Virus record (IMG/VR): IMGVR_UViG_3300026097_001055
Span: 1 to 64,000 of that record
DNA from: a virus
Reading direction: 5' to 3' (one strand)
Length of the DNA stretch: 64,000 bases
Shown: positions 1-64,000 of the stretch, piece by piece
Position numbering within the stretch: the first letter of the stretch is position 1
How the letters are laid out: each line of letters opens with the position of its first letter
The notes under the pieces: model-generated
What the model saw: only the letters and a program-made list of their open reading frames with translations
What the model was told of the DNA's origin: nothing
Databases searched by the model: none
Position numbers and translations under genes: made by a program

Positions 1-1006
1 GTATAACTGCTTGATCATCAGGATTTAGACGTAATAATCTTCCAATTCTTTGTGAACTCTTACGCTCATTGCCATAAGAATGAAGAATCAAACCTTGCCT
101 AAGATTAGGTATGTTTATACCTTCACTCAATTGCAATACACAACTTAATTCTTTTATCTGACCGGTTTTAAACAATTCTAAGTTTTCTTCAGAGCTATCA
201 TTTTTACTATGATAACTATGTGAACAAAGCTTATCAGCTTGCTCTTGAGTGTTAGCAAAAATAATAAGCTTATCACCTGAGTTACTAATATGCTTTATAA
301 GTTTTTCAGCATATAACTCTTTACTTTTGTAAGTCATTAAAGCTTTCATTCTCATAATACTGTTTATTTGCTTTTCTTTAGCACTAAATGAATTGTAAAG
401 CCTGTTTGTCCAATAAGCGTAATTATCTTTTTCAGATGTCCAAAAACTAGGTTTAGTTTTTAATTTAACTTCAACATTTTTTATGGTACCTAGTTTAAGT
501 TTATGAACTATTATTTTATAATCATTTAATAAATCATCACCAACTGCTTCATCTACTAAATAAGTATATCTAATTGGACAATACTTAGCAACTAATTTAG
601 CTTTATCAGTATAATGTCTAACTGGTGGTGTACCTGTTAAACCTAATATCAAACCATTGTAATTACTAAGAAAAGCTTCATGGCTTTTTAACAAGCTGTG
701 ACATTCGTCAAGAATAACAATATCATAATCTCCAGGATCATGTTTAGATAAACTTATATATGTACTATAGTCTGCATTATATAGCAACTTATCTAGTTTA
801 TACTGCTCAGCTTGATTTTTCCATTCTTCAAAAACAGAACGTTTAGGTGCCACAATAAGCACTTTTTTCTTTAATGAACTAAAGTGCTTTTCAATATACA
901 TTAAACCTAATCTGGTTTTACCCACTCCTGTACCTAAAGCAACACCACTGCAGCGGTGACCTAAAATGGTACCAAGAGCCTTTTCTTGTACTTGATCTTT
1001 AGTCAT
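1..1006 (-). CDS. Superfamily 2 (DExH) helicase, 3' end outside window
   Basis: Manual translation from ATG at 1006: MTKDQVQEKAL...GTGVGKT (Walker A), IVILDECH (motif II), GLTGTP (motif III), LSEGINIPNL and QRIGRLLR (motifs V/VI). Absent from the ORF track because it is truncated by the window edge. Confidence 0.9.
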   Translation of the reverse strand, partial: MTKDQVQEKALGTILGHRCSGVALGTGVGKTRLGLMYIEKHFSSLKKKVLIVAPKRSVFEEWKNQAEQYKLDKLLYNADYSTYISLSKHDPGDYDIVILDECHSLLKSHEAFLSNYNGLILGLTGTPPVRHYTDKAKLVAKYCPIRYTYLVDEAVGDDLLNDYKIIVHKLKLGTIKNVEVKLKTKPSFWTSEKDNYAYWTNRLYNSFSAKEKQINSIMRMKALMTYKSKELYAEKLIKHISNSGDKLIIFANTQEQADKLCSHSYHSKNDSSEENLELFKTGQIKELSCVLQLSEGINIPNLRQGLILHSYGNERKSSQRIGRLLRLNPDDQAVI

Positions 1007-1017
1007 ATATTTTTATT

Positions 1018-1698
1018 TTATTCATTAAGAACTTTAACAAACTCTAAATTAGCTTGTTGAATAGCTTTAGTTAAAGCTTTAGTTATTCTGCGGCTAAATA
1101 AATTTTTATAAAACCATTTTCTTTTACTTAGAGTCTTATATTTTTCTACTTCTTTCCATTCTTCAGTAAATGTATGTTTTATATTTTCATCTTTAAATTT
1201 ATACAAGCTTTTAAGTATATAATAACCATTTGTAGACACGTGTTCTACATTATACCAAACTTTATTTATAAGTACTTTATCATCAACATTTAATAAAGGT
1301 TTATATTTTTTAACTTTTAACCAATCTTTAATAAGTTTACTAAATTCATGATTGTAAATAGATGCTATAGATTCTACAAAATCTATGTAATCCTCATTAT
1401 ATTCATAGTCATCATCTTCATCATCATCTATATAATCTAAAAAAGTGTAAGCACTTAAAACATATATATGAAATTTATTGTGATCTAAAATAAAACCTCT
1501 AAACTTAACTTTAGTCATCCAAGTTTCTATACTTTCTATATCAGTTTTAAGATTTTTATATTCAAAATCATCTAAAGAGTTAGAAAATTCTTCAAATTTT
1601 TCTAAAATTTTATTTACAAAATTAACTTTATACTTTCCTAAAAGTTTTTCTGGACGTGTATCAGTATACAAGTCTTCATCAAATAATTCTAATTGCAT
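1018..1698 (-). CDS. Hypothetical protein (226 aa)
   Basis: Long ORF tightly packed in the minus-strand operon; no recognisable motif. Confidence 0.65.
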   Translation of the reverse strand: MQLELFDEDLYTDTRPEKLLGKYKVNFVNKILEKFEEFSNSLDDFEYKNLKTDIESIETWMTKVKFRGFILDHNKFHIYVLSAYTFLDYIDDDEDDDYEYNEDYIDFVESIASIYNHEFSKLIKDWLKVKKYKPLLNVDDKVLINKVWYNVEHVSTNGYYILKSLYKFKDENIKHTFTEEWKEVEKYKTLSKRKWFYKNLFSRRITKALTKAIQQANLEFVKVLNE

Positions 1699-1713
1699 AC
1701 ACTTTTATTTAAA

Positions 1714-2586
1714 TTAAAAAATGTAACGTATAGTATTAAAAGGTAAATGTTCATAATGAAGTTTAGTAAATTCATTTATATACATAGCTTTTAGTTTACG
1801 TTTATATCTTATGTTTTCACTACCATACTGAGAAGTTTTACTTTCTTGTATTTCAGGGGCCCACAATAGATTTTCACCAGGTAAATCATTAAGCTTATTA
1901 TACTCATGTTTACCTTCATTATGAGTTAAAAATATAACTTCACATTTTACATAATCTAAATTCCAACCATATTTAACTGCTTGTTCTTTTACTTGCTCAA
2001 ATAACTTTTTATAATCATCTAACCAATTTTCATAAACTATTACAGGGCTGTAGTTCAAATGTACTTCATAACCTGCTTCTAAGAACCAAGATACAGCTTT
2101 TAACCTTTCAGGTATAGTACTTGTATTAGGTTCTACAATAGCTCTTATATGCTCCGGTATTAAGCTAAATCTAATTCTTATTTTACCTTCTGGGTTAAAC
2201 TCTAAAAGAGATTCATTTACATACTTAGTAGCAAATGAGCCCATGGCTATAGGATGGTCTTTAAAAAATCCAAATACTTTTTGCCAATCATAATGTTTAG
2301 CGTGTAAAGACATATCAGAATTACAACCTATATCATAGGTTATGTATTCAGGATGTGTTTGATTTGGCTTTTTTATGTCTGCAAACCATGAATGATGATC
2401 AACTTCAGTAAGTATTTGATGAATATTTGTAGAAACATCAACACCTTCTGTTTTATAACGTTTGCAATAACAGTAACTACAATTAAAACCACAACCCATT
2501 ATTAGAGTAGGAGTAAGAAAATCAGTAGATCTACCAGAAGGTCTAATAATCATAGACTTTCTAGTAGATTTTTTTATCTTATTCAT
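1714..2586 (-). CDS. splB: Spore photoproduct lyase-family radical SAM protein
   Basis: CxxxCxxC motif GCGFNCSYCY; GCNSD matches the SPL CxSD segment carrying the H-donor Cys; FATK, RIRFSL and R-Y near the C-terminus as in SplB. Confidence 0.85.
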   Translation of the reverse strand: MNKIKKSTRKSMIIRPSGRSTDFLTPTLIMGCGFNCSYCYCKRYKTEGVDVSTNIHQILTEVDHHSWFADIKKPNQTHPEYITYDIGCNSDMSLHAKHYDWQKVFGFFKDHPIAMGSFATKYVNESLLEFNPEGKIRIRFSLIPEHIRAIVEPNTSTIPERLKAVSWFLEAGYEVHLNYSPVIVYENWLDDYKKLFEQVKEQAVKYGWNLDYVKCEVIFLTHNEGKHEYNKLNDLPGENLLWAPEIQESKTSQYGSENIRYKRKLKAMYINEFTKLHYEHLPFNTIRYIF

Positions 2587-2595
2587 ATTTTTATT

Positions 2596-2688
2596 TTAAG
2601 TTTCCGTATTACAGGCTATTACTATAATTAAAACAACAAATACAACTAATGCCCAAAATACGCCTTCTACTGTATGATATCCCCACAT
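2596..2688 (-). CDS. Small membrane peptide (30 aa)
   Basis: Manual translation MWGYHTVEGVFWALVVFVVLIIVIACNTET fills the gap between neighbouring genes. Confidence 0.45.
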   Translation of the reverse strand: MWGYHTVEGVFWALVVFVVLIIVIACNTET

Positions 2689-2693
2689 AATTT

Positions 2694-2921
2694 CTATGTA
2701 ATTGAATCAAAATTCTTAAGCTCTACGTTTCTATGTTCTGATTTAACAGTACGGTCTGATAAAACAATAGCTCTTTTTAATTCATAGTTTAATAAGTTGT
2801 TAGCTTGACCAACTAGTTTACCCATAGCATTTGCACTTGCAACATCTATAGTACCTTTGTCTAGTTTTTCCATTGTTGAGCATATCATAGCAAACATGGA
2901 TTTAGTATTTACTGGTTTCAT
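2694..2921 (-). CDS. Hypothetical protein (75 aa)
   Basis: ORF in operon with 4-5 bp spacing to neighbours. Confidence 0.7.
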   Translation of the reverse strand: MKPVNTKSMFAMICSTMEKLDKGTIDVASANAMGKLVGQANNLLNYELKRAIVLSDRTVKSEHRNVELKNFDSIT

Positions 2922-2925
2922 ATTA

Positions 2926-3363
2926 TTATATTTTATTATTGACTTTTCTTCTCAAAGCTATAACTTTAGCTTTTGTTTTTATAAACTCTACAGGAACCTT
3001 AGATTCAGTTAATTCTTGACCCATACGTTCAAAAATACTTTTTGTACTAGTTAAAGCTCCTTTTAAATCACTGCAGTTTTGACAAACATTTGTTTTATGA
3101 GTCAATCCGGGAATGTTCTGACATTCATAGGGCTGAACCATATCTTTTAAATCTTTAGTCTTTTTACAGTGTATACAAGTGTATTCTTTTTTTGATTCAC
3201 TAATCAAACTTAAATAATACTCTTTTACAGATTTATCTGATGTTGCACAATGTGCTATCCATTTTATATACTTAAAAGGAATCTTTTCTAAACTAACATC
3301 TTTATACTTAGTGTTTCCTTTAAGCTTGCCATCATGGATCCATACTTTTAAATGTAAATTCAT
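2926..3363 (-). CDS. Hypothetical protein with zinc-ribbon-like CxxC pairs
   Basis: CIHC and CQNC motifs; operon context. Confidence 0.65.
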   Translation of the reverse strand: MNLHLKVWIHDGKLKGNTKYKDVSLEKIPFKYIKWIAHCATSDKSVKEYYLSLISESKKEYTCIHCKKTKDLKDMVQPYECQNIPGLTHKTNVCQNCSDLKGALTSTKSIFERMGQELTESKVPVEFIKTKAKVIALRRKVNNKI

Positions 3364-3369
3364 ATATAA

Positions 3370-3774
3370 TCATTTTAAATAACCTAATTCTCTAGCTTCT
3401 GCTGGAGAATTGTGAATTCTGTTATGACAGCTACGGCATACAGCCATATAAGTTGTAGTATCTAGATATGTAGTAGATCTTTCTTCACCACCTTTGATAT
3501 GATGGATTTCTGTAGAAAAACCTGAACAACCAGGTAACTTAGCTTCACATAGATTATGCTCATTAAGATATAAAGTACGTATTTTAAGATACTCAACCGT
3601 TTCTTTCTGTCTTTTTTTGGATACACGGGGAATCTCTGTTTTGCGTTTTGGTTTTTTAATGTTATTGCTATCATGAGTACTCCAGCAACTTTTGCAAAAT
3701 TTCAATCCCCCGTGATTTTTCCAAATATACTGTTCAGAGTTACACCCTGCACATATTTTCTTTTTAGCTTGCAT
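3370..3774 (-). CDS. Small Zn-binding HNH endonuclease-like protein
   Basis: CAGC/CKSC N-terminal Zn ribbon; EIHHIKG...CRSCHNRIH HNH signature. Confidence 0.8.
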   Translation of the reverse strand: MQAKKKICAGCNSEQYIWKNHGGLKFCKSCWSTHDSNNIKKPKRKTEIPRVSKKRQKETVEYLKIRTLYLNEHNLCEAKLPGCSGFSTEIHHIKGGEERSTTYLDTTTYMAVCRSCHNRIHNSPAEARELGYLK

Positions 3775-3776
3775 AA

Positions 3777-4061
3777 TTAATGCCTATAAAGAGCTAAAGC
3801 TTCTTTATCACAAGGAACTAACTTTTGTATTAGTTCTTCATTCTGTAGCTTATTACCCATTTGTGTTACAAATTCCTCACCTTTTTCTTTCCAATGTACA
3901 TAGATAGCCCAATCATGAATTTCACCACGTTTTGCTACCCATAACAGTTCCTTACCTATATTTTCATTAGTCATATAAAGATCATCAGGTGAGTTTATAG
4001 ATACACCTACTCTAAATACTGTACCTGACGGTAATAATTCTAATTGTTTTTTATTTAACAT
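3777..4061 (-). CDS. Hypothetical protein (94 aa)
   Basis: ORF in operon. Confidence 0.7.
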   Translation of the reverse strand: MLNKKQLELLPSGTVFRVGVSINSPDDLYMTNENIGKELLWVAKRGEIHDWAIYVHWKEKGEEFVTQMGNKLQNEELIQKLVPCDKEALALYRH

Positions 4062-4114
4062 ATTTCATTGACTTTTGACATTGTTTAAATTTTTAAATTG
4101 TTCTTAGCGATGAG

Positions 4115-4369
4115 TTAGGCAACATTTAGAATATCAATCAAGTCTTCTAAATTGCAGTCGCCATTCCACAAAGAGTATTGTAAACATTTGTCATCTAAAA
4201 AAGTAAGTTGGTCATTTATATTAGCAAGTTCTGTATAGTCAAATACATTTACCTTAATACATTTAACAGGCAAGTGTTTTGAGTATTCTTTGCTTACACT
4301 TATTTTGTATCGTAAGTTTGCCAATACCCTTTGTTCCAAATCTCTGTATTGTAATTTTAAGTTTTCCAT
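4115..4369 (-). CDS. Hypothetical gene-cassette protein (84 aa, start re-set to ATG 4369)
   Basis: MENLKLQY...; preceded by GTTAGGC, and the stop codon lies within GCCTAAC. Confidence 0.7.
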   Translation of the reverse strand: MENLKLQYRDLEQRVLANLRYKISVSKEYSKHLPVKCIKVNVFDYTELANINDQLTFLDDKCLQYSLWNGDCNLEDLIDILNVA

Positions 4370-4380
4370 AATAAAACGTT

Positions 4381-4502
4381 GCCTAACAAAGTGTATAAGC
4401 AATAGCCGTTAGGCGTTTTAAATTATTGCAGTTGTTAATATTAAATTTTGTTATTCTAATCAAGGTCAGTGTAGGCTACTACCCATACACAAACCGTAGC
4501 AC
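4381..4502 (-). mobile_element. attC-like recombination site (Bacteroidota-type gene cassette boundary)
   Basis: Minus strand: degenerate GTGCTAC ... GTGTATGGGTAGTAGCC ... GGCTATTGCTTATACAC ... GTTAGGC. Inner arms 4391-4407 and 4474-4490 are 13/17 complementary, and the remaining positions are G-T wobbles. Confidence 0.6.
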
Positions 4503-4506
4503 AATA

Positions 4507-4743
4507 CTAAGTTAGCATCGTTAGCATTTGCTGTCTATATTTTTCAGCATCATTTTTACCGTATTTTTTTAAGGTTTCTAAGGCTTTAAATTCTTCGTCA
4601 TACCCAAGTTTTATTGATGCGGTAACACCTTCTAAATCTGTTCTTATTTCGACATCATAGCTATCATCTTCATTATTGTAATTTAAGGTCAATAAAACTT
4701 GTTCGTCGTTTTCTAATTCAATCAATTTCGCAAATTTACTCAT
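4507..4743 (-). CDS. Hypothetical gene-cassette protein (start 4743 or 4752)
   Basis: ORF flanked on both sides by attC-like palindromes. Confidence 0.7.
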   Translation of the reverse strand: MSKFAKLIELENDEQVLLTLNYNNEDDSYDVEIRTDLEGVTASIKLGYDEEFKALETLKKYGKNDAEKYRQQMLTMLT

Positions 4744-4753
4744 TTCGTACATT

Positions 4754-4885
4754 ACCTAACAACGTATATAATCTATTGCTATTAGGGATTTATTTAAACG
4801 TTAATTATTATTTATTTTTAAAGTGGTCGAATTTGACCACTTTGCATTTTTATACGCAACATATCATATACAAATCACGTTACCC
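4754..4885 (-). mobile_element. attC-like recombination site
   Basis: Minus strand GGGTAAC ... GTATATGATATGTTGC ... GCAATAGATTATATAC ... GTTAGGT; arms 4764-4779 and 4856-4871 are 13/16 complementary. Confidence 0.6.
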
Positions 4886-4938
4886 ACCATTAAGAAGTGA
4901 GTCTTCGCCCTGTTGAGTGAGTTATCTGCACAATAGTG

Positions 4939-4946
4939 CAAATATA
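4939..4946 (-). promoter_or_regulatory. Bacteroidota housekeeping-type -7 element upstream of the cassette array
   Basis: TATATTTG followed by CA on the minus strand fits the TAnnTTTG consensus. Confidence 0.5.
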
Positions 4947-4967
4947 CTTTAAATAAATAATCCATGT

Positions 4968-5345
4968 TTGTTTATAAGTTCTTCGCATTAATATCTTGCG
5001 TAAACAACCTGGTATTAACTAACGTAGAGCTACCAGAACTTTCTCTCTACTACATAGATTATTAGCACCATCTATAAAGCTGAGACCAACATTCTCATTA
5101 AACTATTTTGTATAGCTCACTTTATAAATGGTCAAGAAGTAAATATGGGTCTTTCAAGGTTACTGCATTAATGAGAGGTTAACCTTTACCTATAATCTCA
5201 ATTTAATCAGCTTTACCATTACTTCTTTGCTGTGAACTCCCATAACTATTATTCTGACTTATCACTATACATTCAGTAGTTATCCTATACATTACTGTAA
5301 GGTTTTAATATTAAGGCTCAGAGGGTTTGAGTTCCTGTATTCTTG
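4968..5345 (-). ncRNA. Candidate large structured ncRNA, 3' part
   Basis: No long ORF. Many nested or pseudoknotted complementary pairs: AAGAAGTAA/TTACTTCTT, AAGGTTA/TAACCTT, CTCATTAA/TTAATGAG, GTAGAG/CTCTAC, CTGGTA/TACCAG, AAGTTCT/AGAACTT. Confidence 0.55.
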
Positions 5346-5832
5346 CTAATATTTTTTCATCTTCATCGAAATAATGAATAAAATCTCTATCCGCTTGAGC
5401 TTCTTCTAAAGTTTTTCTAGTTTGGCAACAATGCCTTTTACTATTTACTCTAGCATAAGCTCTGTAGTTCGTTTCATTTTTGTATTTTAATGCTTCAATA
5501 CAAAATGTTTCAGATTTATCTTTTCTATTATGTCCATTGATTCTATTGGTAACAGTTCTTAAATTTTCTATTTTATTGTTAAGAGTATTATTATCAATAT
5601 GGTCAATTTGAATGGACAAGTCTTCAAAATTACCATTAAAATAAATCCATATTAATCTATGAACCCTGTATCTAACACTTTTAATTTGAGTAATTAAATA
5701 TTTATGTCCATGTTGTCCTACTTTAGTAGGAGTACCAATGGGTTTATTTGTAGTTTTTCTAATTAAATTACCGTCTTTGTAGTAAAATAAAGACTTTAAT
5801 TCTTGTTGTGATATACACTTTTTTGCTTTCAT
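5311..5832 (-). CDS. HNH homing endonuclease (HNH_3 type; start re-set to ATG 5832)
   Basis: YRVHRLIW...IDHIDNNTLNNKIENLR signature plus a C-terminal putative DNA-binding segment. Confidence 0.9.
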   Translation of the reverse strand: MKAKKCISQQELKSLFYYKDGNLIRKTTNKPIGTPTKVGQHGHKYLITQIKSVRYRVHRLIWIYFNGNFEDLSIQIDHIDNNTLNNKIENLRTVTNRINGHNRKDKSETFCIEALKYKNETNYRAYARVNSKRHCCQTRKTLEEAQADRDFIHYFDEDEKILARIQELKPSEP

Positions 5833-5847
5833 ATTATTTATTTTATA

Positions 5848-5879
5848 CAAAGATAATAAAAATACACTTATAAAACAAA
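5848..5879 (-). promoter_or_regulatory. Bacteroidota -33/-7 promoter for the HNH gene
   Basis: Minus strand TTTG-N20-TATCTTTG, 15 nt before the ATG. Confidence 0.7.
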
Positions 5880-5883
5880 TGTT

Positions 5884-6105
5884 AAGTGTAATAATGTACA
5901 ACAAGAGTAGCCATTTTTCAATCTATTGACTACTCTTTCAACCATATCACAATACAGTTGGTACACTTGATAGATTTAATATGTAAGTCCATTTAACACT
6001 CTCCACGAGGAATTATACTTGTTACAGTTTATATTCTATCTTTTTTTAGTGAACATGAGGGGATTTCTCCAGCCGTGAAGCACAAGGAATAAGGTTTAAC
6101 CTATA
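5884..6105 (-). ncRNA. Candidate large structured ncRNA, 5' part
   Basis: Hairpins CAACTGTAT/ATATGGTTG and AAGAGTAGTCA/TGGCTACTCTT (G-U pairs only in the minus sense); loop ATAGATT is complementary to upstream AATCTAT (pseudoknot). Confidence 0.5.
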
Positions 6106-6113
6106 TTTTAATG

Positions 6114-6319
6114 TTAAAACAACTCTGTTCATTTCCAAGTGGAATATAACTGTGGCAAAGATAATAATCTCCACTGAATCCATACATAATCATATCTTAC
6201 AATAAACAACGTACACTTGGCTGTACTATAATTCTCCTGTTAGCCTTCAAATTCCTTGAAACTACAGCTTTCATGTAGTGCAGGAGCGTTACTGTTTATC
6301 TTCAGCAGAGTTGTTTTAA
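6114..6319 (-). ncRNA. About 205-nt multibranch structured RNA element
   Basis: Perfect 14-bp closing stem TTAAAACAACTCTG/CAGAGTTGTTTTAA enclosing CTCCTG/CAGGAG, CTACA-TGAAAGC-TGTAG, TTCAA/TTGAA and GTAC/GTAC hairpins. Confidence 0.55.
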
Positions 6320-6335
6320 TTTTTTAATTTTAAAG

Positions 6336-6415
6336 AAAACAACAGCTTCATTTATACTATCTATCTCAACTTTACCAAGGTCTTTAACCTACTGAAGAGT
6401 TTTCACTGTTGTTTT
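6336..6415 (-). ncRNA. About 80-nt structured element
   Basis: 10-bp closing stem AAAACAACAG/CTGTTGTTTT with internal CTTCA/TGAAG and AGGT/ACCT pairings. Confidence 0.4.
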
Positions 6416-6421
6416 ATTATT

Positions 6422-7144
6422 TTAAAGGTTTTCTTCAATCCATTTATTGAAAGATTTTAAATCTTCATACCCTCCAACATAACTACTATCCCCAATATGT
6501 TCTCTATATAAAGAAATTAATTCTTCAACTTCCTCTCTATTATACATTTTCTTCTCTACTGGGTGTATTTTAATAGTATTGTGAGAATCTGTTTTGATTT
6601 TATACTCCCAATCATAAATAACTTCTCCAAATACTATTGGCTCAACTTCAACCAGCACTTCATCAATACCTCCTGCTTTGCAGTAAGCTTCAATAAATGC
6701 TTGAGATGGTTGAGGTAAACTTATACCATTTAAATTTTCTTCAATGGTAATATATTCTTTAGTTAAATCTTTACCTGATTTAATTTTTAAAGAACTATCA
6801 GTTGTAGCAATGATTTTTTTACACTCATCTCTCTGTCTTTCAAATGTAAAATCAATTTTATTGCATTTGTAGGTGATAGGTGTATCGGAGGATAAGTACA
6901 AAAACCAATCACCTTCTTCAATCTTTTCATCTGTTATGATATAAAGCTCAAAAGGTTGTATGTGAAATCCATAAGACTTATCATCTTTAAATGCGTCTTT
7001 ATTTGGTTGCAACTTTATTTCAAAAGAATTATCTTCCAAATTGATTAACTTACACATATTACCTCTTTCAGTAGGCAACATAATTACCTTTGCTTTAATA
7101 CAAGGTTTATCCTTATACATTATTATTTTAGTATTCGTTTCCAT
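6422..7144 (-). CDS. Hypothetical protein typical of Bacteroidota phages (240 aa)
   Basis: LYIITDEKIEEGDW and CKKIIATTDSSL motifs; C-terminal MYNREEV...FNKWIEENL module. Confidence 0.75.
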   Translation of the reverse strand: METNTKIIMYKDKPCIKAKVIMLPTERGNMCKLINLEDNSFEIKLQPNKDAFKDDKSYGFHIQPFELYIITDEKIEEGDWFLYLSSDTPITYKCNKIDFTFERQRDECKKIIATTDSSLKIKSGKDLTKEYITIEENLNGISLPQPSQAFIEAYCKAGGIDEVLVEVEPIVFGEVIYDWEYKIKTDSHNTIKIHPVEKKMYNREEVEELISLYREHIGDSSYVGGYEDLKSFNKWIEENL

Positions 7145-7175
7145 ATTGTTTAACTTTACTTTGTTAATAATTTGT

Positions 7176-7418
7176 TTATTTAGATTCCTCTCTTTTAGCT
7201 TTTGCTAATTCTTCAAAGTATTCTTGATATTCTTGTTTCCATTTATAGTAAATTTCTACACCATCTTTTAAAGAAAATTTGCCTTTTAATTTTTTCAATC
7301 GTTCTTGCAGCCTAATAATTAAATCTGCGTGTTGGTAATTTATTCCAAGTTCAGCTATATTACAAGCCATTCTTAAGAATTCTATTTCTTCTTTTCTATC
7401 TTTGATTTCTACATTCAT
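7176..7418 (-). CDS. Hypothetical protein (80 aa)
   Basis: ORF with A-rich leader. Confidence 0.65.
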   Translation of the reverse strand: MNVEIKDRKEEIEFLRMACNIAELGINYQHADLIIRLQERLKKLKGKFSLKDGVEIYYKWKQEYQEYFEELAKAKREESK

Positions 7419-7748
7419 TTTATTTATTTAATTTATATAATACAAGTACTAAACTATCAAGATTACATTTAACTGTAGTTCCTGTAGATATTTCTTTTAC
7501 TTGTATTGTATCTTGATTAATCAGAATAAGTTCATATCCACTTTTTACCGCAATTTTTGCATTTATAAAATTCTTTGGTTTTTGCCATTATGTTTTTACA
7601 ACATGGAGAAGAAGGGGATATATTAAAGAATAAAAAAAGTGCTTTCATAATTTCTAAATTTTAAGATTATTATTTTGCAGAATAACTTTACTTATTTTAT
7701 GAGTAAATGTTTCTGCTTTTTTTAATTAATCAAATGCCCACCAGATAT

Positions 7749-8087
7749 TTAAATGTCATGATCACTGTCCATTTCTAAAGCCTGATTCTCCTCTAAATAT
7801 TGTCTATATTGGTATAGTTTATTAAGTTGTGAGTAGTTTTCTTCTAACCATTCAAACAACTCAGTAGTTTTCCTTAATAATTGATCAAGTGGGCTTTGTA
7901 TGTGACCATCTTCATTTTTTTCAGACATTATATCTTTAGGTGTGCCAACAGCCATAGCTGTTAACTCTTTCTTTGTAGATTCAATATAACCCTCTATCTC
8001 TTTTATTTTTTCATCTAATTCATATCTAGTATGAAATAACTGTCTATTCAAATAAATTTCTGTTGTGAATACTGTTCCAAATCCCAT
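7749..8087 (-). CDS. Hypothetical coiled-coil protein (112 aa)
   Basis: ORF with A/T-rich leader; helical heptad character. Confidence 0.7.
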   Translation of the reverse strand: MGFGTVFTTEIYLNRQLFHTRYELDEKIKEIEGYIESTKKELTAMAVGTPKDIMSEKNEDGHIQSPLDQLLRKTTELFEWLEENYSQLNKLYQYRQYLEENQALEMDSDHDI

Positions 8088-8119
8088 AATAATTAATTTT
8101 AATTTAGTATTTTAAATAA

Positions 8120-8146
8120 TAAAAAAAGAGGGCAGTTAAGCCCTCT
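8120..8146 (-). terminator. Rho-independent terminator
   Basis: AAGAGGGC-TTAACT-GCCCTCTT followed by a T tract on the minus strand. Confidence 0.75.
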
Positions 8147-8149
8147 TAG

Positions 8150-8650
8150 TTAATTTGTTTTTAGTTTAGGTAAGAATTTAGGATCATCTTGAATAGTTAA
8201 TTCAAAGAAGTTTTTAGGTAATATTCCTTCTTCAACAAAAAGATTAGCAATATCATTTTTTTCTATACCTAAATCTTTAAAACTAAGTGTATTTAATTGC
8301 TTTTCTTCAAAGTCATTAACAGAAGCTAAGACCCTTAAAACATTACTATTAGGAAATAAGGTTAATAAAAAATCATCACAGTATTTCTTAGTAAGTTTAT
8401 GCTTATAAACATTTAATATTCTTTGAGCTCTGTAAAATACATTATTTATACGTTTTTTCTTAGCCGTACACATTTTTTTAATTTCATCTTGTGATAGTCC
8501 TTTTAAACCATACAATGCTCTTTTATATAAATAGTTTTGATAACTATTAAAATGATCTTGTTGATAATTAACATATGTAGGTTCATTTATTTTTTGATAC
8601 TTACTGTTATGTAATTCTACTTTTTTGTTTAAATAAATTTCTTGTTTCAT
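8150..8650 (-). CDS. Hypothetical protein (likely start MKQEIY)
   Basis: ORF between two hairpins; YLYKRALYGL core. Confidence 0.7.
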   Translation of the reverse strand: MKQEIYLNKKVELHNSKYQKINEPTYVNYQQDHFNSYQNYLYKRALYGLKGLSQDEIKKMCTAKKKRINNVFYRAQRILNVYKHKLTKKYCDDFLLTLFPNSNVLRVLASVNDFEEKQLNTLSFKDLGIEKNDIANLFVEEGILPKNFFELTIQDDPKFLPKLKTN

Positions 8651-8730
8651 GATCGATATACATTTAATTATTAATAAAAACAATAACAGAGAGGGACACG
8701 AATGTCCCCCTCCATTATTTATATAAAGGA

Positions 8731-9204
8731 TTATCCTTCAATATCAAAACTTGCATTAGCTTTTACTGTCTTATTTGCATTAGATGCAGCATAAGCCTCA
8801 CGTAATTCTTCAACATTATCATGTTGTACAAGTGTATCTTCAGCATTGCTCATTGCAGTGTACTGAGTTCTACGGTAAATAGGTTGTCCTTCAACAGAAC
8901 AAACAATACCTGTATCACCAGCAATTTTTAAGTCACGTTGAGGATCTTTTTCATTAAATGGAGTCAAAGACTCTTTTACAATGATTTGCCCCTGTAACTC
9001 TTGACCTGCATGAAAGTTAGCCATTTCAAGTTCTTCAACTTTTCCTGGAATTAATGCAAACACTTTACGTGCACGCAAAAACCCGTTATCATCAAACATA
9101 GTACGTGTTTGTTGAACTCTTACATACCCAAATTCAGGGTTGTTTTCTGAAACATTGATTACTTGACCTGCCTCATTTCCGATAACTTTTACTTTAGTTC
9201 CCAT
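8731..9204 (-). CDS. Hypothetical beta-rich protein, possibly an OB-fold ssDNA-binding protein
   Basis: Alternating beta-strand pattern, high-expression-like codons (CGT, AAC) and a short acidic/aromatic tail (FDIEG); function is an inference. Confidence 0.55.
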   Translation of the reverse strand: MGTKVKVIGNEAGQVINVSENNPEFGYVRVQQTRTMFDDNGFLRARKVFALIPGKVEELEMANFHAGQELQGQIIVKESLTPFNEKDPQRDLKIAGDTGIVCSVEGQPIYRRTQYTAMSNAEDTLVQHDNVEELREAYAASNANKTVKANASFDIEG

Positions 9205-9346
9205 AACTTTTAATTTTTAGAAGTTTATAAATAAATAATTGAATTCTGTGGGTAGAAAAATACTATATCTAACAACCTACCCAAGGTTGTTAAACGAGTC
9301 ACATTTATAAAATGATCAGTTTTATAAATTATATATTAATTGGATC

Positions 9347-9619
9347 CTATAAATCTAAATCATCATAATTATCTTCATAAGAAAGATTATTATGAATATC
9401 TTCATCTTTTAGATCATCTGGTAGATAATCTTTATCAAGAGTTTCATCTGAAGCATCTTGTTGTCTTAACGGTTTATCATGTAATGCGGAATCAAAAAAG
9501 GGAGAAAGGTTTGAACCTGCTTTAATAGCTACAAGATACTGTATATCATCATCTGAAAGATTCAAATACTCTTCTATTGTTAGGTAAATAGTTTTACCAT
9601 TAGGTAAATTATACAGCAC
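9347..9619 (-). CDS. Acidic hypothetical protein (90 aa, GTG start)
   Basis: LYNLPNGKTIYLTIEEYL N-terminus and an Asp-rich C-terminus. Confidence 0.7.
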   Translation of the reverse strand: MLYNLPNGKTIYLTIEEYLNLSDDDIQYLVAIKAGSNLSPFFDSALHDKPLRQQDASDETLDKDYLPDDLKDEDIHNNLSYEDNYDDLDL

Positions 9620-9763
9620 TTTTTTTTATTTAAGTTATGTAAATATATATTTATTAATTAAATACACAAAAACATTATTTAAATATTTTCTATTATATAG
9701 CAAACAAAGGAGAGTAAAATAAAATACTCTCCTTGTTTTTCACCTTAAATTAACCGATCATGA

Positions 9764-9919
9764 TTAATTTTTTGGAGTCATGAATATAAAAGCTGTTAAT
9801 ACAGCCGCCATACAACTTGTATAGCTTATCATAAACCATGGATAATCTAAATAATAACTAACTAATGATAGTAAGAAAGCTAATAAAGCTAAACTTATAA
9901 TTGCAATTTTATTCATCAT
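9764..9919 (-). CDS. Small two-TM membrane protein (51 aa)
   Basis: Manual translation MMNKIAIISLALLAFLLSLVSYY...; start overlaps the upstream stop. Confidence 0.55.
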   Translation of the reverse strand: MMNKIAIISLALLAFLLSLVSYYLDYPWFMISYTSCMAAVLTAFIFMTPKN

Positions 9920-10095
9920 GATTTATATTTTTCACTGTTAGGTGCCATTACACCGGCAAACCAAAATATAAAACCTATTGTAAACATTACAGCACTAGCA
10001 CCGTAATTAACTGTTGTTACAAGTACATAACCTGCAAACCAACCAATCAGTGCTAAGCACATCATTGTGTAAAAATAACCTGAATACTTTTTCAT
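9916..10095 (-). CDS. Small two-TM membrane protein (59 aa)
   Basis: Manual translation MKKYSGYFYTMMCLALIGWFAGYVLV...; TGA overlaps the next ATG. Confidence 0.55.
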   Translation of the reverse strand: MKKYSGYFYTMMCLALIGWFAGYVLVTTVNYGASAVMFTIGFIFWFAGVMAPNSEKYKS

Positions 10096-10136
10096 TTTTT
10101 TTTTGTTTTTAATTAATCATATACATATATAAAGAA

Positions 10137-10381
10137 CCACATTTAAAGATTAACCATACAATCTTTAATTTCATTCCGTGCTGGTCACTTGGAATATGTG
10201 GGATAAATTTCTGGATAAATAATGTAGTAGTGATTTACTTGCGCTCCGGAAGTCACTAGATTATGGAGATACTACATTATTAAATAACCTTTGCACGCAG
10301 TTGTATGTGCTCGGAAACTTAATCCACTACACTATATGCTATACAACTGCTCACTAATGTGAGTTAGTGCAAAGGGTTATT
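10137..10381 (-). ncRNA. Three tandem compact structured elements
   Basis: Closing stems CCACAT/ATGTGG (10137-10201), AATAATGTAGTA/TACTACATTATT (10218-10281) and AATAACCTTTGCAC/GTGCAAAGGGTTATT (10283-10381), each with internal helices. Confidence 0.5.
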
Positions 10382-10875
10382 AATTAGAGCAAGAGCCTCG
10401 GAATAACATTCCTTACTCCTACAACTAAAACTCTTATAGATAATAGTAATAGATATAGATATAGATAGAACATTTTTCTATTCATATGCTAGTCTTACCA
10501 ATGTTATGTAATAGTTGTTTGAACTAATTACAGGGAGAATGCTTTATCCTCTTATACCTGCTATATATCTACTACAATGGGAGTTATAAGTACTAAATTC
10601 AAGTGTTTGTTGAGGTTAATATATGAGGGGGTGTGTTATACCACACAACTCACTCACACTTAAAAACTCTTAATATTTCTATTCAAACCCATTAAATGTT
10701 TAAATCTTAACACTTTTTCAATAACATTTGTCTCCCACACTGGAGAACTTTAGACTCAACTACTGATAATCAACCCATTATAACTTGTTAAATCCTTAAC
10801 AGGGTTAATATTTAATAAGCAATATAAACCGTAACAACAGCTTATATTACTTATTAATGAAGACACTTAAATAAC

Positions 10876-11043
10876 TTAAATAACTATACTATCTTCTTCT
10901 TTAATAGCAAGCTTTAACTCTTCTTGTAACTTAATAGCATTATCTAATCCATTATTAACAATAGATTCAACATCACTATTTTTTAATTCAACACCGTACA
11001 AAGCACGTGTTAAATCATTGATGGCATTAATAATTCTTTTCAT
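10876..11043 (-). CDS. Small hypothetical early protein (55 aa)
   Basis: Manual translation MKRIINAINDLTRALYGVEL...; lies downstream of the 32-bp repeat. Confidence 0.55.
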   Translation of the reverse strand: MKRIINAINDLTRALYGVELKNSDVESIVNNGLDNAIKLQEELKLAIKEEDSIVI

Positions 11044-11116
11044 GATCGTGTTTTTTAAAGATTAATAAATTATTTCTTGATATCAACTACCAGTGAGCTA
11101 ATAGCGTAATAGGTGA

Positions 11117-11148
11117 TATCAATTAAAATTAAGTATAATAAGAATGAT
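11117..11148 (-). promoter_or_regulatory. 32-bp repeat copy 1, putative phage early promoter
   Basis: TATCAATTAAAATTAAGTATAATAAGAATGAT, 31/32 identical to 11793-11824. Confidence 0.6.
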
Positions 11149-11155
11149 TTTTTTG

Positions 11156-11192
11156 AAAAAAAAATGCATGCTCCTGTAAAGGAACATGCATA
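11156..11192 (-). terminator. Rho-independent terminator after ORF 11200-11772
   Basis: ATGCATG/CATGCAT hairpin followed by a T tract on the minus strand. Confidence 0.65.
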
Positions 11193-11199
11193 TTTGATG

Positions 11200-11772
11200 T
11201 TATTTAACATCAAGCTTCTTGTCTGCTTTTGCAGATGAGAAGTTAGTGCCAAACTGCAAAGAGCTTTGCTCTTTCTGTTGGGCAGCAAGCCTTGCTTGCT
11301 TACGCTGAGTTAAAGCTTCAGTCATGTCAATGATTGTAGCTTGCTCTGCTTCTGCAATTGCCTTAGCAAGTGCAGCCTTATGAGTTGAGTCTGTAGCTTC
11401 AGCTAAGGCTTTACTCTTAAGGTATTGTAATTCCAAATCCTCGTCAGAGGTTGTTGGGATTACATACTGGCCTGATGCAATCTGGACAGCTTCAATTACA
11501 GTTGAGGTACCCTCACCTGTAATTCCTTCAAACTTGTGGTTTGAAGTTACTCTTACAGAACCATCTTCTTGAAGTGGTGTGTAAGTGTCAGTAGCGTTAG
11601 CGCTGACATATGCATCTTTATCTTCTTGAGATAAAAATGCTGCTTCATAAAGGAACTTAGTAGTTACTTTATTAAGCTTAGTGATTTCCTCTGTAAGAGG
11701 GTTAATCACTTCTTCTACAGAGGTTCTTTTGTAAGAACCTTTGTAGGTAAGTTGAATTTTGAGCTTGCTCAT
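11200..11772 (-). CDS. Hypothetical first early protein (190 aa)
   Basis: First gene of the minus arm, preceded by the 32-bp repeat and followed by a terminator. Confidence 0.8.
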   Translation of the reverse strand: MSKLKIQLTYKGSYKRTSVEEVINPLTEEITKLNKVTTKFLYEAAFLSQEDKDAYVSANATDTYTPLQEDGSVRVTSNHKFEGITGEGTSTVIEAVQIASGQYVIPTTSDEDLELQYLKSKALAEATDSTHKAALAKAIAEAEQATIIDMTEALTQRKQARLAAQQKEQSSLQFGTNFSSAKADKKLDVK

Positions 11773-11792
11773 AATTTAAAATTTAATTGATT

Positions 11793-11824
11793 TATCAATT
11801 AAAATTAAGTGTAATAAGAATGAT
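11793..11824 (-). promoter_or_regulatory. 32-bp repeat copy 2, putative phage early promoter
   Basis: Near-identical to 11117-11148; 20 nt upstream of ATG 11772. Confidence 0.6.
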
Positions 11825-11962
11825 GCATAGCATATGCATTATGTATATTATCTATTCAATTTTATTGAATGGATTATGTACATATATCACATGCAATAGC
11901 ATGTGCAATGAGGGGGGTACCCCGAGTTGAGACAGGCCCAGGGGGTCTGTTGGTAGGGACCT

Positions 11963-12067
11963 ATCACATACCTTCATACAGTTTCTAAAAATTACCCATC
12001 ACATACTCTTACATAATCCCTAAAATTATCCCATCACACACCCTCATACAATCCCTAAAAAATACCC
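11963..12067. repeat. Three imperfect 35-bp tandem repeats at the strand switch
   Basis: Units ATCACA...CTAAAA...CCC at 11963, 11998 and 12033. Confidence 0.8.
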
Positions 12068-12231
12068 AAAATAATTTTTTTAAAAAATACAATCAGGATT
12101 TATAGGTTATATGTGTAAGATCATTTATATTTGTCATTCCTTGTTTCCAATTTACTTTAGGTACAAAAATAGGATCATCGTTTGGTGGTCCTATTTTTAT
12201 TTATATATTTGTAAAAACAAAAACCAAAAAA

Positions 12232-12405
12232 ATGAAAGAATTATTAAGTGTTGGGATTAATGAAGATGGTGCTATTATGGTGCAGTCTAGTTTACCAAAA
12301 GAGGATCTAAAAACTCTACTAAGTGAATTATTAGAGAATATAGATGAAGGAAAGACTATTGATATAGAGTCTGATGATAATGATAAACCTAAATATCTAG
12401 CATAA
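12232..12405 (+). CDS. Small acidic protein (57 aa)
   Basis: Manual translation MKELLSVGINEDG...; preceded by TATATTTG and an AAAAACCAAAAAA leader. Confidence 0.65.
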   Translation: MKELLSVGINEDGAIMVQSSLPKEDLKTLLSELLENIDEGKTIDIESDDNDKPKYLA

Positions 12406-12542
12406 TGTCTAAAAGTACAGGTTTAGGAAAAAAAAGAAAAGATTCTAGAGTGTCCCGGCCTGGGGTGCATGCAAAGACTAAAACGTCCAAAAGTAAGAAA
12501 TCAAAGAATTATAAGAAATCTTATAAAGGTCAAGGTAGATAA
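12405..12542 (+). CDS. Small basic protein (45 aa), RPGVHAK...KNYKKSYKGQGR type
   Basis: Manual translation; TAATG stop-start overlap with the upstream gene. Confidence 0.7.
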   Translation: MSKSTGLGKKRKDSRVSRPGVHAKTKTSKSKKSKNYKKSYKGQGR

Positions 12543-12558
12543 ATTAAAAACCAAATAT

Positions 12559-12846
12559 ATGATAAATGAGTATAAAGTACCTACATTTGGCGAACAACTT
12601 GTAGGTATAGATTTTAATCCCTCCAACTCTGGAGAAGTAGCAGAAGTAAACGAGCTTTTTGCTAAGATTGCTAACATAATGGAAAAGAACTACAGGGAAC
12701 AGCCAAAACATGCTCTTAAGAGTTTATTGTTTGACAGTGCTGTTGGAGAAATCCTCAATGCCCAAATGAATGTAGTTAAGGTTATAACGTTAAAACATTT
12801 TAAACAAGAACAAGATGAGATTACTAGGGAAGAGAATAATGCTTAA
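12559..12846 (+). CDS. Helical-hairpin protein resembling the Acb2/Tad1-like family
   Basis: TFGEQLVGIDFNPS...AVGEILNAQMNVVKVIT pattern; start re-set to ATG 12559. Confidence 0.5.
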   Translation: MINEYKVPTFGEQLVGIDFNPSNSGEVAEVNELFAKIANIMEKNYREQPKHALKSLLFDSAVGEILNAQMNVVKVITLKHFKQEQDEITREENNA

Positions 12847-13090
12847 TAGACCGGAAGAAAAAAAGTCTAACATAGAAATATCAGATGCTCAACAAAGAGA
12901 ACTTGATATGCAATTAATGAAACAGTGGACTAAACTTACTGTATTTGAGGTAGGGGATGAAGTGGATACAATTAATGCCGGGGATAAGGTATATGTGTAT
13001 GTTAATTCGTTAGCTAATGCTGAGGTACTTGAAGTAGATGGATCTAAAAAAATGATTGTATCTCTACCTGAGATAGTAGTTGTTTGGTAA
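12815..13090 (+). CDS. groES: GroES/Cpn10-like co-chaperonin
   Basis: MRLLGKRIML, VFEVGDEV..INAGDKVYV and EIVVVW pattern; 91 aa. Confidence 0.7.
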   Translation: MRLLGKRIMLNRPEEKKSNIEISDAQQRELDMQLMKQWTKLTVFEVGDEVDTINAGDKVYVYVNSLANAEVLEVDGSKKMIVSLPEIVVVW

Positions 13091-13112
13091 AAATAGATAA
13101 TTGAGTTTAGTA

Positions 13113-13143
13113 AAATCCTGGAATAATATTCCGGGATTTTTTT
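13113..13143 (+). terminator. Rho-independent terminator
   Basis: AAAATCCTGGAAT/ATTCCGGGATTTT followed by a T tract. Confidence 0.75.
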
Positions 13144-13209
13144 GTTTATATAGATTACTTTAGTTATATTATAAATATATAGTCTCGTAATAATTAAAAC
13201 TAATGAACA

Positions 13210-13905
13210 ATGGGAAGAATTGATATTTTAAACCTTAAAAAGTATTTAAAATACAAAGGTGACAATAAGTTAGCACGTATAGGACATGTAAATCATGTTA
13301 TAAATAATACAATAGCTGCTCCAGAAAATCCATCTAATGATGATATTTTAATATATAACTCTTTAACTGATGAATGGGAAGCAGAATCTTCTAGTAATTA
13401 TACTTATGAAATAGGAGAATATGTACCAGCTGAAGGAGGTGTAATTTTTCATAGATATATAGAAGCAGGTGTTGAGAATTATCTTGTAACATCAATAGTA
13501 GATGAAAGTATTAGTCAAGATTGGAGCAATATTAGTGGTTCAGCAGTAGGATCAGCTGCTGAAACTACTTGGGATGGTCAATCTAATAGTACTGCCGTAG
13601 TAGGTCAAATTGGTCATTTAACTAGTGCTGCTAGTTTATGCTTAAATTCAACAGCAGGAGGACAGAATGATTGGTATTTACCTTCTATTGATGAAATAAG
13701 TCTTTTATATCAGAATCGTTTTCATGTGCATAAATCTTTTTCAACTATTGTAGGAGCCTCTAACATTGCAAATGCCTTCTATTGGAGTAGTACAGAAGCT
13801 AATTCAGGTAATGCATATCTTTTTAACTTTGTTTTTGCTCAAACAAGCACTAATAATAAATCCAATACACATTATGTTCGTGCAATTAGAACATTTACTC
13901 TATAG
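13210..13905 (+). CDS. Virion protein with C-terminal DUF1566/Lcl-like (C-type lectin fold) domain
   Basis: GGQNDWYLPSIDEI...YWSSTE...YVRAIR motifs; N-terminus shared with the next gene. Confidence 0.75.
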   Translation: MGRIDILNLKKYLKYKGDNKLARIGHVNHVINNTIAAPENPSNDDILIYNSLTDEWEAESSSNYTYEIGEYVPAEGGVIFHRYIEAGVENYLVTSIVDESISQDWSNISGSAVGSAAETTWDGQSNSTAVVGQIGHLTSAASLCLNSTAGGQNDWYLPSIDEISLLYQNRFHVHKSFSTIVGASNIANAFYWSSTEANSGNAYLFNFVFAQTSTNNKSNTHYVRAIRTFTL

Positions 13906-13943
13906 AAGCTTAAATCTTTAATAAGATTAATAATAAAATAAAA

Positions 13944-15002
13944 ATGAAAAAAATTGATATTTTAGATTTTTCTAAATATTTAAGAAAAAAAGGTAATAAT
14001 AAACTTGCTCGTTTAGGTCATGTAAATGCTGTAATTAATGAGTTAGAAAATAAAATTAATTCTCCAGTTAATCCAAGCAATGGTGATGGTTTAATTTATG
14101 ATAGTACTTCGGAATCTTGGATTAGTTCTGTAATTTCAGGTGGTGGATTAGAAGGTACACAATATGTATTTGTTTCAGCAAATGGTACGGATGTAGAAAA
14201 TGCACAAGAGCTTCAAGAAGCTTATAATACAGCTCAAACAATGTCTCCTAGTGCAACAAACAGAATAACCATTGTTTGCGGAATGGGTAATTACAGTTTT
14301 GTAAACCCTTTTGTAATGGATCAAGAGTATATTGATCTTGTTTCATTAGATGGAAATAAAAGTATAATTTTTAATTCTGCGGGTATTAATGTACAAGGAA
14401 ACGATGTCTTTATAAAAGGTGTTAATGTAGGCGTTAATACATTTTTAATAGCTGATAATTTAAATTTGTTAAAAGTTGAAAATTGTGAAGGTGGAAGTTT
14501 TTCATTTGGAGGATTTGCTGTAACTTCAGGTACTTTTATAAATTGTATTGGTAGTAATAGTTCATTTGGTAGTAACTCACTAGCGTCGGGAACTTTTATA
14601 GATTGCCAAGGTGGTGATACTTCATTTGGAGGTTATGGTATAGCAGATGGAAAATTCATTAATTGTGAAGGTGGATTCGCTTCATTTGGAGGTGAGGCCT
14701 TAGCTTCAGGTATATTTATAAACTGTGAAGCTAGTATTTACTCATTTGCTGGTGCAGGAACCGCATCAGGAACTTTTAATAATTGTGTAGGTAGAGATTT
14801 ATCATTTGGGGGTGATGGAGGAACTGCATCAGGGATTTTTACTAATTGCCAAGGTGATGATGATTCATTCGGTAAAGGAGGAAATCTTACAGGAAAACTG
14901 TATTATTGTCGTGAAACAGGAGGTAGTTTTGAAACAATATCAGCAGGAGGTATAACTCGATTATGTATAGATGGTCTTAATAATGAAAATAATCAAGGAT
15001 AA
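13944..15002 (+). CDS. Beta-helix repeat fibre/spike-like protein
   Basis: About 20-aa repeats SFGGxxxASGxFINCxG; N-terminus paralogous to ORF 13210. Confidence 0.7.
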   Translation: MKKIDILDFSKYLRKKGNNKLARLGHVNAVINELENKINSPVNPSNGDGLIYDSTSESWISSVISGGGLEGTQYVFVSANGTDVENAQELQEAYNTAQTMSPSATNRITIVCGMGNYSFVNPFVMDQEYIDLVSLDGNKSIIFNSAGINVQGNDVFIKGVNVGVNTFLIADNLNLLKVENCEGGSFSFGGFAVTSGTFINCIGSNSSFGSNSLASGTFIDCQGGDTSFGGYGIADGKFINCEGGFASFGGEALASGIFINCEASIYSFAGAGTASGTFNNCVGRDLSFGGDGGTASGIFTNCQGDDDSFGKGGNLTGKLYYCRETGGSFETISAGGITRLCIDGLNNENNQG

Positions 15003-15013
15003 ATAAAAGAATA

Positions 15014-15349
15014 ATGAAAAATTATCAAAGTACAACAGAAAATTCTTGGGTTGAACTTTTAAAAGTTGAATTAACAAACGAACAAAAAGAGTTACTTATT
15101 TCAACAGATGATAGTGATAAAAATGCTAAAACTTCTTTAATAAACTTAATTAAGTCTCAAAAAGAAGGTAATGTTAAGTCCACAAAAAATAATGAACTTA
15201 ATAATTTTTATCAAAGCATTAAACCTGAATTGAAAGAAAAAGATAATTATGAATTTATCTCAGTAACTTTATCTGAAAAAGAAAAAGGTGCATTTAAAGG
15301 AATTCTTAATTATAGAATAAATGGAAAGCACAAACAAATTAGATTTTAA
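15014..15349 (+). CDS. Hypothetical protein (possible fibre chaperone)
   Basis: ORF directly after the beta-helix gene. Confidence 0.6.
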   Translation: MKNYQSTTENSWVELLKVELTNEQKELLISTDDSDKNAKTSLINLIKSQKEGNVKSTKNNELNNFYQSIKPELKEKDNYEFISVTLSEKEKGAFKGILNYRINGKHKQIRF

Positions 15350-15365
15350 TTAAAAATTAAAAAAA

Positions 15366-15785
15366 ATGTCAATAGGAAATAAAATATCTGATGGAGGTAA
15401 AGGTACTAATTATCCGTATCAATCTAAGGTGCTTAAAGGATTACAACAGTCTATTAATGAATTAGAAGTAATTAACACTAATACTTCTCCTGTTGGCGGA
15501 TTAGCAACTGAAGCTACTTTAAATAATCTAAACTCAACAATTCAACCTCAAACAAGAACTGCAGGCATTATTAGACCTACAGGAGCAGGAAACCTAAACA
15601 CAGTAGCGGCTCAATTTTATTCTGTATCTGTAGCTAATACGGGGTTAACAGATGGAACAGTATTAGGAGTAGCTATTAGACCGGGAGAAATATTAAATTT
15701 TGCGGCAGATTCCTTAAATAATTATTTTACTTCTTTTGCTTATGATGCAACAGGTACTGACTTTGTAATTACCTTTATATATTAA
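15366..15785 (+). CDS. Putative virion structural protein
   Basis: Gly/Thr-rich beta protein in the structural cluster. Confidence 0.6.
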   Translation: MSIGNKISDGGKGTNYPYQSKVLKGLQQSINELEVINTNTSPVGGLATEATLNNLNSTIQPQTRTAGIIRPTGAGNLNTVAAQFYSVSVANTGLTDGTVLGVAIRPGEILNFAADSLNNYFTSFAYDATGTDFVITFIY

Positions 15786-15787
15786 AA

Positions 15788-16339
15788 GTGGCTACTATTA
15801 TAAACATAGATAAAGTTCCAAGAACTAAGAATTTTGGTTTATTTACCCAAACAGCAGCCTCTACTCCTGTAGTAAACACAATTGTTGAAACTACCATACT
15901 TAATGGTGGTGTAGGTACAATGACTGTACCTAGTAATGGATTTCAAGTAGGGGATTCTTTTTCAGCTTCTTTATCAGGATTATTATCATCAAACAACAAT
16001 GATACTTTAAGAATAAGAGTTAAAGCAGGATTAGTGGAACTAGGAGACTCAGGTATTATAACTTTACCTAGTATTACTAATAAGTTTTTTGATTTAAAGT
16101 TACACTTTACTATAAGAACTGTAGGTGTACCAGGAGTAGCATCTATAGCTACATCAGGACAATTTACTTATTCTAAAAATGCCGGAAATGCTTTTGAGGG
16201 TATGGATTTCGTAAGCATAAACAATACTACTTTTGATACTACAATTAACAACACTATAGATATTACAGCAGAATGGGGAACAGCTAGTTTAAGTAATAGC
16301 ATATCTACAGAGCTATTTGTTTTAAACAAAATATATTAA
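15788..16339 (+). CDS. Putative virion structural protein
   Basis: Thr/Gly-rich, beta-sandwich-like sequence. Confidence 0.6.
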   Translation: MATIINIDKVPRTKNFGLFTQTAASTPVVNTIVETTILNGGVGTMTVPSNGFQVGDSFSASLSGLLSSNNNDTLRIRVKAGLVELGDSGIITLPSITNKFFDLKLHFTIRTVGVPGVASIATSGQFTYSKNAGNAFEGMDFVSINNTTFDTTINNTIDITAEWGTASLSNSISTELFVLNKIY

Positions 16340-16340
16340 T

Positions 16341-16613
16341 ATGAGTACAAGAATAGAAATAATTTCACCAAAGGATTTAACATTGATATTGCCTTATTTA
16401 AGTGGTGATACTTCAACTGAGGTTACAATCATTACAGATTCAGACGGTATAATTGATACTATTGACACAACGGGTTTAACTTCGGTTGTATATGAGGTTA
16501 ATAGCGTAGTTGTAACATTGCCTTTTACTTTAGCAGTTGCAGATGAATTAGTAGTTAGTTTTGATTCAGCTATTTTGGACGGTCAAATTAAATTAGAAGG
16601 AAATTATGTCTAG
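16341..16613 (+). CDS. Hypothetical structural protein (90 aa)
   Basis: ORF in operon. Confidence 0.6.
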   Translation: MSTRIEIISPKDLTLILPYLSGDTSTEVTIITDSDGIIDTIDTTGLTSVVYEVNSVVVTLPFTLAVADELVVSFDSAILDGQIKLEGNYV

Positions 16614-17412
16614 GAAATTTGTATATTATGGAGCGGGAAAATCGGGAGGTTTAGACCCTGATGCGGAGGCGTTTCTAACAGCTACGGGAATTACCGACCC
16701 AACTATCACGAGTGCTATTGATACTTTAGTTAAGGATTTAAAATCAAATAGTTTGTGGAGTAAATTCAGATACATTTACCCATTTGTAGGTGGAACGGCT
16801 ACTACTAATAAATATAACTTAAAAGACCCTAGAGATTTAGACGTTGCTTTTAGGTTAACATTCTTTGGTGGTATAACGCATACAGTTGGTTTTAATCCAA
16901 ACGGTACGAATGGGTATGCAAACACGTTTTGTGCCGCTGCAAGTAATGTCACATACAATTCTGAGCATTTGTACATTACGTCTAATACTAACAATACACC
17001 TACTTCCAGCAACCCTGCTGATACAGGGACATTAAACTCTGTAAATCAAACATCTTTATTGGGAATTTCAACTGCTACAAATTCAGAGCAATTTGCATCT
17101 AGGATGAATCAGGCTGTTATTTCAGTTCTTAATGCAAATCGTATAGGTTCTTATTGTGCGACTAAAAACGGTAGTACTAATTTAAGATTGTTTAAAGACT
17201 CATTGTTAGTTGCTAACGGCACAAGCGTTGGTTCTCTGCCTACATTTTATAATTTAATAGGAACATTAGGACGTTCTCAAAGTGGCACAAATACAAATCA
17301 TTTCACCAATCAAAACTATACATTTGCAACTTACGGAGATGGACTTAGTGATACAGACGTGGCTAACTTAACAAGCATTGAACAAGCATTTAACACAACT
17401 TTAGGGAGATGA
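16606..17412 (+). CDS. Putative receptor-binding/LamG-like virion protein
   Basis: DPDAEAFLTATGIT...IYPFVGGT...GTNGYANT...LSDTDVANL...FNTTLGR pattern. Confidence 0.6.
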   Translation: MSRKFVYYGAGKSGGLDPDAEAFLTATGITDPTITSAIDTLVKDLKSNSLWSKFRYIYPFVGGTATTNKYNLKDPRDLDVAFRLTFFGGITHTVGFNPNGTNGYANTFCAAASNVTYNSEHLYITSNTNNTPTSSNPADTGTLNSVNQTSLLGISTATNSEQFASRMNQAVISVLNANRIGSYCATKNGSTNLRLFKDSLLVANGTSVGSLPTFYNLIGTLGRSQSGTNTNHFTNQNYTFATYGDGLSDTDVANLTSIEQAFNTTLGR

Positions 17413-17612
17413 TAGTAGCAAAATTAACACAGCAACAAGCAGATGAATTAAAGGGTAAAGAATATACTAAAGACAGCGTATTTAACCCAATACAAGATGC
17501 TAACGATAATTGGGTTATTTCCTTAGAAGAAGTAGAACAATGCGATATTAAATGGGTTAAAGAACTTCCTTTAATTGAATTTGAACCTAAGATTTACGAT
17601 GATTTAATTTAA
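17409..17612 (+). CDS. Small partner protein (67 aa)
   Basis: ATGA overlap with the upstream gene; FNPIQDANDNWVIS motif. Confidence 0.65.
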   Translation: MIVAKLTQQQADELKGKEYTKDSVFNPIQDANDNWVISLEEVEQCDIKWVKELPLIEFEPKIYDDLI

Positions 17613-17647
17613 AATACGTATAGCTTAATAAAAAATATGATAAAGTC

Positions 17648-18202
17648 ATGAGTTTTTTAGAAAAAACAATAATAGCAAGTGGGTATAACAATATTGAACA
17701 TTTTAGAAATAGTGCATTTCATCCTGATTCTATGACTAATACTACAATAACGGCAAGTATAGCTACAGGAATAGCTATAATGATAGAAACATTTTTAGGA
17801 ATACATCTGGTAGCTGTGTTAGTAATTTTAGGACTTTTCAGTTTAGAGTTATTTACAGGAATAAAAGCTTCATATAAAGATGGCTATGGTTGGTCTACTA
17901 AAAAGTTTGGTAAAGGATTTTTAAAATTAGCAATTTATACATTAATGGTTGGTTTTACTAATCTACTTGCTGTTTATGGACCTATAGAAACTTATTGGGG
18001 TTATGAATTCAATCATTATAAATGGTTACATTATCTCTTTAGTAACTTTGTTATAATCAATTATATTTTAAGTAATTTAGAAAACTTTATAAGATTGGGT
18101 TGGAAAGATCAATTTGGATTAGTTGAAAAAATTGCTAATTATTTTAATTTACATGTATTGACAATTAAAAAAGAAAAAGATGAAAAAAAGATTTCAAAAT
18201 AA
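17648..18202 (+). CDS. Holin-like membrane protein
   Basis: Several hydrophobic segments, TGIKAS...S.K...KL and SNLEN motifs; upstream of the amidase. Confidence 0.7.
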   Translation: MSFLEKTIIASGYNNIEHFRNSAFHPDSMTNTTITASIATGIAIMIETFLGIHLVAVLVILGLFSLELFTGIKASYKDGYGWSTKKFGKGFLKLAIYTLMVGFTNLLAVYGPIETYWGYEFNHYKWLHYLFSNFVIINYILSNLENFIRLGWKDQFGLVEKIANYFNLHVLTIKKEKDEKKISK

Positions 18203-18404
18203 AATCACTACAGTAATAGGAATATTTTTAATGTTAACAGGATTAATTCTTTATATAGGTAGTAAATTTGCAGATTATAAGTTAACTGTATTAGAATTAA
18301 GCGCAGTAATAACACTTGGTTGGGTATTTTTAACAGCTAAAGATACTCTTATTGAAGGTGTATTATTCAATGTATTTAAAATTAAAAAAGAAAATAATAA
18401 ATAA
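18180..18404 (+). CDS. Small two-TM membrane protein (lysis module)
   Basis: Two hydrophobic helices with basic termini. Confidence 0.65.
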   Translation: MKKRFQNKITTVIGIFLMLTGLILYIGSKFADYKLTVLELSAVITLGWVFLTAKDTLIEGVLFNVFKIKKENNK

Positions 18405-18410
18405 GTTAGT

Positions 18411-19349
18411 ATGAAGCTGTTAAATATATTTAAGTTTTTAATAGGACTGTTCAGTAAACAAAATTCAATTACTCAAGTAGAAAAAAAATCTGCAACTCAA
18501 TCCTTATCACATAATATAACTGTAGAAAAACCTACAGTTATTATAGAAGATCCTCTAGCTACAACAGATGTTAAAGAAAACGTTAATATAGAAAAAGAAA
18601 TCATTACTCAGCAACCTTCTTTAGACGAAGAATACAAATTGAAAAAACATTTTTTACCAAAAACGCAATATTTTAAAGGCCCTACTATTAAAAAATGGGC
18701 TTTTGGACATCATACAGCAGGTTGGCATAATCCTTATAAAGTAATTGATTCTTGGGGAAGAGATAATAGAGGTAAAGTAGCTACAGAATATGTATTAGGC
18801 GGTCAGAAAATAACTGATGGTAATAACGAGTTTGACGGAATATTAGTGAAAGCGTTCCCTGACGGAGGATGGGGATGGCATTTAGGCATAGGACGTAGAG
18901 AATTACATTCAAATAGTATAGGAATAGAGCTTAATAACTTTGGTTATTTAACTAAAGGTGGTTACTATAAAAGATTCAATGGGGAAAAAACTTGGATTAG
19001 AAAACAACCTGGTAAATTTTATACTTATGTTGGAACAAAAGCTAACCCTAATCAAGTAATAGAATTAGAAAAAAGTTTTAGAGGTTACAAATACTGGCAT
19101 TCATATTCAGAAGCTCAAATAGAAAAACTCAAACTTTGGTTATTAGAAATGGAAAATAAGTACAATATCAATCCACGTAAAGGTTTAGTAGAGCTAATAA
19201 AACAAAAAGGGGTATTTGAAGCTTTTAATTTCTGTAATATAGAATATGTACAAAACAACCCAGGTTTTTATTGTCACACTAACGTACAAAAAGGTAAGTT
19301 TGATTTATATCCCCACCCTAAGCTTGTAAAGATGTTATTAAATCTATAA
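18411..19349 (+). CDS. N-acetylmuramoyl-L-alanine amidase (Amidase_2-type endolysin)
   Basis: HHTAG, WHLG, NSIGIEL, YSEAQIEKL and HTNV...K.D motifs. Confidence 0.85.
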   Translation: MKLLNIFKFLIGLFSKQNSITQVEKKSATQSLSHNITVEKPTVIIEDPLATTDVKENVNIEKEIITQQPSLDEEYKLKKHFLPKTQYFKGPTIKKWAFGHHTAGWHNPYKVIDSWGRDNRGKVATEYVLGGQKITDGNNEFDGILVKAFPDGGWGWHLGIGRRELHSNSIGIELNNFGYLTKGGYYKRFNGEKTWIRKQPGKFYTYVGTKANPNQVIELEKSFRGYKYWHSYSEAQIEKLKLWLLEMENKYNINPRKGLVELIKQKGVFEAFNFCNIEYVQNNPGFYCHTNVQKGKFDLYPHPKLVKMLLNL

Positions 19350-19351
19350 TT

Positions 19352-19999
19352 ATGATTTTTAAAATGTTAAATATATTATTTGTAATAATAATATTAGGAC
19401 TTTTAATTTTAAATATAAAAAGCTGTCAAAAAAATAAAGCTTTTAAAAGCTCTGTAGAAAATATTTTAAGCTATAAAGATACCGCTAAAGTATATAAGTC
19501 TAAACTAGGAAAATATGTTTATTACAATGAAGATTTAAAAGTAACTTTAAAAGAACTTACTGTAACTAAAGATTCATTAATTAATTTGTTAGAAGATTTA
19601 AAAATTAAAAAGCCTAAAAACATTACCAAAATTATTACAGAAGTAAAGTATGTAGACGTTCCTATAATTTATAAAGACACTATTCCTTGCGATACTTTTA
19701 TTGAACCTTTTAAATATAAAGATAAATGGTTAACTATTAATGGTATAAGCAGTAATAATGGATTTATTTTTAAAAATTTAAATGTTACTAGCGGTATTAC
19801 TTTAGTTAAAGGTGAGAAAAAGAATGGTTTTTTTAAACAAAATGAAGAAGTAATTAGTGTAATATCTGATAATCCTTATTTAAAAGTAAATAATATTTCT
19901 AGTTATACAATTAAACCTAAAAAAAATTTTCATGATAAATGGTGGTTTAAAACAATATTATTTGGTACCGGTATCATTGTAGGAAGTAATTTACAATAA
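19352..19999 (+). CDS. Putative spanin-like membrane-anchored protein
   Basis: N-terminal TM followed by KSC, coiled coil and C-terminal hydrophobic segment; follows the endolysin. Confidence 0.55.
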   Translation: MIFKMLNILFVIIILGLLILNIKSCQKNKAFKSSVENILSYKDTAKVYKSKLGKYVYYNEDLKVTLKELTVTKDSLINLLEDLKIKKPKNITKIITEVKYVDVPIIYKDTIPCDTFIEPFKYKDKWLTINGISSNNGFIFKNLNVTSGITLVKGEKKNGFFKQNEEVISVISDNPYLKVNNISSYTIKPKKNFHDKWWFKTILFGTGIIVGSNLQ

Positions 20000-20032
20000 T
20001 AAAATTAATATTTATATTTTAAAAATAAAGTA

Positions 20033-20908
20033 ATGGAAGTTATAAAACTAGGTAAAAATATACATAAGTTAGCTTTTGAAAGTAAAAAAGCAAAAATAGC
20101 TCTTTTTTCAGATATTCATTGGGATAATCCAAAATGCAACAGAGAATTATTAAAAAAAGATTTAGACTATTGTTTACAGAATAATATACCCGTTCATATA
20201 AATGGAGACTTGTTTTGTTTAATGCAAGGAAGAGGTGATAGACGTAGTAGTAAATCAGATATACTTCCGGAACATAATAATTCAAAATATTTAGATAGTA
20301 TTGTTCAAACAGCTGTAGAATGGTTTACTCCCTATAAAGATATACTAACTGTTATTGGTTATGGTAATCATGAAACAGCTATAATTAAATGGCAAGAAAC
20401 TGATATATTGCAAAGATTTGTAGATTTATTTAATATAACAAATGATACTCAAATTTATACAGGGGGTTATGGTGGTTGGATGATTTATCAACTACAACCA
20501 CAAGGTAACACTAGAACATCATTTAAACATAAATATTTTCATGGTTCTGGTGGAGGTGGTGTTGTTACTAAAGGAGCTATTAATCTAACTAGAGCAACTG
20601 AAATGTATGAGGGATTTGATATTTTTAGTATGGGTCATATTCATGAAAATAGTTGCCGTAATGATTCTATTGAAATATTATCTACTCAAAATGGTGTTTA
20701 TAATGTCAAACTAAAAGAAATACATTTAGCTTTAACAGGTACTTATAAAGAAGAATATGAAGATGGCTCTAAAGGTTGGCATATTGAAAGAGGAGCTCCT
20801 CCAAAAACAATAGGTGGTAGAATTTTAGAAATAACTTCTAAAATTGAAAGAACTAAGAACCTTAAAAAAACTATTACAAAAGTAGATAGTTACAAATTTC
20901 CTATTTAA
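20033..20908 (+). CDS. Calcineurin-like metallophosphoesterase
   Basis: SDIHWD, NGDLF, GNHE, FHG and GHIH motifs. Confidence 0.9.
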   Translation: MEVIKLGKNIHKLAFESKKAKIALFSDIHWDNPKCNRELLKKDLDYCLQNNIPVHINGDLFCLMQGRGDRRSSKSDILPEHNNSKYLDSIVQTAVEWFTPYKDILTVIGYGNHETAIIKWQETDILQRFVDLFNITNDTQIYTGGYGGWMIYQLQPQGNTRTSFKHKYFHGSGGGGVVTKGAINLTRATEMYEGFDIFSMGHIHENSCRNDSIEILSTQNGVYNVKLKEIHLALTGTYKEEYEDGSKGWHIERGAPPKTIGGRILEITSKIERTKNLKKTITKVDSYKFPI

Positions 20909-21014
20909 AATATAGAATAAATAGCAATAATAATTTTTACTGATTTTATTTATATAACTTTTAGAAGTTTAAACTTTTTATGTATATTTGTTTAAACTTT
21001 TAATAATTAAAAAA

Positions 21015-21317
21015 ATGGAGAACACAAAAAACCAAGAAGCTTTGACTGCAGAAGAGATGCATCAGAAAAAAGCAGAAATGATCAATTTTTATAAGGAATC
21101 AATGCCTTATTTACAAGCACAGCATGAATATGAAGAGATGCTTTGTAAAATTGATGAAGTAAGATTTAAAAGAGCTAATATTCAGTATCAGTTTGCTATG
21201 ATGAATGCAGGACCTGAAGAAGAAGAAACTGATAAGATTGATACACTAAAAGAAGAATTAAAATCTGAAGCTCCTTTACAAAAAAAACCAAAAGGTAAGA
21301 AATTAAAAACTAAATAA
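21015..21317 (+). CDS. Hypothetical coiled-coil protein (start re-set to ATG 21015)
   Basis: MENTKNQE...; TATATTTG element upstream at about 20983. Confidence 0.7.
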   Translation: MENTKNQEALTAEEMHQKKAEMINFYKESMPYLQAQHEYEEMLCKIDEVRFKRANIQYQFAMMNAGPEEEETDKIDTLKEELKSEAPLQKKPKGKKLKTK

Positions 21318-21318
21318 A

Positions 21319-21699
21319 ATGGCTTTAGTAAATCGCATTGAAAAAAAGGCAGTTATGTCTAAATGGGATTTAGTAAAGTTTCAGATAATCACTTATTGTT
21401 ATCTTAATAGAATAACAGTAAGTGATTCTGAACTTAATTGTTTAACTTTATTAAGTTTTAACCAACCTGTTGAACTTAATGATTTTTGTTTTGACGTATC
21501 TGAAGAAGAATCTTGGATTTTTAAATCTTCTCAGTCAGTTAGAAATGCTTTAAACAAGTGTGAGAAAAAAGGACTTATTAAAAAAGACACTATAAACAAA
21601 AAAGTTATTCAACTAAATCCGGACATAAATCTTAAAATTGAAGGTAATTTGTTATTTGAACTTAAATTTTTAGCTAAAGATGATACCGAAGAAACCTAA
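21319..21699 (+). CDS. Winged-helix DNA-binding protein
   Basis: SDSELNCL...SSQSVRNALNKCEKKGLIKK...IQLNP pattern. Confidence 0.65.
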   Translation: MALVNRIEKKAVMSKWDLVKFQIITYCYLNRITVSDSELNCLTLLSFNQPVELNDFCFDVSEEESWIFKSSQSVRNALNKCEKKGLIKKDTINKKVIQLNPDINLKIEGNLLFELKFLAKDDTEET

Positions 21700-22099
21700 T
21701 GAAATAATTAAAGCTACAGCTGAAGAAATGAATATATCAGAAACTAAAGTAGATGATATAGTGAGTTTTTTCTATAAGGAATTAAGAAAAAATTTATCAG
21801 ATCTTACTGAATTAAAAATAGAAAATCCAGGTTTAGGCTATTTTATAATTAGATCACAAAAGGTTGATAACAGCATTAAGGATATTAACAGGCAATTAGA
21901 TAATGTAGATACTAAATCTTTCAAAGGGTATCATTCTAAAAAAACATTAGAAGATAAGCTTGAAAAACTTGAAAATATAAAGATTAAAATAAATGCCTTT
22001 TTTGAACACAAAAAAAAATTTAGAGATGAGCAAGCTAAGTACTATTTGGAAAAACAGAAAGCAAATAATGGAGGGACTAAAGAACTCCCTAATTCGTGA
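21680..22099 (+). CDS. HU/IHF-like DNA-binding protein
   Basis: IIKATAEEMNISETKVDDIVSFFY...IENPGLGYF, an HU/IHF pattern. Confidence 0.7.
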   Translation: MIPKKPNEIIKATAEEMNISETKVDDIVSFFYKELRKNLSDLTELKIENPGLGYFIIRSQKVDNSIKDINRQLDNVDTKSFKGYHSKKTLEDKLEKLENIKIKINAFFEHKKKFRDEQAKYYLEKQKANNGGTKELPNS

Positions 22100-22325
22100 T
22101 AAGTATGTAGAAGAAATAGCTGAAAAAAGATTAGCTATTTGCAATACGTGTTCTAAAAAAGATGATCAGGGTAAAAGTTGTATAGTTCCTGGAACACAAC
22201 CTTGTTGTGGTTCTTGTGGATGTTCACTATCTTTAAAACTAAGATCTCTTTCTACAGAGTGTCCTGATAAAAAATGGTCAGCGCTTGTTACAGAAGAAGA
22301 TGAAGATAAACTTTTAGAGTTATGA
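22026..22325 (+). CDS. Cys-rich small protein (start re-set to ATG 22026)
   Basis: RLAICNTC...CCGSCGC...K.RS...CPDKKW motif. Confidence 0.7.
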   Translation: MSKLSTIWKNRKQIMEGLKNSLIRDKYVEEIAEKRLAICNTCSKKDDQGKSCIVPGTQPCCGSCGCSLSLKLRSLSTECPDKKWSALVTEEDEDKLLEL

Positions 22326-22632
22326 CAAAGACTGTGTATCTTGTAGAAGAAAGAAGCACTCTTTATTGTACAAAATTAAGAAATCAAAATGCTATAGTAG
22401 AATGAATGATTTAAGAGAAAAAAAAGTTAATAGAAAATATACAGAAACTCACGGAGCTCATATTATTGCAGTAGTTATGGCCAAAGGTACTTTAGATTGG
22501 TTGAAAGATACAAAAATTTTTAATCAAAAGGAGGTCTATACTTTAACACAAATGTTGGATTCACCTGATTGGGATAATGCAAACTTAGCAATGGAATTAA
22601 TTAAAACTAGATTAAATGGGGATAGTATTTAA
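22322..22632 (+). CDS. Hypothetical protein(s); start uncertain
   Basis: The ORF track gives 22366-22632; C-terminal MLDSPDWDNANLA motif. Confidence 0.45.
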
Positions 22633-23446
22633 AGCAGACACGCATAGTTACACAAGTACTGATGAAGATATAATAGACTGGATATCTGTAACATCATTAG
22701 TATCTAATTTTAAAGAACCTTTTGATGCTAAAGCTGTAGCAGAAAAAGTATCTAAAAATAAGAAGTCTAAATGGTATGGATTAAAACCTAAAGAAATACA
22801 AGATATATGGAAAGCAGAGGCTTTAAGAGCTACTGAGTTAGGAACTTTTTATCACAACCAAAGAGAAACTGATATTTGTGCATTAGCTTCTGTTGAAAGA
22901 GAAGGTCAGCCTTTACCTGTATATAACCCTATAGAAGAAAATGGTTTAAAATATGCACCTGAGCAAAAGATAACAGATGGTGTATATCCGGAAATGTTAG
23001 TATATCTTAAATCTGCAGGTATATGTGGACAATCAGATTTGGTAGAAGTTGTTAATGGTAAAGTAATGATTATTGATTACAAAACTAATAAGGAAATTAA
23101 AACTGAGTCTTATAAGAATTGGGAAGGGATATCTAAAAAAATGCTATTTCCTGTACATCATCTAGATGATTGTCATATTAATCATTATGCTCTTCAATTA
23201 AGTATTTATATGTATATTATACTTAAACATAATCCTAAGCTTAAACCAGGTAGTATTTTTATCCATCATGTAACTTTTGAACAAGAGTCAGAAGATAAGC
23301 ATGGGTATCCTATTTATAAAAAATTACCAAACGGAGATCCTGTAGTAAAAGAAGTTATTCCTATTAAACTTCCTTATCTTAGAGATGAAGTAATATCTAT
23401 AATACAATGGTTAAAAGATAACCGTAATAAAATTAAAAAGAAATGA
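22616..23446 (+). CDS. PD-(D/E)XK exonuclease (Cas4/RecB-like)
   Basis: ISVTSLV, GTFYH, E...GICGQSDL, IIDYKT and HYALQLSIY motifs. Confidence 0.85.
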   Translation: MGIVFKADTHSYTSTDEDIIDWISVTSLVSNFKEPFDAKAVAEKVSKNKKSKWYGLKPKEIQDIWKAEALRATELGTFYHNQRETDICALASVEREGQPLPVYNPIEENGLKYAPEQKITDGVYPEMLVYLKSAGICGQSDLVEVVNGKVMIIDYKTNKEIKTESYKNWEGISKKMLFPVHHLDDCHINHYALQLSIYMYIILKHNPKLKPGSIFIHHVTFEQESEDKHGYPIYKKLPNGDPVVKEVIPIKLPYLRDEVISIIQWLKDNRNKIKKK

Positions 23447-23961
23447 TAGTAAAATTATTTGACCTACAAAATGGTAAAATAGTGCCTTCAGAACATTGTT
23501 ACACTATGGGCACATTAAAAAACATAATGGATAAATATCCGGAAGATCATCTTAAGATTTATCAGTTCTTATTTTATATGACTTGTCCTGATCCAGATTC
23601 TAATCCTTTCTTTCATGTACCTCATGCAGATAAAGAAATATTAATATTTAATGAATTAGATGCTGAATTCTCTACAGAAGATGAACTTATTAGAAGAGCT
23701 TTAGGATTTTGTGAAACTTTATATGAAACTCCTATTAAAAGAGCTTATGATGGTATAAGCAAAGCTTTAGATAGAATTGCAAACTACATGGCTACGACAC
23801 CTATTACTGATGGTAAAGATGGTAATATAGGTCAAGTAAGAGCAATGGCTAAAGATTTTGAATCTATTAGACAATCTTTCAAAGGTGCTTATAAAGATCT
23901 TCAGGATGAACAAAAGTCTAGAATTAGAGGAGGTGGATCTATGGCTTATGATCAGAAATAA
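23443..23961 (+). CDS. Conserved protein upstream of terminase (possible small terminase)
   Basis: Position directly before TerL; C-terminal RIRGG. Confidence 0.55.
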   Translation: MIVKLFDLQNGKIVPSEHCYTMGTLKNIMDKYPEDHLKIYQFLFYMTCPDPDSNPFFHVPHADKEILIFNELDAEFSTEDELIRRALGFCETLYETPIKRAYDGISKALDRIANYMATTPITDGKDGNIGQVRAMAKDFESIRQSFKGAYKDLQDEQKSRIRGGGSMAYDQK

Positions 23962-26900
23962 TGGAAGAATTTATAATAGACATTCCTACTTGGGATAAGG
24001 GTAATTGGACCACAACTACTTTTAATTCTCTAGAAGAATTTAAAGAATATATACTTTCTATATTTAAACTTCCTGGTCAATACAAATTTAATAAAGATTT
24101 GTTAGAAGTAACTAAACAAGAAGCTTTTAATTTTGAAAAAAAAGATTACTATTGCACTAAGCCTTTTATGTCTAAAGATTATGTGGATTATTGGGATTTT
24201 GAAAAAGCTAAATGTAGAAAAGGCTTGATAGTTAAATCAGGTAAAGATTCTTGGTTTATTACTAGAGATTACTACATGTGGTTAAACTTCCTACCTATCT
24301 TTGATAAAGAAAAAACTAAGTTTGGTTTTGCTAAATTAAGAGATGCTCAGTATCACATGGCTCTATATGAACTATTAGCTGAGCTTCATCATAAACATGC
24401 TGCTATTCTCAAAAAGAGACAAATAGCTAGTGAACAACCTCATAGTGAACCTGTATTAGGAGAACACGGGTGGACAACTATGGGTGCTGTTCAACCAGGA
24501 GATAAGTTATGGAACCCTGACGGTACCCTTACTACAATTTTACATAAATCAAATAATGGAGTAAGTGACGTTTATGAATTTACTTTTGGTGATGGTAGAA
24601 CTACACGTTGTGGTATAGAACATAACTGGGAAGTTTATGATAAAGCAGCTAAAAAAACAAAAGTATTAAATACTAAAAAACTTTTAGAAATAGGGATATT
24701 TTCAACACCTGTTAAAAGTAATAAAAAAATATATAATAATTATAGATTTGCTATTCAGACTTGTAAGCCTATAGAATTATTATCATCCCCTGTTCCTGTT
24801 GACCCTTATGTATTAGGAGCTTTATTAGGAGATGGTTATATAAATAATAGATCTGTTTATATATCTGGAGCTGATCAAGAAGTATTTGATAATATTCAAA
24901 ATAATCTAGGCACTGATTATCTTTTAAAAGAAACAGGTTATATGAAACAAAGCATAACCTATAAGAAAAGATTTACACATACTGGTAAAAAATACTCAAA
25001 TGATCAATATGGTGTAAACCCATTATTAAGAGAGCTTATTAAATTAGGTTTAGGTAATAAAGGTAAAAATACTAAGTTTATACCAGATTGTTATAAAACA
25101 TCTTCTATTAAAGATAGGATAGCTCTTATACAAGGAATGATGGATACTGATGGTTATGTAAATGCTCAAGGTAATGATTTACATTTTACTAATGTAAATA
25201 AAAGACTAATTGATGATTTTACAGAAGTTGCTAGATCTTTAGGTTTAAAAGTAAAATTAGATACTAAAGAAAATAAAAACGGTTTATTTTATAGAGCACG
25301 TATATCAGGTGATATTCAATTTGATATATTTAAACTTACTAGAAAACAAGAAAGATTTAATAAAAGAAAAAGTAAAACAACATTTACATTAGTTCCGATA
25401 ACTAATATAACTAAATTAGATTATCAAGAACAATCTTCATGTATAGTAGTAGATAATCCTAATCATTTATATATTACTAGAGATTATATAGTAACTCATA
25501 ACTCGTACTTTCATGCAGCTAAACTTATAAATCAACTTTGGTTTGAAGAAGGTGTTACTCTTAAAATGGGTGCCGCTCTTAAAGATTATATAAATGATAA
25601 AGGTACATGGAAATTTTTAGATGAATATTCTAACTTTTTAAATGAGCATACAGCATGGTATAGACCGCTTAATCCTAAAAAAGTATTAATGTGGCAACAA
25701 AAGATTGAAGAAAAAGTAAATGGCCGCTCTAGAGATAAAGGATTAAAAGGAACTATACAAGGAATGTCTTTTGAAAAAGATCCTACAAATTCAGTAGGGG
25801 GTCCAGTTAAATACTTTTTTCATGAGGAAGCAGGTATTGCTCCAAAGATGGATCAAACTTATGAATACATTAGACCTGCTTTAAAATCAGGATTTGTAAC
25901 TACAGGTTTATTCATAGCTGCAGGTTCAGTTGGTGACTTAGATCAATGTGGTCCTCTTAAAGATATGATTAATCATCCTAAAGCAAATGATATATATGCA
26001 GTAGAAACTAATCTTATTGATGAAAAAGAAACTATAGGTCTATCAGGTTTGTTTATTCCGGAACAATGGTCAATGCCTCCTTATATAGATGATTATGGTA
26101 ATTCTTTAGTAGAAAAAGCTTTAAAGGCTTTAAGTGAACAATTTGCTGAATGGAAAAAAGATCTTACTCCAGAACAATATCAATTGCGTATATCTCAGCA
26201 CCCAAGGAATATTAAAGAAGCTTTTGCTACAAGAACTGTATCAAAATTTCCACAACATTTATTATCACAGCAAGCTGAAAGAATTAGAGAAAAAGAATAT
26301 GCTTATGAATTTTTAGACATCTTTCAAAATGCTAAAGGTGAACCTGAAGTTAAAACTACTAACAAGATTCCAGTATCTGAATTTCCTGTATCTAAAAAAG
26401 CAACTGATAAAACAGGTGCATTAGTAGTATGGGAAAGACCTGTAGAAAATCCAGACTTTGGAATGTATTTTGCATCTATAGATCCCGTGGGTGAAGGCCG
26501 CACAACTACTTCAGAATCACTATGTTCCATATATGTATATAAACGAAAGATTGAGGTAACTAAAGTCAATGGTGATGAAGTTACAACCTATGTAGAAAGA
26601 GATAAAGTAGTTGCTGCATGGTGTGGTAGGTATGATGATATTAACACCACTCATGAAAGACTAAGACTTATTATAGAATGGTATAATGCCAAAACTCTTG
26701 TAGAAAATAACATATCTCAGTTTATAAACTATATGATAGGTATGAATAAACAAAAATATTTAATAAGAAAAGATGAAATGGTTTTTCTTAAAGATTTAGG
26801 ATCTAATAGTACAGTATATCAAGAATATGGTTGGAAAAACACTGGTAGATTATTTAAAGATCATTTACTGAGTTATGTTATAGAGTATGTTAAAGAAACT

Positions 26901-27236
26901 ATAGATGAAAAAACTAAAGATGACGGTACTGTAGTTAAAAAAACTTATGGTGTTGAAAGAATTCCTGATCCTATGCTTATAGTAGAAATGCAAGCTTATG
27001 AAGAAGGTCTCAATGTTGATAGATTAGTTTCTTTTTCTGCACTTGTTGCTTATATGAAAATACTTGAATCTAATATGGGTTTGAAGAAAAGAATAGAAAA
27101 AGATGATGCAGCAAAAAAATTGGAAAAGTCAGAAAATTTGTTTAAATTGAATAAGAGTCCCTTCCGTCATGTAGGTAATTCTAATACTGTTTACGGAAAG
27201 AAAATTAAAAGAAGTGCGTTTAAAAATCTTAAATAA
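23961..27236 (+). CDS. terL: Terminase large subunit with intein
   Basis: LKKRQIAS..SY Walker A region, FFHEEAG Walker B, SIDPVGEG nuclease motif, LVENN and NVDRLV; position before portal. Confidence 0.92.
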   Translation: MEEFIIDIPTWDKGNWTTTTFNSLEEFKEYILSIFKLPGQYKFNKDLLEVTKQEAFNFEKKDYYCTKPFMSKDYVDYWDFEKAKCRKGLIVKSGKDSWFITRDYYMWLNFLPIFDKEKTKFGFAKLRDAQYHMALYELLAELHHKHAAILKKRQIASEQPHSEPVLGEHGWTTMGAVQPGDKLWNPDGTLTTILHKSNNGVSDVYEFTFGDGRTTRCGIEHNWEVYDKAAKKTKVLNTKKLLEIGIFSTPVKSNKKIYNNYRFAIQTCKPIELLSSPVPVDPYVLGALLGDGYINNRSVYISGADQEVFDNIQNNLGTDYLLKETGYMKQSITYKKRFTHTGKKYSNDQYGVNPLLRELIKLGLGNKGKNTKFIPDCYKTSSIKDRIALIQGMMDTDGYVNAQGNDLHFTNVNKRLIDDFTEVARSLGLKVKLDTKENKNGLFYRARISGDIQFDIFKLTRKQERFNKRKSKTTFTLVPITNITKLDYQEQSSCIVVDNPNHLYITRDYIVTHNSYFHAAKLINQLWFEEGVTLKMGAALKDYINDKGTWKFLDEYSNFLNEHTAWYRPLNPKKVLMWQQKIEEKVNGRSRDKGLKGTIQGMSFEKDPTNSVGGPVKYFFHEEAGIAPKMDQTYEYIRPALKSGFVTTGLFIAAGSVGDLDQCGPLKDMINHPKANDIYAVETNLIDEKETIGLSGLFIPEQWSMPPYIDDYGNSLVEKALKALSEQFAEWKKDLTPEQYQLRISQHPRNIKEAFATRTVSKFPQHLLSQQAERIREKEYAYEFLDIFQNAKGEPEVKTTNKIPVSEFPVSKKATDKTGALVVWERPVENPDFGMYFASIDPVGEGRTTTSESLCSIYVYKRKIEVTKVNGDEVTTYVERDKVVAAWCGRYDDINTTHERLRLIIEWYNAKTLVENNISQFINYMIGMNKQKYLIRKDEMVFLKDLGSNSTVYQEYGWKNTGRLFKDHLLSYVIEYVKETIDEKTKDDGTVVKKTYGVERIPDPMLIVEMQAYEEGLNVDRLVSFSALVAYMKILESNMGLKKRIEKDDAAKKLEKSENLFKLNKSPFRHVGNSNTVYGKKIKRSAFKNLK
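24432..25502 (+). mobile_element. Class 3 intein with LAGLIDADG homing endonuclease in TerL
   Basis: (S)EQPHSEPVL..GW..MG...GD start, EHNW (block B), LGALLGDG and IQGMMDTDG, SSCIVVD (block F), YIVTHN/S splice junction. Confidence 0.9.
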
Positions 27237-27241
27237 ATAAA

Positions 27242-30010
27242 ATGCAAGTAGTTTCAGCAATGCAGCTCAAAAAAGGAGCTAAGACTAAAGAAAATAGAAT
27301 GGGTGCGATAACGCAACCATTACAATTTTTGCCAAAAAAAGAAAAAGACCAAGAATGGGCTGCATGGAATATTGATTGGTTAGAATGGAATGGGCTTAAA
27401 CAAATAAAAAAGAAATCAAGAAGACTTCTTAAAAATTATAAATTAGCTCAGGGTGTAATAGATAAATCTGATTATATTGTAGAAGAAAATCCTGAACACA
27501 GAGATATCTTAGAATATCTTACTCAAGAAGATGATGCAGCATTAGAATTAAAATTTTATCCTATTATACCCAATGTTATAAATGTACTTACTTCAGAATT
27601 TGCAAAAAGAAACACTAAAGTAACCTATAGAGCTGTAGATGATTATTCATACAATGAGCTTATGGAACAAAAAAGAGTTGAAGTAGAAGAAGTTCTATTA
27701 GCAGAAGCTGAAAGTAAAATTCTTGCTGCTTTATTAGAACAAGGACTAGATCCACAATCAGAAGAAGCTCAACAACAACTTAACCCAGATAATTTAAAAA
27801 CTCTTCCTGAAATTGAAAACTTTTATAAAAAAGATTATAGATCTATGATTGAACAATGGGCTGATCATCAGCATAAAGTAGATCATGAAAGATTCAGAAT
27901 GGAAGAACTTGAAGAAACAGGTTTTAGAGATATGCTTGTTACAGATAGTGAATTCTATCATTTTAGAATGATGGAAGAAGATTATCATATAGAATTATGG
28001 AATCCTATACTTACTTTCTACCATAAGTCACCAGGCACCAAATATATGTCAGATGCTAATTGGATAGGTAAAACAGAAATGATTACTGTAGCAGATGCTA
28101 TTGATAAATACGGTTATATAATGGATGAAGATCAAACAGCTGCATTAGAAGCTGTATATCCTATTAGATCTGCAGGTTATATCATAGGTGGTCAGCAAAA
28201 TGATGGTAGTTTTTATGACACTAGTAGATCTCATGAATGGAACACTAATATGCCTTCATTAGCAATGAGACAATATACTTCTGCTGTAGGTATGAAAAGT
28301 GTTACTAATGGAGCTGATCCTATAAATGAAGTTTTACAAGAAAGTGAAGATTATGATAATGAAGGTACAGCTTTCTTAGTAAGAGAAACTATAGTATACT
28401 GGAAGTCTCAAAGAAAAGTAGGTCACCTTACTAAGATTTCTGATAATGGTGAAGTTGTTCAGGAAATTATAACTGAAGATTATAAAATTGTAGATAAACC
28501 TATTTATGATACAAGACTTTTTAAAAATAAATCTAAAGACAACTTAGTATTTGGAGAACATATAGATTGGATATGGATTAATGAAACTTGGGGTGGTGTA
28601 AAACTAGGACCAAACTTACCTAGCTTTTGGGGTATGAATAATCCTGATGGATTTGCTCCTATTTATTTAGGTATAGATAAAAATAAGATAGGACCTTTAA
28701 GGTTTCAGTTTAAAGGTAATGATAGTTTATATGGATGTAAAAATCCTGTAGAAGGAGCTGTATTTAATGATAGAAATGTTAAATCAGTTTCTTTAGTAGA
28801 TTTAATGAAAGCTCATCAGGTGGGATATAACCTAGTTAATAATCAAATTGCTGATATATTAGTAGATGAATTAGGTACTGTTATACTACTTGATCAAAAT
28901 GGATTACCTAAACATTCATTAGGAGAAGATTGGGGTAAAGGAAATTATGCTAAAGCTTATGCAGCTATGAAAAATTTTCAGATTCTTCCCTTAGATACAA
29001 CTATAACTAATACAGAAAATCCTTTAAATTTCCAGCATTTTCAAAAGTTAGACATGGAGCAGACTAATAGACTTATGTCTAGAATACAGTTAGCTAATCA
29101 TTTTAAACAACAGGCTTATGAAACTATTGGTATAACTCCACAAAGATTAGGTCAACAGATAAGTCAACAAGATACTGCTACGGGTATACAACAATCTGTT
29201 AATGCTTCTCATGCACAAACTGAAGTTTATTTTATACAACATTCAGATTATTTAATGCCTAGAGTACATGAAATGAGAACTAACTTGGCTCAGTATTATC
29301 ATTCAACTAAACCTTCATCTAGACTTACATATATGACAAGTAATGAAGAAAAAGTTAATTTTGAAATTAATGGTACTGATTTACTAATGAGAGATCTTAA
29401 TATATTTTGTTCTACAACAGCTAATCATAGACACATTTTAGAACAATTAAAACAATTAGCAATTACTAATAATACTACAGGAGCTTCTATTTATGATTTA
29501 GGAAAAGTTGTTCAGTCTGAATCTATAGCTGAACTTAATAATGTTATGAAATCTGCAGAACAAAAAGCACAACAACAACAACAAGAAGAACAACAACATC
29601 AACAACAGTTACAAGAACAAGAAATTCAAGCTCGTGCTGCTGAAGAGAAAGCTAAACTTGATTTTGAATCTACAGAAAAAGAAAAAGATAGAAGAAAAGA
29701 TATTCTTGTTGCTGAGATTAGATCTGCTGGATTTGGAGCTATGCAAGATAAAAATGAAAATATGCAATCTGACTACATAGATTACATGAAAGATCTTAAA
29801 GAAACACAACAGTATACTGAACAAACTAATTTGCAAAAAGAAAAAATGAATACTGATGCTATGCAGAAAACAGAAAAGCTGCAAATAGAAAGAGAAAAAC
29901 TTCAAGCACAAAGAGAAATAGCAGATAAACAACTACAAATAGCTAAAGAAAATAAAAATAAATGGGACTTTGCAAGTCCTAAAAATAAAAATAAAAAGAA
30001 AGATGAATAA
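27242..30010 (+). CDS. Portal protein (crAss-like)
   Basis: 922 aa directly after TerL; YPIIPNVINVL and GITPQRLGQ motifs; coiled-coil C-terminus. Confidence 0.88.
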   Translation: MQVVSAMQLKKGAKTKENRMGAITQPLQFLPKKEKDQEWAAWNIDWLEWNGLKQIKKKSRRLLKNYKLAQGVIDKSDYIVEENPEHRDILEYLTQEDDAALELKFYPIIPNVINVLTSEFAKRNTKVTYRAVDDYSYNELMEQKRVEVEEVLLAEAESKILAALLEQGLDPQSEEAQQQLNPDNLKTLPEIENFYKKDYRSMIEQWADHQHKVDHERFRMEELEETGFRDMLVTDSEFYHFRMMEEDYHIELWNPILTFYHKSPGTKYMSDANWIGKTEMITVADAIDKYGYIMDEDQTAALEAVYPIRSAGYIIGGQQNDGSFYDTSRSHEWNTNMPSLAMRQYTSAVGMKSVTNGADPINEVLQESEDYDNEGTAFLVRETIVYWKSQRKVGHLTKISDNGEVVQEIITEDYKIVDKPIYDTRLFKNKSKDNLVFGEHIDWIWINETWGGVKLGPNLPSFWGMNNPDGFAPIYLGIDKNKIGPLRFQFKGNDSLYGCKNPVEGAVFNDRNVKSVSLVDLMKAHQVGYNLVNNQIADILVDELGTVILLDQNGLPKHSLGEDWGKGNYAKAYAAMKNFQILPLDTTITNTENPLNFQHFQKLDMEQTNRLMSRIQLANHFKQQAYETIGITPQRLGQQISQQDTATGIQQSVNASHAQTEVYFIQHSDYLMPRVHEMRTNLAQYYHSTKPSSRLTYMTSNEEKVNFEINGTDLLMRDLNIFCSTTANHRHILEQLKQLAITNNTTGASIYDLGKVVQSESIAELNNVMKSAEQKAQQQQQEEQQHQQQLQEQEIQARAAEEKAKLDFESTEKEKDRRKDILVAEIRSAGFGAMQDKNENMQSDYIDYMKDLKETQQYTEQTNLQKEKMNTDAMQKTEKLQIEREKLQAQREIADKQLQIAKENKNKWDFASPKNKNKKKDE

Positions 30011-30137
30011 TAAGAAGTTATTTATAGCTATATAATCATAAAAAAAATATATCTAAATATTAGTTTTTTTAAATTTTATAAGTTTATTTGTTTAGAAATA
30101 CTTATATTAAAGTATAACATAAAAACCAAAAAAAGTT

Positions 30138-31433
30138 ATGTCACAAGCAAATGAAATAATTAATGATTCTACAACAGTAGAAGAAACAGATGTAAACCTA
30201 GATGATATATTCGGTGTAGGTGCAGACAATGTATTGTTACCTAATGAAGAAAAAAAGTCAGTATTCACAAAAGAAACTGTAGATACTTCATTTATAGATA
30301 ATACTGATAATGAACCTAAAGAAGAAGTTGTAAACAGTTCTTCAGAAGAAGATTCAAACTCTGAGTCTAATACTGAAACTTTAACAACCGAAAAAAACTT
30401 AGATGAGAATATTGATCAAGAAATTGATGAGTTAGATAAACTTATTAATGAAGAAGAAGAAATTGAATCAAAAGGTGGTAGACCTAAACTTGATAAAAGT
30501 GGTTTATTAGAAATAGCTACTAAAATGATTGATGAAGGTTCATTAATGCCATTTGATGATGATAAACCTTTAGAAGATTATACAGCAACTGATTTTAGAG
30601 AACTTTTTGAAGTTAACTTTCAAGAAAGAGAAAATAAAGTAAAAGAAAAAGTACCTCAAGAATTTTTTGCATCTTTACCTAGAGAGTTACAAGCAGCAGC
30701 TAAGTATGTTGCTGATGGAGGTCAAGATTTAAAAGGTTTATTTAGAACTTTAGGTCAAGTTGAGGAAATGCTTGATTTAGACCCTAGTAATGAAACACAT
30801 CAAGAAGAAATTGCTAGACAATTCTTTTATGCTACTCAGTTTGGAACTCCAGAAGAAATAGAAGCAGAAATTGAAGATTTAAAAGATTTAGATAGATTAG
30901 GTAAAAAAGCTGAACAGTTTAAACCTAAGTTAGATAAAATGCAAGAAGAAATTGTTGCAAGAAAATTAGCTGAACAAGAAGTACAAAAACAAAAACAAGA
31001 ACAAGCTGCACAAGCTTATACTGAGAATGTTTATAACACTCTTGTTAAAGGTGAAATTAGTGGTGTTAAATTAGATCGTAAAACACAAAGTATGCTATAC
31101 TCTGGATTAGTACAACCTAATTATCCTTCTATTTCTGGTAAGCAAACTAATTTACTAGGACATCTTTTAGAAAAGTATCAATTTGTAGAACCTAGGCATG
31201 ATCTTATTGCTGAAGCTTTATGGTTACTTCAGGATCCAGATGGATATAAAAATAAAATTAAAACTATAGGTTCTACTGAAGCAACTGCTAACACAGTAAG
31301 AAAATTAAAAACAGCTGAAGGTCAAAGAGCAACTGTTTCCGGAGGTACTAGAACACAGAAAGAAAAAGCTCCTAGAAAACCTCAAGCAAGAAGAACGATA
31401 CAAAAACCTAATAAAAATATTTTTAGTAGATAA
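30138..31433 (+). CDS. Putative scaffolding protein (crAss gene 77-like)
   Basis: Acidic N-terminus, helical; lies between portal and major capsid protein. Confidence 0.7.
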   Translation: MSQANEIINDSTTVEETDVNLDDIFGVGADNVLLPNEEKKSVFTKETVDTSFIDNTDNEPKEEVVNSSSEEDSNSESNTETLTTEKNLDENIDQEIDELDKLINEEEEIESKGGRPKLDKSGLLEIATKMIDEGSLMPFDDDKPLEDYTATDFRELFEVNFQERENKVKEKVPQEFFASLPRELQAAAKYVADGGQDLKGLFRTLGQVEEMLDLDPSNETHQEEIARQFFYATQFGTPEEIEAEIEDLKDLDRLGKKAEQFKPKLDKMQEEIVARKLAEQEVQKQKQEQAAQAYTENVYNTLVKGEISGVKLDRKTQSMLYSGLVQPNYPSISGKQTNLLGHLLEKYQFVEPRHDLIAEALWLLQDPDGYKNKIKTIGSTEATANTVRKLKTAEGQRATVSGGTRTQKEKAPRKPQARRTIQKPNKNIFSR

Positions 31434-31465
31434 ACAAATAAGTAAACAATAAATAAATAAATATA

Positions 31466-33082
31466 ATGAGTACACCAGTTTTAAACAATGGTATCTTTCT
31501 ACGAGATACAGCTTACAATGCTAGTTCACATGTAGATTCTTACCACCTGGTTAACATGTTGAAAGACGCAGAACCTATGGATATGGGGCCAGTAGACCTT
31601 TGGGCTATGGCACAAAAAGTAGAAATGCCTCTTTATCAAATGGCTAACTTTGGAGGTAAGAATGTTGTTATGGTTGACAATGCAAGAGGAGAGTATAAAT
31701 GGCAAACACCAGTTAGTCAAGACTTACCTTACATTATTGAAGACTTAGAACCTGCTAATGAGTACAAAGGAGTAGACGGAACAACTTTCCGTATTAAGAC
31801 CAACAAGCGTGAATTTGGTCATGGAGACATTATTACTTATGATAAGTATAATGGTATTGAACTTTACATCACTGATGAAGACATTCTTCCTACAGGTGAT
31901 GGTTTTGTTTATACTGTTAGTCTTGTTAATAATGGTAATGCACGTTTCTTTGATAACAGATTCCTTGCTTCAGGTACTAAGTATTTCCGTAAAGGTTCTG
32001 CTCGTGGTGAATATGGAGAAAGATTCTCTGATATTACTACAGGTGCAGGATTCCGTGAGTTCTATAACTATGTAGGAGGTGCAGAAGCACACGTGCATTA
32101 TTCAATTTCTTCTCGTGCTGACCTTATGATTAAGGGTGGTATGAATGCAGACGGTACAGTTCCAGTAACTGAAATCTGGAGAAACTTTGATAAAACTGTA
32201 GATCCATCCATTAACTCTCTTGAGGACATGGTTAAAGTTATGGGTAAAGACAAAGTAAAGAAAGCTTTTGATAATGGAGATTTATCACGTACTTTCCTTA
32301 CTCAAATGGAATCAGCTCATTTAACTAAAATTGCTAAAGATATTGAGACATACCTTATGTGGGGTCATGGTGGACGTGTTCGTCAAGATGGTCCAGATGA
32401 TGTTAGATTATCAGTAGGTCTTTGGAAGCAATTGGATAACTCTTTCAAAAGAGTATATAACAAGAACAACTTTACATTAGATTTATTCCGTGGAGAAATT
32501 TATAATTTCTTTAATGGTAAAGTTGAGTTTGAAGGTCCAGATCCAAAACGTGAGTTAATTGTACAAACTGGTATGGCCGGTATGCGTATGGTTAATGAAG
32601 CTATTGCTAATGAAGCTGTTAACTCTGGTCTTGTTATTCAAGCTGCAGATATCGGTGCAATCACTGGTAAAGGTATGGACTTGAATTTTGGATTCTCTTA
32701 CACTTCTTATGTTATTCCTTTCTTAGCTAACGTTAAGTTTGTAGTTAATCCAGCATTTGATAATGTTCATACAAATGATATTGAGAACCCAATCATTGAT
32801 GGTTACCCATTATCATCTTATTCTTTCATCATCTTTGATATTACTGATAACACTAATGATAACATATTCTTATTGAAGTTATCTTGGGATAATCAGTTGA
32901 AATGGTGGTATCAGAATGGTACTATGGATTACATGGGACGTAGCCAAGGATTCCAGTCTTCTGGACAATTTAATGGATATCGTGTAATGATGTCACAAAC
33001 AATGCCTGCTATTTGGGTTAAGGATCCAACTAAGGTTCTTAAAATAGTAATGAGAAACCCAATTACTGGAGGAAGTTTCTAA
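31466..33082 (+). CDS. Major capsid protein (crAss-like)
   Basis: 538 aa after scaffold; strongly biased codons; GLWKQL, VNPAFD and IWVKDPTK..KI motifs; followed by a terminator. Confidence 0.88.
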   Translation: MSTPVLNNGIFLRDTAYNASSHVDSYHLVNMLKDAEPMDMGPVDLWAMAQKVEMPLYQMANFGGKNVVMVDNARGEYKWQTPVSQDLPYIIEDLEPANEYKGVDGTTFRIKTNKREFGHGDIITYDKYNGIELYITDEDILPTGDGFVYTVSLVNNGNARFFDNRFLASGTKYFRKGSARGEYGERFSDITTGAGFREFYNYVGGAEAHVHYSISSRADLMIKGGMNADGTVPVTEIWRNFDKTVDPSINSLEDMVKVMGKDKVKKAFDNGDLSRTFLTQMESAHLTKIAKDIETYLMWGHGGRVRQDGPDDVRLSVGLWKQLDNSFKRVYNKNNFTLDLFRGEIYNFFNGKVEFEGPDPKRELIVQTGMAGMRMVNEAIANEAVNSGLVIQAADIGAITGKGMDLNFGFSYTSYVIPFLANVKFVVNPAFDNVHTNDIENPIIDGYPLSSYSFIIFDITDNTNDNIFLLKLSWDNQLKWWYQNGTMDYMGRSQGFQSSGQFNGYRVMMSQTMPAIWVKDPTKVLKIVMRNPITGGSF

Positions 33083-33102
33083 TAATCTCAGAATAACATA
33101 AT

Positions 33103-33130
33103 AGGGGAGGGTAACTCCTCCCCTTTTTTT
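33103..33130 (+). terminator. Rho-independent terminator after the major capsid gene
   Basis: AGGGGAGG-GTAACT-CCTCCCCT followed by a T tract. Confidence 0.85.
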
Positions 33131-33155
33131 AATAAATATAAAAACCAAAAAAAAG

Positions 33156-34169
33156 ATGAGTGAAAATTTCACAATGGTAGAAGTACCAACAGACAAAAAA
33201 ACAAAAATTGCTATCAGACCTTTTGTTGATAAGCAAGTTGAGAACATGGGTCTAGAGACCTACGGACAAGCGTTGTATGATGGTGTAGTACACTATGAAC
33301 AATTAGCATGTTTAGAGAATAACGGTGTAATTAGATATCTTACAGGATTAAATGAATTTGCTCCTGAGATTAAACAATTACCTAAAGAAATGCGTGAAGC
33401 TAGAGTTAAGCATATTCGTGAAGCTATAGCAGATTTAGAAAAAGAATTAGCATCTAATGTAATAGATACAGAAGATACTGAATTTTGGAACAAGGTTCAA
33501 TTATTAAGACCTAATAATACTGAATTTTGGAATAAGATATCAATCCAATGCAGTAATGAACCCACTTATTTAGACATGACCAATCCATATGACCGAATTA
33601 AGCTTTATGCTATTGAGGCTGGAGGATTTGATATAGTTGCTAAAAGTTATGAGGATGCAAAAACAAAAAGCAAACCTCCTAAGTTTTATTTAGACAAAGA
33701 AGAAGAAACAGTATCTACAAGAACTGAGTACAAAAAATTACGTAATAAAGCTCTTTCTGAACTTGAAAAACTTTTTGCTAAAAATACTACTAAGTTATTT
33801 TATATTGCTAAAGTTGTAGATATTAATAGTGTACAGTATAAGAAAGATACTCCTAAAGATATTCTTTATGATAATATGGATAAACATATTCATGGAGAAG
33901 GAGGTGAATCTAATATGGAACGTGCAGCTAAGTCTTTCTTAGATGCTGTAAATTCTAATATGGAAACCCTTAAACTTAGAGCTGTAGTAAAAGATTCAGC
34001 TTATTATAAATTAATTTCTACCAAATCTGATGGGTATTTTTATCATATGAAATCAGGTACTGTGTTAGGTAGAAACGTTTCTGATGTAGTAGAATTTTTA
34101 AAGAATCCTATGAATGATGACATTTTTAAAATTCTAAATACAGAAATTGAAAAATTGTGGAATATTTAA
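33156..34169 (+). CDS. Conserved crAss gene-75-like protein
   Basis: Synteny after the capsid gene; NTEFW and LGRNVSDVVEFLKNPMN motifs. Confidence 0.65.
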   Translation: MSENFTMVEVPTDKKTKIAIRPFVDKQVENMGLETYGQALYDGVVHYEQLACLENNGVIRYLTGLNEFAPEIKQLPKEMREARVKHIREAIADLEKELASNVIDTEDTEFWNKVQLLRPNNTEFWNKISIQCSNEPTYLDMTNPYDRIKLYAIEAGGFDIVAKSYEDAKTKSKPPKFYLDKEEETVSTRTEYKKLRNKALSELEKLFAKNTTKLFYIAKVVDINSVQYKKDTPKDILYDNMDKHIHGEGGESNMERAAKSFLDAVNSNMETLKLRAVVKDSAYYKLISTKSDGYFYHMKSGTVLGRNVSDVVEFLKNPMNDDIFKILNTEIEKLWNI

Positions 34170-34181
34170 AATTATATAATA

Positions 34182-34406
34182 ATGCCTATTAGAAAATTAA
34201 GTTTTAAAAAAAGCAAAGAAGAAATTCTTAAAAATAAAAAAGCTCAAAAAACTACCAGTACAAAAAAAGCGGCAGGAACTAAACCTGCTGCTAAATCTGA
34301 ATTAACCCCAGAACAGATTGCTGAGAAAAAAGCTAAAAAGGCTAAAGCTGATAAAAAGTACAGAGCTAAGAAAAAAGCTGAAAAGGAAGCAGCTAAAGAC
34401 AAGTAA
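34182..34406 (+). CDS. Lys/Ala-rich basic protein (histone H1-like composition)
   Basis: Very high K and A content. Confidence 0.7.
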   Translation: MPIRKLSFKKSKEEILKNKKAQKTTSTKKAAGTKPAAKSELTPEQIAEKKAKKAKADKKYRAKKKAEKEAAKDK

Positions 34407-34424
34407 CAATTTAAATAATATAAA

Positions 34425-35135
34425 ATGAAAAGTGTTAAAAAAAGAACACCTTTAAAAAAAGCACAAGCTGGTGGGGCTAAAAAGAGAATTGCTAAAAGAA
34501 TTGCTAAAAATGAAGCAAAAAAAGAACTAGCTATTGCAAAAGGTAAAAAAAAGGCTGCTAAAACAAAAGCCAAAGAAGAAAGAAAAACTATTAAAGCTGT
34601 AAATAAAAATACTCGTTCTAAAATAGAAGGTTATAAAAATACAGCAGATAAAAGAAAAACAAGAGCTAAAACAGCACAAAAAACTATTGGAGCAGCTAGA
34701 TCTAGTAAAAGAGATGTTAATGTTAAAGGAGACCGTAGACTTATTGGTAATAATACAAAAGTAACTAAAACTGATAATAGTGTAAAAAATAAAAGTACTA
34801 ATTTAAAAAGTAGTTCATCAGCTAGTCAACAACAACAACAAAAACAAAGTACAGGTTCTGGTAATAAAAGCTCTGATAATAGAAGAGGAGACACAAGAAG
34901 ACCTGGGCCTCAAAAACCTAGACCTCAAAAACCTAGACCTCAAAAACCTAGACCTCAAAAACCTAGACCTACTACTCCTGAAAGTCGTAAGAAATTAGAT
35001 GACCTACTTAAAAGTGGTAGATATAAGACTATGAAAAAAGGAGGTTCTAAACCTAAAGCAAGATACGGAAAAACAGTAAAACCTGCTATGATGAAAAAAG
35101 GTGGTGCTGCTAAAAGAAAAACAACTAAAAAATAA
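34425..35135 (+). CDS. Lys-rich basic protein with PQKPR repeats and MKKGG motifs
   Basis: 236 aa, very basic; AQAGG and MKKGG x2. Confidence 0.75.
   Translation: MKSVKKRTPLKKAQAGGAKKRIAKRIAKNEAKKELAIAKGKKKAAKTKAKEERKTIKAVNKNTRSKIEGYKNTADKRKTRAKTAQKTIGAARSSKRDVNVKGDRRLIGNNTKVTKTDNSVKNKSTNLKSSSSASQQQQQKQSTGSGNKSSDNRRGDTRRPGPQKPRPQKPRPQKPRPQKPRPTTPESRKKLDDLLKSGRYKTMKKGGSKPKARYGKTVKPAMMKKGGAAKRKTTKK
34908..34967 (+). repeat. 15-bp perfect tandem repeat x4 (encodes PQKPR)
   Basis: CCTCAAAAACCTAGA x4. Confidence 0.95.
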
Positions 35136-35141
35136 ATAATC

Positions 35142-35309
35142 ATGACAGGATCAATGAAGAACCCAAACAACATGGCTACTTTTGAAGTTCAAAAATCTCC
35201 AAAAGGACGTGTAGGTGGAACAAGTGTTTCACCAGCTACTGCTCAAATGAAACCTAAAGGTAGAGTAGGTGGTACATCTAAGGCACCAAATAAAGCAATG
35301 CCTTGTTAA
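35142..35309 (+). CDS. Small basic protein (55 aa) with duplicated PKGRVGGTS
   Basis: Manual translation MTGSMKNPNNMATFEVQKSPKGRVGGTSVSPATAQMKPKGRVGGTSKAPNKAMPC. Confidence 0.65.
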   Translation: MTGSMKNPNNMATFEVQKSPKGRVGGTSVSPATAQMKPKGRVGGTSKAPNKAMPC

Positions 35310-35369
35310 ATTAATGTGCTCCTCATGCCTCTTAACAATGCACACTTGAGGAGCCTTTTAATAATTATT

Positions 35370-35546
35370 ATGAGTAAGAGTAAAGTAAATAAAGCTGGTA
35401 ATTATACCAAACCTGGAATGCGTAAAAAGCTTTTTGAAAAAATAAAAGCTGGAAATAAAGGTGGTAGTCCAGGACAGTGGTCAGCTAGAAAAGCTCAGAT
35501 GCTTGCAAAGCAATATAAAGCTAACGGTGGTGGTTATAAAAATTAA
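35370..35546 (+). CDS. Small basic protein, N-terminal half of DUF5872-like family
   Basis: YTKPGMRKKL...GGSPGQWSARKAQMLAKQYKANGGGY; start re-set to ATG 35370. Confidence 0.7.
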   Translation: MSKSKVNKAGNYTKPGMRKKLFEKIKAGNKGGSPGQWSARKAQMLAKQYKANGGGYKN

Positions 35547-35572
35547 TTATTAATATAAAAAACAAAAAAATT

Positions 35573-35755
35573 ATGCCAAACAATATGAAAAAAGCAGGAA
35601 TGAAGTACAAAAAAGGCGGCTCTTCAATGAAAAGCGGAGGTACTAAGTTAAAAGAAGCATTAACAAAAGCTGGATATAAGAAAGGTGGAGGAGTAAAGAA
35701 AAAAGCTGCAACTCCTTCTTCTAAAAAAAGAATTTCTGTTAAAAAGAAAAAGTAA
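35573..35755 (+). CDS. Small Lys-rich protein with YKKGG/MKSGG motifs
   Basis: 60 aa, three GG motifs. Confidence 0.7.
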   Translation: MPNNMKKAGMKYKKGGSSMKSGGTKLKEALTKAGYKKGGGVKKKAATPSSKKRISVKKKK

Positions 35756-35760
35756 TAGCA

Positions 35761-36015
35761 ATGGCAAAAAAAGCACCTCAAAAAAGTTTAGATAAATGGA
35801 CTAAACAAAAGTGGAGAACTGCAAGTGGAAAACCTTCTACTCAAGGGAGTAAAGCTACTGGTGAGGTGTATGCACCTGCTAAAACTATTTCTAAACTTAA
35901 AAGTTCAAAAGCTGGTAAAAAAAAATTAGCTAATGCTAATAGTGTAAAAAGAAAAGCTACTAAACAAGGTAAACAACATGCACCACATGGTTTACATAAA
36001 GGTAAAAAAAGATAA
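35761..36015 (+). CDS. Small basic protein, C-terminal half of DUF5872-like family
   Basis: QKSLDKWTKQKWRT.SGK...GEVYAP motif. Confidence 0.7.
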   Translation: MAKKAPQKSLDKWTKQKWRTASGKPSTQGSKATGEVYAPAKTISKLKSSKAGKKKLANANSVKRKATKQGKQHAPHGLHKGKKR

Positions 36016-36017
36016 CA

Positions 36018-36305
36018 ATGGCTACTAAAAAAGATTCACGTTTAGCTAAAGTAGGAGTAAGTGGTTATAATAAACCTAAACGTACTCCTAGTCATCCTAC
36101 TAAATCTCATGTAGTTGTAGCTAAAAAAGGTGATAAAATTAAAACTATCAGGTTTGGTCAACAAGGTGTTAAAGGTGCTGGTAAAAACCCTAAATCTGAT
36201 AAAGATAAAGCACGTAAAAAATCTTACTATGCAAGACACAATGCCCAAGATTCTAAACCTGATAAGTTATCTGCTAGATATTGGTCTCATAAAGTTAAAT
36301 GGTAA
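36018..36305 (+). CDS. Small basic protein (DUF6321/DUF5754-like)
   Basis: IRFGQQG...RKKSYYARH...SARYWS...W motif. Confidence 0.7.
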   Translation: MATKKDSRLAKVGVSGYNKPKRTPSHPTKSHVVVAKKGDKIKTIRFGQQGVKGAGKNPKSDKDKARKKSYYARHNAQDSKPDKLSARYWSHKVKW

Positions 36306-36311
36306 TATAAA

Positions 36312-37010
36312 ATGTTAAATCAAACTATCATATTAAAAGTAAAACAAAGGCTCAATAAATTAGATAGCCAAGACTATGATAACATAGAAACTTGGATGAT
36401 TCTTGAAGCTTTTAATAAAGCTCAAGTAGAATGGGCTAGAAGACAGCTTCATGGGATGAATACATTAAGAGAAGGTGATGAGCAAAGTACTAGAAGAAAA
36501 GATGACCTTCAAGTACTGCTCATTACTGAACCTATGGCTGTTACAGAACGTAAATTGTTTTATGAAGGTCCTATACCAGAAGACTATTTACAATGGAAAA
36601 GAGTAGATATAACTGCTGTTTCTGATTGTTGTACTTCTGATAATATGGTAGTTTATTTAGCTGAAGAAGGTAACGTAAGTGAACTACTTAGAGATAAATC
36701 TAAACAACCTAACTTTGATTGGAGAGAAACTTTTGCTACTTTAAAAGATGATAATATTTTAATTTATACAAATGGAGAATTTACTATTGATAATGCTTCT
36801 TTTACTTATTACAGACAACCCGAAAGGATTGAGATAACAGGTATTGTAAACCCTTATACTGGAATAGTCTCCCCTGCAGATATACTAGCAGAATTTAAAG
36901 ATGACATTATAGAATTAATAATAGATGAAACTGTAAGCATTTTAGGTGGCGATATTGAATCACCTAACCAAATGGGTAGAGGAATGCAAACTGCAGAAAG
37001 AAACAATTAA
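36312..37010 (+). CDS. Head-tail connector/ring protein (crAss gene-74-like)
   Basis: LNKLDS...FNKAQ...R.DDLQVL...YYRQP pattern; synteny. Confidence 0.65.
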   Translation: MLNQTIILKVKQRLNKLDSQDYDNIETWMILEAFNKAQVEWARRQLHGMNTLREGDEQSTRRKDDLQVLLITEPMAVTERKLFYEGPIPEDYLQWKRVDITAVSDCCTSDNMVVYLAEEGNVSELLRDKSKQPNFDWRETFATLKDDNILIYTNGEFTIDNASFTYYRQPERIEITGIVNPYTGIVSPADILAEFKDDIIELIIDETVSILGGDIESPNQMGRGMQTAERNN

Positions 37011-37014
37011 TACA

Positions 37015-37521
37015 ATGAGTACAAGAATGTTAAAACGTCCAAGTGCAAATGAACCTATTAAAAAATTAAGTAGGCCATCAGCACAAGCTCAGGAAAAACC
37101 TGTAATAAGTAAACCAGCTGATACATCAAATGTAACTAGTAATTTAGATACATCTATGAGTAATTGTATCACAGAATTAATGAATGCTAGAAACGTATTT
37201 CATAAGCTTCATTTAAAAATAATGGGTACTGGTTCTTATGCTGCTCATAAAGCACTTAATAAACTTTATGATAAAATTCCAGATTATGTAGATGTACTTA
37301 CAGAAGGTTATCAAGGAGTAACTGAAAAATTACTATCTTATAAAAACATATCTGAAAGAACTGTAGATGATGTAGCTGATGCATTAGATTACATTAGAGA
37401 ACTTTATGCAATGGTAAATAAATTACAAGGTATGATGCCTTATTCTGAAATAGTAAATAATCTTGATTTAGTAAAAGATTCTTTAAATTCAACTAAATAT
37501 AAACTATTATTTTTAAAATAG
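37015..37521 (+). CDS. Ferritin/Dps-like four-helix protein (DUF5856-like)
   Basis: FHKLHL..GSYAAHKALNKLYD...D.LTEGYQG...KYKL motifs; start re-set to ATG 37015. Confidence 0.7.
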   Translation: MSTRMLKRPSANEPIKKLSRPSAQAQEKPVISKPADTSNVTSNLDTSMSNCITELMNARNVFHKLHLKIMGTGSYAAHKALNKLYDKIPDYVDVLTEGYQGVTEKLLSYKNISERTVDDVADALDYIRELYAMVNKLQGMMPYSEIVNNLDLVKDSLNSTKYKLLFLK

Positions 37522-37586
37522 TTGTTTCTTTAAAATCTTTTACTTATATTATGTATATATATATGTTAAACTAAATAAATAAAAAA

Positions 37587-39272
37587 ATGGCTTATTTTAA
37601 TCATGCTTTTCGCAAGATGTTTTTAGCTACAGGAACACAACAATTAGGTGCACCTGTTGTTGATTTAGCGGGAAACACAATTACAGCAAACACTGCTGGA
37701 TCTTTGTTAGACACAAGTGGTCTTAACACAAATGTTTTAAATCAATTATCTCAAATTCAGAAATCTGGCGGTTCTCCTTTGACTTCTGGATATGTTGGTA
37801 TTTTTGATCCTAAAACTCATGAAAGTTATACAGATAATGATCTTACTGATTGTTGTCCTATTTACATTGCAGGTTCTGCAATACAAGCTAATGACAAAAT
37901 TGGTCCATTCCACGGAGGATATACTGAGACTAACAAGTCTAAGACAATCAATCCAAAGTATGTATCACGTTTGTATTCACAAGAGGCTTGTCCAGCAAGT
38001 TCTGATGTTGTAAATATAGGATCAACTCCTTATAATGCGGGAGGTGCTGTATTAACTGCAAGTGTATCAAATACAGGTTCAGGTTATACACCTGGTACTT
38101 ATAATGTTACAACAACTGGAGGAACAGGAGTAGGTGTAGTTTTTGAAATAGCAGTTGGTCCAGGTGGTGATGTAGTTTCTGTTAATTCTATAGCTGCTAC
38201 TGGTAATAGTTATACTGCTGGAGATATTTTAACTGTTGTAGGAGGTGATAATAATGCAGAAATAGAAATTCTTACAGTTAATCAAGCTGCAGGAGATGAT
38301 TCTTGTTGTGCTACTTTCTTATGTGATGAAACTTATTCATTACGTTTAGATATCAAAGGTTCACCTGCATTACGTTTTTTAAATCGTAATACATACCTTA
38401 CAGTTGATGCTTACACAGGATGTTGTGATGATGATGATATTGATCCAACTCCAGTAGATTCTACTTTAGTGTTTATAGAGTGGGCTAAACAAATTGTTAG
38501 TTCACCATTAATTTCTCCATTTGTTAAATTAGTAGTAATAGCTCAGGATGGTACAATATTATATGATCCAGCAACAAGTGCATCTGATTTAGCACAAACA
38601 GCTTCTGGAATGACTTGGGATGATTATGTATCTCCAGGATATATTGAAGATGCGTGTGGAGGTATAATTCTTGAAGGAGCTTATGTTGATACTAAATTTG
38701 GTGATTGTACTTTCCAATCAACTGATTTCTTTGAAAAAGAACCGGTATTGTTATATGCTTCTTTAATAGATTACAATGGTGATCCTTGTGAATTTGAAGG
38801 ATTGTGTGTAATTAAAGAATGTAATGCTAAACAAGCAGAAGGTTTTGGTGAGCAAGTAATGCGTGATTTAATCATGTCTGAGTCTTACCGTCAAAATTTC
38901 TTCCATAGTGATTTACGTATACGTGAAATTACTCAAGGTAACCAAATGTTATCTGATATAGATCGTAGTGCACAATATGACCGTTTGTATTTGTTACACA
39001 GTGTTCCACGTTTTAACAATCCATCATCTACATTTGATAATGATCAATACTTATTAGAGTTTGTAGCATTAGCTGGATCTGGTTCATTAACACCTTTACA
39101 AACTACATTAGGTACATGGTTAGAAGGCTGTGGTGTTTGTGAAATTGAGGCATTTGAATGCTCAGTTCCATGTGATGTTATTGTTGATATACCTCCTTTT
39201 GTAGAGAACTTAAGAGGAAAAGATCTTTCTGGTAGAATTTCTGCAGCTGCAGCTGGATCTGTTACACCATAA
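37587..39272 (+). CDS. Major structural protein (auxiliary capsid/decoration-like) with Gly/Thr-rich insert
   Basis: 561 aa with its own promoter-like leader and terminator; high-expression codons; GSGYTPG/NSYTAGD repeat insert. Confidence 0.65.
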   Translation: MAYFNHAFRKMFLATGTQQLGAPVVDLAGNTITANTAGSLLDTSGLNTNVLNQLSQIQKSGGSPLTSGYVGIFDPKTHESYTDNDLTDCCPIYIAGSAIQANDKIGPFHGGYTETNKSKTINPKYVSRLYSQEACPASSDVVNIGSTPYNAGGAVLTASVSNTGSGYTPGTYNVTTTGGTGVGVVFEIAVGPGGDVVSVNSIAATGNSYTAGDILTVVGGDNNAEIEILTVNQAAGDDSCCATFLCDETYSLRLDIKGSPALRFLNRNTYLTVDAYTGCCDDDDIDPTPVDSTLVFIEWAKQIVSSPLISPFVKLVVIAQDGTILYDPATSASDLAQTASGMTWDDYVSPGYIEDACGGIILEGAYVDTKFGDCTFQSTDFFEKEPVLLYASLIDYNGDPCEFEGLCVIKECNAKQAEGFGEQVMRDLIMSESYRQNFFHSDLRIREITQGNQMLSDIDRSAQYDRLYLLHSVPRFNNPSSTFDNDQYLLEFVALAGSGSLTPLQTTLGTWLEGCGVCEIEAFECSVPCDVIVDIPPFVENLRGKDLSGRISAAAAGSVTP

Positions 39273-39292
39273 TAAACTATTAACAACTTAAT

Positions 39293-39330
39293 AAAAGGAG
39301 AGCGAGAGGTTATTTCTCCTCTCCTTTTTT
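39293..39330 (+). terminator. Rho-independent terminator
   Basis: AAAAGGAGAG...CTCTCCTTTTTT. Confidence 0.75.
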
Positions 39331-39342
39331 ATTTTTTATTTT

Positions 39343-39882
39343 ATGACTCACAAGCTAAGTTTAGAAGTTCCAACAGTATTAAATACTTGCATATTAAAAT
39401 TATTTGATACTAGTGTATACAATGACTTGTTACCTGTAACATGTCCTACATTACATATTACACCTCCAGGTTTTAATTACTCTATTGAGTTAGATTTTAC
39501 ACCTGGTGGAAATGCTGTTATTACAGCTTGTGATATTGATTTACAAACGGTTGATTGTGGAGCAGTATTTGATTCTATTCCTGATGGAGTTTATATAATT
39601 AAATACAGTGTATCTCCAAATGAACAAGTATTTGTAGAATATAATCATTTAAGAACTACAATAGCTTTAAAAAGAATTTCTAAAATACTATGTGAATTAG
39701 ATTTAGCAGCATGTGAACCTAGTAATAAAGTATCTAAAAAGCTGGATCAACTTCATAAAATAAGAACTTATTTAGATGCAGCTAAAGCAAAAGTAGAATA
39801 TTGTCATGAGCCTCAAAAAGGTATGACCTTATACAACTATGCTATTAAACTTTTAAATAAGTTAGATTGCATTAATTGTTAA
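39343..39882 (+). CDS. Structural (tail/neck-associated) protein
   Basis: DTSVY, ITPPGF and IPDGVYIIKYSVSP motifs. Confidence 0.6.
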   Translation: MTHKLSLEVPTVLNTCILKLFDTSVYNDLLPVTCPTLHITPPGFNYSIELDFTPGGNAVITACDIDLQTVDCGAVFDSIPDGVYIIKYSVSPNEQVFVEYNHLRTTIALKRISKILCELDLAACEPSNKVSKKLDQLHKIRTYLDAAKAKVEYCHEPQKGMTLYNYAIKLLNKLDCINC

Positions 39883-39903
39883 AATCTAATAAAAACCAAA
39901 ATT

Positions 39904-40026
39904 ATGAATAAGTGCACAAACTGTGGAAAAGCATTAAATTGCGGATGTAAAAGAAGAAAAGCATCAGATGGTAAATCATGTTGTACAGCTTGTCTTAATA
40001 AGTATGAAAATAGTATTAAAAAATAA
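39904..40026 (+). CDS. Small Cys-rich, metallothionein-like protein (40 aa)
   Basis: Manual translation MNKCTNCGKALNCGCKRRKASDGKSCCTACLNKYENSIKK; AAAACCAAAA leader. Confidence 0.65.
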   Translation: MNKCTNCGKALNCGCKRRKASDGKSCCTACLNKYENSIKK

Positions 40027-40028
40027 TC

Positions 40029-41294
40029 ATGGCTGTTCATCAGATACTTACTCTTGTTAGTTGTTGCAATGATTTAACTCTTCAGTTTAATTATGAGCAA
40101 CCAGATTTATTTTATATTGATGAATCTACTTATTATTATAATGGTAAGTGTTTCACAGCTTATATAACTAATGAGTATCAATTTCCTATACCTATTCTAG
40201 GTCCTCAACCTACTCCTGGAGGATCTGCATTTGGTACTAATGATTATTTAGAAAATGTAGCTTATTTTCTTGAAGGCAGTGATTGTGATGATCCTTTATG
40301 TCCTGATTGTGATGAACCAGAAGCTAATTGTTATTATATAGAAAATTGTTTTGATCCTACTTTAAATTTTATTGCAATTATAAGCAATCCAGGAAGTATA
40401 CAATTAGGTTATAGTTATTCTTTTGATTTATCAAACGTAGATAATTTACCTGCTGACTATAATAATTGTTGGTTTATTGAATCAAGTGAAAATTGTAATG
40501 ATTTAACACCAACAATAGAAATTACAACAAGTTATGAATCTTGTGAAAGTTGTGCAGCTGTAGAAATACCTCCTTGTTTTAAGTTAATTGATTGTAATAC
40601 AGAAGAAGAACTAATATATTCTGGAGATTTATTAGAACAATATATTAACAAAGTTATTCAAGTTAACATAGATGGTATAATAAGATGCTTCACTGTAGAA
40701 ATTACAACATGTACAGAAGAATCATTAGAGTCACTATTTGAGAATATTGTTTTAGATTGTTTTACAGAATGTGAAAAATGTTTACCAGAATGTACATGTA
40801 CTAGAGCTAAAAATTTAGCAGGAGAACCTAGAAAACTAAGCTATATTGATTGTAATGGAGATCAAAAAGAAACAGATGAAGTTATAGGAGCTAACAAATT
40901 AAGTAAAAAATATTGTGTTCAGTACTGGACATCTCAAGATATAGAAGTAATAAATTTTGGTGATTGTGTAGATAACTCTTGTCCAGAAATACCTTTACCA
41001 AAAAGAGTTGTTACTCCAGGTTATAATACTCCTATATGTACACCAACACAATATGAAAGAATTGTCTGTAGATATGCAGAGATAAAGTATAAAGAAGTTC
41101 TTTCTAAAAGATATGGTATAGAAGATTGTTGTGATGATGAAAGTTTAGCTAATGATATAAAACATGAACTTATTCATTTACAAATGTTAGAAGATCCTGA
41201 ATATGTTTGCGTAAAAGACCCAAAAGCTTGTCCAACAAAATGCGGATATATAAGTATGAATATAGTACATGAGTGTTCTCCAGAAATAGAATAA
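40029..41294 (+). CDS. Cys-rich repeat structural protein
   Basis: Repeated C(Y/F)xLxxC...CxxC units. Confidence 0.7.
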   Translation: MAVHQILTLVSCCNDLTLQFNYEQPDLFYIDESTYYYNGKCFTAYITNEYQFPIPILGPQPTPGGSAFGTNDYLENVAYFLEGSDCDDPLCPDCDEPEANCYYIENCFDPTLNFIAIISNPGSIQLGYSYSFDLSNVDNLPADYNNCWFIESSENCNDLTPTIEITTSYESCESCAAVEIPPCFKLIDCNTEEELIYSGDLLEQYINKVIQVNIDGIIRCFTVEITTCTEESLESLFENIVLDCFTECEKCLPECTCTRAKNLAGEPRKLSYIDCNGDQKETDEVIGANKLSKKYCVQYWTSQDIEVINFGDCVDNSCPEIPLPKRVVTPGYNTPICTPTQYERIVCRYAEIKYKEVLSKRYGIEDCCDDESLANDIKHELIHLQMLEDPEYVCVKDPKACPTKCGYISMNIVHECSPEIE

Positions 41295-41362
41295 TAAATA
41301 ATTTATATGTATATATTAATACATATATAAGGTAATGTAATTTTAATTTAGTATATTATAAT

Positions 41363-41998
41363 ATGAAGCCTTTAAATTTAGATAAAAGTCCTTGTTCACC
41401 AGTATCTTCAAATTGTGTAATTTGGAATGGTTCTGATATTGAATGCATTGGTTTATGTAAAGGGGATACAGTTACTCAAGTTATATATAAACTTGCAGAA
41501 GAATTATGCAGCCTTATTGACATGTTTAATCTGTCTAATTATGATATTTCTTGTTTAGAATTACCATGCCCTCCTAATTCATTTGAAGAACTTATTAATG
41601 CGTTAATTCAAGCTATATGTGAAGGTGGTATTCAAGGAGAACAAGGAGAACAAGGGATAGAAGGAAAAGAAGGTCCACAAGGTTCACAAGGTATACAAGG
41701 TCCTCAAGGTAATCCTGGTCCTCAAGGTATTCAAGGTGCAACAGGACCTCAAGGAGTTCCTGGACCTGCAGGTGCTACAGGTGCTCAAGGCTTACAAGGT
41801 CCAATCGGACCTCAAGGAAATAATGGAACAAATGGTTTAGCAGGTAGAGGTGTTGCAGTATTTGTACAGAATACTACACCTGAACAAGAAGACTTTGATG
41901 CACAATATGCAGCAGTACCTGGATTTGGAGTCAACGGTATTCCTGGATCTAATACCTTTAAAGCTGGTGATTTATGGATTGAAAATTGTGAAGAATAA
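41363..41998 (+). CDS. Collagen-like fibre protein
   Basis: (G-x-y)n tract of about 70 aa; Cys-rich N-terminus SSNCVIWNG. Confidence 0.85.
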
Positions 41999-42000
41999 TT

Positions 42001-42759
42001 ATGGCTAAATACCAAATATATAACGGTACCTCATGGGTAGATATTTGTGATTGCAATACAAAAGTATTAGATTCTAATTTGGTATGGAGAGAACTTAATC
42101 CTAGAAATTGTCCTATAAGATACTATGATGGTTCTAATTGGTGTTTAGTTGAATGTGCTGCTTTAAAGTGTGGAGATAGTGTAGAATCAATAGCAGGTAA
42201 TGGTGTCTATTATATTCCTTTTACTATACCTGTTGGTATTATCAGTATAACTTTAACAGTATCAGCTTTTGGTAATCCTGATGGTTTTTCTGTAATTACT
42301 ACAGATAAAACAACTAAATTATCTAGTACAGGTTTAGTAGGCACTGCTGGTTCTTCGGGTTGGAATACTGAAACAGGAGGTTTTCCTATATTAAGTAAAC
42401 CTGTATTCTTATATGATGGTGTTAATTTCATATCTCAAGGAGTTAATGAAACTATTACATTTTATGGAGAAGGTGTAGGGGATCCTGCAGGAAGTACACC
42501 TATGAGTAATACAAACGGTCTTACAATGTATAATCCTGGTGAAACTGGTTTAGCTCCAGGTACACCTGTACCTACAGGATTACCAGAACCTAGTTTATGT
42601 ACATCTATAGATCCCGCAGCACAAAACAAATGTTATGAATTAACTTACACAAGAGTTTCATCTGTAACAGAAGAAGATGTTTTAATACAAATAGTAACAG
42701 GCAACTTTATAAGTTCAGGATGGAATTTATTCAATGTTGAATGCATACAAGAACTATAA
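42001..42759 (+). CDS. Putative fibre/structural protein
   Basis: YNGTSW/YDGSNW repeats and a beta-rich C-terminus. Confidence 0.6.
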   Translation: MAKYQIYNGTSWVDICDCNTKVLDSNLVWRELNPRNCPIRYYDGSNWCLVECAALKCGDSVESIAGNGVYYIPFTIPVGIISITLTVSAFGNPDGFSVITTDKTTKLSSTGLVGTAGSSGWNTETGGFPILSKPVFLYDGVNFISQGVNETITFYGEGVGDPAGSTPMSNTNGLTMYNPGETGLAPGTPVPTGLPEPSLCTSIDPAAQNKCYELTYTRVSSVTEEDVLIQIVTGNFISSGWNLFNVECIQEL

Positions 42760-42768
42760 TATAAAGAA

Positions 42769-43644
42769 ATGGAAAATAAATGTACACATACAGAACCTAA
42801 TTGTGGTTGCGTTGATGGACCTATGACTACTCCACCAGCATGTCCACCTTTACCTTGTCCTAATCCTCAACCTTGTTCATCTTATACAGATGCACAATGT
42901 GTGATTTACACAGGCGATGATCTAATATGTGACCAGCAAATAGTAGTAGAAAATAATGCAAATTTAAATGATATAATTATTGAATTAGTTTCAAGAATTT
43001 GTGAAGCTGCTGGTAACATTCCTCAAACAGTTGTTGTTGGCGGAAATAATATTGATGTAAGTTCTAATACTGTTGGTTCAACAACAACTTATACAGTATC
43101 TCAACCAAGTAAAATATTTTTTTATGAAGAATTTATAAGCGATATTGATATAGTTGATAATGCTCCAGCTCCGGGTCCAGATAATTACTTTTTTCCAATA
43201 GGTTATGAAATATTAACTTTTCAAAACACTTACCTTGACCCTACTGTTTTTAAAATAAATGTTTCTTATAATACAGACCTTCCAGATATTATAGGTATAC
43301 CAGATAATGCTTTAAATAACTGGGTAGATGGTGCAATTGTAACAACTCTCGGAGGAGTAGATACTATTCAGTATGAAACTTTAAGTCTAACTAATATGGA
43401 AGTATATTTATGGGATACTGTAAATAATTCTGTAATATCAGGATCTACAGTAGATACAGTAAGAACTGAGCCTGGTGATCATGCTGTTGATGTTAGATTT
43501 ACTAATCAAAAAAAACCTATAAATACTTCTTTTTTTAAAGTAGTTACGTTACAACCAGGTGAATTTGTTTCTTTAAAATTTAAAAGTAAATCAGGTTCTA
43601 TAGGTAGATTATTAAAAGCCCAAATTTTAGTAGAAGAATTGTAA
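42769..43644 (+). CDS. Cys-rich fibre/structural protein
   Basis: N-terminal DAQCVIYTG related to SSNCVIWNG of ORF 41363. Confidence 0.6.
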   Translation: MENKCTHTEPNCGCVDGPMTTPPACPPLPCPNPQPCSSYTDAQCVIYTGDDLICDQQIVVENNANLNDIIIELVSRICEAAGNIPQTVVVGGNNIDVSSNTVGSTTTYTVSQPSKIFFYEEFISDIDIVDNAPAPGPDNYFFPIGYEILTFQNTYLDPTVFKINVSYNTDLPDIIGIPDNALNNWVDGAIVTTLGGVDTIQYETLSLTNMEVYLWDTVNNSVISGSTVDTVRTEPGDHAVDVRFTNQKKPINTSFFKVVTLQPGEFVSLKFKSKSGSIGRLLKAQILVEEL

Positions 43645-43683
43645 AAAATAGATCGTGGTTTTTTGGTTTTTACAACGATCAGA

Positions 43684-43720
43684 AACCCAAGACCCTCACT
43701 AAAGTGGGGGTTTTGTTTTT
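43684..43720 (+). terminator. Rho-independent terminator
   Basis: CCCTCACT-AA-AGTGGGGG hairpin followed by a T tract. Confidence 0.65.
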
Positions 43721-43774
43721 AAATTTGCATAACTTGCTAATATCATTTATATTTACTATATTAAATATATACAT

Positions 43775-44362
43775 ATGCGTCCAAAATTTAAAATACCAGA
43801 TCTTAATGCTCCTCGTTTTTATCAACGTTCACATAACATTATTACAAAAGAATTTATAGAAAATTTTGTAAAAAAATATCCAAAGTATAAGGGTATAACC
43901 AAAAGTGAAATAAAAAAAATAGTTAAAGTTTTTAATACAAATTCTTGGAAAGAGACTTTAGAACATAGAGATGGTATAAAGTTACCAGAAAGTGTGGGTT
44001 CTTTATTTATAGGAACATGTCCTCCACCTAAAGTTCAATACAATCCAGATTATAATTTATTGCATAAAAAAAATATAGTAGCTTCTAATAAAAATTGGGA
44101 AACTGATGGTAATATAGCTAAAATATTTTTTACTTCATATAGTGAAAAATATAAATATAGATTCAGAGAGCACTGGATGTTTCATCCAGTACGAGTGTTT
44201 AAAAGAACTGTTGCTAAAGAATATCCTAAAAATTGGACTATGTTTCATAAAGTAGATCCAAAGAAAAAGCTTTCTGATCAATTTTTAAAAGCAATTAATA
44301 AAGATAAATTTGAAAGAGCATCTAAGAAAAAATTAGAAAATTATAATGATTTAGAACTATGA
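43775..44362 (+). CDS. IHF/HU-like protein (crAss IHF-like)
   Basis: IKKIVKVFN...DGIKLPESVGSLFI...F.P.RVFKR.VAK pattern. Confidence 0.6.
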   Translation: MRPKFKIPDLNAPRFYQRSHNIITKEFIENFVKKYPKYKGITKSEIKKIVKVFNTNSWKETLEHRDGIKLPESVGSLFIGTCPPPKVQYNPDYNLLHKKNIVASNKNWETDGNIAKIFFTSYSEKYKYRFREHWMFHPVRVFKRTVAKEYPKNWTMFHKVDPKKKLSDQFLKAINKDKFERASKKKLENYNDLEL

Positions 44363-45030
44363 CTACAATAGGAGAAAGTATAACTAGAGTACGTAATATA
44401 ATTAAAGCTGTAAAAGAAGATGCTTTTGTTACAGACAGACAAATCTATTACAATATTATAAAGTATGGTAGTTCTTTACTTAAGAGAGAAGACAATCAAA
44501 ACAAACTTATGAGAATGAGTAGTCTTATGACTACTTTACCTTATGTAGAATTAATTGATACAGATAAGATTGATGCTGCTTGTTTTGGGGTTTATTCGGG
44601 ATGTTTTTTTAAAAGATCAAAGGAAAAGCTACCAGCTTTTTTTCAAGGCACTTATGGACCCTTAATTAGAACAGTAACATCTATTGATGGTTCACAAAAT
44701 CTTTATCAAACAGAACCTAGTATTTTTGTTAGACTTTCTAAATCTACTAATTTTAAGTATAATAAAAAACTATATTTTTGGTATCTTAATGAATATATTT
44801 ATGTTGCAAATGTAGATTGGGATGCAATTAAAGTAGAGGGATTATTTGAAGGTTCTGTTGCAGATTTTCTCTGTCCTGATGAAAAATCTTGTGATCCTAG
44901 ACAAGATCAATTATTACCTTTTCCAGAATATCTTTTTTCTGAGATAGAACAATATGTATTAAAAGAATTTACCACGACTTTACAGTTACCTACATCAGGT
45001 GCTGATGATAGTCAAAACCCGAATAGATAA
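44359..45030 (+). CDS. Tail ring/adaptor protein
   Basis: TDRQI, RSKEKLP, YLNEYIY and EGLFE pattern; crAss-like tail synteny. Confidence 0.6.
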   Translation: MTTIGESITRVRNIIKAVKEDAFVTDRQIYYNIIKYGSSLLKREDNQNKLMRMSSLMTTLPYVELIDTDKIDAACFGVYSGCFFKRSKEKLPAFFQGTYGPLIRTVTSIDGSQNLYQTEPSIFVRLSKSTNFKYNKKLYFWYLNEYIYVANVDWDAIKVEGLFEGSVADFLCPDEKSCDPRQDQLLPFPEYLFSEIEQYVLKEFTTTLQLPTSGADDSQNPNR

Positions 45031-45962
45031 TGGATTACAACTATACTCTTAAATACAGAACTTTTGATAATCTTCTTGATGATGTCATGGTTGATTATAA
45101 AAACTATACATTAGAAGATATGATTGAACCTGCTACACTTATTGCTGTAGTTAGGAAAATGAACTATGAGTTAGGTTTGAGAATTCAAAAAACTAATGAA
45201 GTAGTCCTTGAAGTAAGTCATGGTAAAGCAAAGTTACCCAGTAACTTCCATGTATTTAATCATGCATTATTGTGTCATGAAAGAACTGTTAATACAGGTT
45301 ATGATGTGGGTGGTACACATATACAAGAAGTACCCTATGTAGAAGTACCTCCTGTACTTGACACTTGCAATACGGGTTGTGATAATACTATTCCTACAGA
45401 ATATAATGCTGAATTGCCTTATGGTGAAACTTGTAATCCTCCAAGAGTATTTGTAAATTGTAAAGGTCAAAATTATGAGCTTATACAAGTTTTAAGTCCA
45501 TCTGAAACAATAGTATATAAACATCTTACTCCTTTAAAAATGAGACCTAATCCAGATATTGATTGTAACTGTCCTAATCTTTATTATAATAGCACTGACG
45601 AAGCTTGGATTAAACATGGCTTTTTGTATACTAATTTTACTACAGGTAATGTATATCTTAATTACCAAAGTCAAATGGAAGATGAAGAAGGAAATTTGTT
45701 AGTACCTGATCATGAGCTACTTAACGAATATTATGAATATGGTTTAAAAAGAAAGATATTAGAAACCATGTTTATGGAAGATGAAAATGTAGGTAATAAA
45801 TTACAGCTTATAGAACAAAGATATAGAGAAGCTAGAAACAAAGCAATGTCTTTAGTTAATACTCCTAACTTTGCAGAGCTTGAAGCAGTTTGGAAAATAA
45901 ACCGTAAGGCTATGTATGATAGATATTACAACATGTTTAAAAGTCATCATTCAATACATTAA
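45030..45962 (+). CDS. Tail tubular protein (P22 gp4-like)
   Basis: GFLYTNFTTGNVYLNY...DEEGNLLVPD motif; precedes the stabilisation protein. Confidence 0.7.
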   Translation: MDYNYTLKYRTFDNLLDDVMVDYKNYTLEDMIEPATLIAVVRKMNYELGLRIQKTNEVVLEVSHGKAKLPSNFHVFNHALLCHERTVNTGYDVGGTHIQEVPYVEVPPVLDTCNTGCDNTIPTEYNAELPYGETCNPPRVFVNCKGQNYELIQVLSPSETIVYKHLTPLKMRPNPDIDCNCPNLYYNSTDEAWIKHGFLYTNFTTGNVYLNYQSQMEDEEGNLLVPDHELLNEYYEYGLKRKILETMFMEDENVGNKLQLIEQRYREARNKAMSLVNTPNFAELEAVWKINRKAMYDRYYNMFKSHHSIH

Positions 45963-45964
45963 CA

Positions 45965-48900
45965 ATGGCTAAAAAAAATAATCAAAATATAACAAGTGCT
46001 AACACAAACACCTTTATTAAAGGTCTTAATAAAGATTCTAATACAACTTTTGTACAAGAAGGTATGTGGGTTCATGCACGTAATGCAGTTAACAATACTA
46101 TTGAAGGAGATTTAGGAACTATATCTAATGAAGCTTCAAATACATTATGTGTTAGTGTATTACAAAATGCACCAGTATCTCCTTCTGCTATAAAAAAAAT
46201 TATTGGTGTTATACATTTGTTTGCAGATAAATGGGTTATTTTTAGTTCAGTAAATGATCAAGTTAATACTTCATTTTCTTTATATTCTGAAATAGGGTTA
46301 TTTGAAGAAGATGAATGTACATATAGAGTAATTGTTGAACAAGATAGATGTTTAGGTTTTAGCATGTATCATTTAATAACAGGTGCTTCTAGATTACAAG
46401 AAGATTGTTCATGGGGTGTTTACTTTTCAGATGGTAATAATCCGGATAGATACATTAACATAGGTGATCCTAAAGATTGGCCGACAGATTCTTATAATGG
46501 AAATAACTATTACGGAGCAGATAATATATTATGGCCAGGTATAGAATGGGAAGAAGATTGTGTTATTAACCAAGATGACTTAGAATGTCCTGACCCTAAT
46601 CAAGGATGTAAAGAATGTACACAACAAAATACATTAGATTGTGATAAAATTAGATTAGCTAGAGTATTTAAAACACCTTGCCTAAAACTTTCTGTTGCTG
46701 AAGAAGGTGGACAGTTAGCTAATGGTACTTATTTTGTTGTAGCTGCTTATAGTATCAAACAACAAAAAGTTACAGACTGGTTTAGTCCAAGTAATATTCA
46801 ACCATTAGCTTATGAAGAACAACCTAATGGAGCACTGAAAATAGAAGTAGATGCTGAACAAGATGCTTTTGATGAGTTTGTTTTAACTTTAGTTTCTGTA
46901 ATTAATCAACAAACTACAGCATATGAAATAGGATATTATAATACTAATACATCAACTATTATAATAGACATATTAGATCCTAGGTTAAAAGCAATACCAC
47001 TTAGAGAGTTACCTTTACAAAATCCGGTTTATGAAAAATCAGATCAAATTCTTGAAGTAAATAACTATTTATTAAGAGTAGGACCTACCTCTAAGTTTGA
47101 TTTTAACTATCAGCCTTTAGCTAATCTTATAGAAGCTAATTGGGTATCTGTAGAATATGATGCTGACTATTATGTTAAGCAAGGATATAAACCTTCTTAC
47201 ATGAGAGATGAAGTGTATTCTTTCTTTATAAGATGGGTATATGATACTGGTGACAAATCATCATCTTATCACATTCCCGGTAGATCTCCTGAAACAATTA
47301 CAATTCCTTGTACAGAAACTACACAATTAGAATGTGAAACTATAGAACCTAATCATAATGTTATAGTAACTGGAGAAAAAGTATTTGAGGTATTTAATAC
47401 AGCTACTATAACAGATCCTACAGTTAGTACATTAGAAGATGGTGGTAAAGTAATTGCTAAAGGTAAAATGGGCTATTGGGAATCTAGTGAAATATATCCT
47501 TCTGATAAAAAAGAAATATGGAATTCAGCTTCTTATTGTTGGACAGGAACAACAGATCCTAAATATAATCTTTGTGGTAAATACATAAGACATCATAAGT
47601 TTCCTGAGCAAGGTACAGGACCGCAAGTACATCATTATTTTAATGATAATAATGATATGAAAATAAGATTGTTAGGAGTACAATTTGATAATATCATCTT
47701 ACCTAAAGATAATGATGGTAATGATATTCCGGGTATTGTGGGTTATGAAATATTAAGAGGTTCTAGAGCTGGTAACAAATCTATTATTGCTAAAGGTATG
47801 CTTAATAATATGAGACCTTACAATAATATACAGTCTTCTAATACAGGAGTAGAACAAAAAAGTTTATATCCTAATTATCCTTTTAATACAATAATTCCTA
47901 AAAATCCTACTAATGGTACAGCTGAAGGAACACTTAATCCTTCAGGGCAAGCTAATGATCCTTATATTATTAATGTAGAACTAGAAAACTCAGGTGGTGT
48001 TTTTAACCCTCTTAAATTAAAAGAAAGAAATGTTGAATTAACAGACATTCCTAAAAACATTGTCAGTTTTCATTCTCCTGATACAAACTTTATAACACCT
48101 AGAATAGCTACAGGAGAATTAAAAACTTATGGTTATTTACTTGGTCAATGCTCTCAGAATTTTGTTGAGCCTGATAAACATCCTAAACATAAGCTTTTAA
48201 ACAACAAAGTATTTTATGCAATGCTTGTAGGGGCTCTTGTTAAAATGATAGTAGATACTAGTGGTAAAGTAACTATTAAAAGACCTAAAGCAGTAGCTGG
48301 AACAGGATTAGGTGGTGACACAGGAAATGCTGCAACGGTAGCAGCTTCTAGTATTTTTACACCTGCATATACAGCAGCTAAAACTGCTTATAATCAAGCA
48401 CAAGAAAACTTTTTAAATAAACTAGCTCCTGGAGACCCGTCAGCCGTTGCAGCTTTAAATAATTTATTGGGTGTAATAAATACAGCATCTCTTTCTGGTG
48501 TTACCACAGCTACTACAAATAATGATGAGATAACTACAGAAGGAGGTTTGAAAAATATATTCCCTGGATTATCTAATATAGCTATTCAAACAGCTGCTGT
48601 TATAAACACCTATACTTTAAGCTGGACTCAAGGTGCTGGTGATGCTATTCAAATACTTAGAACTCTTACACCTTATAGACAATATGCATTACAGATGCAA
48701 GCTCATGGTTTTTATGATGAATTTAAACCTATAGATTGTTCTAAAAGAACAAGATTTACAATTGACTCAGCTTTATATTTAAAAAAGAATTCTAAACAAC
48801 AACTTAAAAAAGATGCTGATGATGTAACATATGTAGTGAATAATTTACTACGTCAAAGAACAGTTGTTATAAATACAAGAAGCACAACTAGTGATGCGGA

Positions 48901-51277
48901 TGGTCCTGATTTTATACATGACTTAAATCCAGCTGATGCAGATAAGTCTTTAATTACAGTAGGTACTAGTGGTGCTGATGTAGACATATGGAAAACATTA
49001 AGTTCAGGTCAACCTTTTGAATTAAACAATACTATATCAAGTCATTATGCTGCAGTAAAGCTTAGAAATAGAAATCAATATGGACAAGTAGAAGGAGTAG
49101 ATCAGGTTCCTGTAACAGAATGTGAAGAAATTATTGACACTACTTTGTTAGATGAAGTAATTGTAGATTGTGATGGTGTAGATAAGATTCAAAAAATAAT
49201 TACATCTAGTAATATATATTTTGGAGGAGATGTTTACATTAACAGATATACTGAAAAAAACAACATGTTATTTTTTAATAACTGGATGTATGATTTACCT
49301 GATGGTACTGAATATAATTATTTCTTATCACAACTAGTCCCTCAAGTTAGATTTTGGGCAAACACTAATCAATATGACGTAGGGGCCTTTACAGAAAATC
49401 TTTCTCCTCTTCCTCTTTCTAACATTATTAACTTTTTTAATCCTACTACGGCCAATAATTTAACAGGTCAGGGAGCATTACCTAGAAGTTTTTATAAATT
49501 AGATACTAAAAAATATGATTATAGTAATGGTGCATTTGGTGCATTTAATCCAGGTGGTTATCCAGGTTTATTTGCTACTAAAGAATCATTCTTTTATTTA
49601 GGAGTATCTTCTATTAGAGATTTCTTTGTAGAGAGTGAAGTAATGGTAGATCATAGAATAGCTAAAGAGCTACCTTATGAAAAACATTACAATCCTTATG
49701 GTTATAATAATCTAGCTGAATTACTAAATATTAATCCTGATTGGATTACTAGAGGTAATAGTTATTTCTATGATTACTCTTTAAGTATTAGTAAGTTGTT
49801 TACTGAATATTTTTCACAAGGTGTAAGTCAAAACAGATTCTATGACCCTAGTATTGCCAGCCAGTGTTACACTTATCTTCCAGACAGAATAGTATATTCC
49901 CTACCTCAAGTTCAAGAATCAGTCAAAGATTCATGGTTTACTTATCTTGCAAATAACTATAAAAGTTTTCAAGATGAAATATCAGGAGTTAAAAACTTTG
50001 CCAAAACTGGTATATTTGTAGCATTTAAAAATGCATCTCCTTTAATCCTTCAAGGTGTAGATGAGTTACAGACAGAGGGTGGTATAAAAATAACTATAGG
50101 TGATGGTGGTTTATTTGCAAGACAACCTCAAAATGTAACTAATGCTGATAGACCTTATGAGTATGGTTCTTGTCAGAATAGATTGTCTATTATATCTACA
50201 CCAGCTGGAATGTTTTATGCTTCTCAAAATCAAGGTAAGTTGTTTACTTATGGGAAAGGTATACAAGAAATATCCAGTAAAGGAATGAAATGGTGGTTTG
50301 CTAGATTTTTACCTTATAAATTATTAGAAGATTTTCCTGATTATCCTCATACTGATAATCCTGTTGCTGGTATAGGTATACATACATCTTACAATAGTTA
50401 TAATACGGTTTTGTATTTTTCTAAAAGAGATTTTAAACTTAGAGATGAATATAAAGGAGAGTTAACTTATAATTCTGATACAGAAACCTTTACTTTAAGA
50501 AGAGGTCAAACAACTCTTACAAATATTATTTTAGGTGATCCTTCTTATTTTGAAGATGCTTCCTGGACTATATCTTATGATCCAAAAAATCAATTCTGGA
50601 TAAGTTTCCATGATTGGCATCCTAATTTATTTTTACCCTCTAGAAACTTTTTCTTTACGTCTAAAGAAGATAGTATATGGAAACATTCTCAAGGATGTGA
50701 CAGTTACTGTAACTTCTATGGTGTAGATTATCCATTTGAAGTAGAGTTACCTATAGCTACAGGACAACAAGTAAATACTATCAGGTCTATGGAATACATA
50801 TTAGAATGTTACAGAAGATCTGAATTAAATTGTATAGATGAATTTCATGTACTAGACTTTAACTTTGATAAAGCTATAGTATACAACACAGAACAAACTT
50901 CAGGTATATTAGAGTTAATACCTTACCCTAAGAATAATCCTTTTGCTGCACAAACTTATCCTCTTCTGGCTACTGGTCCAGACAGATATCAAATACTTTT
51001 TTCTAAAGAAGAAAACAAATATAGATTTAATCAATTCTGGGATATAACTGAAGACAGAGGAGAGTTTACAGCTGCTGAAGAAAACATATGGTTTACACAG
51101 GCTAACGGATATATTAAAGAATTAAATCCTTTAAACTTAGATTATAACAAACCTGTATTAGAAAGAAAACGTTTTAGACATTACATAAATTTCTTACATT
51201 TGTCTAGAGAAGTTTCAGGTGATACAAACATGTTATTAAAAATAGTAAATACTAAAAAAACTTATTCTCCAAGATAA
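45965..51277 (+). CDS. Tail stabilisation/muzzle protein (P22 gp10-like)
   Basis: 1770 aa; NTFIKGLNKD, YMRDEVYSF, FGGDVYI and WTISYDP...WISFHDW motifs. Confidence 0.8.
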   Translation: MAKKNNQNITSANTNTFIKGLNKDSNTTFVQEGMWVHARNAVNNTIEGDLGTISNEASNTLCVSVLQNAPVSPSAIKKIIGVIHLFADKWVIFSSVNDQVNTSFSLYSEIGLFEEDECTYRVIVEQDRCLGFSMYHLITGASRLQEDCSWGVYFSDGNNPDRYINIGDPKDWPTDSYNGNNYYGADNILWPGIEWEEDCVINQDDLECPDPNQGCKECTQQNTLDCDKIRLARVFKTPCLKLSVAEEGGQLANGTYFVVAAYSIKQQKVTDWFSPSNIQPLAYEEQPNGALKIEVDAEQDAFDEFVLTLVSVINQQTTAYEIGYYNTNTSTIIIDILDPRLKAIPLRELPLQNPVYEKSDQILEVNNYLLRVGPTSKFDFNYQPLANLIEANWVSVEYDADYYVKQGYKPSYMRDEVYSFFIRWVYDTGDKSSSYHIPGRSPETITIPCTETTQLECETIEPNHNVIVTGEKVFEVFNTATITDPTVSTLEDGGKVIAKGKMGYWESSEIYPSDKKEIWNSASYCWTGTTDPKYNLCGKYIRHHKFPEQGTGPQVHHYFNDNNDMKIRLLGVQFDNIILPKDNDGNDIPGIVGYEILRGSRAGNKSIIAKGMLNNMRPYNNIQSSNTGVEQKSLYPNYPFNTIIPKNPTNGTAEGTLNPSGQANDPYIINVELENSGGVFNPLKLKERNVELTDIPKNIVSFHSPDTNFITPRIATGELKTYGYLLGQCSQNFVEPDKHPKHKLLNNKVFYAMLVGALVKMIVDTSGKVTIKRPKAVAGTGLGGDTGNAATVAASSIFTPAYTAAKTAYNQAQENFLNKLAPGDPSAVAALNNLLGVINTASLSGVTTATTNNDEITTEGGLKNIFPGLSNIAIQTAAVINTYTLSWTQGAGDAIQILRTLTPYRQYALQMQAHGFYDEFKPIDCSKRTRFTIDSALYLKKNSKQQLKKDADDVTYVVNNLLRQRTVVINTRSTTSDADGPDFIHDLNPADADKSLITVGTSGADVDIWKTLSSGQPFELNNTISSHYAAVKLRNRNQYGQVEGVDQVPVTECEEIIDTTLLDEVIVDCDGVDKIQKIITSSNIYFGGDVYINRYTEKNNMLFFNNWMYDLPDGTEYNYFLSQLVPQVRFWANTNQYDVGAFTENLSPLPLSNIINFFNPTTANNLTGQGALPRSFYKLDTKKYDYSNGAFGAFNPGGYPGLFATKESFFYLGVSSIRDFFVESEVMVDHRIAKELPYEKHYNPYGYNNLAELLNINPDWITRGNSYFYDYSLSISKLFTEYFSQGVSQNRFYDPSIASQCYTYLPDRIVYSLPQVQESVKDSWFTYLANNYKSFQDEISGVKNFAKTGIFVAFKNASPLILQGVDELQTEGGIKITIGDGGLFARQPQNVTNADRPYEYGSCQNRLSIISTPAGMFYASQNQGKLFTYGKGIQEISSKGMKWWFARFLPYKLLEDFPDYPHTDNPVAGIGIHTSYNSYNTVLYFSKRDFKLRDEYKGELTYNSDTETFTLRRGQTTLTNIILGDPSYFEDASWTISYDPKNQFWISFHDWHPNLFLPSRNFFFTSKEDSIWKHSQGCDSYCNFYGVDYPFEVELPIATGQQVNTIRSMEYILECYRRSELNCIDEFHVLDFNFDKAIVYNTEQTSGILELIPYPKNNPFAAQTYPLLATGPDRYQILFSKEENKYRFNQFWDITEDRGEFTAAEENIWFTQANGYIKELNPLNLDYNKPVLERKRFRHYINFLHLSREVSGDTNMLLKIVNTKKTYSPR

Positions 51278-54200
51278 TGTATAATAAGAAAGCTATATCA
51301 GATGCATTAGCTAAGCTTAATAAAGCTAAAGCACCAAAACAGGAACCGGATATTATTTATTCTGAAAGAGGTCAGTGGGATCATCCTGGTGAAGTAACTA
51401 GAGTACCAAGTTCTAATATAACTATGCAAGGAGTAGATACTCCACTATTAGGTATAGATAATTTAGGTAATCAACAAATGATGTACCCAGGAGCTGAATA
51501 TAATTTCCCCGGTGCTGATTATGTAGATGAATATCCTATAGCTAAATACGGTGGTCTTGTAACAGGATTAACTAATACAAAGGGTAACCTTCTGATGAAC
51601 AAGAAGGGAAAAAGAATGATGGCTAAATCAGGTAGCTTATCTGCTACTAATGAGTTATTTTTAGGTAACCCTCTTGTTAGTAAAAGAAAAAAATCAGTAT
51701 TTGTTCCTGGTCATGATTTTCAAAAAGGTGGTGATTCACAAAAAATTAATAAATTAAAACAAGAATTTGCTGACAGTCTTTATAATCAATTTAATAACCC
51801 TAGTACAAGAAGTAGAAGATTAAGAAAAAAAGTAACTCCTAAAGATCCTTTATATAAATCTTTATGGAACCTTTCTAATAGGGATGGGTATGAAAGAGAG
51901 GTTATGGAAAATTATCAACCTTCTGAAATATATTATGATCCTCTTAATACAGACTTTACTTTTCCAGTATTTAAAGATAGATATGAAATACCAAAACCTG
52001 TAATTTCAAACAAAGTAGACAGGCTACCTGCTAAAAGTATAGAAACACCTGAAATATCAAAAGAAATAATACCTTCTGAAAGAGCAACCATGGATTTAAA
52101 AACTTATACAGATCCTTGGTCAGGTAAACAAGAAGTAATGAATAGATCTCAACATCTCCAAAGACAAAGAGCTCATTATAAAGGAGAAGAGAAACCTGAA
52201 GTTTTTGAAAGAGGTTTTGAAGATAGAATATCAGGAAGACAAGCTTTACCTGAACAAATTATAAATTATAAACAATCAAGACCTCAAGAATATCCAGAGT
52301 TTAATAAAAACTTGTCTAAAATGATAGGTGTTATAGGTATGCCGAAAAAATCTATTAACTCTAACTTAAGCTTAAATGATTTTCAAGAAGGAGGTGTTAT
52401 AGAATTAGAGCTAACTCCAGAAGAAATAGAACAATATAAAAAAGAAGGTTATGTAGTTGAAGAATATCAAGATGGTGGAAAAATAATTTCAGAACATGGA
52501 TGGGATTATAAAAAAGAAAATGATGAGTATTTTACTAGAAAAACAGGATCTGATAAATGGATTTCTCCTAAAGGAGAAGCTCTTAAAGCTATACAACAAA
52601 AAATATTTAATGATGTAGATTATACAGAGTCAGATAAAAAAAGTGATTATATAAATAATGTGCAACAGCTTATAAGTAATGGTTATACATTAGAAGATTT
52701 AGTTAAACAAAGAGTAGGTACTAAACAAGGATTACTTGAATTGTTTCCACAACTTGCCGATGGTAGCACAACACCTGTAGAAAAATCACCAGTAACTCCA
52801 AAAAAAGACGTTAATGTAGTAAAAGAAAAACCTATTCTTGATACAAGACCTTCAATGCTAAACTTAGGTCTAGCAGATTATAATAGACCTAAAATGTTTA
52901 ATACTAATATTGATGAAATAAAAGCTAGAGCTAAAGCAGATGCTATTGTTAATGTAGAAAAGGAAAATGCTATTTTAAAAAGACCTACAAAAATGCCTTA
53001 TATGCCTTCATGGCAAGATTATGCTGCTAGGATTAATCAAGGTTTAACTAAACCAGAATATACAGAAGCTGAACTTACAGATGAGGAGATAGCAGAACTA
53101 CAAGCTCAAGGTCATATAGTAGAAGAGGTAACTGAACCTGAACCTTGGTTAAACAGTTTACAAAATAATGTAAGTCAACAAAGCATCTATAATACAGATA
53201 ATGTTACTTTAGATCCTTTTGGAAGAAAACCTAAGTATGGACCTACTGAAGAACAAATGTTAAAGCTACAAGAGTTTATGAAGACTCCTGAAGAAAAAGG
53301 TTTAAAATCATGGGAGCCTCAAACTATAAGATTAAAATCTTGGGATGAAACTGAACTAGGCCATGCTACAAATGAATTATCTAAGATTTTTGAAAAAGCA
53401 GAAGAGGTTTTAGCAGGTATCAGTACAGAAGGTTTGGGTAACGTGATAGAACAAATTCAACAGGGAAGTAGTGATCCTGAATCATTAGGAGAGGTGAAAG
53501 TATTAAAAGAAGAAGAACCTGTAAAGGAGACAGAACCTGTGTACAACATACAAGATTTAGATCCTTTTAAATTTGTAGGTGAAAGAAATGGAGAAATTAT
53601 TCAAACGTATACTATACCTTTAATTAACGAACCTAATACATCAGTTATGTATAGAAACAGAGGTGATGAATCAGATATAATGGGTAAAAAACTAGCTTAT
53701 ACTTATGCACCTTTTAAACCTTATAAAGAAACATTAAATAAAAAATATGGAAGTTTAAGTGCTAACGATAACTCTTATGTAATAGCTCTTACAGCTGATG
53801 GGATTAAAGGAGGTAAGCTAAAAGATTTTAAAGATACAGATACTCCGTTATCACCTACTTATGTTACCAAAAATGTAACTGAGCTTGTAATTGAACCTGA
53901 TAATAAATATTTTGACGGAATTAAACAAAAAGGATTAGGTTTAAGAACATCAAAAGATACTGTTAAATATATACCTGTAGGTACTTCAGATAGTCAAAGT
54001 GGAAGTTTCAAAAATTGGAGTGGTGGACATTTATTAGTAGAAAACCCAAAAACTAAAGTTATGGTTGTACTTCATGGTAGATCTGATCAATTAAAAGAAA
54101 TGTTTAATAAGTATTTAGAAACTGAAGGTATTGAATCTGCAAACATTTATGAAACTGATCATAAAGCATATTCTTTAATAACTAATCCAAAAGATGGAAT

Positions 54201-54294
54201 ACATAAAGGAATTAAAAATAGACAACTAGACAATTATAATACAGAAAGATCAGGAGCCGGTAACTTTATTTACTTACAGGAAATCAATGAATAA
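51277..54294 (+). CDS. Large putative virion cargo protein
   Basis: GQWDHPG...ITMQGV N-terminal module, xQxGG motifs and ELTxEEI repeats. Confidence 0.65.
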   Translation: MYNKKAISDALAKLNKAKAPKQEPDIIYSERGQWDHPGEVTRVPSSNITMQGVDTPLLGIDNLGNQQMMYPGAEYNFPGADYVDEYPIAKYGGLVTGLTNTKGNLLMNKKGKRMMAKSGSLSATNELFLGNPLVSKRKKSVFVPGHDFQKGGDSQKINKLKQEFADSLYNQFNNPSTRSRRLRKKVTPKDPLYKSLWNLSNRDGYEREVMENYQPSEIYYDPLNTDFTFPVFKDRYEIPKPVISNKVDRLPAKSIETPEISKEIIPSERATMDLKTYTDPWSGKQEVMNRSQHLQRQRAHYKGEEKPEVFERGFEDRISGRQALPEQIINYKQSRPQEYPEFNKNLSKMIGVIGMPKKSINSNLSLNDFQEGGVIELELTPEEIEQYKKEGYVVEEYQDGGKIISEHGWDYKKENDEYFTRKTGSDKWISPKGEALKAIQQKIFNDVDYTESDKKSDYINNVQQLISNGYTLEDLVKQRVGTKQGLLELFPQLADGSTTPVEKSPVTPKKDVNVVKEKPILDTRPSMLNLGLADYNRPKMFNTNIDEIKARAKADAIVNVEKENAILKRPTKMPYMPSWQDYAARINQGLTKPEYTEAELTDEEIAELQAQGHIVEEVTEPEPWLNSLQNNVSQQSIYNTDNVTLDPFGRKPKYGPTEEQMLKLQEFMKTPEEKGLKSWEPQTIRLKSWDETELGHATNELSKIFEKAEEVLAGISTEGLGNVIEQIQQGSSDPESLGEVKVLKEEEPVKETEPVYNIQDLDPFKFVGERNGEIIQTYTIPLINEPNTSVMYRNRGDESDIMGKKLAYTYAPFKPYKETLNKKYGSLSANDNSYVIALTADGIKGGKLKDFKDTDTPLSPTYVTKNVTELVIEPDNKYFDGIKQKGLGLRTSKDTVKYIPVGTSDSQSGSFKNWSGGHLLVENPKTKVMVVLHGRSDQLKEMFNKYLETEGIESANIYETDHKAYSLITNPKDGIHKGIKNRQLDNYNTERSGAGNFIYLQEINE

Positions 54295-54308
54295 ACTTTT
54301 AAAGTTTA
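54292..54308. promoter_or_regulatory. Palindromic operator-like site
   Basis: TAAACTTT-T-AAAGTTTA; related copy at 60862-60878 with the same 20-nt spacing to TA(T/C)ATTTA. Confidence 0.5.
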
Positions 54309-54352
54309 ATTGTTATAAATAAATTTAGTATATTTAATTAAAGACTATAAGC

Positions 54353-57300
54353 ATGTCACAAAAGAAAAGAGTTAGAATATATAAAGCTGGAGGTCAGCAA
54401 GGAGCTTATATAAATCCAACAGCTAAATGGATGATGCAGATGGGTGGAGCACCTCAAGAAATGATGGATACTCAGATGCAAGAAATTCAATCTATGCAGC
54501 AACCTGGAATGATGGATCCTAATATACAACAACCACAAGACATTGATTCTCAACAGTTAATGCAAGTTGTTATGGATCAAAGGGAACAGGGTGCAGAATT
54601 TAAAGAAATTATAAACATGCTTATAGATACTGTACCTGGAATAGATAATCAATTACTTATGCAAGTTGTTCAGGAGGTACAGATGATGGAACAACAACAA
54701 GGATTAGGTGAACAACCTCCTATTGAAGACCAAGAACTTGATGAAAAAGAATTGTTAAGAAAAGGAGGTTATGTAGCAGAAAAATATAATGAAAGCGGAT
54801 CAATTACTGATCCACCTCCCGGAATTTTAGGAGAAGTTAATTCTGAAGGATACTTTCCTTACAGCCCTCCAGGATATAATTTAAGAAAAGGAGTTTCTTA
54901 TCAAGAAGATCCTGAAAATTGGGAATTTTGGAAAAAAAATAACAAAGTTTATAGAAAAGATTTAAGTTCTGGTAATTATACTAAATTGCGCCCTCCTACA
55001 AAAGATGATTTAAAGTTTTTAGAAGATTTTTCTATATGGGCTAATAGTAAAGAAAGAGATTCTGATAAAGTTCAACAAAGATATGATAAAGAAGTAAGGC
55101 CTCTTCTTAAATCTTTAGATAGACCTATAAAACCTGTTAATAATCCAAAAGATGCAGATATAGAGAAAATGGTTTCTGATGGTACGTTTTGTGATGATTG
55201 TAGTTATCGCTATTCTGCATATGACATGTATGATTTTGAAAAAATGCCTGTGCCAGAAGATTATCCAGAAGATAAAAAATCTAAACCTGGATATAGGTAT
55301 CATCGAGAGTGGAATCCGTTTACTCATCAATATGAAGCTATGAGTCCTACACAGCACAGAATGTTAGAACGAGAAGCTCTTAAAATTCAAAATCAAGGAA
55401 TAACACCCACAGCTGATAATATGCCTGTTATTGAAAACCGAGAGTTGTTAGATGCAGTAACTAGAAAAAATGTAGGAATTAGACCTTGGTCAGGTTCAAT
55501 TGGTTTTGGACGAGAAGAGGAAGATATCATAAATGAAGAAAATAAAAAATCTAGTAAGTTTCAAAATCACCAAGAGTTGTTAAATGAAATAAATAAAGAA
55601 TCTAATAAGCCGTTTGGAAAATTAAAAAAAGGAGGTAATCCTAAGCAACTTCGTAAAAAGTTTGTTAAAGAATATGTTAAAGGAGGTATTGCTCAAAATG
55701 CTAAAGCTTCAGAAGTTGCTAGAGATTCAGCTTTTAGTCTTTTAGATTTTGTTGGTAGAACTAATAAAGAAAGTCTACTTAAAACTAAAGCAGAAAAATT
55801 AGCCGAGTCAATATTTCCTGAGCAAAGCATGCCTGCTATGTATAGAGGTGGCATACGTAAAGCTCAACCAGGGCTTAATGTGCATTCTGATAAAGATGCA
55901 AATGAAGCAGCTGAAGAAACTTATACTAAAGCTCAAATGGAAGCTTATGTTAAAGATCAAATAGAGAATAGTCAAAAAGCATATCAAGAACAATTTCAAA
56001 AACAATTTCAAGGTTATCCTAGAGGGTATGGTTACGGCTATGGTGTTCCTGGTGGGTATGGATATCCTTATGGTCCAGGCATGCCTTCACCTAGCAGCGG
56101 ATTTCATGATGTAGGAGGTAAAGGTTATCCTTTGTTTTATAATGCAGGTCCTGGTATGGGATATGCAGGTGTAAGATATCCTCAACTAGGTAATCTTATG
56201 AACATGTTTTCAAAAGATCCAGATAAAGTAACTTATAGTAGTAACTTATCTGCAGAAGAATTGAAAAATGTTTTAGGTGATGATTTTCAAGGATATGATA
56301 GAGAAGTTCTTGATTATGATAAAAGATTTTTACGGAAACCTTTTGAAAAACATGTTAGATACACAATCAATAGAGGAAAAGGTAAAGCGGATGCAACTAA
56401 AGATGAAAAGTTTTGGGAAGATCATTATATAGATCCTACAACAGGAAAAATAATTAGTCATTCTAGTTACGGAAATGAAGATGCAACTACAAATAATCTA
56501 CAAGATAATACACAAGATGAAAGAAGTGGTTTTATTAGTAATTTGTTTAACCGAGATAATGAAAGCTCAGACAAAAAAAGATTTAACCCTTTTAATAGAG
56601 TTGATAGAATACTAAGAAGAGCTGAAAGACAAGGTAATAATGACCCTATGTTAAATTATACTTCACCTAATAAATCTATAAAGCCTGATTTAAAACCTAA
56701 TGAATCTTCTTCAAGTGGTTCTCAATATGATTCCAGACAAGAACTGACACCTGATGAAGGTAAAGGAACTTGGGAAGGTAAACAACAATTTATGGAAGGT
56801 TTAATAGGAAGTCAATTACAATTACCTAAAACAAGTAATAATAAAAAAGAAAGTAGCACTGACTTACCTGAAGGTTTTCCTATAGATACTCGTGGTCCCC
56901 GTGAAATGGCTTATGGTGGTGTACCTAAATATTATCCAGGTGGTCCAACACCTTTATATACATCTAACCCTTTAGAAGAAGAAAATCAAGCTATATTAAA
57001 TGCTGGAAAAAGAAACAATTATGGTCAAGTAGAGATTCCTGATTATTCTAAGGCTTATACTTTGCTAACTCAAAAAGATTATTTTTCTCCAGAAAAAAGT
57101 ATAGACAGACAAGCTGAATTATTACCTGGTTATGGTACTGTTAAAATAATGTCTGATAAAGGTACTGATAAAGGTACTGATAAAGGTACTGATAAAGGTA
57201 CTGATACTAAAAATCCGTACATAGATGAAAAAACTGAAGAAGGTCAATCTTATATAGATCCTTCAGCTATATATAATTTTGGTGTGCAGGCATTTACTAA

Positions 57301-57565
57301 TATGGATAGATATAATCAGAAAACACAAAACGATATACTATCTCTAGGTCAAAGTACTAATCAACCTATAGATTTTACAAGAAGTCAAAACCCTTATGGT
57401 CCTACAGGACAGTTATTAGATAACAGATTAATAGATAATCAAGGTATTTTGGCTAAACGTGGAGGAGCTATGGGTAAATATAAAGCAGGTGGTACTTACA
57501 TGTTAGAACAAGATGTTATAAATAAAATTAAAGCCGCTGGCGGTATCATTAAATTTTTAGACTAA
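54353..57565 (+). CDS. Large Gln/Met-rich putative virion cargo protein
   Basis: 1070 aa; low-complexity Q/M and G/Y/P tracts; about 10 GG motifs. Confidence 0.65.
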   Translation: MSQKKRVRIYKAGGQQGAYINPTAKWMMQMGGAPQEMMDTQMQEIQSMQQPGMMDPNIQQPQDIDSQQLMQVVMDQREQGAEFKEIINMLIDTVPGIDNQLLMQVVQEVQMMEQQQGLGEQPPIEDQELDEKELLRKGGYVAEKYNESGSITDPPPGILGEVNSEGYFPYSPPGYNLRKGVSYQEDPENWEFWKKNNKVYRKDLSSGNYTKLRPPTKDDLKFLEDFSIWANSKERDSDKVQQRYDKEVRPLLKSLDRPIKPVNNPKDADIEKMVSDGTFCDDCSYRYSAYDMYDFEKMPVPEDYPEDKKSKPGYRYHREWNPFTHQYEAMSPTQHRMLEREALKIQNQGITPTADNMPVIENRELLDAVTRKNVGIRPWSGSIGFGREEEDIINEENKKSSKFQNHQELLNEINKESNKPFGKLKKGGNPKQLRKKFVKEYVKGGIAQNAKASEVARDSAFSLLDFVGRTNKESLLKTKAEKLAESIFPEQSMPAMYRGGIRKAQPGLNVHSDKDANEAAEETYTKAQMEAYVKDQIENSQKAYQEQFQKQFQGYPRGYGYGYGVPGGYGYPYGPGMPSPSSGFHDVGGKGYPLFYNAGPGMGYAGVRYPQLGNLMNMFSKDPDKVTYSSNLSAEELKNVLGDDFQGYDREVLDYDKRFLRKPFEKHVRYTINRGKGKADATKDEKFWEDHYIDPTTGKIISHSSYGNEDATTNNLQDNTQDERSGFISNLFNRDNESSDKKRFNPFNRVDRILRRAERQGNNDPMLNYTSPNKSIKPDLKPNESSSSGSQYDSRQELTPDEGKGTWEGKQQFMEGLIGSQLQLPKTSNNKKESSTDLPEGFPIDTRGPREMAYGGVPKYYPGGPTPLYTSNPLEEENQAILNAGKRNNYGQVEIPDYSKAYTLLTQKDYFSPEKSIDRQAELLPGYGTVKIMSDKGTDKGTDKGTDKGTDTKNPYIDEKTEEGQSYIDPSAIYNFGVQAFTNMDRYNQKTQNDILSLGQSTNQPIDFTRSQNPYGPTGQLLDNRLIDNQGILAKRGGAMGKYKAGGTYMLEQDVINKIKAAGGIIKFLD
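57153..57206 (+). repeat. 12-bp tandem repeat x4.5 (encodes DKGT)
   Basis: CTGATAAAGGTA x4 plus a partial unit. Confidence 0.95.
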
Positions 57566-60500
57566 TGGCTAAGAGAAAAGTTCAAATAGTAGATTTACCT
57601 AAAGCACAAACAGGTCAACAAGTAGGTTATGGTCTTTATAATAGACTTGCTACTATGGGGGGTTTAAGTAATCAAAGAAGAGGTACTACAACATCTGTTA
57701 ATAAAAGTATGGGTCGTGTAGCTGAAGGAGAAGAACCTAATCTAGAAGCAGAAGGTGGAGAAACTGTAATGGTGCCTGGATTATATGGTGGCGTTCCTAC
57801 ACATTTTAATATCACAGGACCAAGACATGCTCAAGGTGGTGTTGCTATGAATCTTCCTGAAGATAGTTTTATATTTTCTGACTTTGTTCAGATGAGATTA
57901 AAAGATCCAGATGTGTTGAATTATTTTGGTAAAACGGCAAAAAAAAGAGGAAAAGGAAAAGGTTACACTCCTGCAGATATTGCCAAGCAATATGATATAA
58001 ATAAATACATAGAGATACTTAATGACCCTAACTCAGATGATATAGATAAAAAAACTGCTGAGATAATGATTAAAAATTATAATCTTAAGTTGGGTGCTTT
58101 AGGTTTAGTACAAGAATCTCAAAAAGGATTTGAAGATGGTATACCCGAAGTAAGCATGCCTTATATGGATCATATGAGAATTACTGAAAAAGATTTAGGT
58201 GTACAGTCAAAAGAATCTAAAGAACTTACTGTAATCATAGAGCAAATGTTACAAGAAGGTTTGCCTATAGAAGAAATTATAGCTAAGCTTATTACTGAAG
58301 AGATACCACCAGAAGTTATTATAGATGCATTAGTAGGTACAGAAATGAGTGAAGAAGAAGCTATTCAATTAGTAGAAGGTATTATATCTGAATTAATGAA
58401 TGAAACTTCTATGAATCAAGAGCAAATGCCTCAACAACAAATGCAACAAGAAATGCCACAACAAATGATGGATCCTAATATGATGTCTCAAGAACCTATG
58501 TCACCAGAAATGATGTTACATGGGGGTAGAGTACAGCCAAAATTAAGAAAATTAAAAAGAGCACAACAAGGAGGAATGTCTCCAGAAATGATGCAGCAAC
58601 AAGGTCCGCCACAAGGACAAGCACAAGGACAAGATCCTATGGCTGAGGTAATAACAATGATTGAACAGATGTTACAACAAGGTGTTGAACTACCTGCTGT
58701 TATATTTGAATTAATTAATATGCAAGTACCTGAACAAATAGTTGCAGAAGTTTTAATGCAATTAGGTGTACCAGAACAAGAAATTCAACAAGCTTTTGAA
58801 ATAGCTATGTCTCATCCTGAGATGCAACAAAGTCAAGAACCTGTTATGGACCCTGCTATGATGCAAGGTCAAGGGGTGAGTCCTGATATGATGCCTGCTA
58901 TGGATCCATCAATGATGCAAATGGGGGGTATGCAACAAGAACCTACATTAGAGGAAATGATTGCAGAAGCTTTACAACAAGGTGCTGAACCACAAAAAAT
59001 AATAGAGGCTCTGGTAAAACAAGGTTTAGATCCACAACGTGCTCAACAAAGCGTTCAACAAGTTGCTCAAATGATGATGGGTCAACAACCTCAAGCAGTT
59101 ATGCAAAAAGGAGGAAGTCTTAAAAAATATAAAAAAGCTGGACAAGTTCCTAAAAAATACAGAACTGATAAAAGATATAATATAACAGATCCTGACTTTA
59201 CATATGCAGGTTTAAAAAAAGGAGATTATATTAATTTAGGTGATGGTAAATTTCAAAAAATAAATGTTGATATATCTGATGATTTTACATATGATAAAAC
59301 TTTAGAAGGTGGTGTTAGAGATGACATTGAATCAGCCTTATTTCAGCTAGCTTATTTTAAAGAGTTAAGTAAAAATCCTGAGTTAAAAAGAGCTTTTCAT
59401 AAGGCTTACATAGATATCATTAAAGACAAAGAACTGTTTACATCTAAAAAGGGAACTACCTCTAAGTTTTTTGGAGATAAAGAATTAGAAAAAGTTACCC
59501 CTGATGAGCTTATAGATATCTATACTAAACATATAGAAACAAATGCTAATCTTTATTTAACAGGTTTAGATGCTACTGATTTTACTCAAAATGGTAAGTT
59601 AGCAGCAAACGTACCTAAAGAAAAGAAAGAGCTTTATAAAAAGATGGCAGGTGATAAAGACAACCCTACTCTTCAAGATATATATGAAGCAAAAGGTTTA
59701 TCACCTAAAGGTATAGATATAGCTAAATCACAAGCTGGTCAATGGGCTTATCAAAAAATAGCAGCGGAGCCTGAGAAATATATAGAAGATCCTGAACTAG
59801 TAGAGATAGCAAAAGCTACTATTAAGCCAGATCCTTCTATGGGTGCAGAAGATGAAACAGGAACAAAATATGAGCATAAATCAATTTCACCTATTGATGG
59901 TTATTTAGGTAATACAACTATAGGTCATTTAGGTACTACTACTTTACTAGGTGATGCCTTTATTGATGAAGAACTAGAAGAAGAAATAGAAGAAGTAGAA
60001 GAAATAGAAGAAGATGATGATTACATTCCTTATCAAGCTCCTAGACCATGGGTAGATTTAGGTATGAGTAGTGCACATAAAAGACAATATGCGGATGCGT
60101 TAAGTAGAAGAAATTTACCACCATTAGTGTTAGGTCAACCTGATGTAAACATGCGAGCTCCTGATTATGTATTAAAAGACTGGAGAGGTATGCAGTTTGA
60201 CGCAGCTAGTGATTATAAACAAGGTTTTGAATCAATGGCTGCTAATACTGCTAACCCTGCAGTAGCTAGAGCTAACATGGTTGCTGGAATGGGTAAGTTA
60301 GCAGATACAGCAGGTAAATTTAGAAGTGATACTTTAGATTATAATGTTGCTGTACAAAATCAATTCAGTCCAATGATTGAAGATGTATATAATAAGATGA
60401 ATATCCAAAGAGGTACTTTATGGGATAAGAACTTAGGAGACATGAATCAAAGAAGACAAGAACAGTGGTTAGCTAAACAAAAGTCACAAACAGATGCTAT

Positions 60501-60861
60501 TAACGTACTCAATGCTAGTGATCAAGATAAAGCTTATAGAGCAGCTTTAATGTATAATAATCCTCAACAAGCTATAACTCCAGATGGTTTATTGTATTAT
60601 CATAACCCAAAAGCTATTACACCAGATGCTACTCCAGGAAGTGATATAGCAAGTAGTTATAAAAAATACTTTAATCTTACAGGTAAAGAAGATTTAGCTG
60701 TAAAATTAGCAGAACTTGAAAGAGGTAAAGGACACTTTGATAAAAACCGTGCTCAAGATCCAGATGATGCAGATTATATGGAATATTTGGCAAGTAAACA
60801 ATCTAAAAAAGGAGGAGAACATGGAGTACATGCTTCAGACTTATTTCCTTTCTGGTATTAA
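57565..60861 (+). CDS. Large putative virion cargo protein
   Basis: EAEGGE...GPRHAQGGV...IFSD N-terminal domain, Q/M-rich repeats and GG motifs. Confidence 0.7.
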   Translation: MAKRKVQIVDLPKAQTGQQVGYGLYNRLATMGGLSNQRRGTTTSVNKSMGRVAEGEEPNLEAEGGETVMVPGLYGGVPTHFNITGPRHAQGGVAMNLPEDSFIFSDFVQMRLKDPDVLNYFGKTAKKRGKGKGYTPADIAKQYDINKYIEILNDPNSDDIDKKTAEIMIKNYNLKLGALGLVQESQKGFEDGIPEVSMPYMDHMRITEKDLGVQSKESKELTVIIEQMLQEGLPIEEIIAKLITEEIPPEVIIDALVGTEMSEEEAIQLVEGIISELMNETSMNQEQMPQQQMQQEMPQQMMDPNMMSQEPMSPEMMLHGGRVQPKLRKLKRAQQGGMSPEMMQQQGPPQGQAQGQDPMAEVITMIEQMLQQGVELPAVIFELINMQVPEQIVAEVLMQLGVPEQEIQQAFEIAMSHPEMQQSQEPVMDPAMMQGQGVSPDMMPAMDPSMMQMGGMQQEPTLEEMIAEALQQGAEPQKIIEALVKQGLDPQRAQQSVQQVAQMMMGQQPQAVMQKGGSLKKYKKAGQVPKKYRTDKRYNITDPDFTYAGLKKGDYINLGDGKFQKINVDISDDFTYDKTLEGGVRDDIESALFQLAYFKELSKNPELKRAFHKAYIDIIKDKELFTSKKGTTSKFFGDKELEKVTPDELIDIYTKHIETNANLYLTGLDATDFTQNGKLAANVPKEKKELYKKMAGDKDNPTLQDIYEAKGLSPKGIDIAKSQAGQWAYQKIAAEPEKYIEDPELVEIAKATIKPDPSMGAEDETGTKYEHKSISPIDGYLGNTTIGHLGTTTLLGDAFIDEELEEEIEEVEEIEEDDDYIPYQAPRPWVDLGMSSAHKRQYADALSRRNLPPLVLGQPDVNMRAPDYVLKDWRGMQFDAASDYKQGFESMAANTANPAVARANMVAGMGKLADTAGKFRSDTLDYNVAVQNQFSPMIEDVYNKMNIQRGTLWDKNLGDMNQRRQEQWLAKQKSQTDAINVLNASDQDKAYRAALMYNNPQQAITPDGLLYYHNPKAITPDATPGSDIASSYKKYFNLTGKEDLAVKLAELERGKGHFDKNRAQDPDDADYMEYLASKQSKKGGEHGVHASDLFPFWY

Positions 60862-60878
60862 TAAACTTTAATAGTTTA
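60862..60878. promoter_or_regulatory. Palindromic operator-like site
   Basis: TAAACTTT-A-ATAGTTTA. Confidence 0.45.
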
Positions 60879-60928
60879 GTAAACTTAAAATATTTGCATA
60901 CATTTACAGTATAAAATAAAAAATAAAC

Positions 60929-63900
60929 ATGGCAACGTACATACAAGGTCTAACTCAATATTTACCTCAGATACAGCCTTTTCAAAGGGACTTTAATTTT
61001 TTTGCAAATGTAATGCAAAAAAAACAAACTGAATATGATTCGGGTCATCAAGCTATGAATAAGCTTTATGGCTCCATTTTTTATTCTGATGTAAGTAGAG
61101 CAGACAACCAAGAAAAGAAAGAAGAGATTTTAAAGTCTATAGATTATAATTTAAGAAAAGTATCAGGCTTGGACTTATCTTTAGATGAAAACGTTAGACA
61201 AGCTAAACAAGTTTTTAAACCTTTCTATGAAGATCAAAACTTAATGAAAGATATATCTTATACTAAAACTTATCAAAATGCTGTACAAAAAGGTCTTTCA
61301 GCTAAAGACTGTGTAGGTAAAGATTGTCCAGATGTTTATTGGGATGGTGGTCTTAGACTACTTAATCATCAAATGAAAAACTTTAAAAATGCTTCTGCTG
61401 ATAGAGCTATGCAAATGCGTAATCCTACTTATGTTAATAAATTTAATATGATGAAGGAAGCAGCTAAAGCAGCTAAAGAAAATAATTTTGAAATAGTTTT
61501 TGAAGGTCCTAAGAATGGTTATATGGTTAAGGAAAAAAATGGTCCTAATGCTATAGCTCCATTATCTGATTTTCTATACCAAATGTTTGGAGATGACGCT
61601 AGAGCCATAGATTACTATGGTGCTAAAGCACAGCTTAATTTTTATGAAAATCCTGAAGAAACTATTAATCAGTATGAGCTTCAAAAAATGAGAAGCCGTG
61701 CTAAGGACGCAGAGGATTACAAGAATATGATTGAGGAAAAAAGTAAAAGACAAACTTTTGAAAAAAATAAAAGAGTAATCACCACTGCTGAAAATAATAC
61801 TCGTTCAGAATTACATGAAGTAAAAGATAGAAGAAAAACTTTTCAAGATTATGCTACTGAAATGGGTGAGGCTTTTAAAGCATCTCCTGCTAAACAAGCA
61901 TATGATGAAACATTACAAGAGGAAAATGTTAAACAAAGAACTTACGAAAATATAAAAGGTCTTAGTGACAATGTTAGGAATATAAATTATTTTGATGAAG
62001 AAGGTAACCCTGTTGCTGAAGATGTTATTGTTGGAGTAGTTGCTCAAGGAATGATGATAGATGACATTAGTAATTCAGCTAAAGTAATTGCTAATAACAC
62101 CTATGAGCAAACAGTTAAAGGTCCTGATCCATATGCTATGGCTAGATATAAGAATCAACTTCAAGTAGGTTTAGCTAATTACAAAAATGAATTAAAAAAA
62201 GATTATGCTAGATTTGAAGCAAATAATGAACTTGTAAATGATTTAATAGGAGGTAAAGGTAAAAGCAAAAAAGAAGGTAAAAAAACTACAGATCCAGTAG
62301 AGTTAACTAAACAAGAAGAAGCTAAAATAAGAAAAGAAGCTAGTGATAAACTAAAAGAAGAACAAGGAAATGTTGCAGATGAAGACTTAAAAATAGCAGA
62401 GGATAATGCTGTAGAACAAGCAAGAGCTGACAAAAAAAATAAAAGTAAATTAGAAAAAGCTCAAGAATTTAAAGATAAAGAAAAAGAAATTATAGAAGCT
62501 TTTGAATCAGGTGATCTTACAAAAGAACAAGCTAATAAATTGAATGAAGTTATGCAAGAGACTTTTGAGGATATAGGTGAAGATGAGGAAGGTAACTTAA
62601 TACTATTAGCTCCTACAACTATAGACAAAAAAGATGCAATAAACACTTATGAAAAAAAAGATATACCTAAAAATATTACAAATATAAGTGCTTTAGAAGC
62701 TATGTCTTCTGATGAAGACGAAATAAGTTATACAGATGAAGAGGGTACTTTGCAAAATATTGAGTTAACTTTTTCTGATATGAAAAATGCTATTGATAAT
62801 CAAAGTATACAAAATGCAGGAATCATATTAAAATTTAATAAAAATCTAAATGAAAATACAAATTATATAGGTTCTGTTATAGGAAAAACTGTATATGACT
62901 CTTTAAAATCCGAAGATCCTTCTGTTGTAGCTGCTGCTAATCAAGTATTAAGAGGTGTAGGTGTTGACCCAAATGCTTATACAAATAATGCTGATGATTT
63001 AGAAGATGCTATTGTTGATGTTATTAATAATAATCCTGAAAAGTTTAATGATTATTTTTTAGGAAATGTTGTTATTTCAGACAGGGCTGAAGAAATGTTT
63101 AATAAATATAGAGATGAAACTCCAACGGATATAATAAATAAATATATAAATAAAACCTCAACGGAGGTAATAAAAACTAATACTTACAAAGGGGTAACTT
63201 TACCAAAAAATCATAACCCATTTACTTTATTAACAGTAGGTAAAAAATTAGGAATATCTAATGAGACAGTTACTAGATTAAAAATTCAAGAAGATTTAAA
63301 ACAAAAAGTTTCAACTCTTTATGAAAATTACGATAATAAAATAAATGATGCTCTTGAATACGGAGCCTTATCAAGGCACAATAAAAATACTAATGAAGCA
63401 AAAAATACTTATGATGCTTTAGATGAAAGTCCAAATACTTATTTAATGGATAATTATCCTACGATGACTCAGTATATAAAAGCTGGTGAAAAACTAGTAA
63501 AACAAACTGTACCTAGTACTTTCAAAAGTCAATTTAGTAGATTTCTTAGAGATGAAAGTAAAAACAATTATGAAAATTTAAAAAAATATCATGAAGATAA
63601 TCCCGATGTTTTATCTGGAGTTTCGTCTACAAGTGTAAATATTCAATATTTTGAAAAGATAAGTGATTTTAAAGAAACATATAAAGAATCTTTTAATGAA
63701 GACTTTAATTTTAGTTTTGCAGAAATTATACGTTTAGATAAAGCTGGTTTATTGTCAGCAGGAATACCATCTTGGATTGGTCCAGCTGGAGCACCTCGAG
63801 AAAAAGAACCAAGACCTATATTTAAAAAAAATAAAGAAACTGATGACTATGAACTTACACCTGAAGCTATAGCTGGAGGAATTAAATTTGATAATGAAAC

Positions 63901-64000
63901 AAAAAAATTAGATTTGTCTAATATATTTATATCGGCATCTTTAAAAAATATAATACCTTCTTTAGAACAAAACAAAAAAAGACAAATTAATATAGTTGAA
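60929..64000 (+). CDS. Large virion cargo protein, 3' end outside window
   Basis: Manual translation MATYIQGLTQYLPQIQPFQRDFNFFANVMQKKQ...VSGLDLS; frame appears open to the window end (absent from the ORF track). Confidence 0.8.
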   Translation, partial: MATYIQGLTQYLPQIQPFQRDFNFFANVMQKKQTEYDSGHQAMNKLYGSIFYSDVSRADNQEKKEEILKSIDYNLRKVSGLDLSLDENVRQAKQVFKPFYEDQNLMKDISYTKTYQNAVQKGLSAKDCVGKDCPDVYWDGGLRLLNHQMKNFKNASADRAMQMRNPTYVNKFNMMKEAAKAAKENNFEIVFEGPKNGYMVKEKNGPNAIAPLSDFLYQMFGDDARAIDYYGAKAQLNFYENPEETINQYELQKMRSRAKDAEDYKNMIEEKSKRQTFEKNKRVITTAENNTRSELHEVKDRRKTFQDYATEMGEAFKASPAKQAYDETLQEENVKQRTYENIKGLSDNVRNINYFDEEGNPVAEDVIVGVVAQGMMIDDISNSAKVIANNTYEQTVKGPDPYAMARYKNQLQVGLANYKNELKKDYARFEANNELVNDLIGGKGKSKKEGKKTTDPVELTKQEEAKIRKEASDKLKEEQGNVADEDLKIAEDNAVEQARADKKNKSKLEKAQEFKDKEKEIIEAFESGDLTKEQANKLNEVMQETFEDIGEDEEGNLILLAPTTIDKKDAINTYEKKDIPKNITNISALEAMSSDEDEISYTDEEGTLQNIELTFSDMKNAIDNQSIQNAGIILKFNKNLNENTNYIGSVIGKTVYDSLKSEDPSVVAAANQVLRGVGVDPNAYTNNADDLEDAIVDVINNNPEKFNDYFLGNVVISDRAEEMFNKYRDETPTDIINKYINKTSTEVIKTNTYKGVTLPKNHNPFTLLTVGKKLGISNETVTRLKIQEDLKQKVSTLYENYDNKINDALEYGALSRHNKNTNEAKNTYDALDESPNTYLMDNYPTMTQYIKAGEKLVKQTVPSTFKSQFSRFLRDESKNNYENLKKYHEDNPDVLSGVSSTSVNIQYFEKISDFKETYKESFNEDFNFSFAEIIRLDKAGLLSAGIPSWIGPAGAPREKEPRPIFKKNKETDDYELTPEAIAGGIKFDNETKKLDLSNIFISASLKNIIPSLEQNKKRQINIVE

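Follow-up and report, generated by a model that had tools for sequence, protein, structure and literature searches.

Genes and repeats at the locus

The window, that is, the whole stretch of 64,000 nucleotides analysed here, opens a viral record of 114,890 bp whose completeness is estimated at 96%, and every gene within the first 12 kb of the window is carried on the minus strand. At positions 4114-4885 lies an array of 772 bp consisting of two cassettes, each made up of one small open reading frame (ORF) and an attC-like imperfect palindrome of 120-130 nt. The array is flanked by a 94-aa ORF (3777-4061) on one side and a gene-free stretch (4950-5310) on the other, and PHROGs places HNH endonucleases on both sides of the locus. 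The ORF of cassette 1 (4115-4369, minus strand, 84 aa) has no family match, and that of cassette 2 (4507-4752, minus strand, 81 aa) matches phrog_19244, a family of unknown function. PHROGs returned nothing informative for either ORF, Pfam had no match for either, and a tRNA scan found none.

Read on the plus strand, the array opens in integron orientation with G|TTAGGC at 4114-4120; on the coding minus strand the same positions read GCCTAAC and form the trailer of the 84-aa ORF, with the stop codon TAA inside. Site A, the attC-like site of cassette 1 (4381-4496, plus strand), starts with the R'' box GCCTAAC (4381-4387) and has arms at 4391-4407 and 4474-4490 around a conserved interior (4408-4473), followed by the spacer AAACC; at its right end G4496 is followed by TA, that is, the expected G|TT minus one T. 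Site B, the attC-like site of cassette 2 (4754-4885, plus strand), starts with the R'' box ACCTAAC (4754-4760), has arms at 4764-4779 and 4856-4871 around an interior (4780-4855) containing a perfect 9-bp hairpin (4820-4843), and continues with the spacer AAATCAC and G4879|TTACCC. On the minus strand the two boxes read GTTAGGC and GTTAGGT and stand 10-18 nt before the ATG of their ORF, as in the initial annotation, which had placed a GTTRRRY word before each small ORF at the end of a 120-130 bp imperfect palindrome. Both sites meet the box definition of attC, with RYYYAAC and GTTRRRY around an imperfect palindrome, and the 3' halves of R' are neighbour-derived, as expected.

GTTAGGC occurs three times in the 64 kb, always inside 4114-4414, and the arrangement CCTAAY-N-GTTAGG was observed three times in the window against 0.34 expected. 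Positions 4114-4127 and 4374-4387 form an inverted repeat of 14 nt, in which the leader of the 84-aa ORF, GTTAGGCAACGTTT, pairs with the ORF's own trailer, AAATGTTGCCTAAC, at 13 of 14 positions (93%), confirming both the complementarity initially claimed for these ends and the stop codon inside GCCTAAC.

The observation that no integrase lies nearby holds for the whole 114,890-bp record, from which the tyrosine recombinase family PF00589 and the Y1 transposase family PF01797 are both absent. No decayed recombinase gene was detected either when seven phage recombinases were searched against the window (tblastn, E<=10), which gave noise only. Sites A and B, 373 nt apart in a record of 114,890 bp without a recombinase, satisfy the criterion of at least two attC sites within a few kb and without an integrase. 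No further cassette ends were found above control in the rest of the 115-kb genome.

After the last cassette, the junction at 4062-4113 (minus strand, AAC|TCATCGCTAAG...) occupies a degenerate attI-like position, and an ORF remnant of 8 codons lies within this region (4081-4055). The junction is only weakly attI-like and there is no integrase in the window, so the locus does not qualify as having an attI. At the attI-distal end of the array, the motif TATATTTG (4939-4946, minus strand) matches the pattern TAnnTTTG, which the annotation had likened to the promoter Pc. The motif is present, but its pattern is counted 110 times in the window, where 108 are expected by chance, and the promoter claim is not upheld. 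The integron pattern of promoterless cassettes read from Pc is not found either, as the phage cassette ORFs run on the non-canonical strand.

Cassette units and their turnover

Among 50,697 phage records compared with positions 3000-6500 of the window, only the two intergenic elements matched, in Cellulophaga phage phi18:3 and Tenacibaculum phage JQ. A query for close phage relatives with the protein encoded at 6422-7144 found two distant loci only, at 32% identity. A search with a degenerate 25-nt core of the site identified 53 viral contigs as well as 36 bacterial ones, and nearly all are from Bacteroidota, the bacterial ones spanning several Bacteroidota classes; the viral contigs are otherwise unrelated to the window, bar one homologous cassette ORF and one unrelated gene. 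Site A is 80-92% identical to the copies in more than 50 viral contigs, and copies of family B occur in Tenacibaculum phage JQ, L027 and L032. Each viral copy stands directly before the start codon of a small ORF, which has 27-96 aa when complete and a different sequence in each copy. Some ORF families are found behind more than one site family, a pattern not explained by a single crossover point: the 81-aa ORF of the window has a homologue (80% DNA identity) behind a different site family in viral contig L043, and a second case links L009 and L011.

The boundaries of the unit are apparent from eight pairs of viral contigs that share stretches of 317-421 nt, 88-100% identical, in unlike flanks. 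In every case the shared unit starts at (Y)TAAC|GG and ends in CCTAAC(G). The mobile unit therefore consists of the site and the ORF that follows it on the coding strand, and the cut falls inside AAC. The cut AAC| on the coding strand corresponds to G|TT on the plus strand, at 4114, about 4496 and 4879 in the window; in plus-strand coordinates, cassette 1 runs from G4114|TT to G4496 and cassette 2 from about 4496 to G4879|TTACCC. On the complement strand the order is reversed ORF, R'' box, stem, interior, stem and G|TT, which is the canonical layout of an integron cassette except for the reversed gene. The excisable unit proposed in the annotation needs correcting in this respect: it is not cut at the GTTAGGC before the ATG; the cut falls at AAC|, or G|TT.

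We find that the two ends of a cassette are matched to each other. The phage leader consists of GTTAGG followed by CAC.. or CAAC.. as far as the ATG, and the phage trailer extends from the stop codon to ..GTGCCTAAC or ..GTTGCCTAAC. Leaders of the CAACG type go with ATGTTGCC trailers in nine of the ten cassettes parsed (and, by eye, in L012), and leaders with CACAG or CACTT are paired with ATTGTGCC trailers. Rare types covary as well, with GGTGC/GCAC in L037 and GTTATGCAC/GTGCATAAC in L016. Over eight variable positions, a leader pairs with its own trailer at 7.04, compared with 3.68 for the neighbour's trailer across the element and 6.46 +/- 0.11 (maximum 6.82) for shuffled trailers, in line with the R'/R'' relationship that the annotation had inferred from the 84-aa cassette. 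Pairing between a leader and its own trailer fits a circular intermediate in which both cassette ends meet around the hairpin. The two marks of an integron crossover, a cut at G|TT and a cassette start complementary to its own R'', are met on the basis of the eight contig pairs, a bacterial cassette shared by five genomes and the comparison of two Polaribacter phage isolates (both described below), and one variant of the window locus itself.

That variant emerged when contigs of four public runs (X2, X3, X4 and X8) were compared with positions 2900-6300 of the window; across 4098-4938, only 30 loose letters of the variant contigs were readable. The labels of the public runs are mixed (soil, lake, sediment, marine plankton) and point to no single habitat. 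Contigs of X2, which come from another study and are 100% identical, match the window up to 4117, that is, through the GTTA of the left boundary at 4114-4117, and continue with a different cassette end. The relatives in X4 and X8 are 95-99% identical to the window on the left and diverge at 4098; about 15 bases further on they carry GTTGGAC, GTTAGGG or GTTATGC, GTTRNN starts that mark other cassettes. At the position of the 4062-4113 junction these relatives read AAC|TCATGTATAA or AAC|TAATGTATAA on the coding strand, words resembling the junction in front of the phage recombinase genes. In the X3 contig, 4098 is joined to 4938 through 67 other letters; this length is the sum of the two non-cassette flanks, 15 + 52, and the 772-bp array is thus missing. 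X3 is likely to represent a precise empty site, which is not proven as the 67 letters are unread. The annotation would have been refuted if related genomes had shown no variation bounded at these sites and if the palindromes had not recurred beside unrelated ORFs. Both conditions fail: the palindromes recur in the 53 viral and 36 bacterial contigs, and near-identical genomes vary exactly at G|TT sites.

Linked recombinases and the constraint on the site

Seven viral loci have, at a distance of 0.4-2.7 kb from the element, a gene for a full-length homologue (266-268 aa, 34-42% identical) of the bacterial recombinase described below, and an eighth locus (L048) has a partial match. These genes lie at the end of the array, on the same strand as the cassette genes, and in the six of the seven loci whose junction was read they are preceded by a conserved junction of the type ...YAAC|TATYATATAT. 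The recombinase family is also present in cultured phages, namely Cellulophaga phage Ingeline and the Polaribacter phages Freya, Leef and Danklef. Two Freya isolates capture an insertion at this junction: the flanks of Freya_1 and Freya_10 are 99.8-100% identical, and Freya_10 carries an extra block of 4,921 nt with twelve small ORFs, inserted exactly at YAAC| between ...TTGTTTACAAC and ACCCCTATAAC, on the upstream side of the recombinase gene and 57 nt from its start codon. At its two ends the block reads GGATATGG... and ...TTGTTGCTAAC, both matching the ends of other cassettes. With a conserved junction before the recombinase gene and an insertion at that very place in Freya, an attI-like site is found in relatives. 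In the paper describing these phages, the integrase was taken as a hint of lysogeny and cassettes are not mentioned (PMC8776804); the use of their "integrase" as a marker of lysogeny is called into question.

Most bacterial copies share the arms and feet of the phage element and have a different interior, and their adjacent gene lies on the opposite strand and terminates at the R'' box, that is, in canonical orientation. Five of the 36 bacterial contigs have the phage-type interior and a same-strand ORF; the bins that contain them carry the names of unrelated taxa, and these contigs probably come from phages. Five genomes (from Sphingobacterium, Albibacterium and a MAG) share, at more than 99% identity, a bacterial cassette of 1,378 bp with genes for a cNMP-binding regulator and a peptide deformylase, and with the site. 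It starts at G|TTAGGTGC, has the R'' word GCACCTAAC, ends at ...CCG|TT and sits between other, unrelated attC-like palindromes.

In five of the five bacterial genomes tested, the best match to an integron-integrase model is on the same contig as the site, 1.6-39 kb away. Four of these genomes have the gene upstream of the array, and one (G004) has it on the wrong side, 28 kb off; in L090 the recombinase gene adjoins the first cassette and is divergent from it. The bacterial enzyme is a Xer-like tyrosine recombinase of 279 aa. Alignment of the array-linked recombinases with VchIntIA (2a3v) covers residues 8-183 and 242-318, and between these blocks there are 15 residues in place of the 58-residue IntI-specific insert of VchIntIA. 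In the five genomes, no protein exceeded the 265-bit cut-off of TIGR02249 (scores of 95-129 bits). A classical IntI was considered for the array-linked enzyme and ruled out by these sub-cut-off scores and the missing insert. The IntI that defines a classical integron is absent: the window phage has no tyrosine recombinase, and the array-linked enzymes in relatives lack the IntI domain. The annotation had inferred that the phage draws on a Bacteroidota cassette pool by means of a tyrosine recombinase acting in trans: the pool is supported by the viral and bacterial contigs and a tyrosine recombinase exists in the relatives, and action in trans remains an inference.

Exchange without any dedicated enzyme has to be weighed against this linkage. 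Promoter-early stem-loop (PeSL) modules of T4-type phages consist of small accessory ORFs flanked by repeated stem-loop intergenic elements, and their shuffling is thought to be driven by homology, without a dedicated recombinase or a fixed triplet crossover. Homologous recombination between conserved intergenic repeats could act similarly here, given that the window genome has no recombinase, that the 125-nt element offers 80-92% identical homology between genomes, and that certain ORFs sit behind different element families. Yet the right boundary shares only about 10 nt and always falls in the same triplet, one recombinase family is linked to the arrays of bacteria and phages alike, the Freya insertion occupies a fixed site beside the recombinase gene, and many sites within arrays are unrelated in sequence except for the feet. 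We therefore regard homologous exchange as improbable.

The site itself is conserved as a structure. An alignment of 46 copies supports a stem of 15-17 bp, with 15 pairs in the consensus, and compensatory double changes between families A and B affect five stem pairs; covariation counts were made on related sequences, so that shuffle tests overstate their significance. Folding of the window copies with DNA parameters, on both strands, was not better than that of shuffles (z -0.6 to -2.2), and structural support is thus comparative and not thermodynamic. The spacers between foot and stem are unpaired and unequal (3 and 5-7 nt). Stems of families A and B have no bulged bases; bulges are present in other sites of related arrays.

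A conserved stem in front of genes may also be a signal in RNA, such as a 5' leader, an RNase III-like processing site (sites of RNase III occur between T7 genes) or a terminator, and the apparent mobility would then be the exchange of whole modules. In phages the element always precedes the ATG by 10-18 nt, read on the coding strand, where two stem pairs are kept as G.T (G.U in RNA); the window copy folds as RNA into a 17-bp stem, and the phage-type element has an unusually conserved interior, which a role as a signal for expression could explain. However, the bacterial arrays have the same arms on the strand opposite to the adjacent gene, the complementarity of leader and own trailer spans the ORF and not the hairpin, the boundaries are exact at AAC, and Rfam 15, at gathering as well as permissive thresholds, gave no match in the locus and none in 20 bacterial loci. 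Furthermore, relative to the crossover point, the strand bearing the G.T pairs is oriented alike in phages and bacteria, with the genes on opposite strands. As this polarity follows the crossover point and not transcription, it places the constraint on DNA rather than on mRNA, and we consider it the best argument for a DNA-level constraint. An explanation at the RNA level alone is very unlikely. A secondary role of the site in expression is not excluded; that it carries a cassette promoter is a guess, and inspection of the conserved interior by eye gave no convincing match to the Bacteroidota -33/-7 promoter.

IS200/IS605 derivatives and REP elements enter the DNA on the 3' side of a short target word, which recurs at their own end. 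Units moved in this way by a single-strand HUH (Y1) transposase would account for the direct TAAC words at their bounds, the subterminal hairpin on one strand and the strand asymmetry, but this can practically be discounted: there is no Y1 transposase in the genome and none was seen beside the arrays examined, the arrays adjoin tyrosine recombinases, the feet match the integron words RYYYAAC/GTTRRRY, and a site of the same type was recombined by IntI1 (PMC9892861).

Interpretation and relation to known systems

We conclude with good confidence that positions 4114-4885 of the window are a short, recombinase-less array of two cassettes belonging to an integron-like system of site-specific recombination that Bacteroidota share with their phages. 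The annotation's reading of the locus as integron-type cassettes with attC-like sites is borne out by the recurrence of the sites, their exact boundaries and the pairing of each leader with its own trailer. Comparison at the sequence level, on which all of this relies, demonstrates the structure of the site (by covariation), exact boundaries and the same cassettes in unrelated genomes, as well as gain and loss at the window locus in near-identical genomes and linkage of the arrays to a recombinase family. Activity in the window phage itself is unproven, since there is no recombinase in a genome estimated to be 96% complete. Site A has two additional stem transitions and has lost one base from R'; with this missing T and the degenerate junction at 4062-4113, the array may be partly decayed, perhaps a relic.

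A cassette comprises one small gene and one attC-like imperfect palindrome, which has feet RYYTAAC ... GTTAGG, a stem of 15-17 bp and an interior that is variable or specific to the family. The fixed point at which cassettes are joined to one another and to the genome is AAC| on the best-folding strand, or G|TT on its complement. In the mechanism we propose, each cassette would pass through a circular intermediate that places the hairpin between the two cassette ends. The exchange is inferred to be catalysed by the short Xer-like recombinases, with folded single-stranded DNA as the putative substrate, as in integrons. For the window phage, the enzyme may be provided in trans by the host chromosome or a co-infecting phage, or may have been lost after the cassettes were acquired. 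The gene of a phage cassette points away from the crossover point, leaving the site in its 5' leader. No extrahelical bases were seen, and the IntI domain by which such bases are read is missing from the recombinase, so that the chemistry may not be that of integrons.

Beyond the locus, we lean on balance towards a joint reading: a single cassette economy of Bacteroidota chromosomes and phages, run by short Xer-like recombinases without the supposedly essential domain for attC recognition, in which the phage cassettes are mirror images with the site as 5' leader, and in which even recombinase-less phages of lytic type (crAss-like), the window phage among them, keep an active hot spot for insertion. 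At this hot spot, with the enzyme supplied in trans, small accessory genes would be gained and lost between genomes that are identical otherwise. Cassette logic would be operated by a different, shorter recombinase; it would be widespread in phages of Bacteroidota, a major phylum, and present in the chromosomes of their hosts as well. If true, this widens the definition of an integron, provides a mechanism for the fast turnover of small accessory genes in phage genomes, and opens a direct route of gene exchange between host arrays and phages. Small accessory genes of phages are candidates for functions in host takeover or counter-defence, and the system can be tested in the cultured Polaribacter and Cellulophaga phages Freya, Danklef, Leef and Ingeline.

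Integrons are considered rare in Bacteroidota, and IntegronFinder 2.0 reported only In0 elements and one complete integron for Bacteroidetes (PMC9024848). What we find to be already in print is the existence of attC clusters in phages, in Qi et al., 2023 only. That paper describes clusters of attC sites without integrase (CALINs) in virulent phages, including Polaribacter phage P12002L, one site of which recombined with attI1 under IntI1 (PMC9892861). The P12002L sites, which lie beside its methyltransferase genes, are of the same type as those of the window. In the passages of that paper that were searched we found no Cellulophaga, Flavobacteria, Bacteroidota or crAss-like phages, no recombinase family of the phages' own, no reversed gene polarity, no 125-nt site family, no bacterial counterpart arrays and no turnover between isolates (PMC9892861). 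Our literature search found no description of the bacterial arrays or of the family of short recombinases, and none of the shared site family or of the reversed gene polarity.

With PeSL modules, the system shares modular shuffling in a plastic region of the phage genome; here, it has exact boundaries and a linked recombinase family. Integrons, the textbook device of gene capture in bacteria, are defined by IntI with its extra domain. The present system shares with them the feet RYYYAAC / GTTRRRY, imperfect palindromes of 50-130 nt, the G|TT crossover, the complementarity of the cassette start to its own R'' box, and an array beside a tyrosine recombinase gene with a fixed insertion point. Its bacterial arrays have the canonical gene orientation, and one of its site families is highly homogeneous, like the Vibrio cholerae repeats of sedentary chromosomal integrons. 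In contrast to integrons, its recombinase is a protein of 266-279 aa, with 15 residues where VchIntIA has 58, and scores below the NCBIfam cut-off for integron integrases; no extrahelical bases are evident; the genes of its phage cassettes are reversed, with the site in the 5' leader; and it is borne by phages, lytic-looking ones included.

Surroundings and interior of the cassette locus

Directly beyond the last cassette of the two-cassette array (4114-4885) lies an 8-codon ORF on the minus strand (MSKVNEIC and a stop codon, 4055-4081). Its leader and first codons match the start of a full-length ORF in viral contig L033, which is also placed after a cassette end, in the equivalent position. 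Judged from this sequence match, the short ORF appears to be what remains of a lost gene or cassette. Within the array, the interior of site B, the attC-like site of cassette 2 (4754-4885), contains a hairpin (4820-4843) in which a perfect 9-bp stem encloses a loop of 6 nt. The copies of family B carried by phage JQ, L027 and L032 have no such hairpin. A contig from the public metagenome run X2, identical to the window elsewhere, departs from its sequence at 4817.

The locus is flanked on both sides by HNH endonuclease genes (3370-3774 and 5311-5904). In the Freya phages, an HNH endonuclease gene is also found immediately after the recombinase gene. Across the window, Rfam yields a single match that reaches the gathering score, an abiF RNA at 35319-35354 (score 37.1 bits, cut-off 37).

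Half sites and a second short site family

At several loci (L010, L017, L043, Polaribacter phage P12002L (L109) at about 32640-32700, and Freya_10 (L105/L108)), we observed half sites, in which the cassette trailer (from stop codon to cassette end) runs into CTAAC|GGACGAGT(G)TAT, the 5' arm alone, with neither a matching 3' arm nor GTTAGG ahead of the next ATG. A second short site family, found in several unrelated phages (L002, L024, L051, L056 and L109), consists of hairpins, roughly 45-55 nt long and bounded by CCTAAC and GTTAKR, whose TTTTAA loop is conserved.

Cassettes on contigs from bacterial genomes and MAGs

Phage-type cassettes, with the site in the 5' leader of a small ORF, were found on five contigs (L064, L066, L069, L070 and L082) binned in MAGs labelled Methanolobus, Gammaproteobacteria, Saccharofermentanales, Alphaproteobacteria and Bacteroidales. 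These are probably mis-binned phage contigs, and their MAG labels are therefore unfit as host assignments.

A two-gene bacterial cassette encodes a cNMP-binding regulator and a peptide deformylase (L085, 2630-4007; also L090, L078, L080 and L068). The next cassette in L085 has no ORF. Because the two-gene cassette is more than 99% identical across five genomes of different genera, the sequence comparison points to its recent horizontal spread.

Follow-up and report, generated by a model that had tools for sequence, protein, structure and literature searches.

A module of two hairpins at positions 43651–43720 of the window (the 64,000-nt stretch of phage DNA analysed here) is a 3'-UTR RNA element which has been conserved and has no counterpart in Rfam. 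The structure of the module, its conservation, its complementarity to a motif in the leaders of several phage genes, and the positions of module and motif are established directly. The sequence suggests that the element is an antisense RNA which pairs with translation-initiation regions and probably represses them, a reading to which we assign a probability of about one half.

The window covers the first 64 kb of a single contig of 114,890 bp with a G+C content of 29.6%, the lowest in the compared set of genomes. Because a crAss-type major capsid protein (31466–33082; Pfam Crass_capsid, 2.1e-29), tail ring protein 2 (44359–45030; Pfam CrAss_Ring_2, 9.8e-22), a portal (27242–30010; PHROGs) and a large terminase (23961–27236; PHROGs) are encoded, the phage was assigned to an uncultured lineage of the Crassvirales. 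A run of giant genes is also encoded, after the portal and large terminase genes. The large-terminase ORF is unusually long (1091 aa), and its N-terminal residues 70–410 match primase and DnaC-like P-loop families besides terminase families. No record similar at the DNA level was returned by a nucleotide search of the phage collection, and nucleotide and protein searches of the same collection gave no close cultured relative; the nearest cultured capsid protein, that of Leptolyngbya phage Lbo-JY46, has 28% identity. The host is probably a member of the Bacteroidota, as suggested by the few Shine-Dalgarno (SD) words, the A-rich leaders and a relative binned with Chitinophagaceae. An SD-like word precedes 3 of the 120 predicted genes of the phage, and its leaders contain 52% A and 8% C. 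The relative in question, L519 (JBIPNK010000148.1, 117,852 bp), is near-complete and was binned in a freshwater Chitinophagaceae MAG from Lake Mendota, which is a weak hint to the host or an artefact of binning. Passages in two published studies state that Bacteroidota ribosomes do not use SD pairing (PMC7797042, PMC6847099). Genes were called as simple longest-ATG ORFs, and the comparison set consisted of twelve whole or large relatives, whose genes were called crudely.

The ORF upstream of the module, on the plus strand of the ORF list (42769–43644, 291 aa), lies in the tail-fibre region and is fast-evolving, with one relative in IMG/VR and three in metagenomes (56–66% identity). Its stop codon (43642–43644) stands 6 nt before the first hairpin, and the element thus lies in its 3' UTR. 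Hairpin 1 (43651–43680, plus strand) is formed by the arms GATCGT (43651–43656) and ACGATC (43675–43680), which make 6 bp and close an 18-nt loop, GGTTTTTTGGTTTTTACA (43657–43674). The U/G-rich core of this loop, UUUUUUGGUUUUU at 43659–43671, is the reverse complement of the 13-mer AAAAACCAAAAAA and would serve as an 'anti-leader' seed. A single-stranded spacer (43681–43687, plus strand; sequence and fold) leads to an intrinsic terminator (43688–43720, plus strand; terminator scan and centroid fold). The latter has a G+C-rich stem of 12 pairs at 43688–43715 with a 4-nt loop and then a T-run to about 43720, that is, the stem-loop followed by a U-tract on the transcribed strand which is characteristic of such terminators. 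The stem, the loop and the terminator that had been described in the first-pass annotation were therefore all found in place, both in the sequence and in the terminator scan. When the RNA was folded, the minimum free energy (MFE) structure held both hairpins (−25.2 kcal/mol, z = −3.2 to −3.8). Hairpin 1 is absent from the centroid, which keeps the terminator only, so that it must be regarded as thermodynamically marginal in the window phage.

A promoter-like sequence, TTGCTA-N17-TATATT, was found by promoter scan at 43734–43762 on the plus strand, and behind it stands an operon comprising the 195-aa gene at 43775, the gene for ring protein 2 and cargo genes. This putative promoter would identify the element as the last part of a transcription unit. 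The element occupies the place of a 3'-UTR-derived sRNA, between the stop codon of a coding gene and the terminator of its mRNA. A conserved promoter in front of the hairpin is not visible, because the upstream ORFs are non-homologous among the relatives. No Rfam family reached its threshold in a cmscan of 43400–43900 with E up to 10, which gave sub-threshold chance matches only, the best being Phe_leader, whose 27.7 bits fall short of the gathering score of 55; nor was the covariance model of the Rfam C4 family (phage antisense RNA c4) matched. A search of the literature for the motif words or for crAss sRNAs gave nothing relevant.

In IMG/VR, 180 relatives of the 195-aa gene that follows the element were found, at identities of 51% or less. 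The hairpin is kept in more than 100 related phage sequences, with more than 50 loci from uncultured aquatic crAss-like phages. In clade 1 the space upstream of the 195-aa gene consists of the hairpin, the spacer, the G+C-rich terminator and a promoter-like block in which TTTGCTAAAG..TAGTATATTAA is conserved. This block directly follows the terminator (43724–43774 in the window, about 2945–3000 in L006 and other clade-1 loci), and it might be the counterpart of the sigma-70-like middle/late promoters that were described in Cellulophaga phage phi14:2. In clade 2 the same hairpin-terminator module is found one gene further upstream, and an extra gene with a terminator of its own stands between the element and the 195-aa gene. 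A lower helix of 4 bp, CAAC...GUUG, extends the clade-2 hairpin across an internal loop (L030, L036, L070 and others).

The stems of the relatives vary widely (GUUACAG/CUGUGAC, GUUGCAG/CUGUAAC, GUGAUGG/CUAUCAC and GUGGAG/CUCUAC, as against GAUCGU/ACGAUC in the window). The loop stays constant despite this divergence, as UUUGUUGGUUU(U), with the invariant core UUGUUGGUU(U). A covariance model was built from ten clade-2 hairpins. It gave exactly one match per locus in 51 loci, all of them on the gene-sense (plus) strand, and a single hairpin copy in each whole genome searched. In these 51 loci 99.4% of the cells of the stem are paired and six of its seven pairs have changed on both sides, values that none of 500 shuffles reached; they were taken from the model-based alignment A4, which leans towards structure, and the controls with slid partners, which gave 23–76% pairing, argue that the signal is real. 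A4 was used since the two MAFFT alignments (A1 and A2) were structurally inconsistent. Several of the pairs are G-U on the sense strand and would be A-C on the other, which indicates that the structure is an RNA on the mRNA strand. When IMG/VR was scanned with the clade-1 stem fixed and the loop left free, all 41 terminator-linked matches had the core UUGUUGGUUU. The setting is kept as well: the hairpin starts 1–13 nt after the stop codon of non-homologous upstream ORFs in 33 of 39 loci, the spacer is about 6–17 nt long in all relatives, and a G+C-rich terminator follows the hairpin in every one of them. The folds of the relatives show the two-hairpin structure, with the centroid equal to the MFE. 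Beyond the window, at 88800–88873 of genome G000, a small minus-strand gene is followed by a 3' UTR which, like the element, contains the linker AUCAGAAA and a terminator. This site (88.8 kb) was considered as a second element and rejected, as it has no hairpin of the same design and no complementarity of at least 9 nt to start regions.

The counterpart of the loop was found in front of genes. In the window, the 13-mer AAAAACCAAAAAA has exact plus-strand copies at 12219, 30121 and 33140 and, in the loop, a minus-strand copy at 43659–43671; the whole 114,890-bp genome holds no further exact copy. With up to one mismatch allowed, 8 matches were counted in the window against 1.47 ± 1.26 expected, and none of 100 shuffles reached 8. 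The copy at 12219–12231 (plus strand) abuts, with a gap of 0 nt, the ATG at 12232 of a 57-aa ORF, the first gene of the rightward block, and this leader motif lies downstream of a TAnnTTTG box. A shorter form, AAAAACCAAA, at 12546–12555 (plus strand) ends 3 nt before the ATG at 12559, an in-frame start within ORF 12469–12846. The real start of that ORF is probably ATG 12559 and not 12469. Between the two leader-motif genes, at 12406–12543, there is an unlisted ORF of 45 aa that is very basic (Lys/Arg/Ser-rich). The copy at 30121–30133 (plus strand) stands 4 nt before the ATG at 30138 of a 431-aa gene located between the portal and the major capsid genes, and the orthologues of this gene have AAAACCAAC in their leaders. 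A box similar to the promoter-like block of the relatives, TATATTAAA, was noticed upstream of the 431-aa gene. The copy at 33140–33152 (plus strand) stands 3 nt before the ATG at 33156 of a conserved 337-aa gene (33156–34169), which comes after the major capsid gene and that gene's terminator. Finally, AAAAACCAAAA at 39891–39901 (plus strand) ends 2 nt before the ATG at 39904 of a 40-aa zinc-finger ORF. This leader, 3.7 kb upstream of the hairpin, belongs with it to one predicted transcription unit.

It can be seen that the exact sense copies claimed at about 12219, 30121 and 33140 are there, 0–4 nt before the ATG, and that the shorter matches claimed near 12547 and 39892 are recovered at 12546/12547 and 39891/39892 before ATG 12559 and ATG 39904. 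The labels 'scaffold' and 'gene-75-like', which had been attached to the genes behind 30121 and 33140, found no support in family, PDB-sequence or fold matches: the 431-aa and 337-aa proteins gave no match in Pfam, PHROG or PDB sequences, and the fold model was mediocre (pLDDT 63) and had no match in the PDB. The 337-aa protein is very conserved: within the clade its identity is 67–78%, and 3361 homologues in the database have E <= 1e-30; closer homologues (P0002–P0006) have 81–83% identity. Its N-terminal 190 residues are predicted with low confidence.

In the relatives, AAAACCAA/AAACCAAC ranks among the top 8-mers by enrichment in the 22 nt ahead of start codons in most of the 12 genomes, and no A/C-rich word is more leader-specific than AAAACCAAC(AA) in the genomes that bear the hairpin. 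All 84 permutations of A6C3 were counted as a control. The four with the highest counts in leaders are all windows of AAAACCAACAAA; each is present there 15–27 times out of 59–77 genome-wide, while the other permutations have 9 leader occurrences at most; in this count leaders make up 1.3% of the sequence. The enrichment in leaders is therefore not a matter of general A/C richness. Of 82 upstream occurrences of the motif, 56 end 0–9 nt before the ATG, and in 40 of the 82 the motif core ends 5–9 nt from it. The motif is found at orthologous genes, among them the gene of about 430 aa before the capsid gene, that of about 337 aa after it, and the small zinc-finger gene. In the leader of the 337-aa gene AAAACCAAC is present in about 70 of the 78 closest relatives, often in tandem, and the zinc-finger gene, 4–6 kb upstream of the hairpin, has a perfect AAACCAACAA leader in 14 of 14 distinct clade-1 loci. 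Tandem motifs before a single start were seen in many relatives, among them L088 (G002 40212–40232), L176, L214, G014 (20816) and G015 (65740), as for example AAACCAACAAAAACCAACAAA. The motif also stands after the terminator of the capsid gene, with no room for a promoter, which indicates that it works at the RNA level and is no part of a promoter. Folding predicts no structure in the leaders, and the idea of a kissing loop, which calls for a conserved hairpin in the leader, was rejected for that reason. Among cultured phages, Lbo-JY46 lacks the leader motif at its orthologous start sites. In phi14:2 the motif is not enriched, and the covariance model gave one weak match, inside a coding region; having neither motif enrichment nor a proper hairpin, phi14:2 makes its published RNA-seq data (bioRxiv 10.1101/2020.03.07.982082) uninformative for the present question.

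The invariant core of the loop is the exact complement of the leader motif, so that UUGUUGGUU(U) faces AAAACCAAC(AA) as the seed of a 3'-UTR-derived sRNA faces its conserved target sites. Perfect matches between a genome's own loop and its own leaders are 9–13 nt long in genomes with a G-type loop and 14 nt in the window phage. Foreign loops match the window leaders over 6–9 nt, and the window loop matches most foreign leaders over 8 nt. The complementarity that is universal amounts to 8–10 nt, is A/U-rich and is worth about −7 to −13 kcal/mol. A genome-wide free-energy scan fails to set the start sites apart, since numerous imperfect duplexes reach scores as good.

Compared with its relatives, the loop of the window phage carries a G-to-U change, and the five leaders of this phage all have the matching C-to-A change. 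The base after AAACCAA is A in five and C in none of its leaders, as against 19 A and 32 C in the others pooled (Fisher p = 0.011). The same stem with a U-type loop is present in metagenome contig L227, whose neighbouring protein has 63% identity; since L227 is diverged, the changed loop has been maintained. Under a pairing model, genomes with U-type loops (UUUUUUGGUUU) would be expected to carry AAACCAAA-type leaders before the 431-aa, 337-aa and zinc-finger genes, and those with G-type loops to carry AAACCAAC/U. There are counter-examples, however: G009, G005, G008, G011 and G016 combine A-type leaders at some genes with a GUUGG-type loop, and G017, like G016, does so at one gene (both came out of IMG/VR scans for the loop and for the A-type leader, in which the other matches were mostly unrelated and of low complexity). 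The peripheral loop base does not covary with the leaders, and the leader at 12232 is already A-type in the nearest relative with a G-type loop. The loop-leader co-variation is a single lineage event, comprising the loop of the window and L227 and the leaders of the window. Moreover, both changes in the window are GC-to-AT in the most AT-rich of the genomes, and parallel AT drift might have produced them. In view of the counter-examples and of the peripheral base that does not covary, the pairing that is firmly supported is that of the 8–10-nt core.

Conservation of the loop alongside the leader motif, on which the first-pass annotation had staked its proposal, is thus borne out in outline: the hairpin covaries, its core is invariant, and the motif stands at orthologous starts. 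The concerted change of loop and leaders is matched in one lineage, but it is weaker than a clean compensatory pattern, given G009 and the similar genomes and the peripheral positions. The wider proposal of a 3'-UTR-derived RNA that co-regulates the leader-motif genes is partly supported: a separate small RNA, action in trans, repression and the 'late' class of all the targets are putative parts of it.

Taken together, we propose the following mechanism. A conserved two-hairpin module of about 70 nt stands at the 3' end of the tail-fibre transcription unit. Its hairpin 1 displays a U/G-rich loop (UUGUUGGUU in relatives, UUUUUUGGUUUUU in the window) and hairpin 2 is the terminator. The loop may pair with the single-stranded, SD-less leader motif AAAACCAA(C/A)AA, 0–9 nt upstream of the AUG, in the mRNAs of the genes flanking the major capsid gene, of the zinc-finger gene in the same operon, of the first gene of the rightward block and of others. 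The duplex would span from −1 to about −17, inside the window of 30S binding, which makes repression by occlusion the likeliest outcome; the target mRNAs would depend on an open, A-rich leader for initiation. Pairing might take place in trans or within one long transcript. In this way the synthesis of the target proteins would be tied to the amount of the tail-operon transcript. That the RNA accumulates, that it pairs, and the sign of the effect are what we infer.

The same pairing might have the opposite effect, and the RNA might be a positive factor that stabilises the motif-bearing mRNAs or enhances their translation, either through a long-range 5'-3' contact in a polycistronic late mRNA or as an adaptor that recruits ribosomes. 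We consider this unlikely. It would be in keeping with the 40 of 82 motif cores at an SD-like spacing of 5–9 nt, with the zinc-finger leader and the hairpin being in one predicted transcription unit, and with the tandem motifs of the relatives, which resemble enhancer dosage. A duplex adjoining the AUG normally blocks 30S binding, however; the leaders are already unstructured and A-rich, hence optimal, so that activation is unneeded; and nothing suggests that the hairpin RNA binds ribosomes. Ribosomes of the host type ignore the SD sequence, according to passages of the two studies named above (PMC7797042, PMC6847099); this would leave room for a surrogate. In the boldest form of this idea, which we hold to be very improbable, the hairpin RNA would be a recruitment adaptor supplied by the phage and not a repressor: its loop would pair with the AAAACCAAC leader 5–9 nt from the AUG, at SD-like spacing, and guide ribosomes, or the 3' end of the long mRNA itself, to chosen starts of virion genes. 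If true, it would amount to an orthogonal virus-encoded SD/anti-SD-like or closed-loop system.

Three other readings do without pairing, and each of them leaves part of the data unexplained. An invariant loop on a covarying stem is also typical of hairpins that are recognised by proteins, the energy of pairing is modest and matched elsewhere in the genome, and co-variation with the leaders is imperfect. The hairpin may thus be a site for a phage or host RNA-binding protein, a protector of the 3' end or a helper of termination, with a functionless complementarity to the leaders, though we doubt it: the chance of a given 9-mer in such a loop is estimated from base frequencies at ~1e-5 to 1e-4, and neither the identity of the loop core with the exact complement of the top leader-specific A/C word nor the matching leader changes in the sole lineage with a changed loop would be accounted for. 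The observation that every copy in the window phage, the inverted one included, changed together would fit a double-stranded DNA site for a phage or host regulator that works in either orientation, the loop copy being an inverted site; some genes have the motif immediately after a TAnnTTTG box, where an operator might be placed. This is very unlikely, as the motif copies are strictly sense-oriented and tied to the ATG rather than to promoters, and also occur directly after terminators where no promoter fits; the inverted copy is always in a covarying stem with sense-only G-U pairs, between a stop codon and a terminator, and a DNA operator does not require a covarying RNA stem. There is also little probability in a plain bipartite terminator region for which the 13-nt match and the family-wide matches of 8–10 nt are coincidences of low-complexity, AT-rich sequence. 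A- and T-runs are indeed common at 30% G+C, the hairpin of the window is weak, and the whole window was scanned for any match, which entails multiple testing. Coincidence is disfavoured by the match count unreached in 100 shuffles, by a loop that is invariant across completely diverged stems and by the permutation control that excludes general A/C richness.

As a putative antisense RNA the element may be compared with several known systems. The c4 antisense RNA of phages P1 and P7, reportedly described by Citron and Schuster in 1990, is likewise encoded by a phage and has short loop-exposed sequences complementary to the target mRNA, which occlude the ribosome-binding region (here a prediction), and in both cases the regulator and a target share one transcription unit (here the zinc-finger gene, again as predicted). 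There is no relationship to c4 in sequence or structure, however; c4 serves one immunity operon of a temperate phage, whereas the element here is carried in the 3' UTR of a crAss-like phage operon for virion genes and would address a leader module of several genes, and its targets lack SD sequences. The sar RNA of P22 and the OOP RNA of lambda are also phage antisense RNAs that act on phage mRNAs, but they are cis-encoded and fully complementary to one target each, in contrast to the element here, which lies on the same strand as its putative targets and 3.7–31 kb away from them. With the enterobacterial 3'-UTR sRNAs (CpxQ, DapZ, SroC) it shares the location behind a stop codon and ahead of the intrinsic terminator of the same mRNA, a conserved seed, a terminator hairpin with a U-tail and several predicted targets in initiation regions. 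The sRNAs of that type depend on Hfq or ProQ and on processing by RNase E; Bacteroidota are not known to have Hfq. Their seed is in the linear 5' end, whereas here it is in a hairpin loop and the separate small RNA is putative. In Bacteroides, sRNAs such as GibS pair with start regions that lack SD sequences, and the predicted antisense pairing to A-rich SD-less initiation regions would be similar to theirs and within the same host phylum; those sRNAs are chromosomal stand-alone genes and non-homologous to the element, and here the regulator would be viral and its target a conserved leader module. The RegA protein of phage T4 resembles it in that one phage factor acts on a similar short sequence at many phage mRNA starts, a translational regulon, with the difference that the recogniser here would be an RNA.

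CrAss-like phages rank with the most abundant phages of gut and aquatic microbiomes, yet hardly anything is known of how they control gene expression after transcription, and the choice and regulation of start sites in SD-less Bacteroidota are still being worked out. The invariant 9–10-nt loop and the matching leader module at orthologous virion genes make up a compact, testable pair, in a phage family whose marker protein has more than 3,000 database homologues. Should the pairing prove untrue, there remains in the hairpin a new conserved structured RNA motif that Rfam does not contain. If it is true, it would be the first RNA regulon described for the Crassvirales and a natural case of antisense control over SD-less initiation, and it would provide a ready orthogonal leader/anti-leader pair for engineering Bacteroidota.
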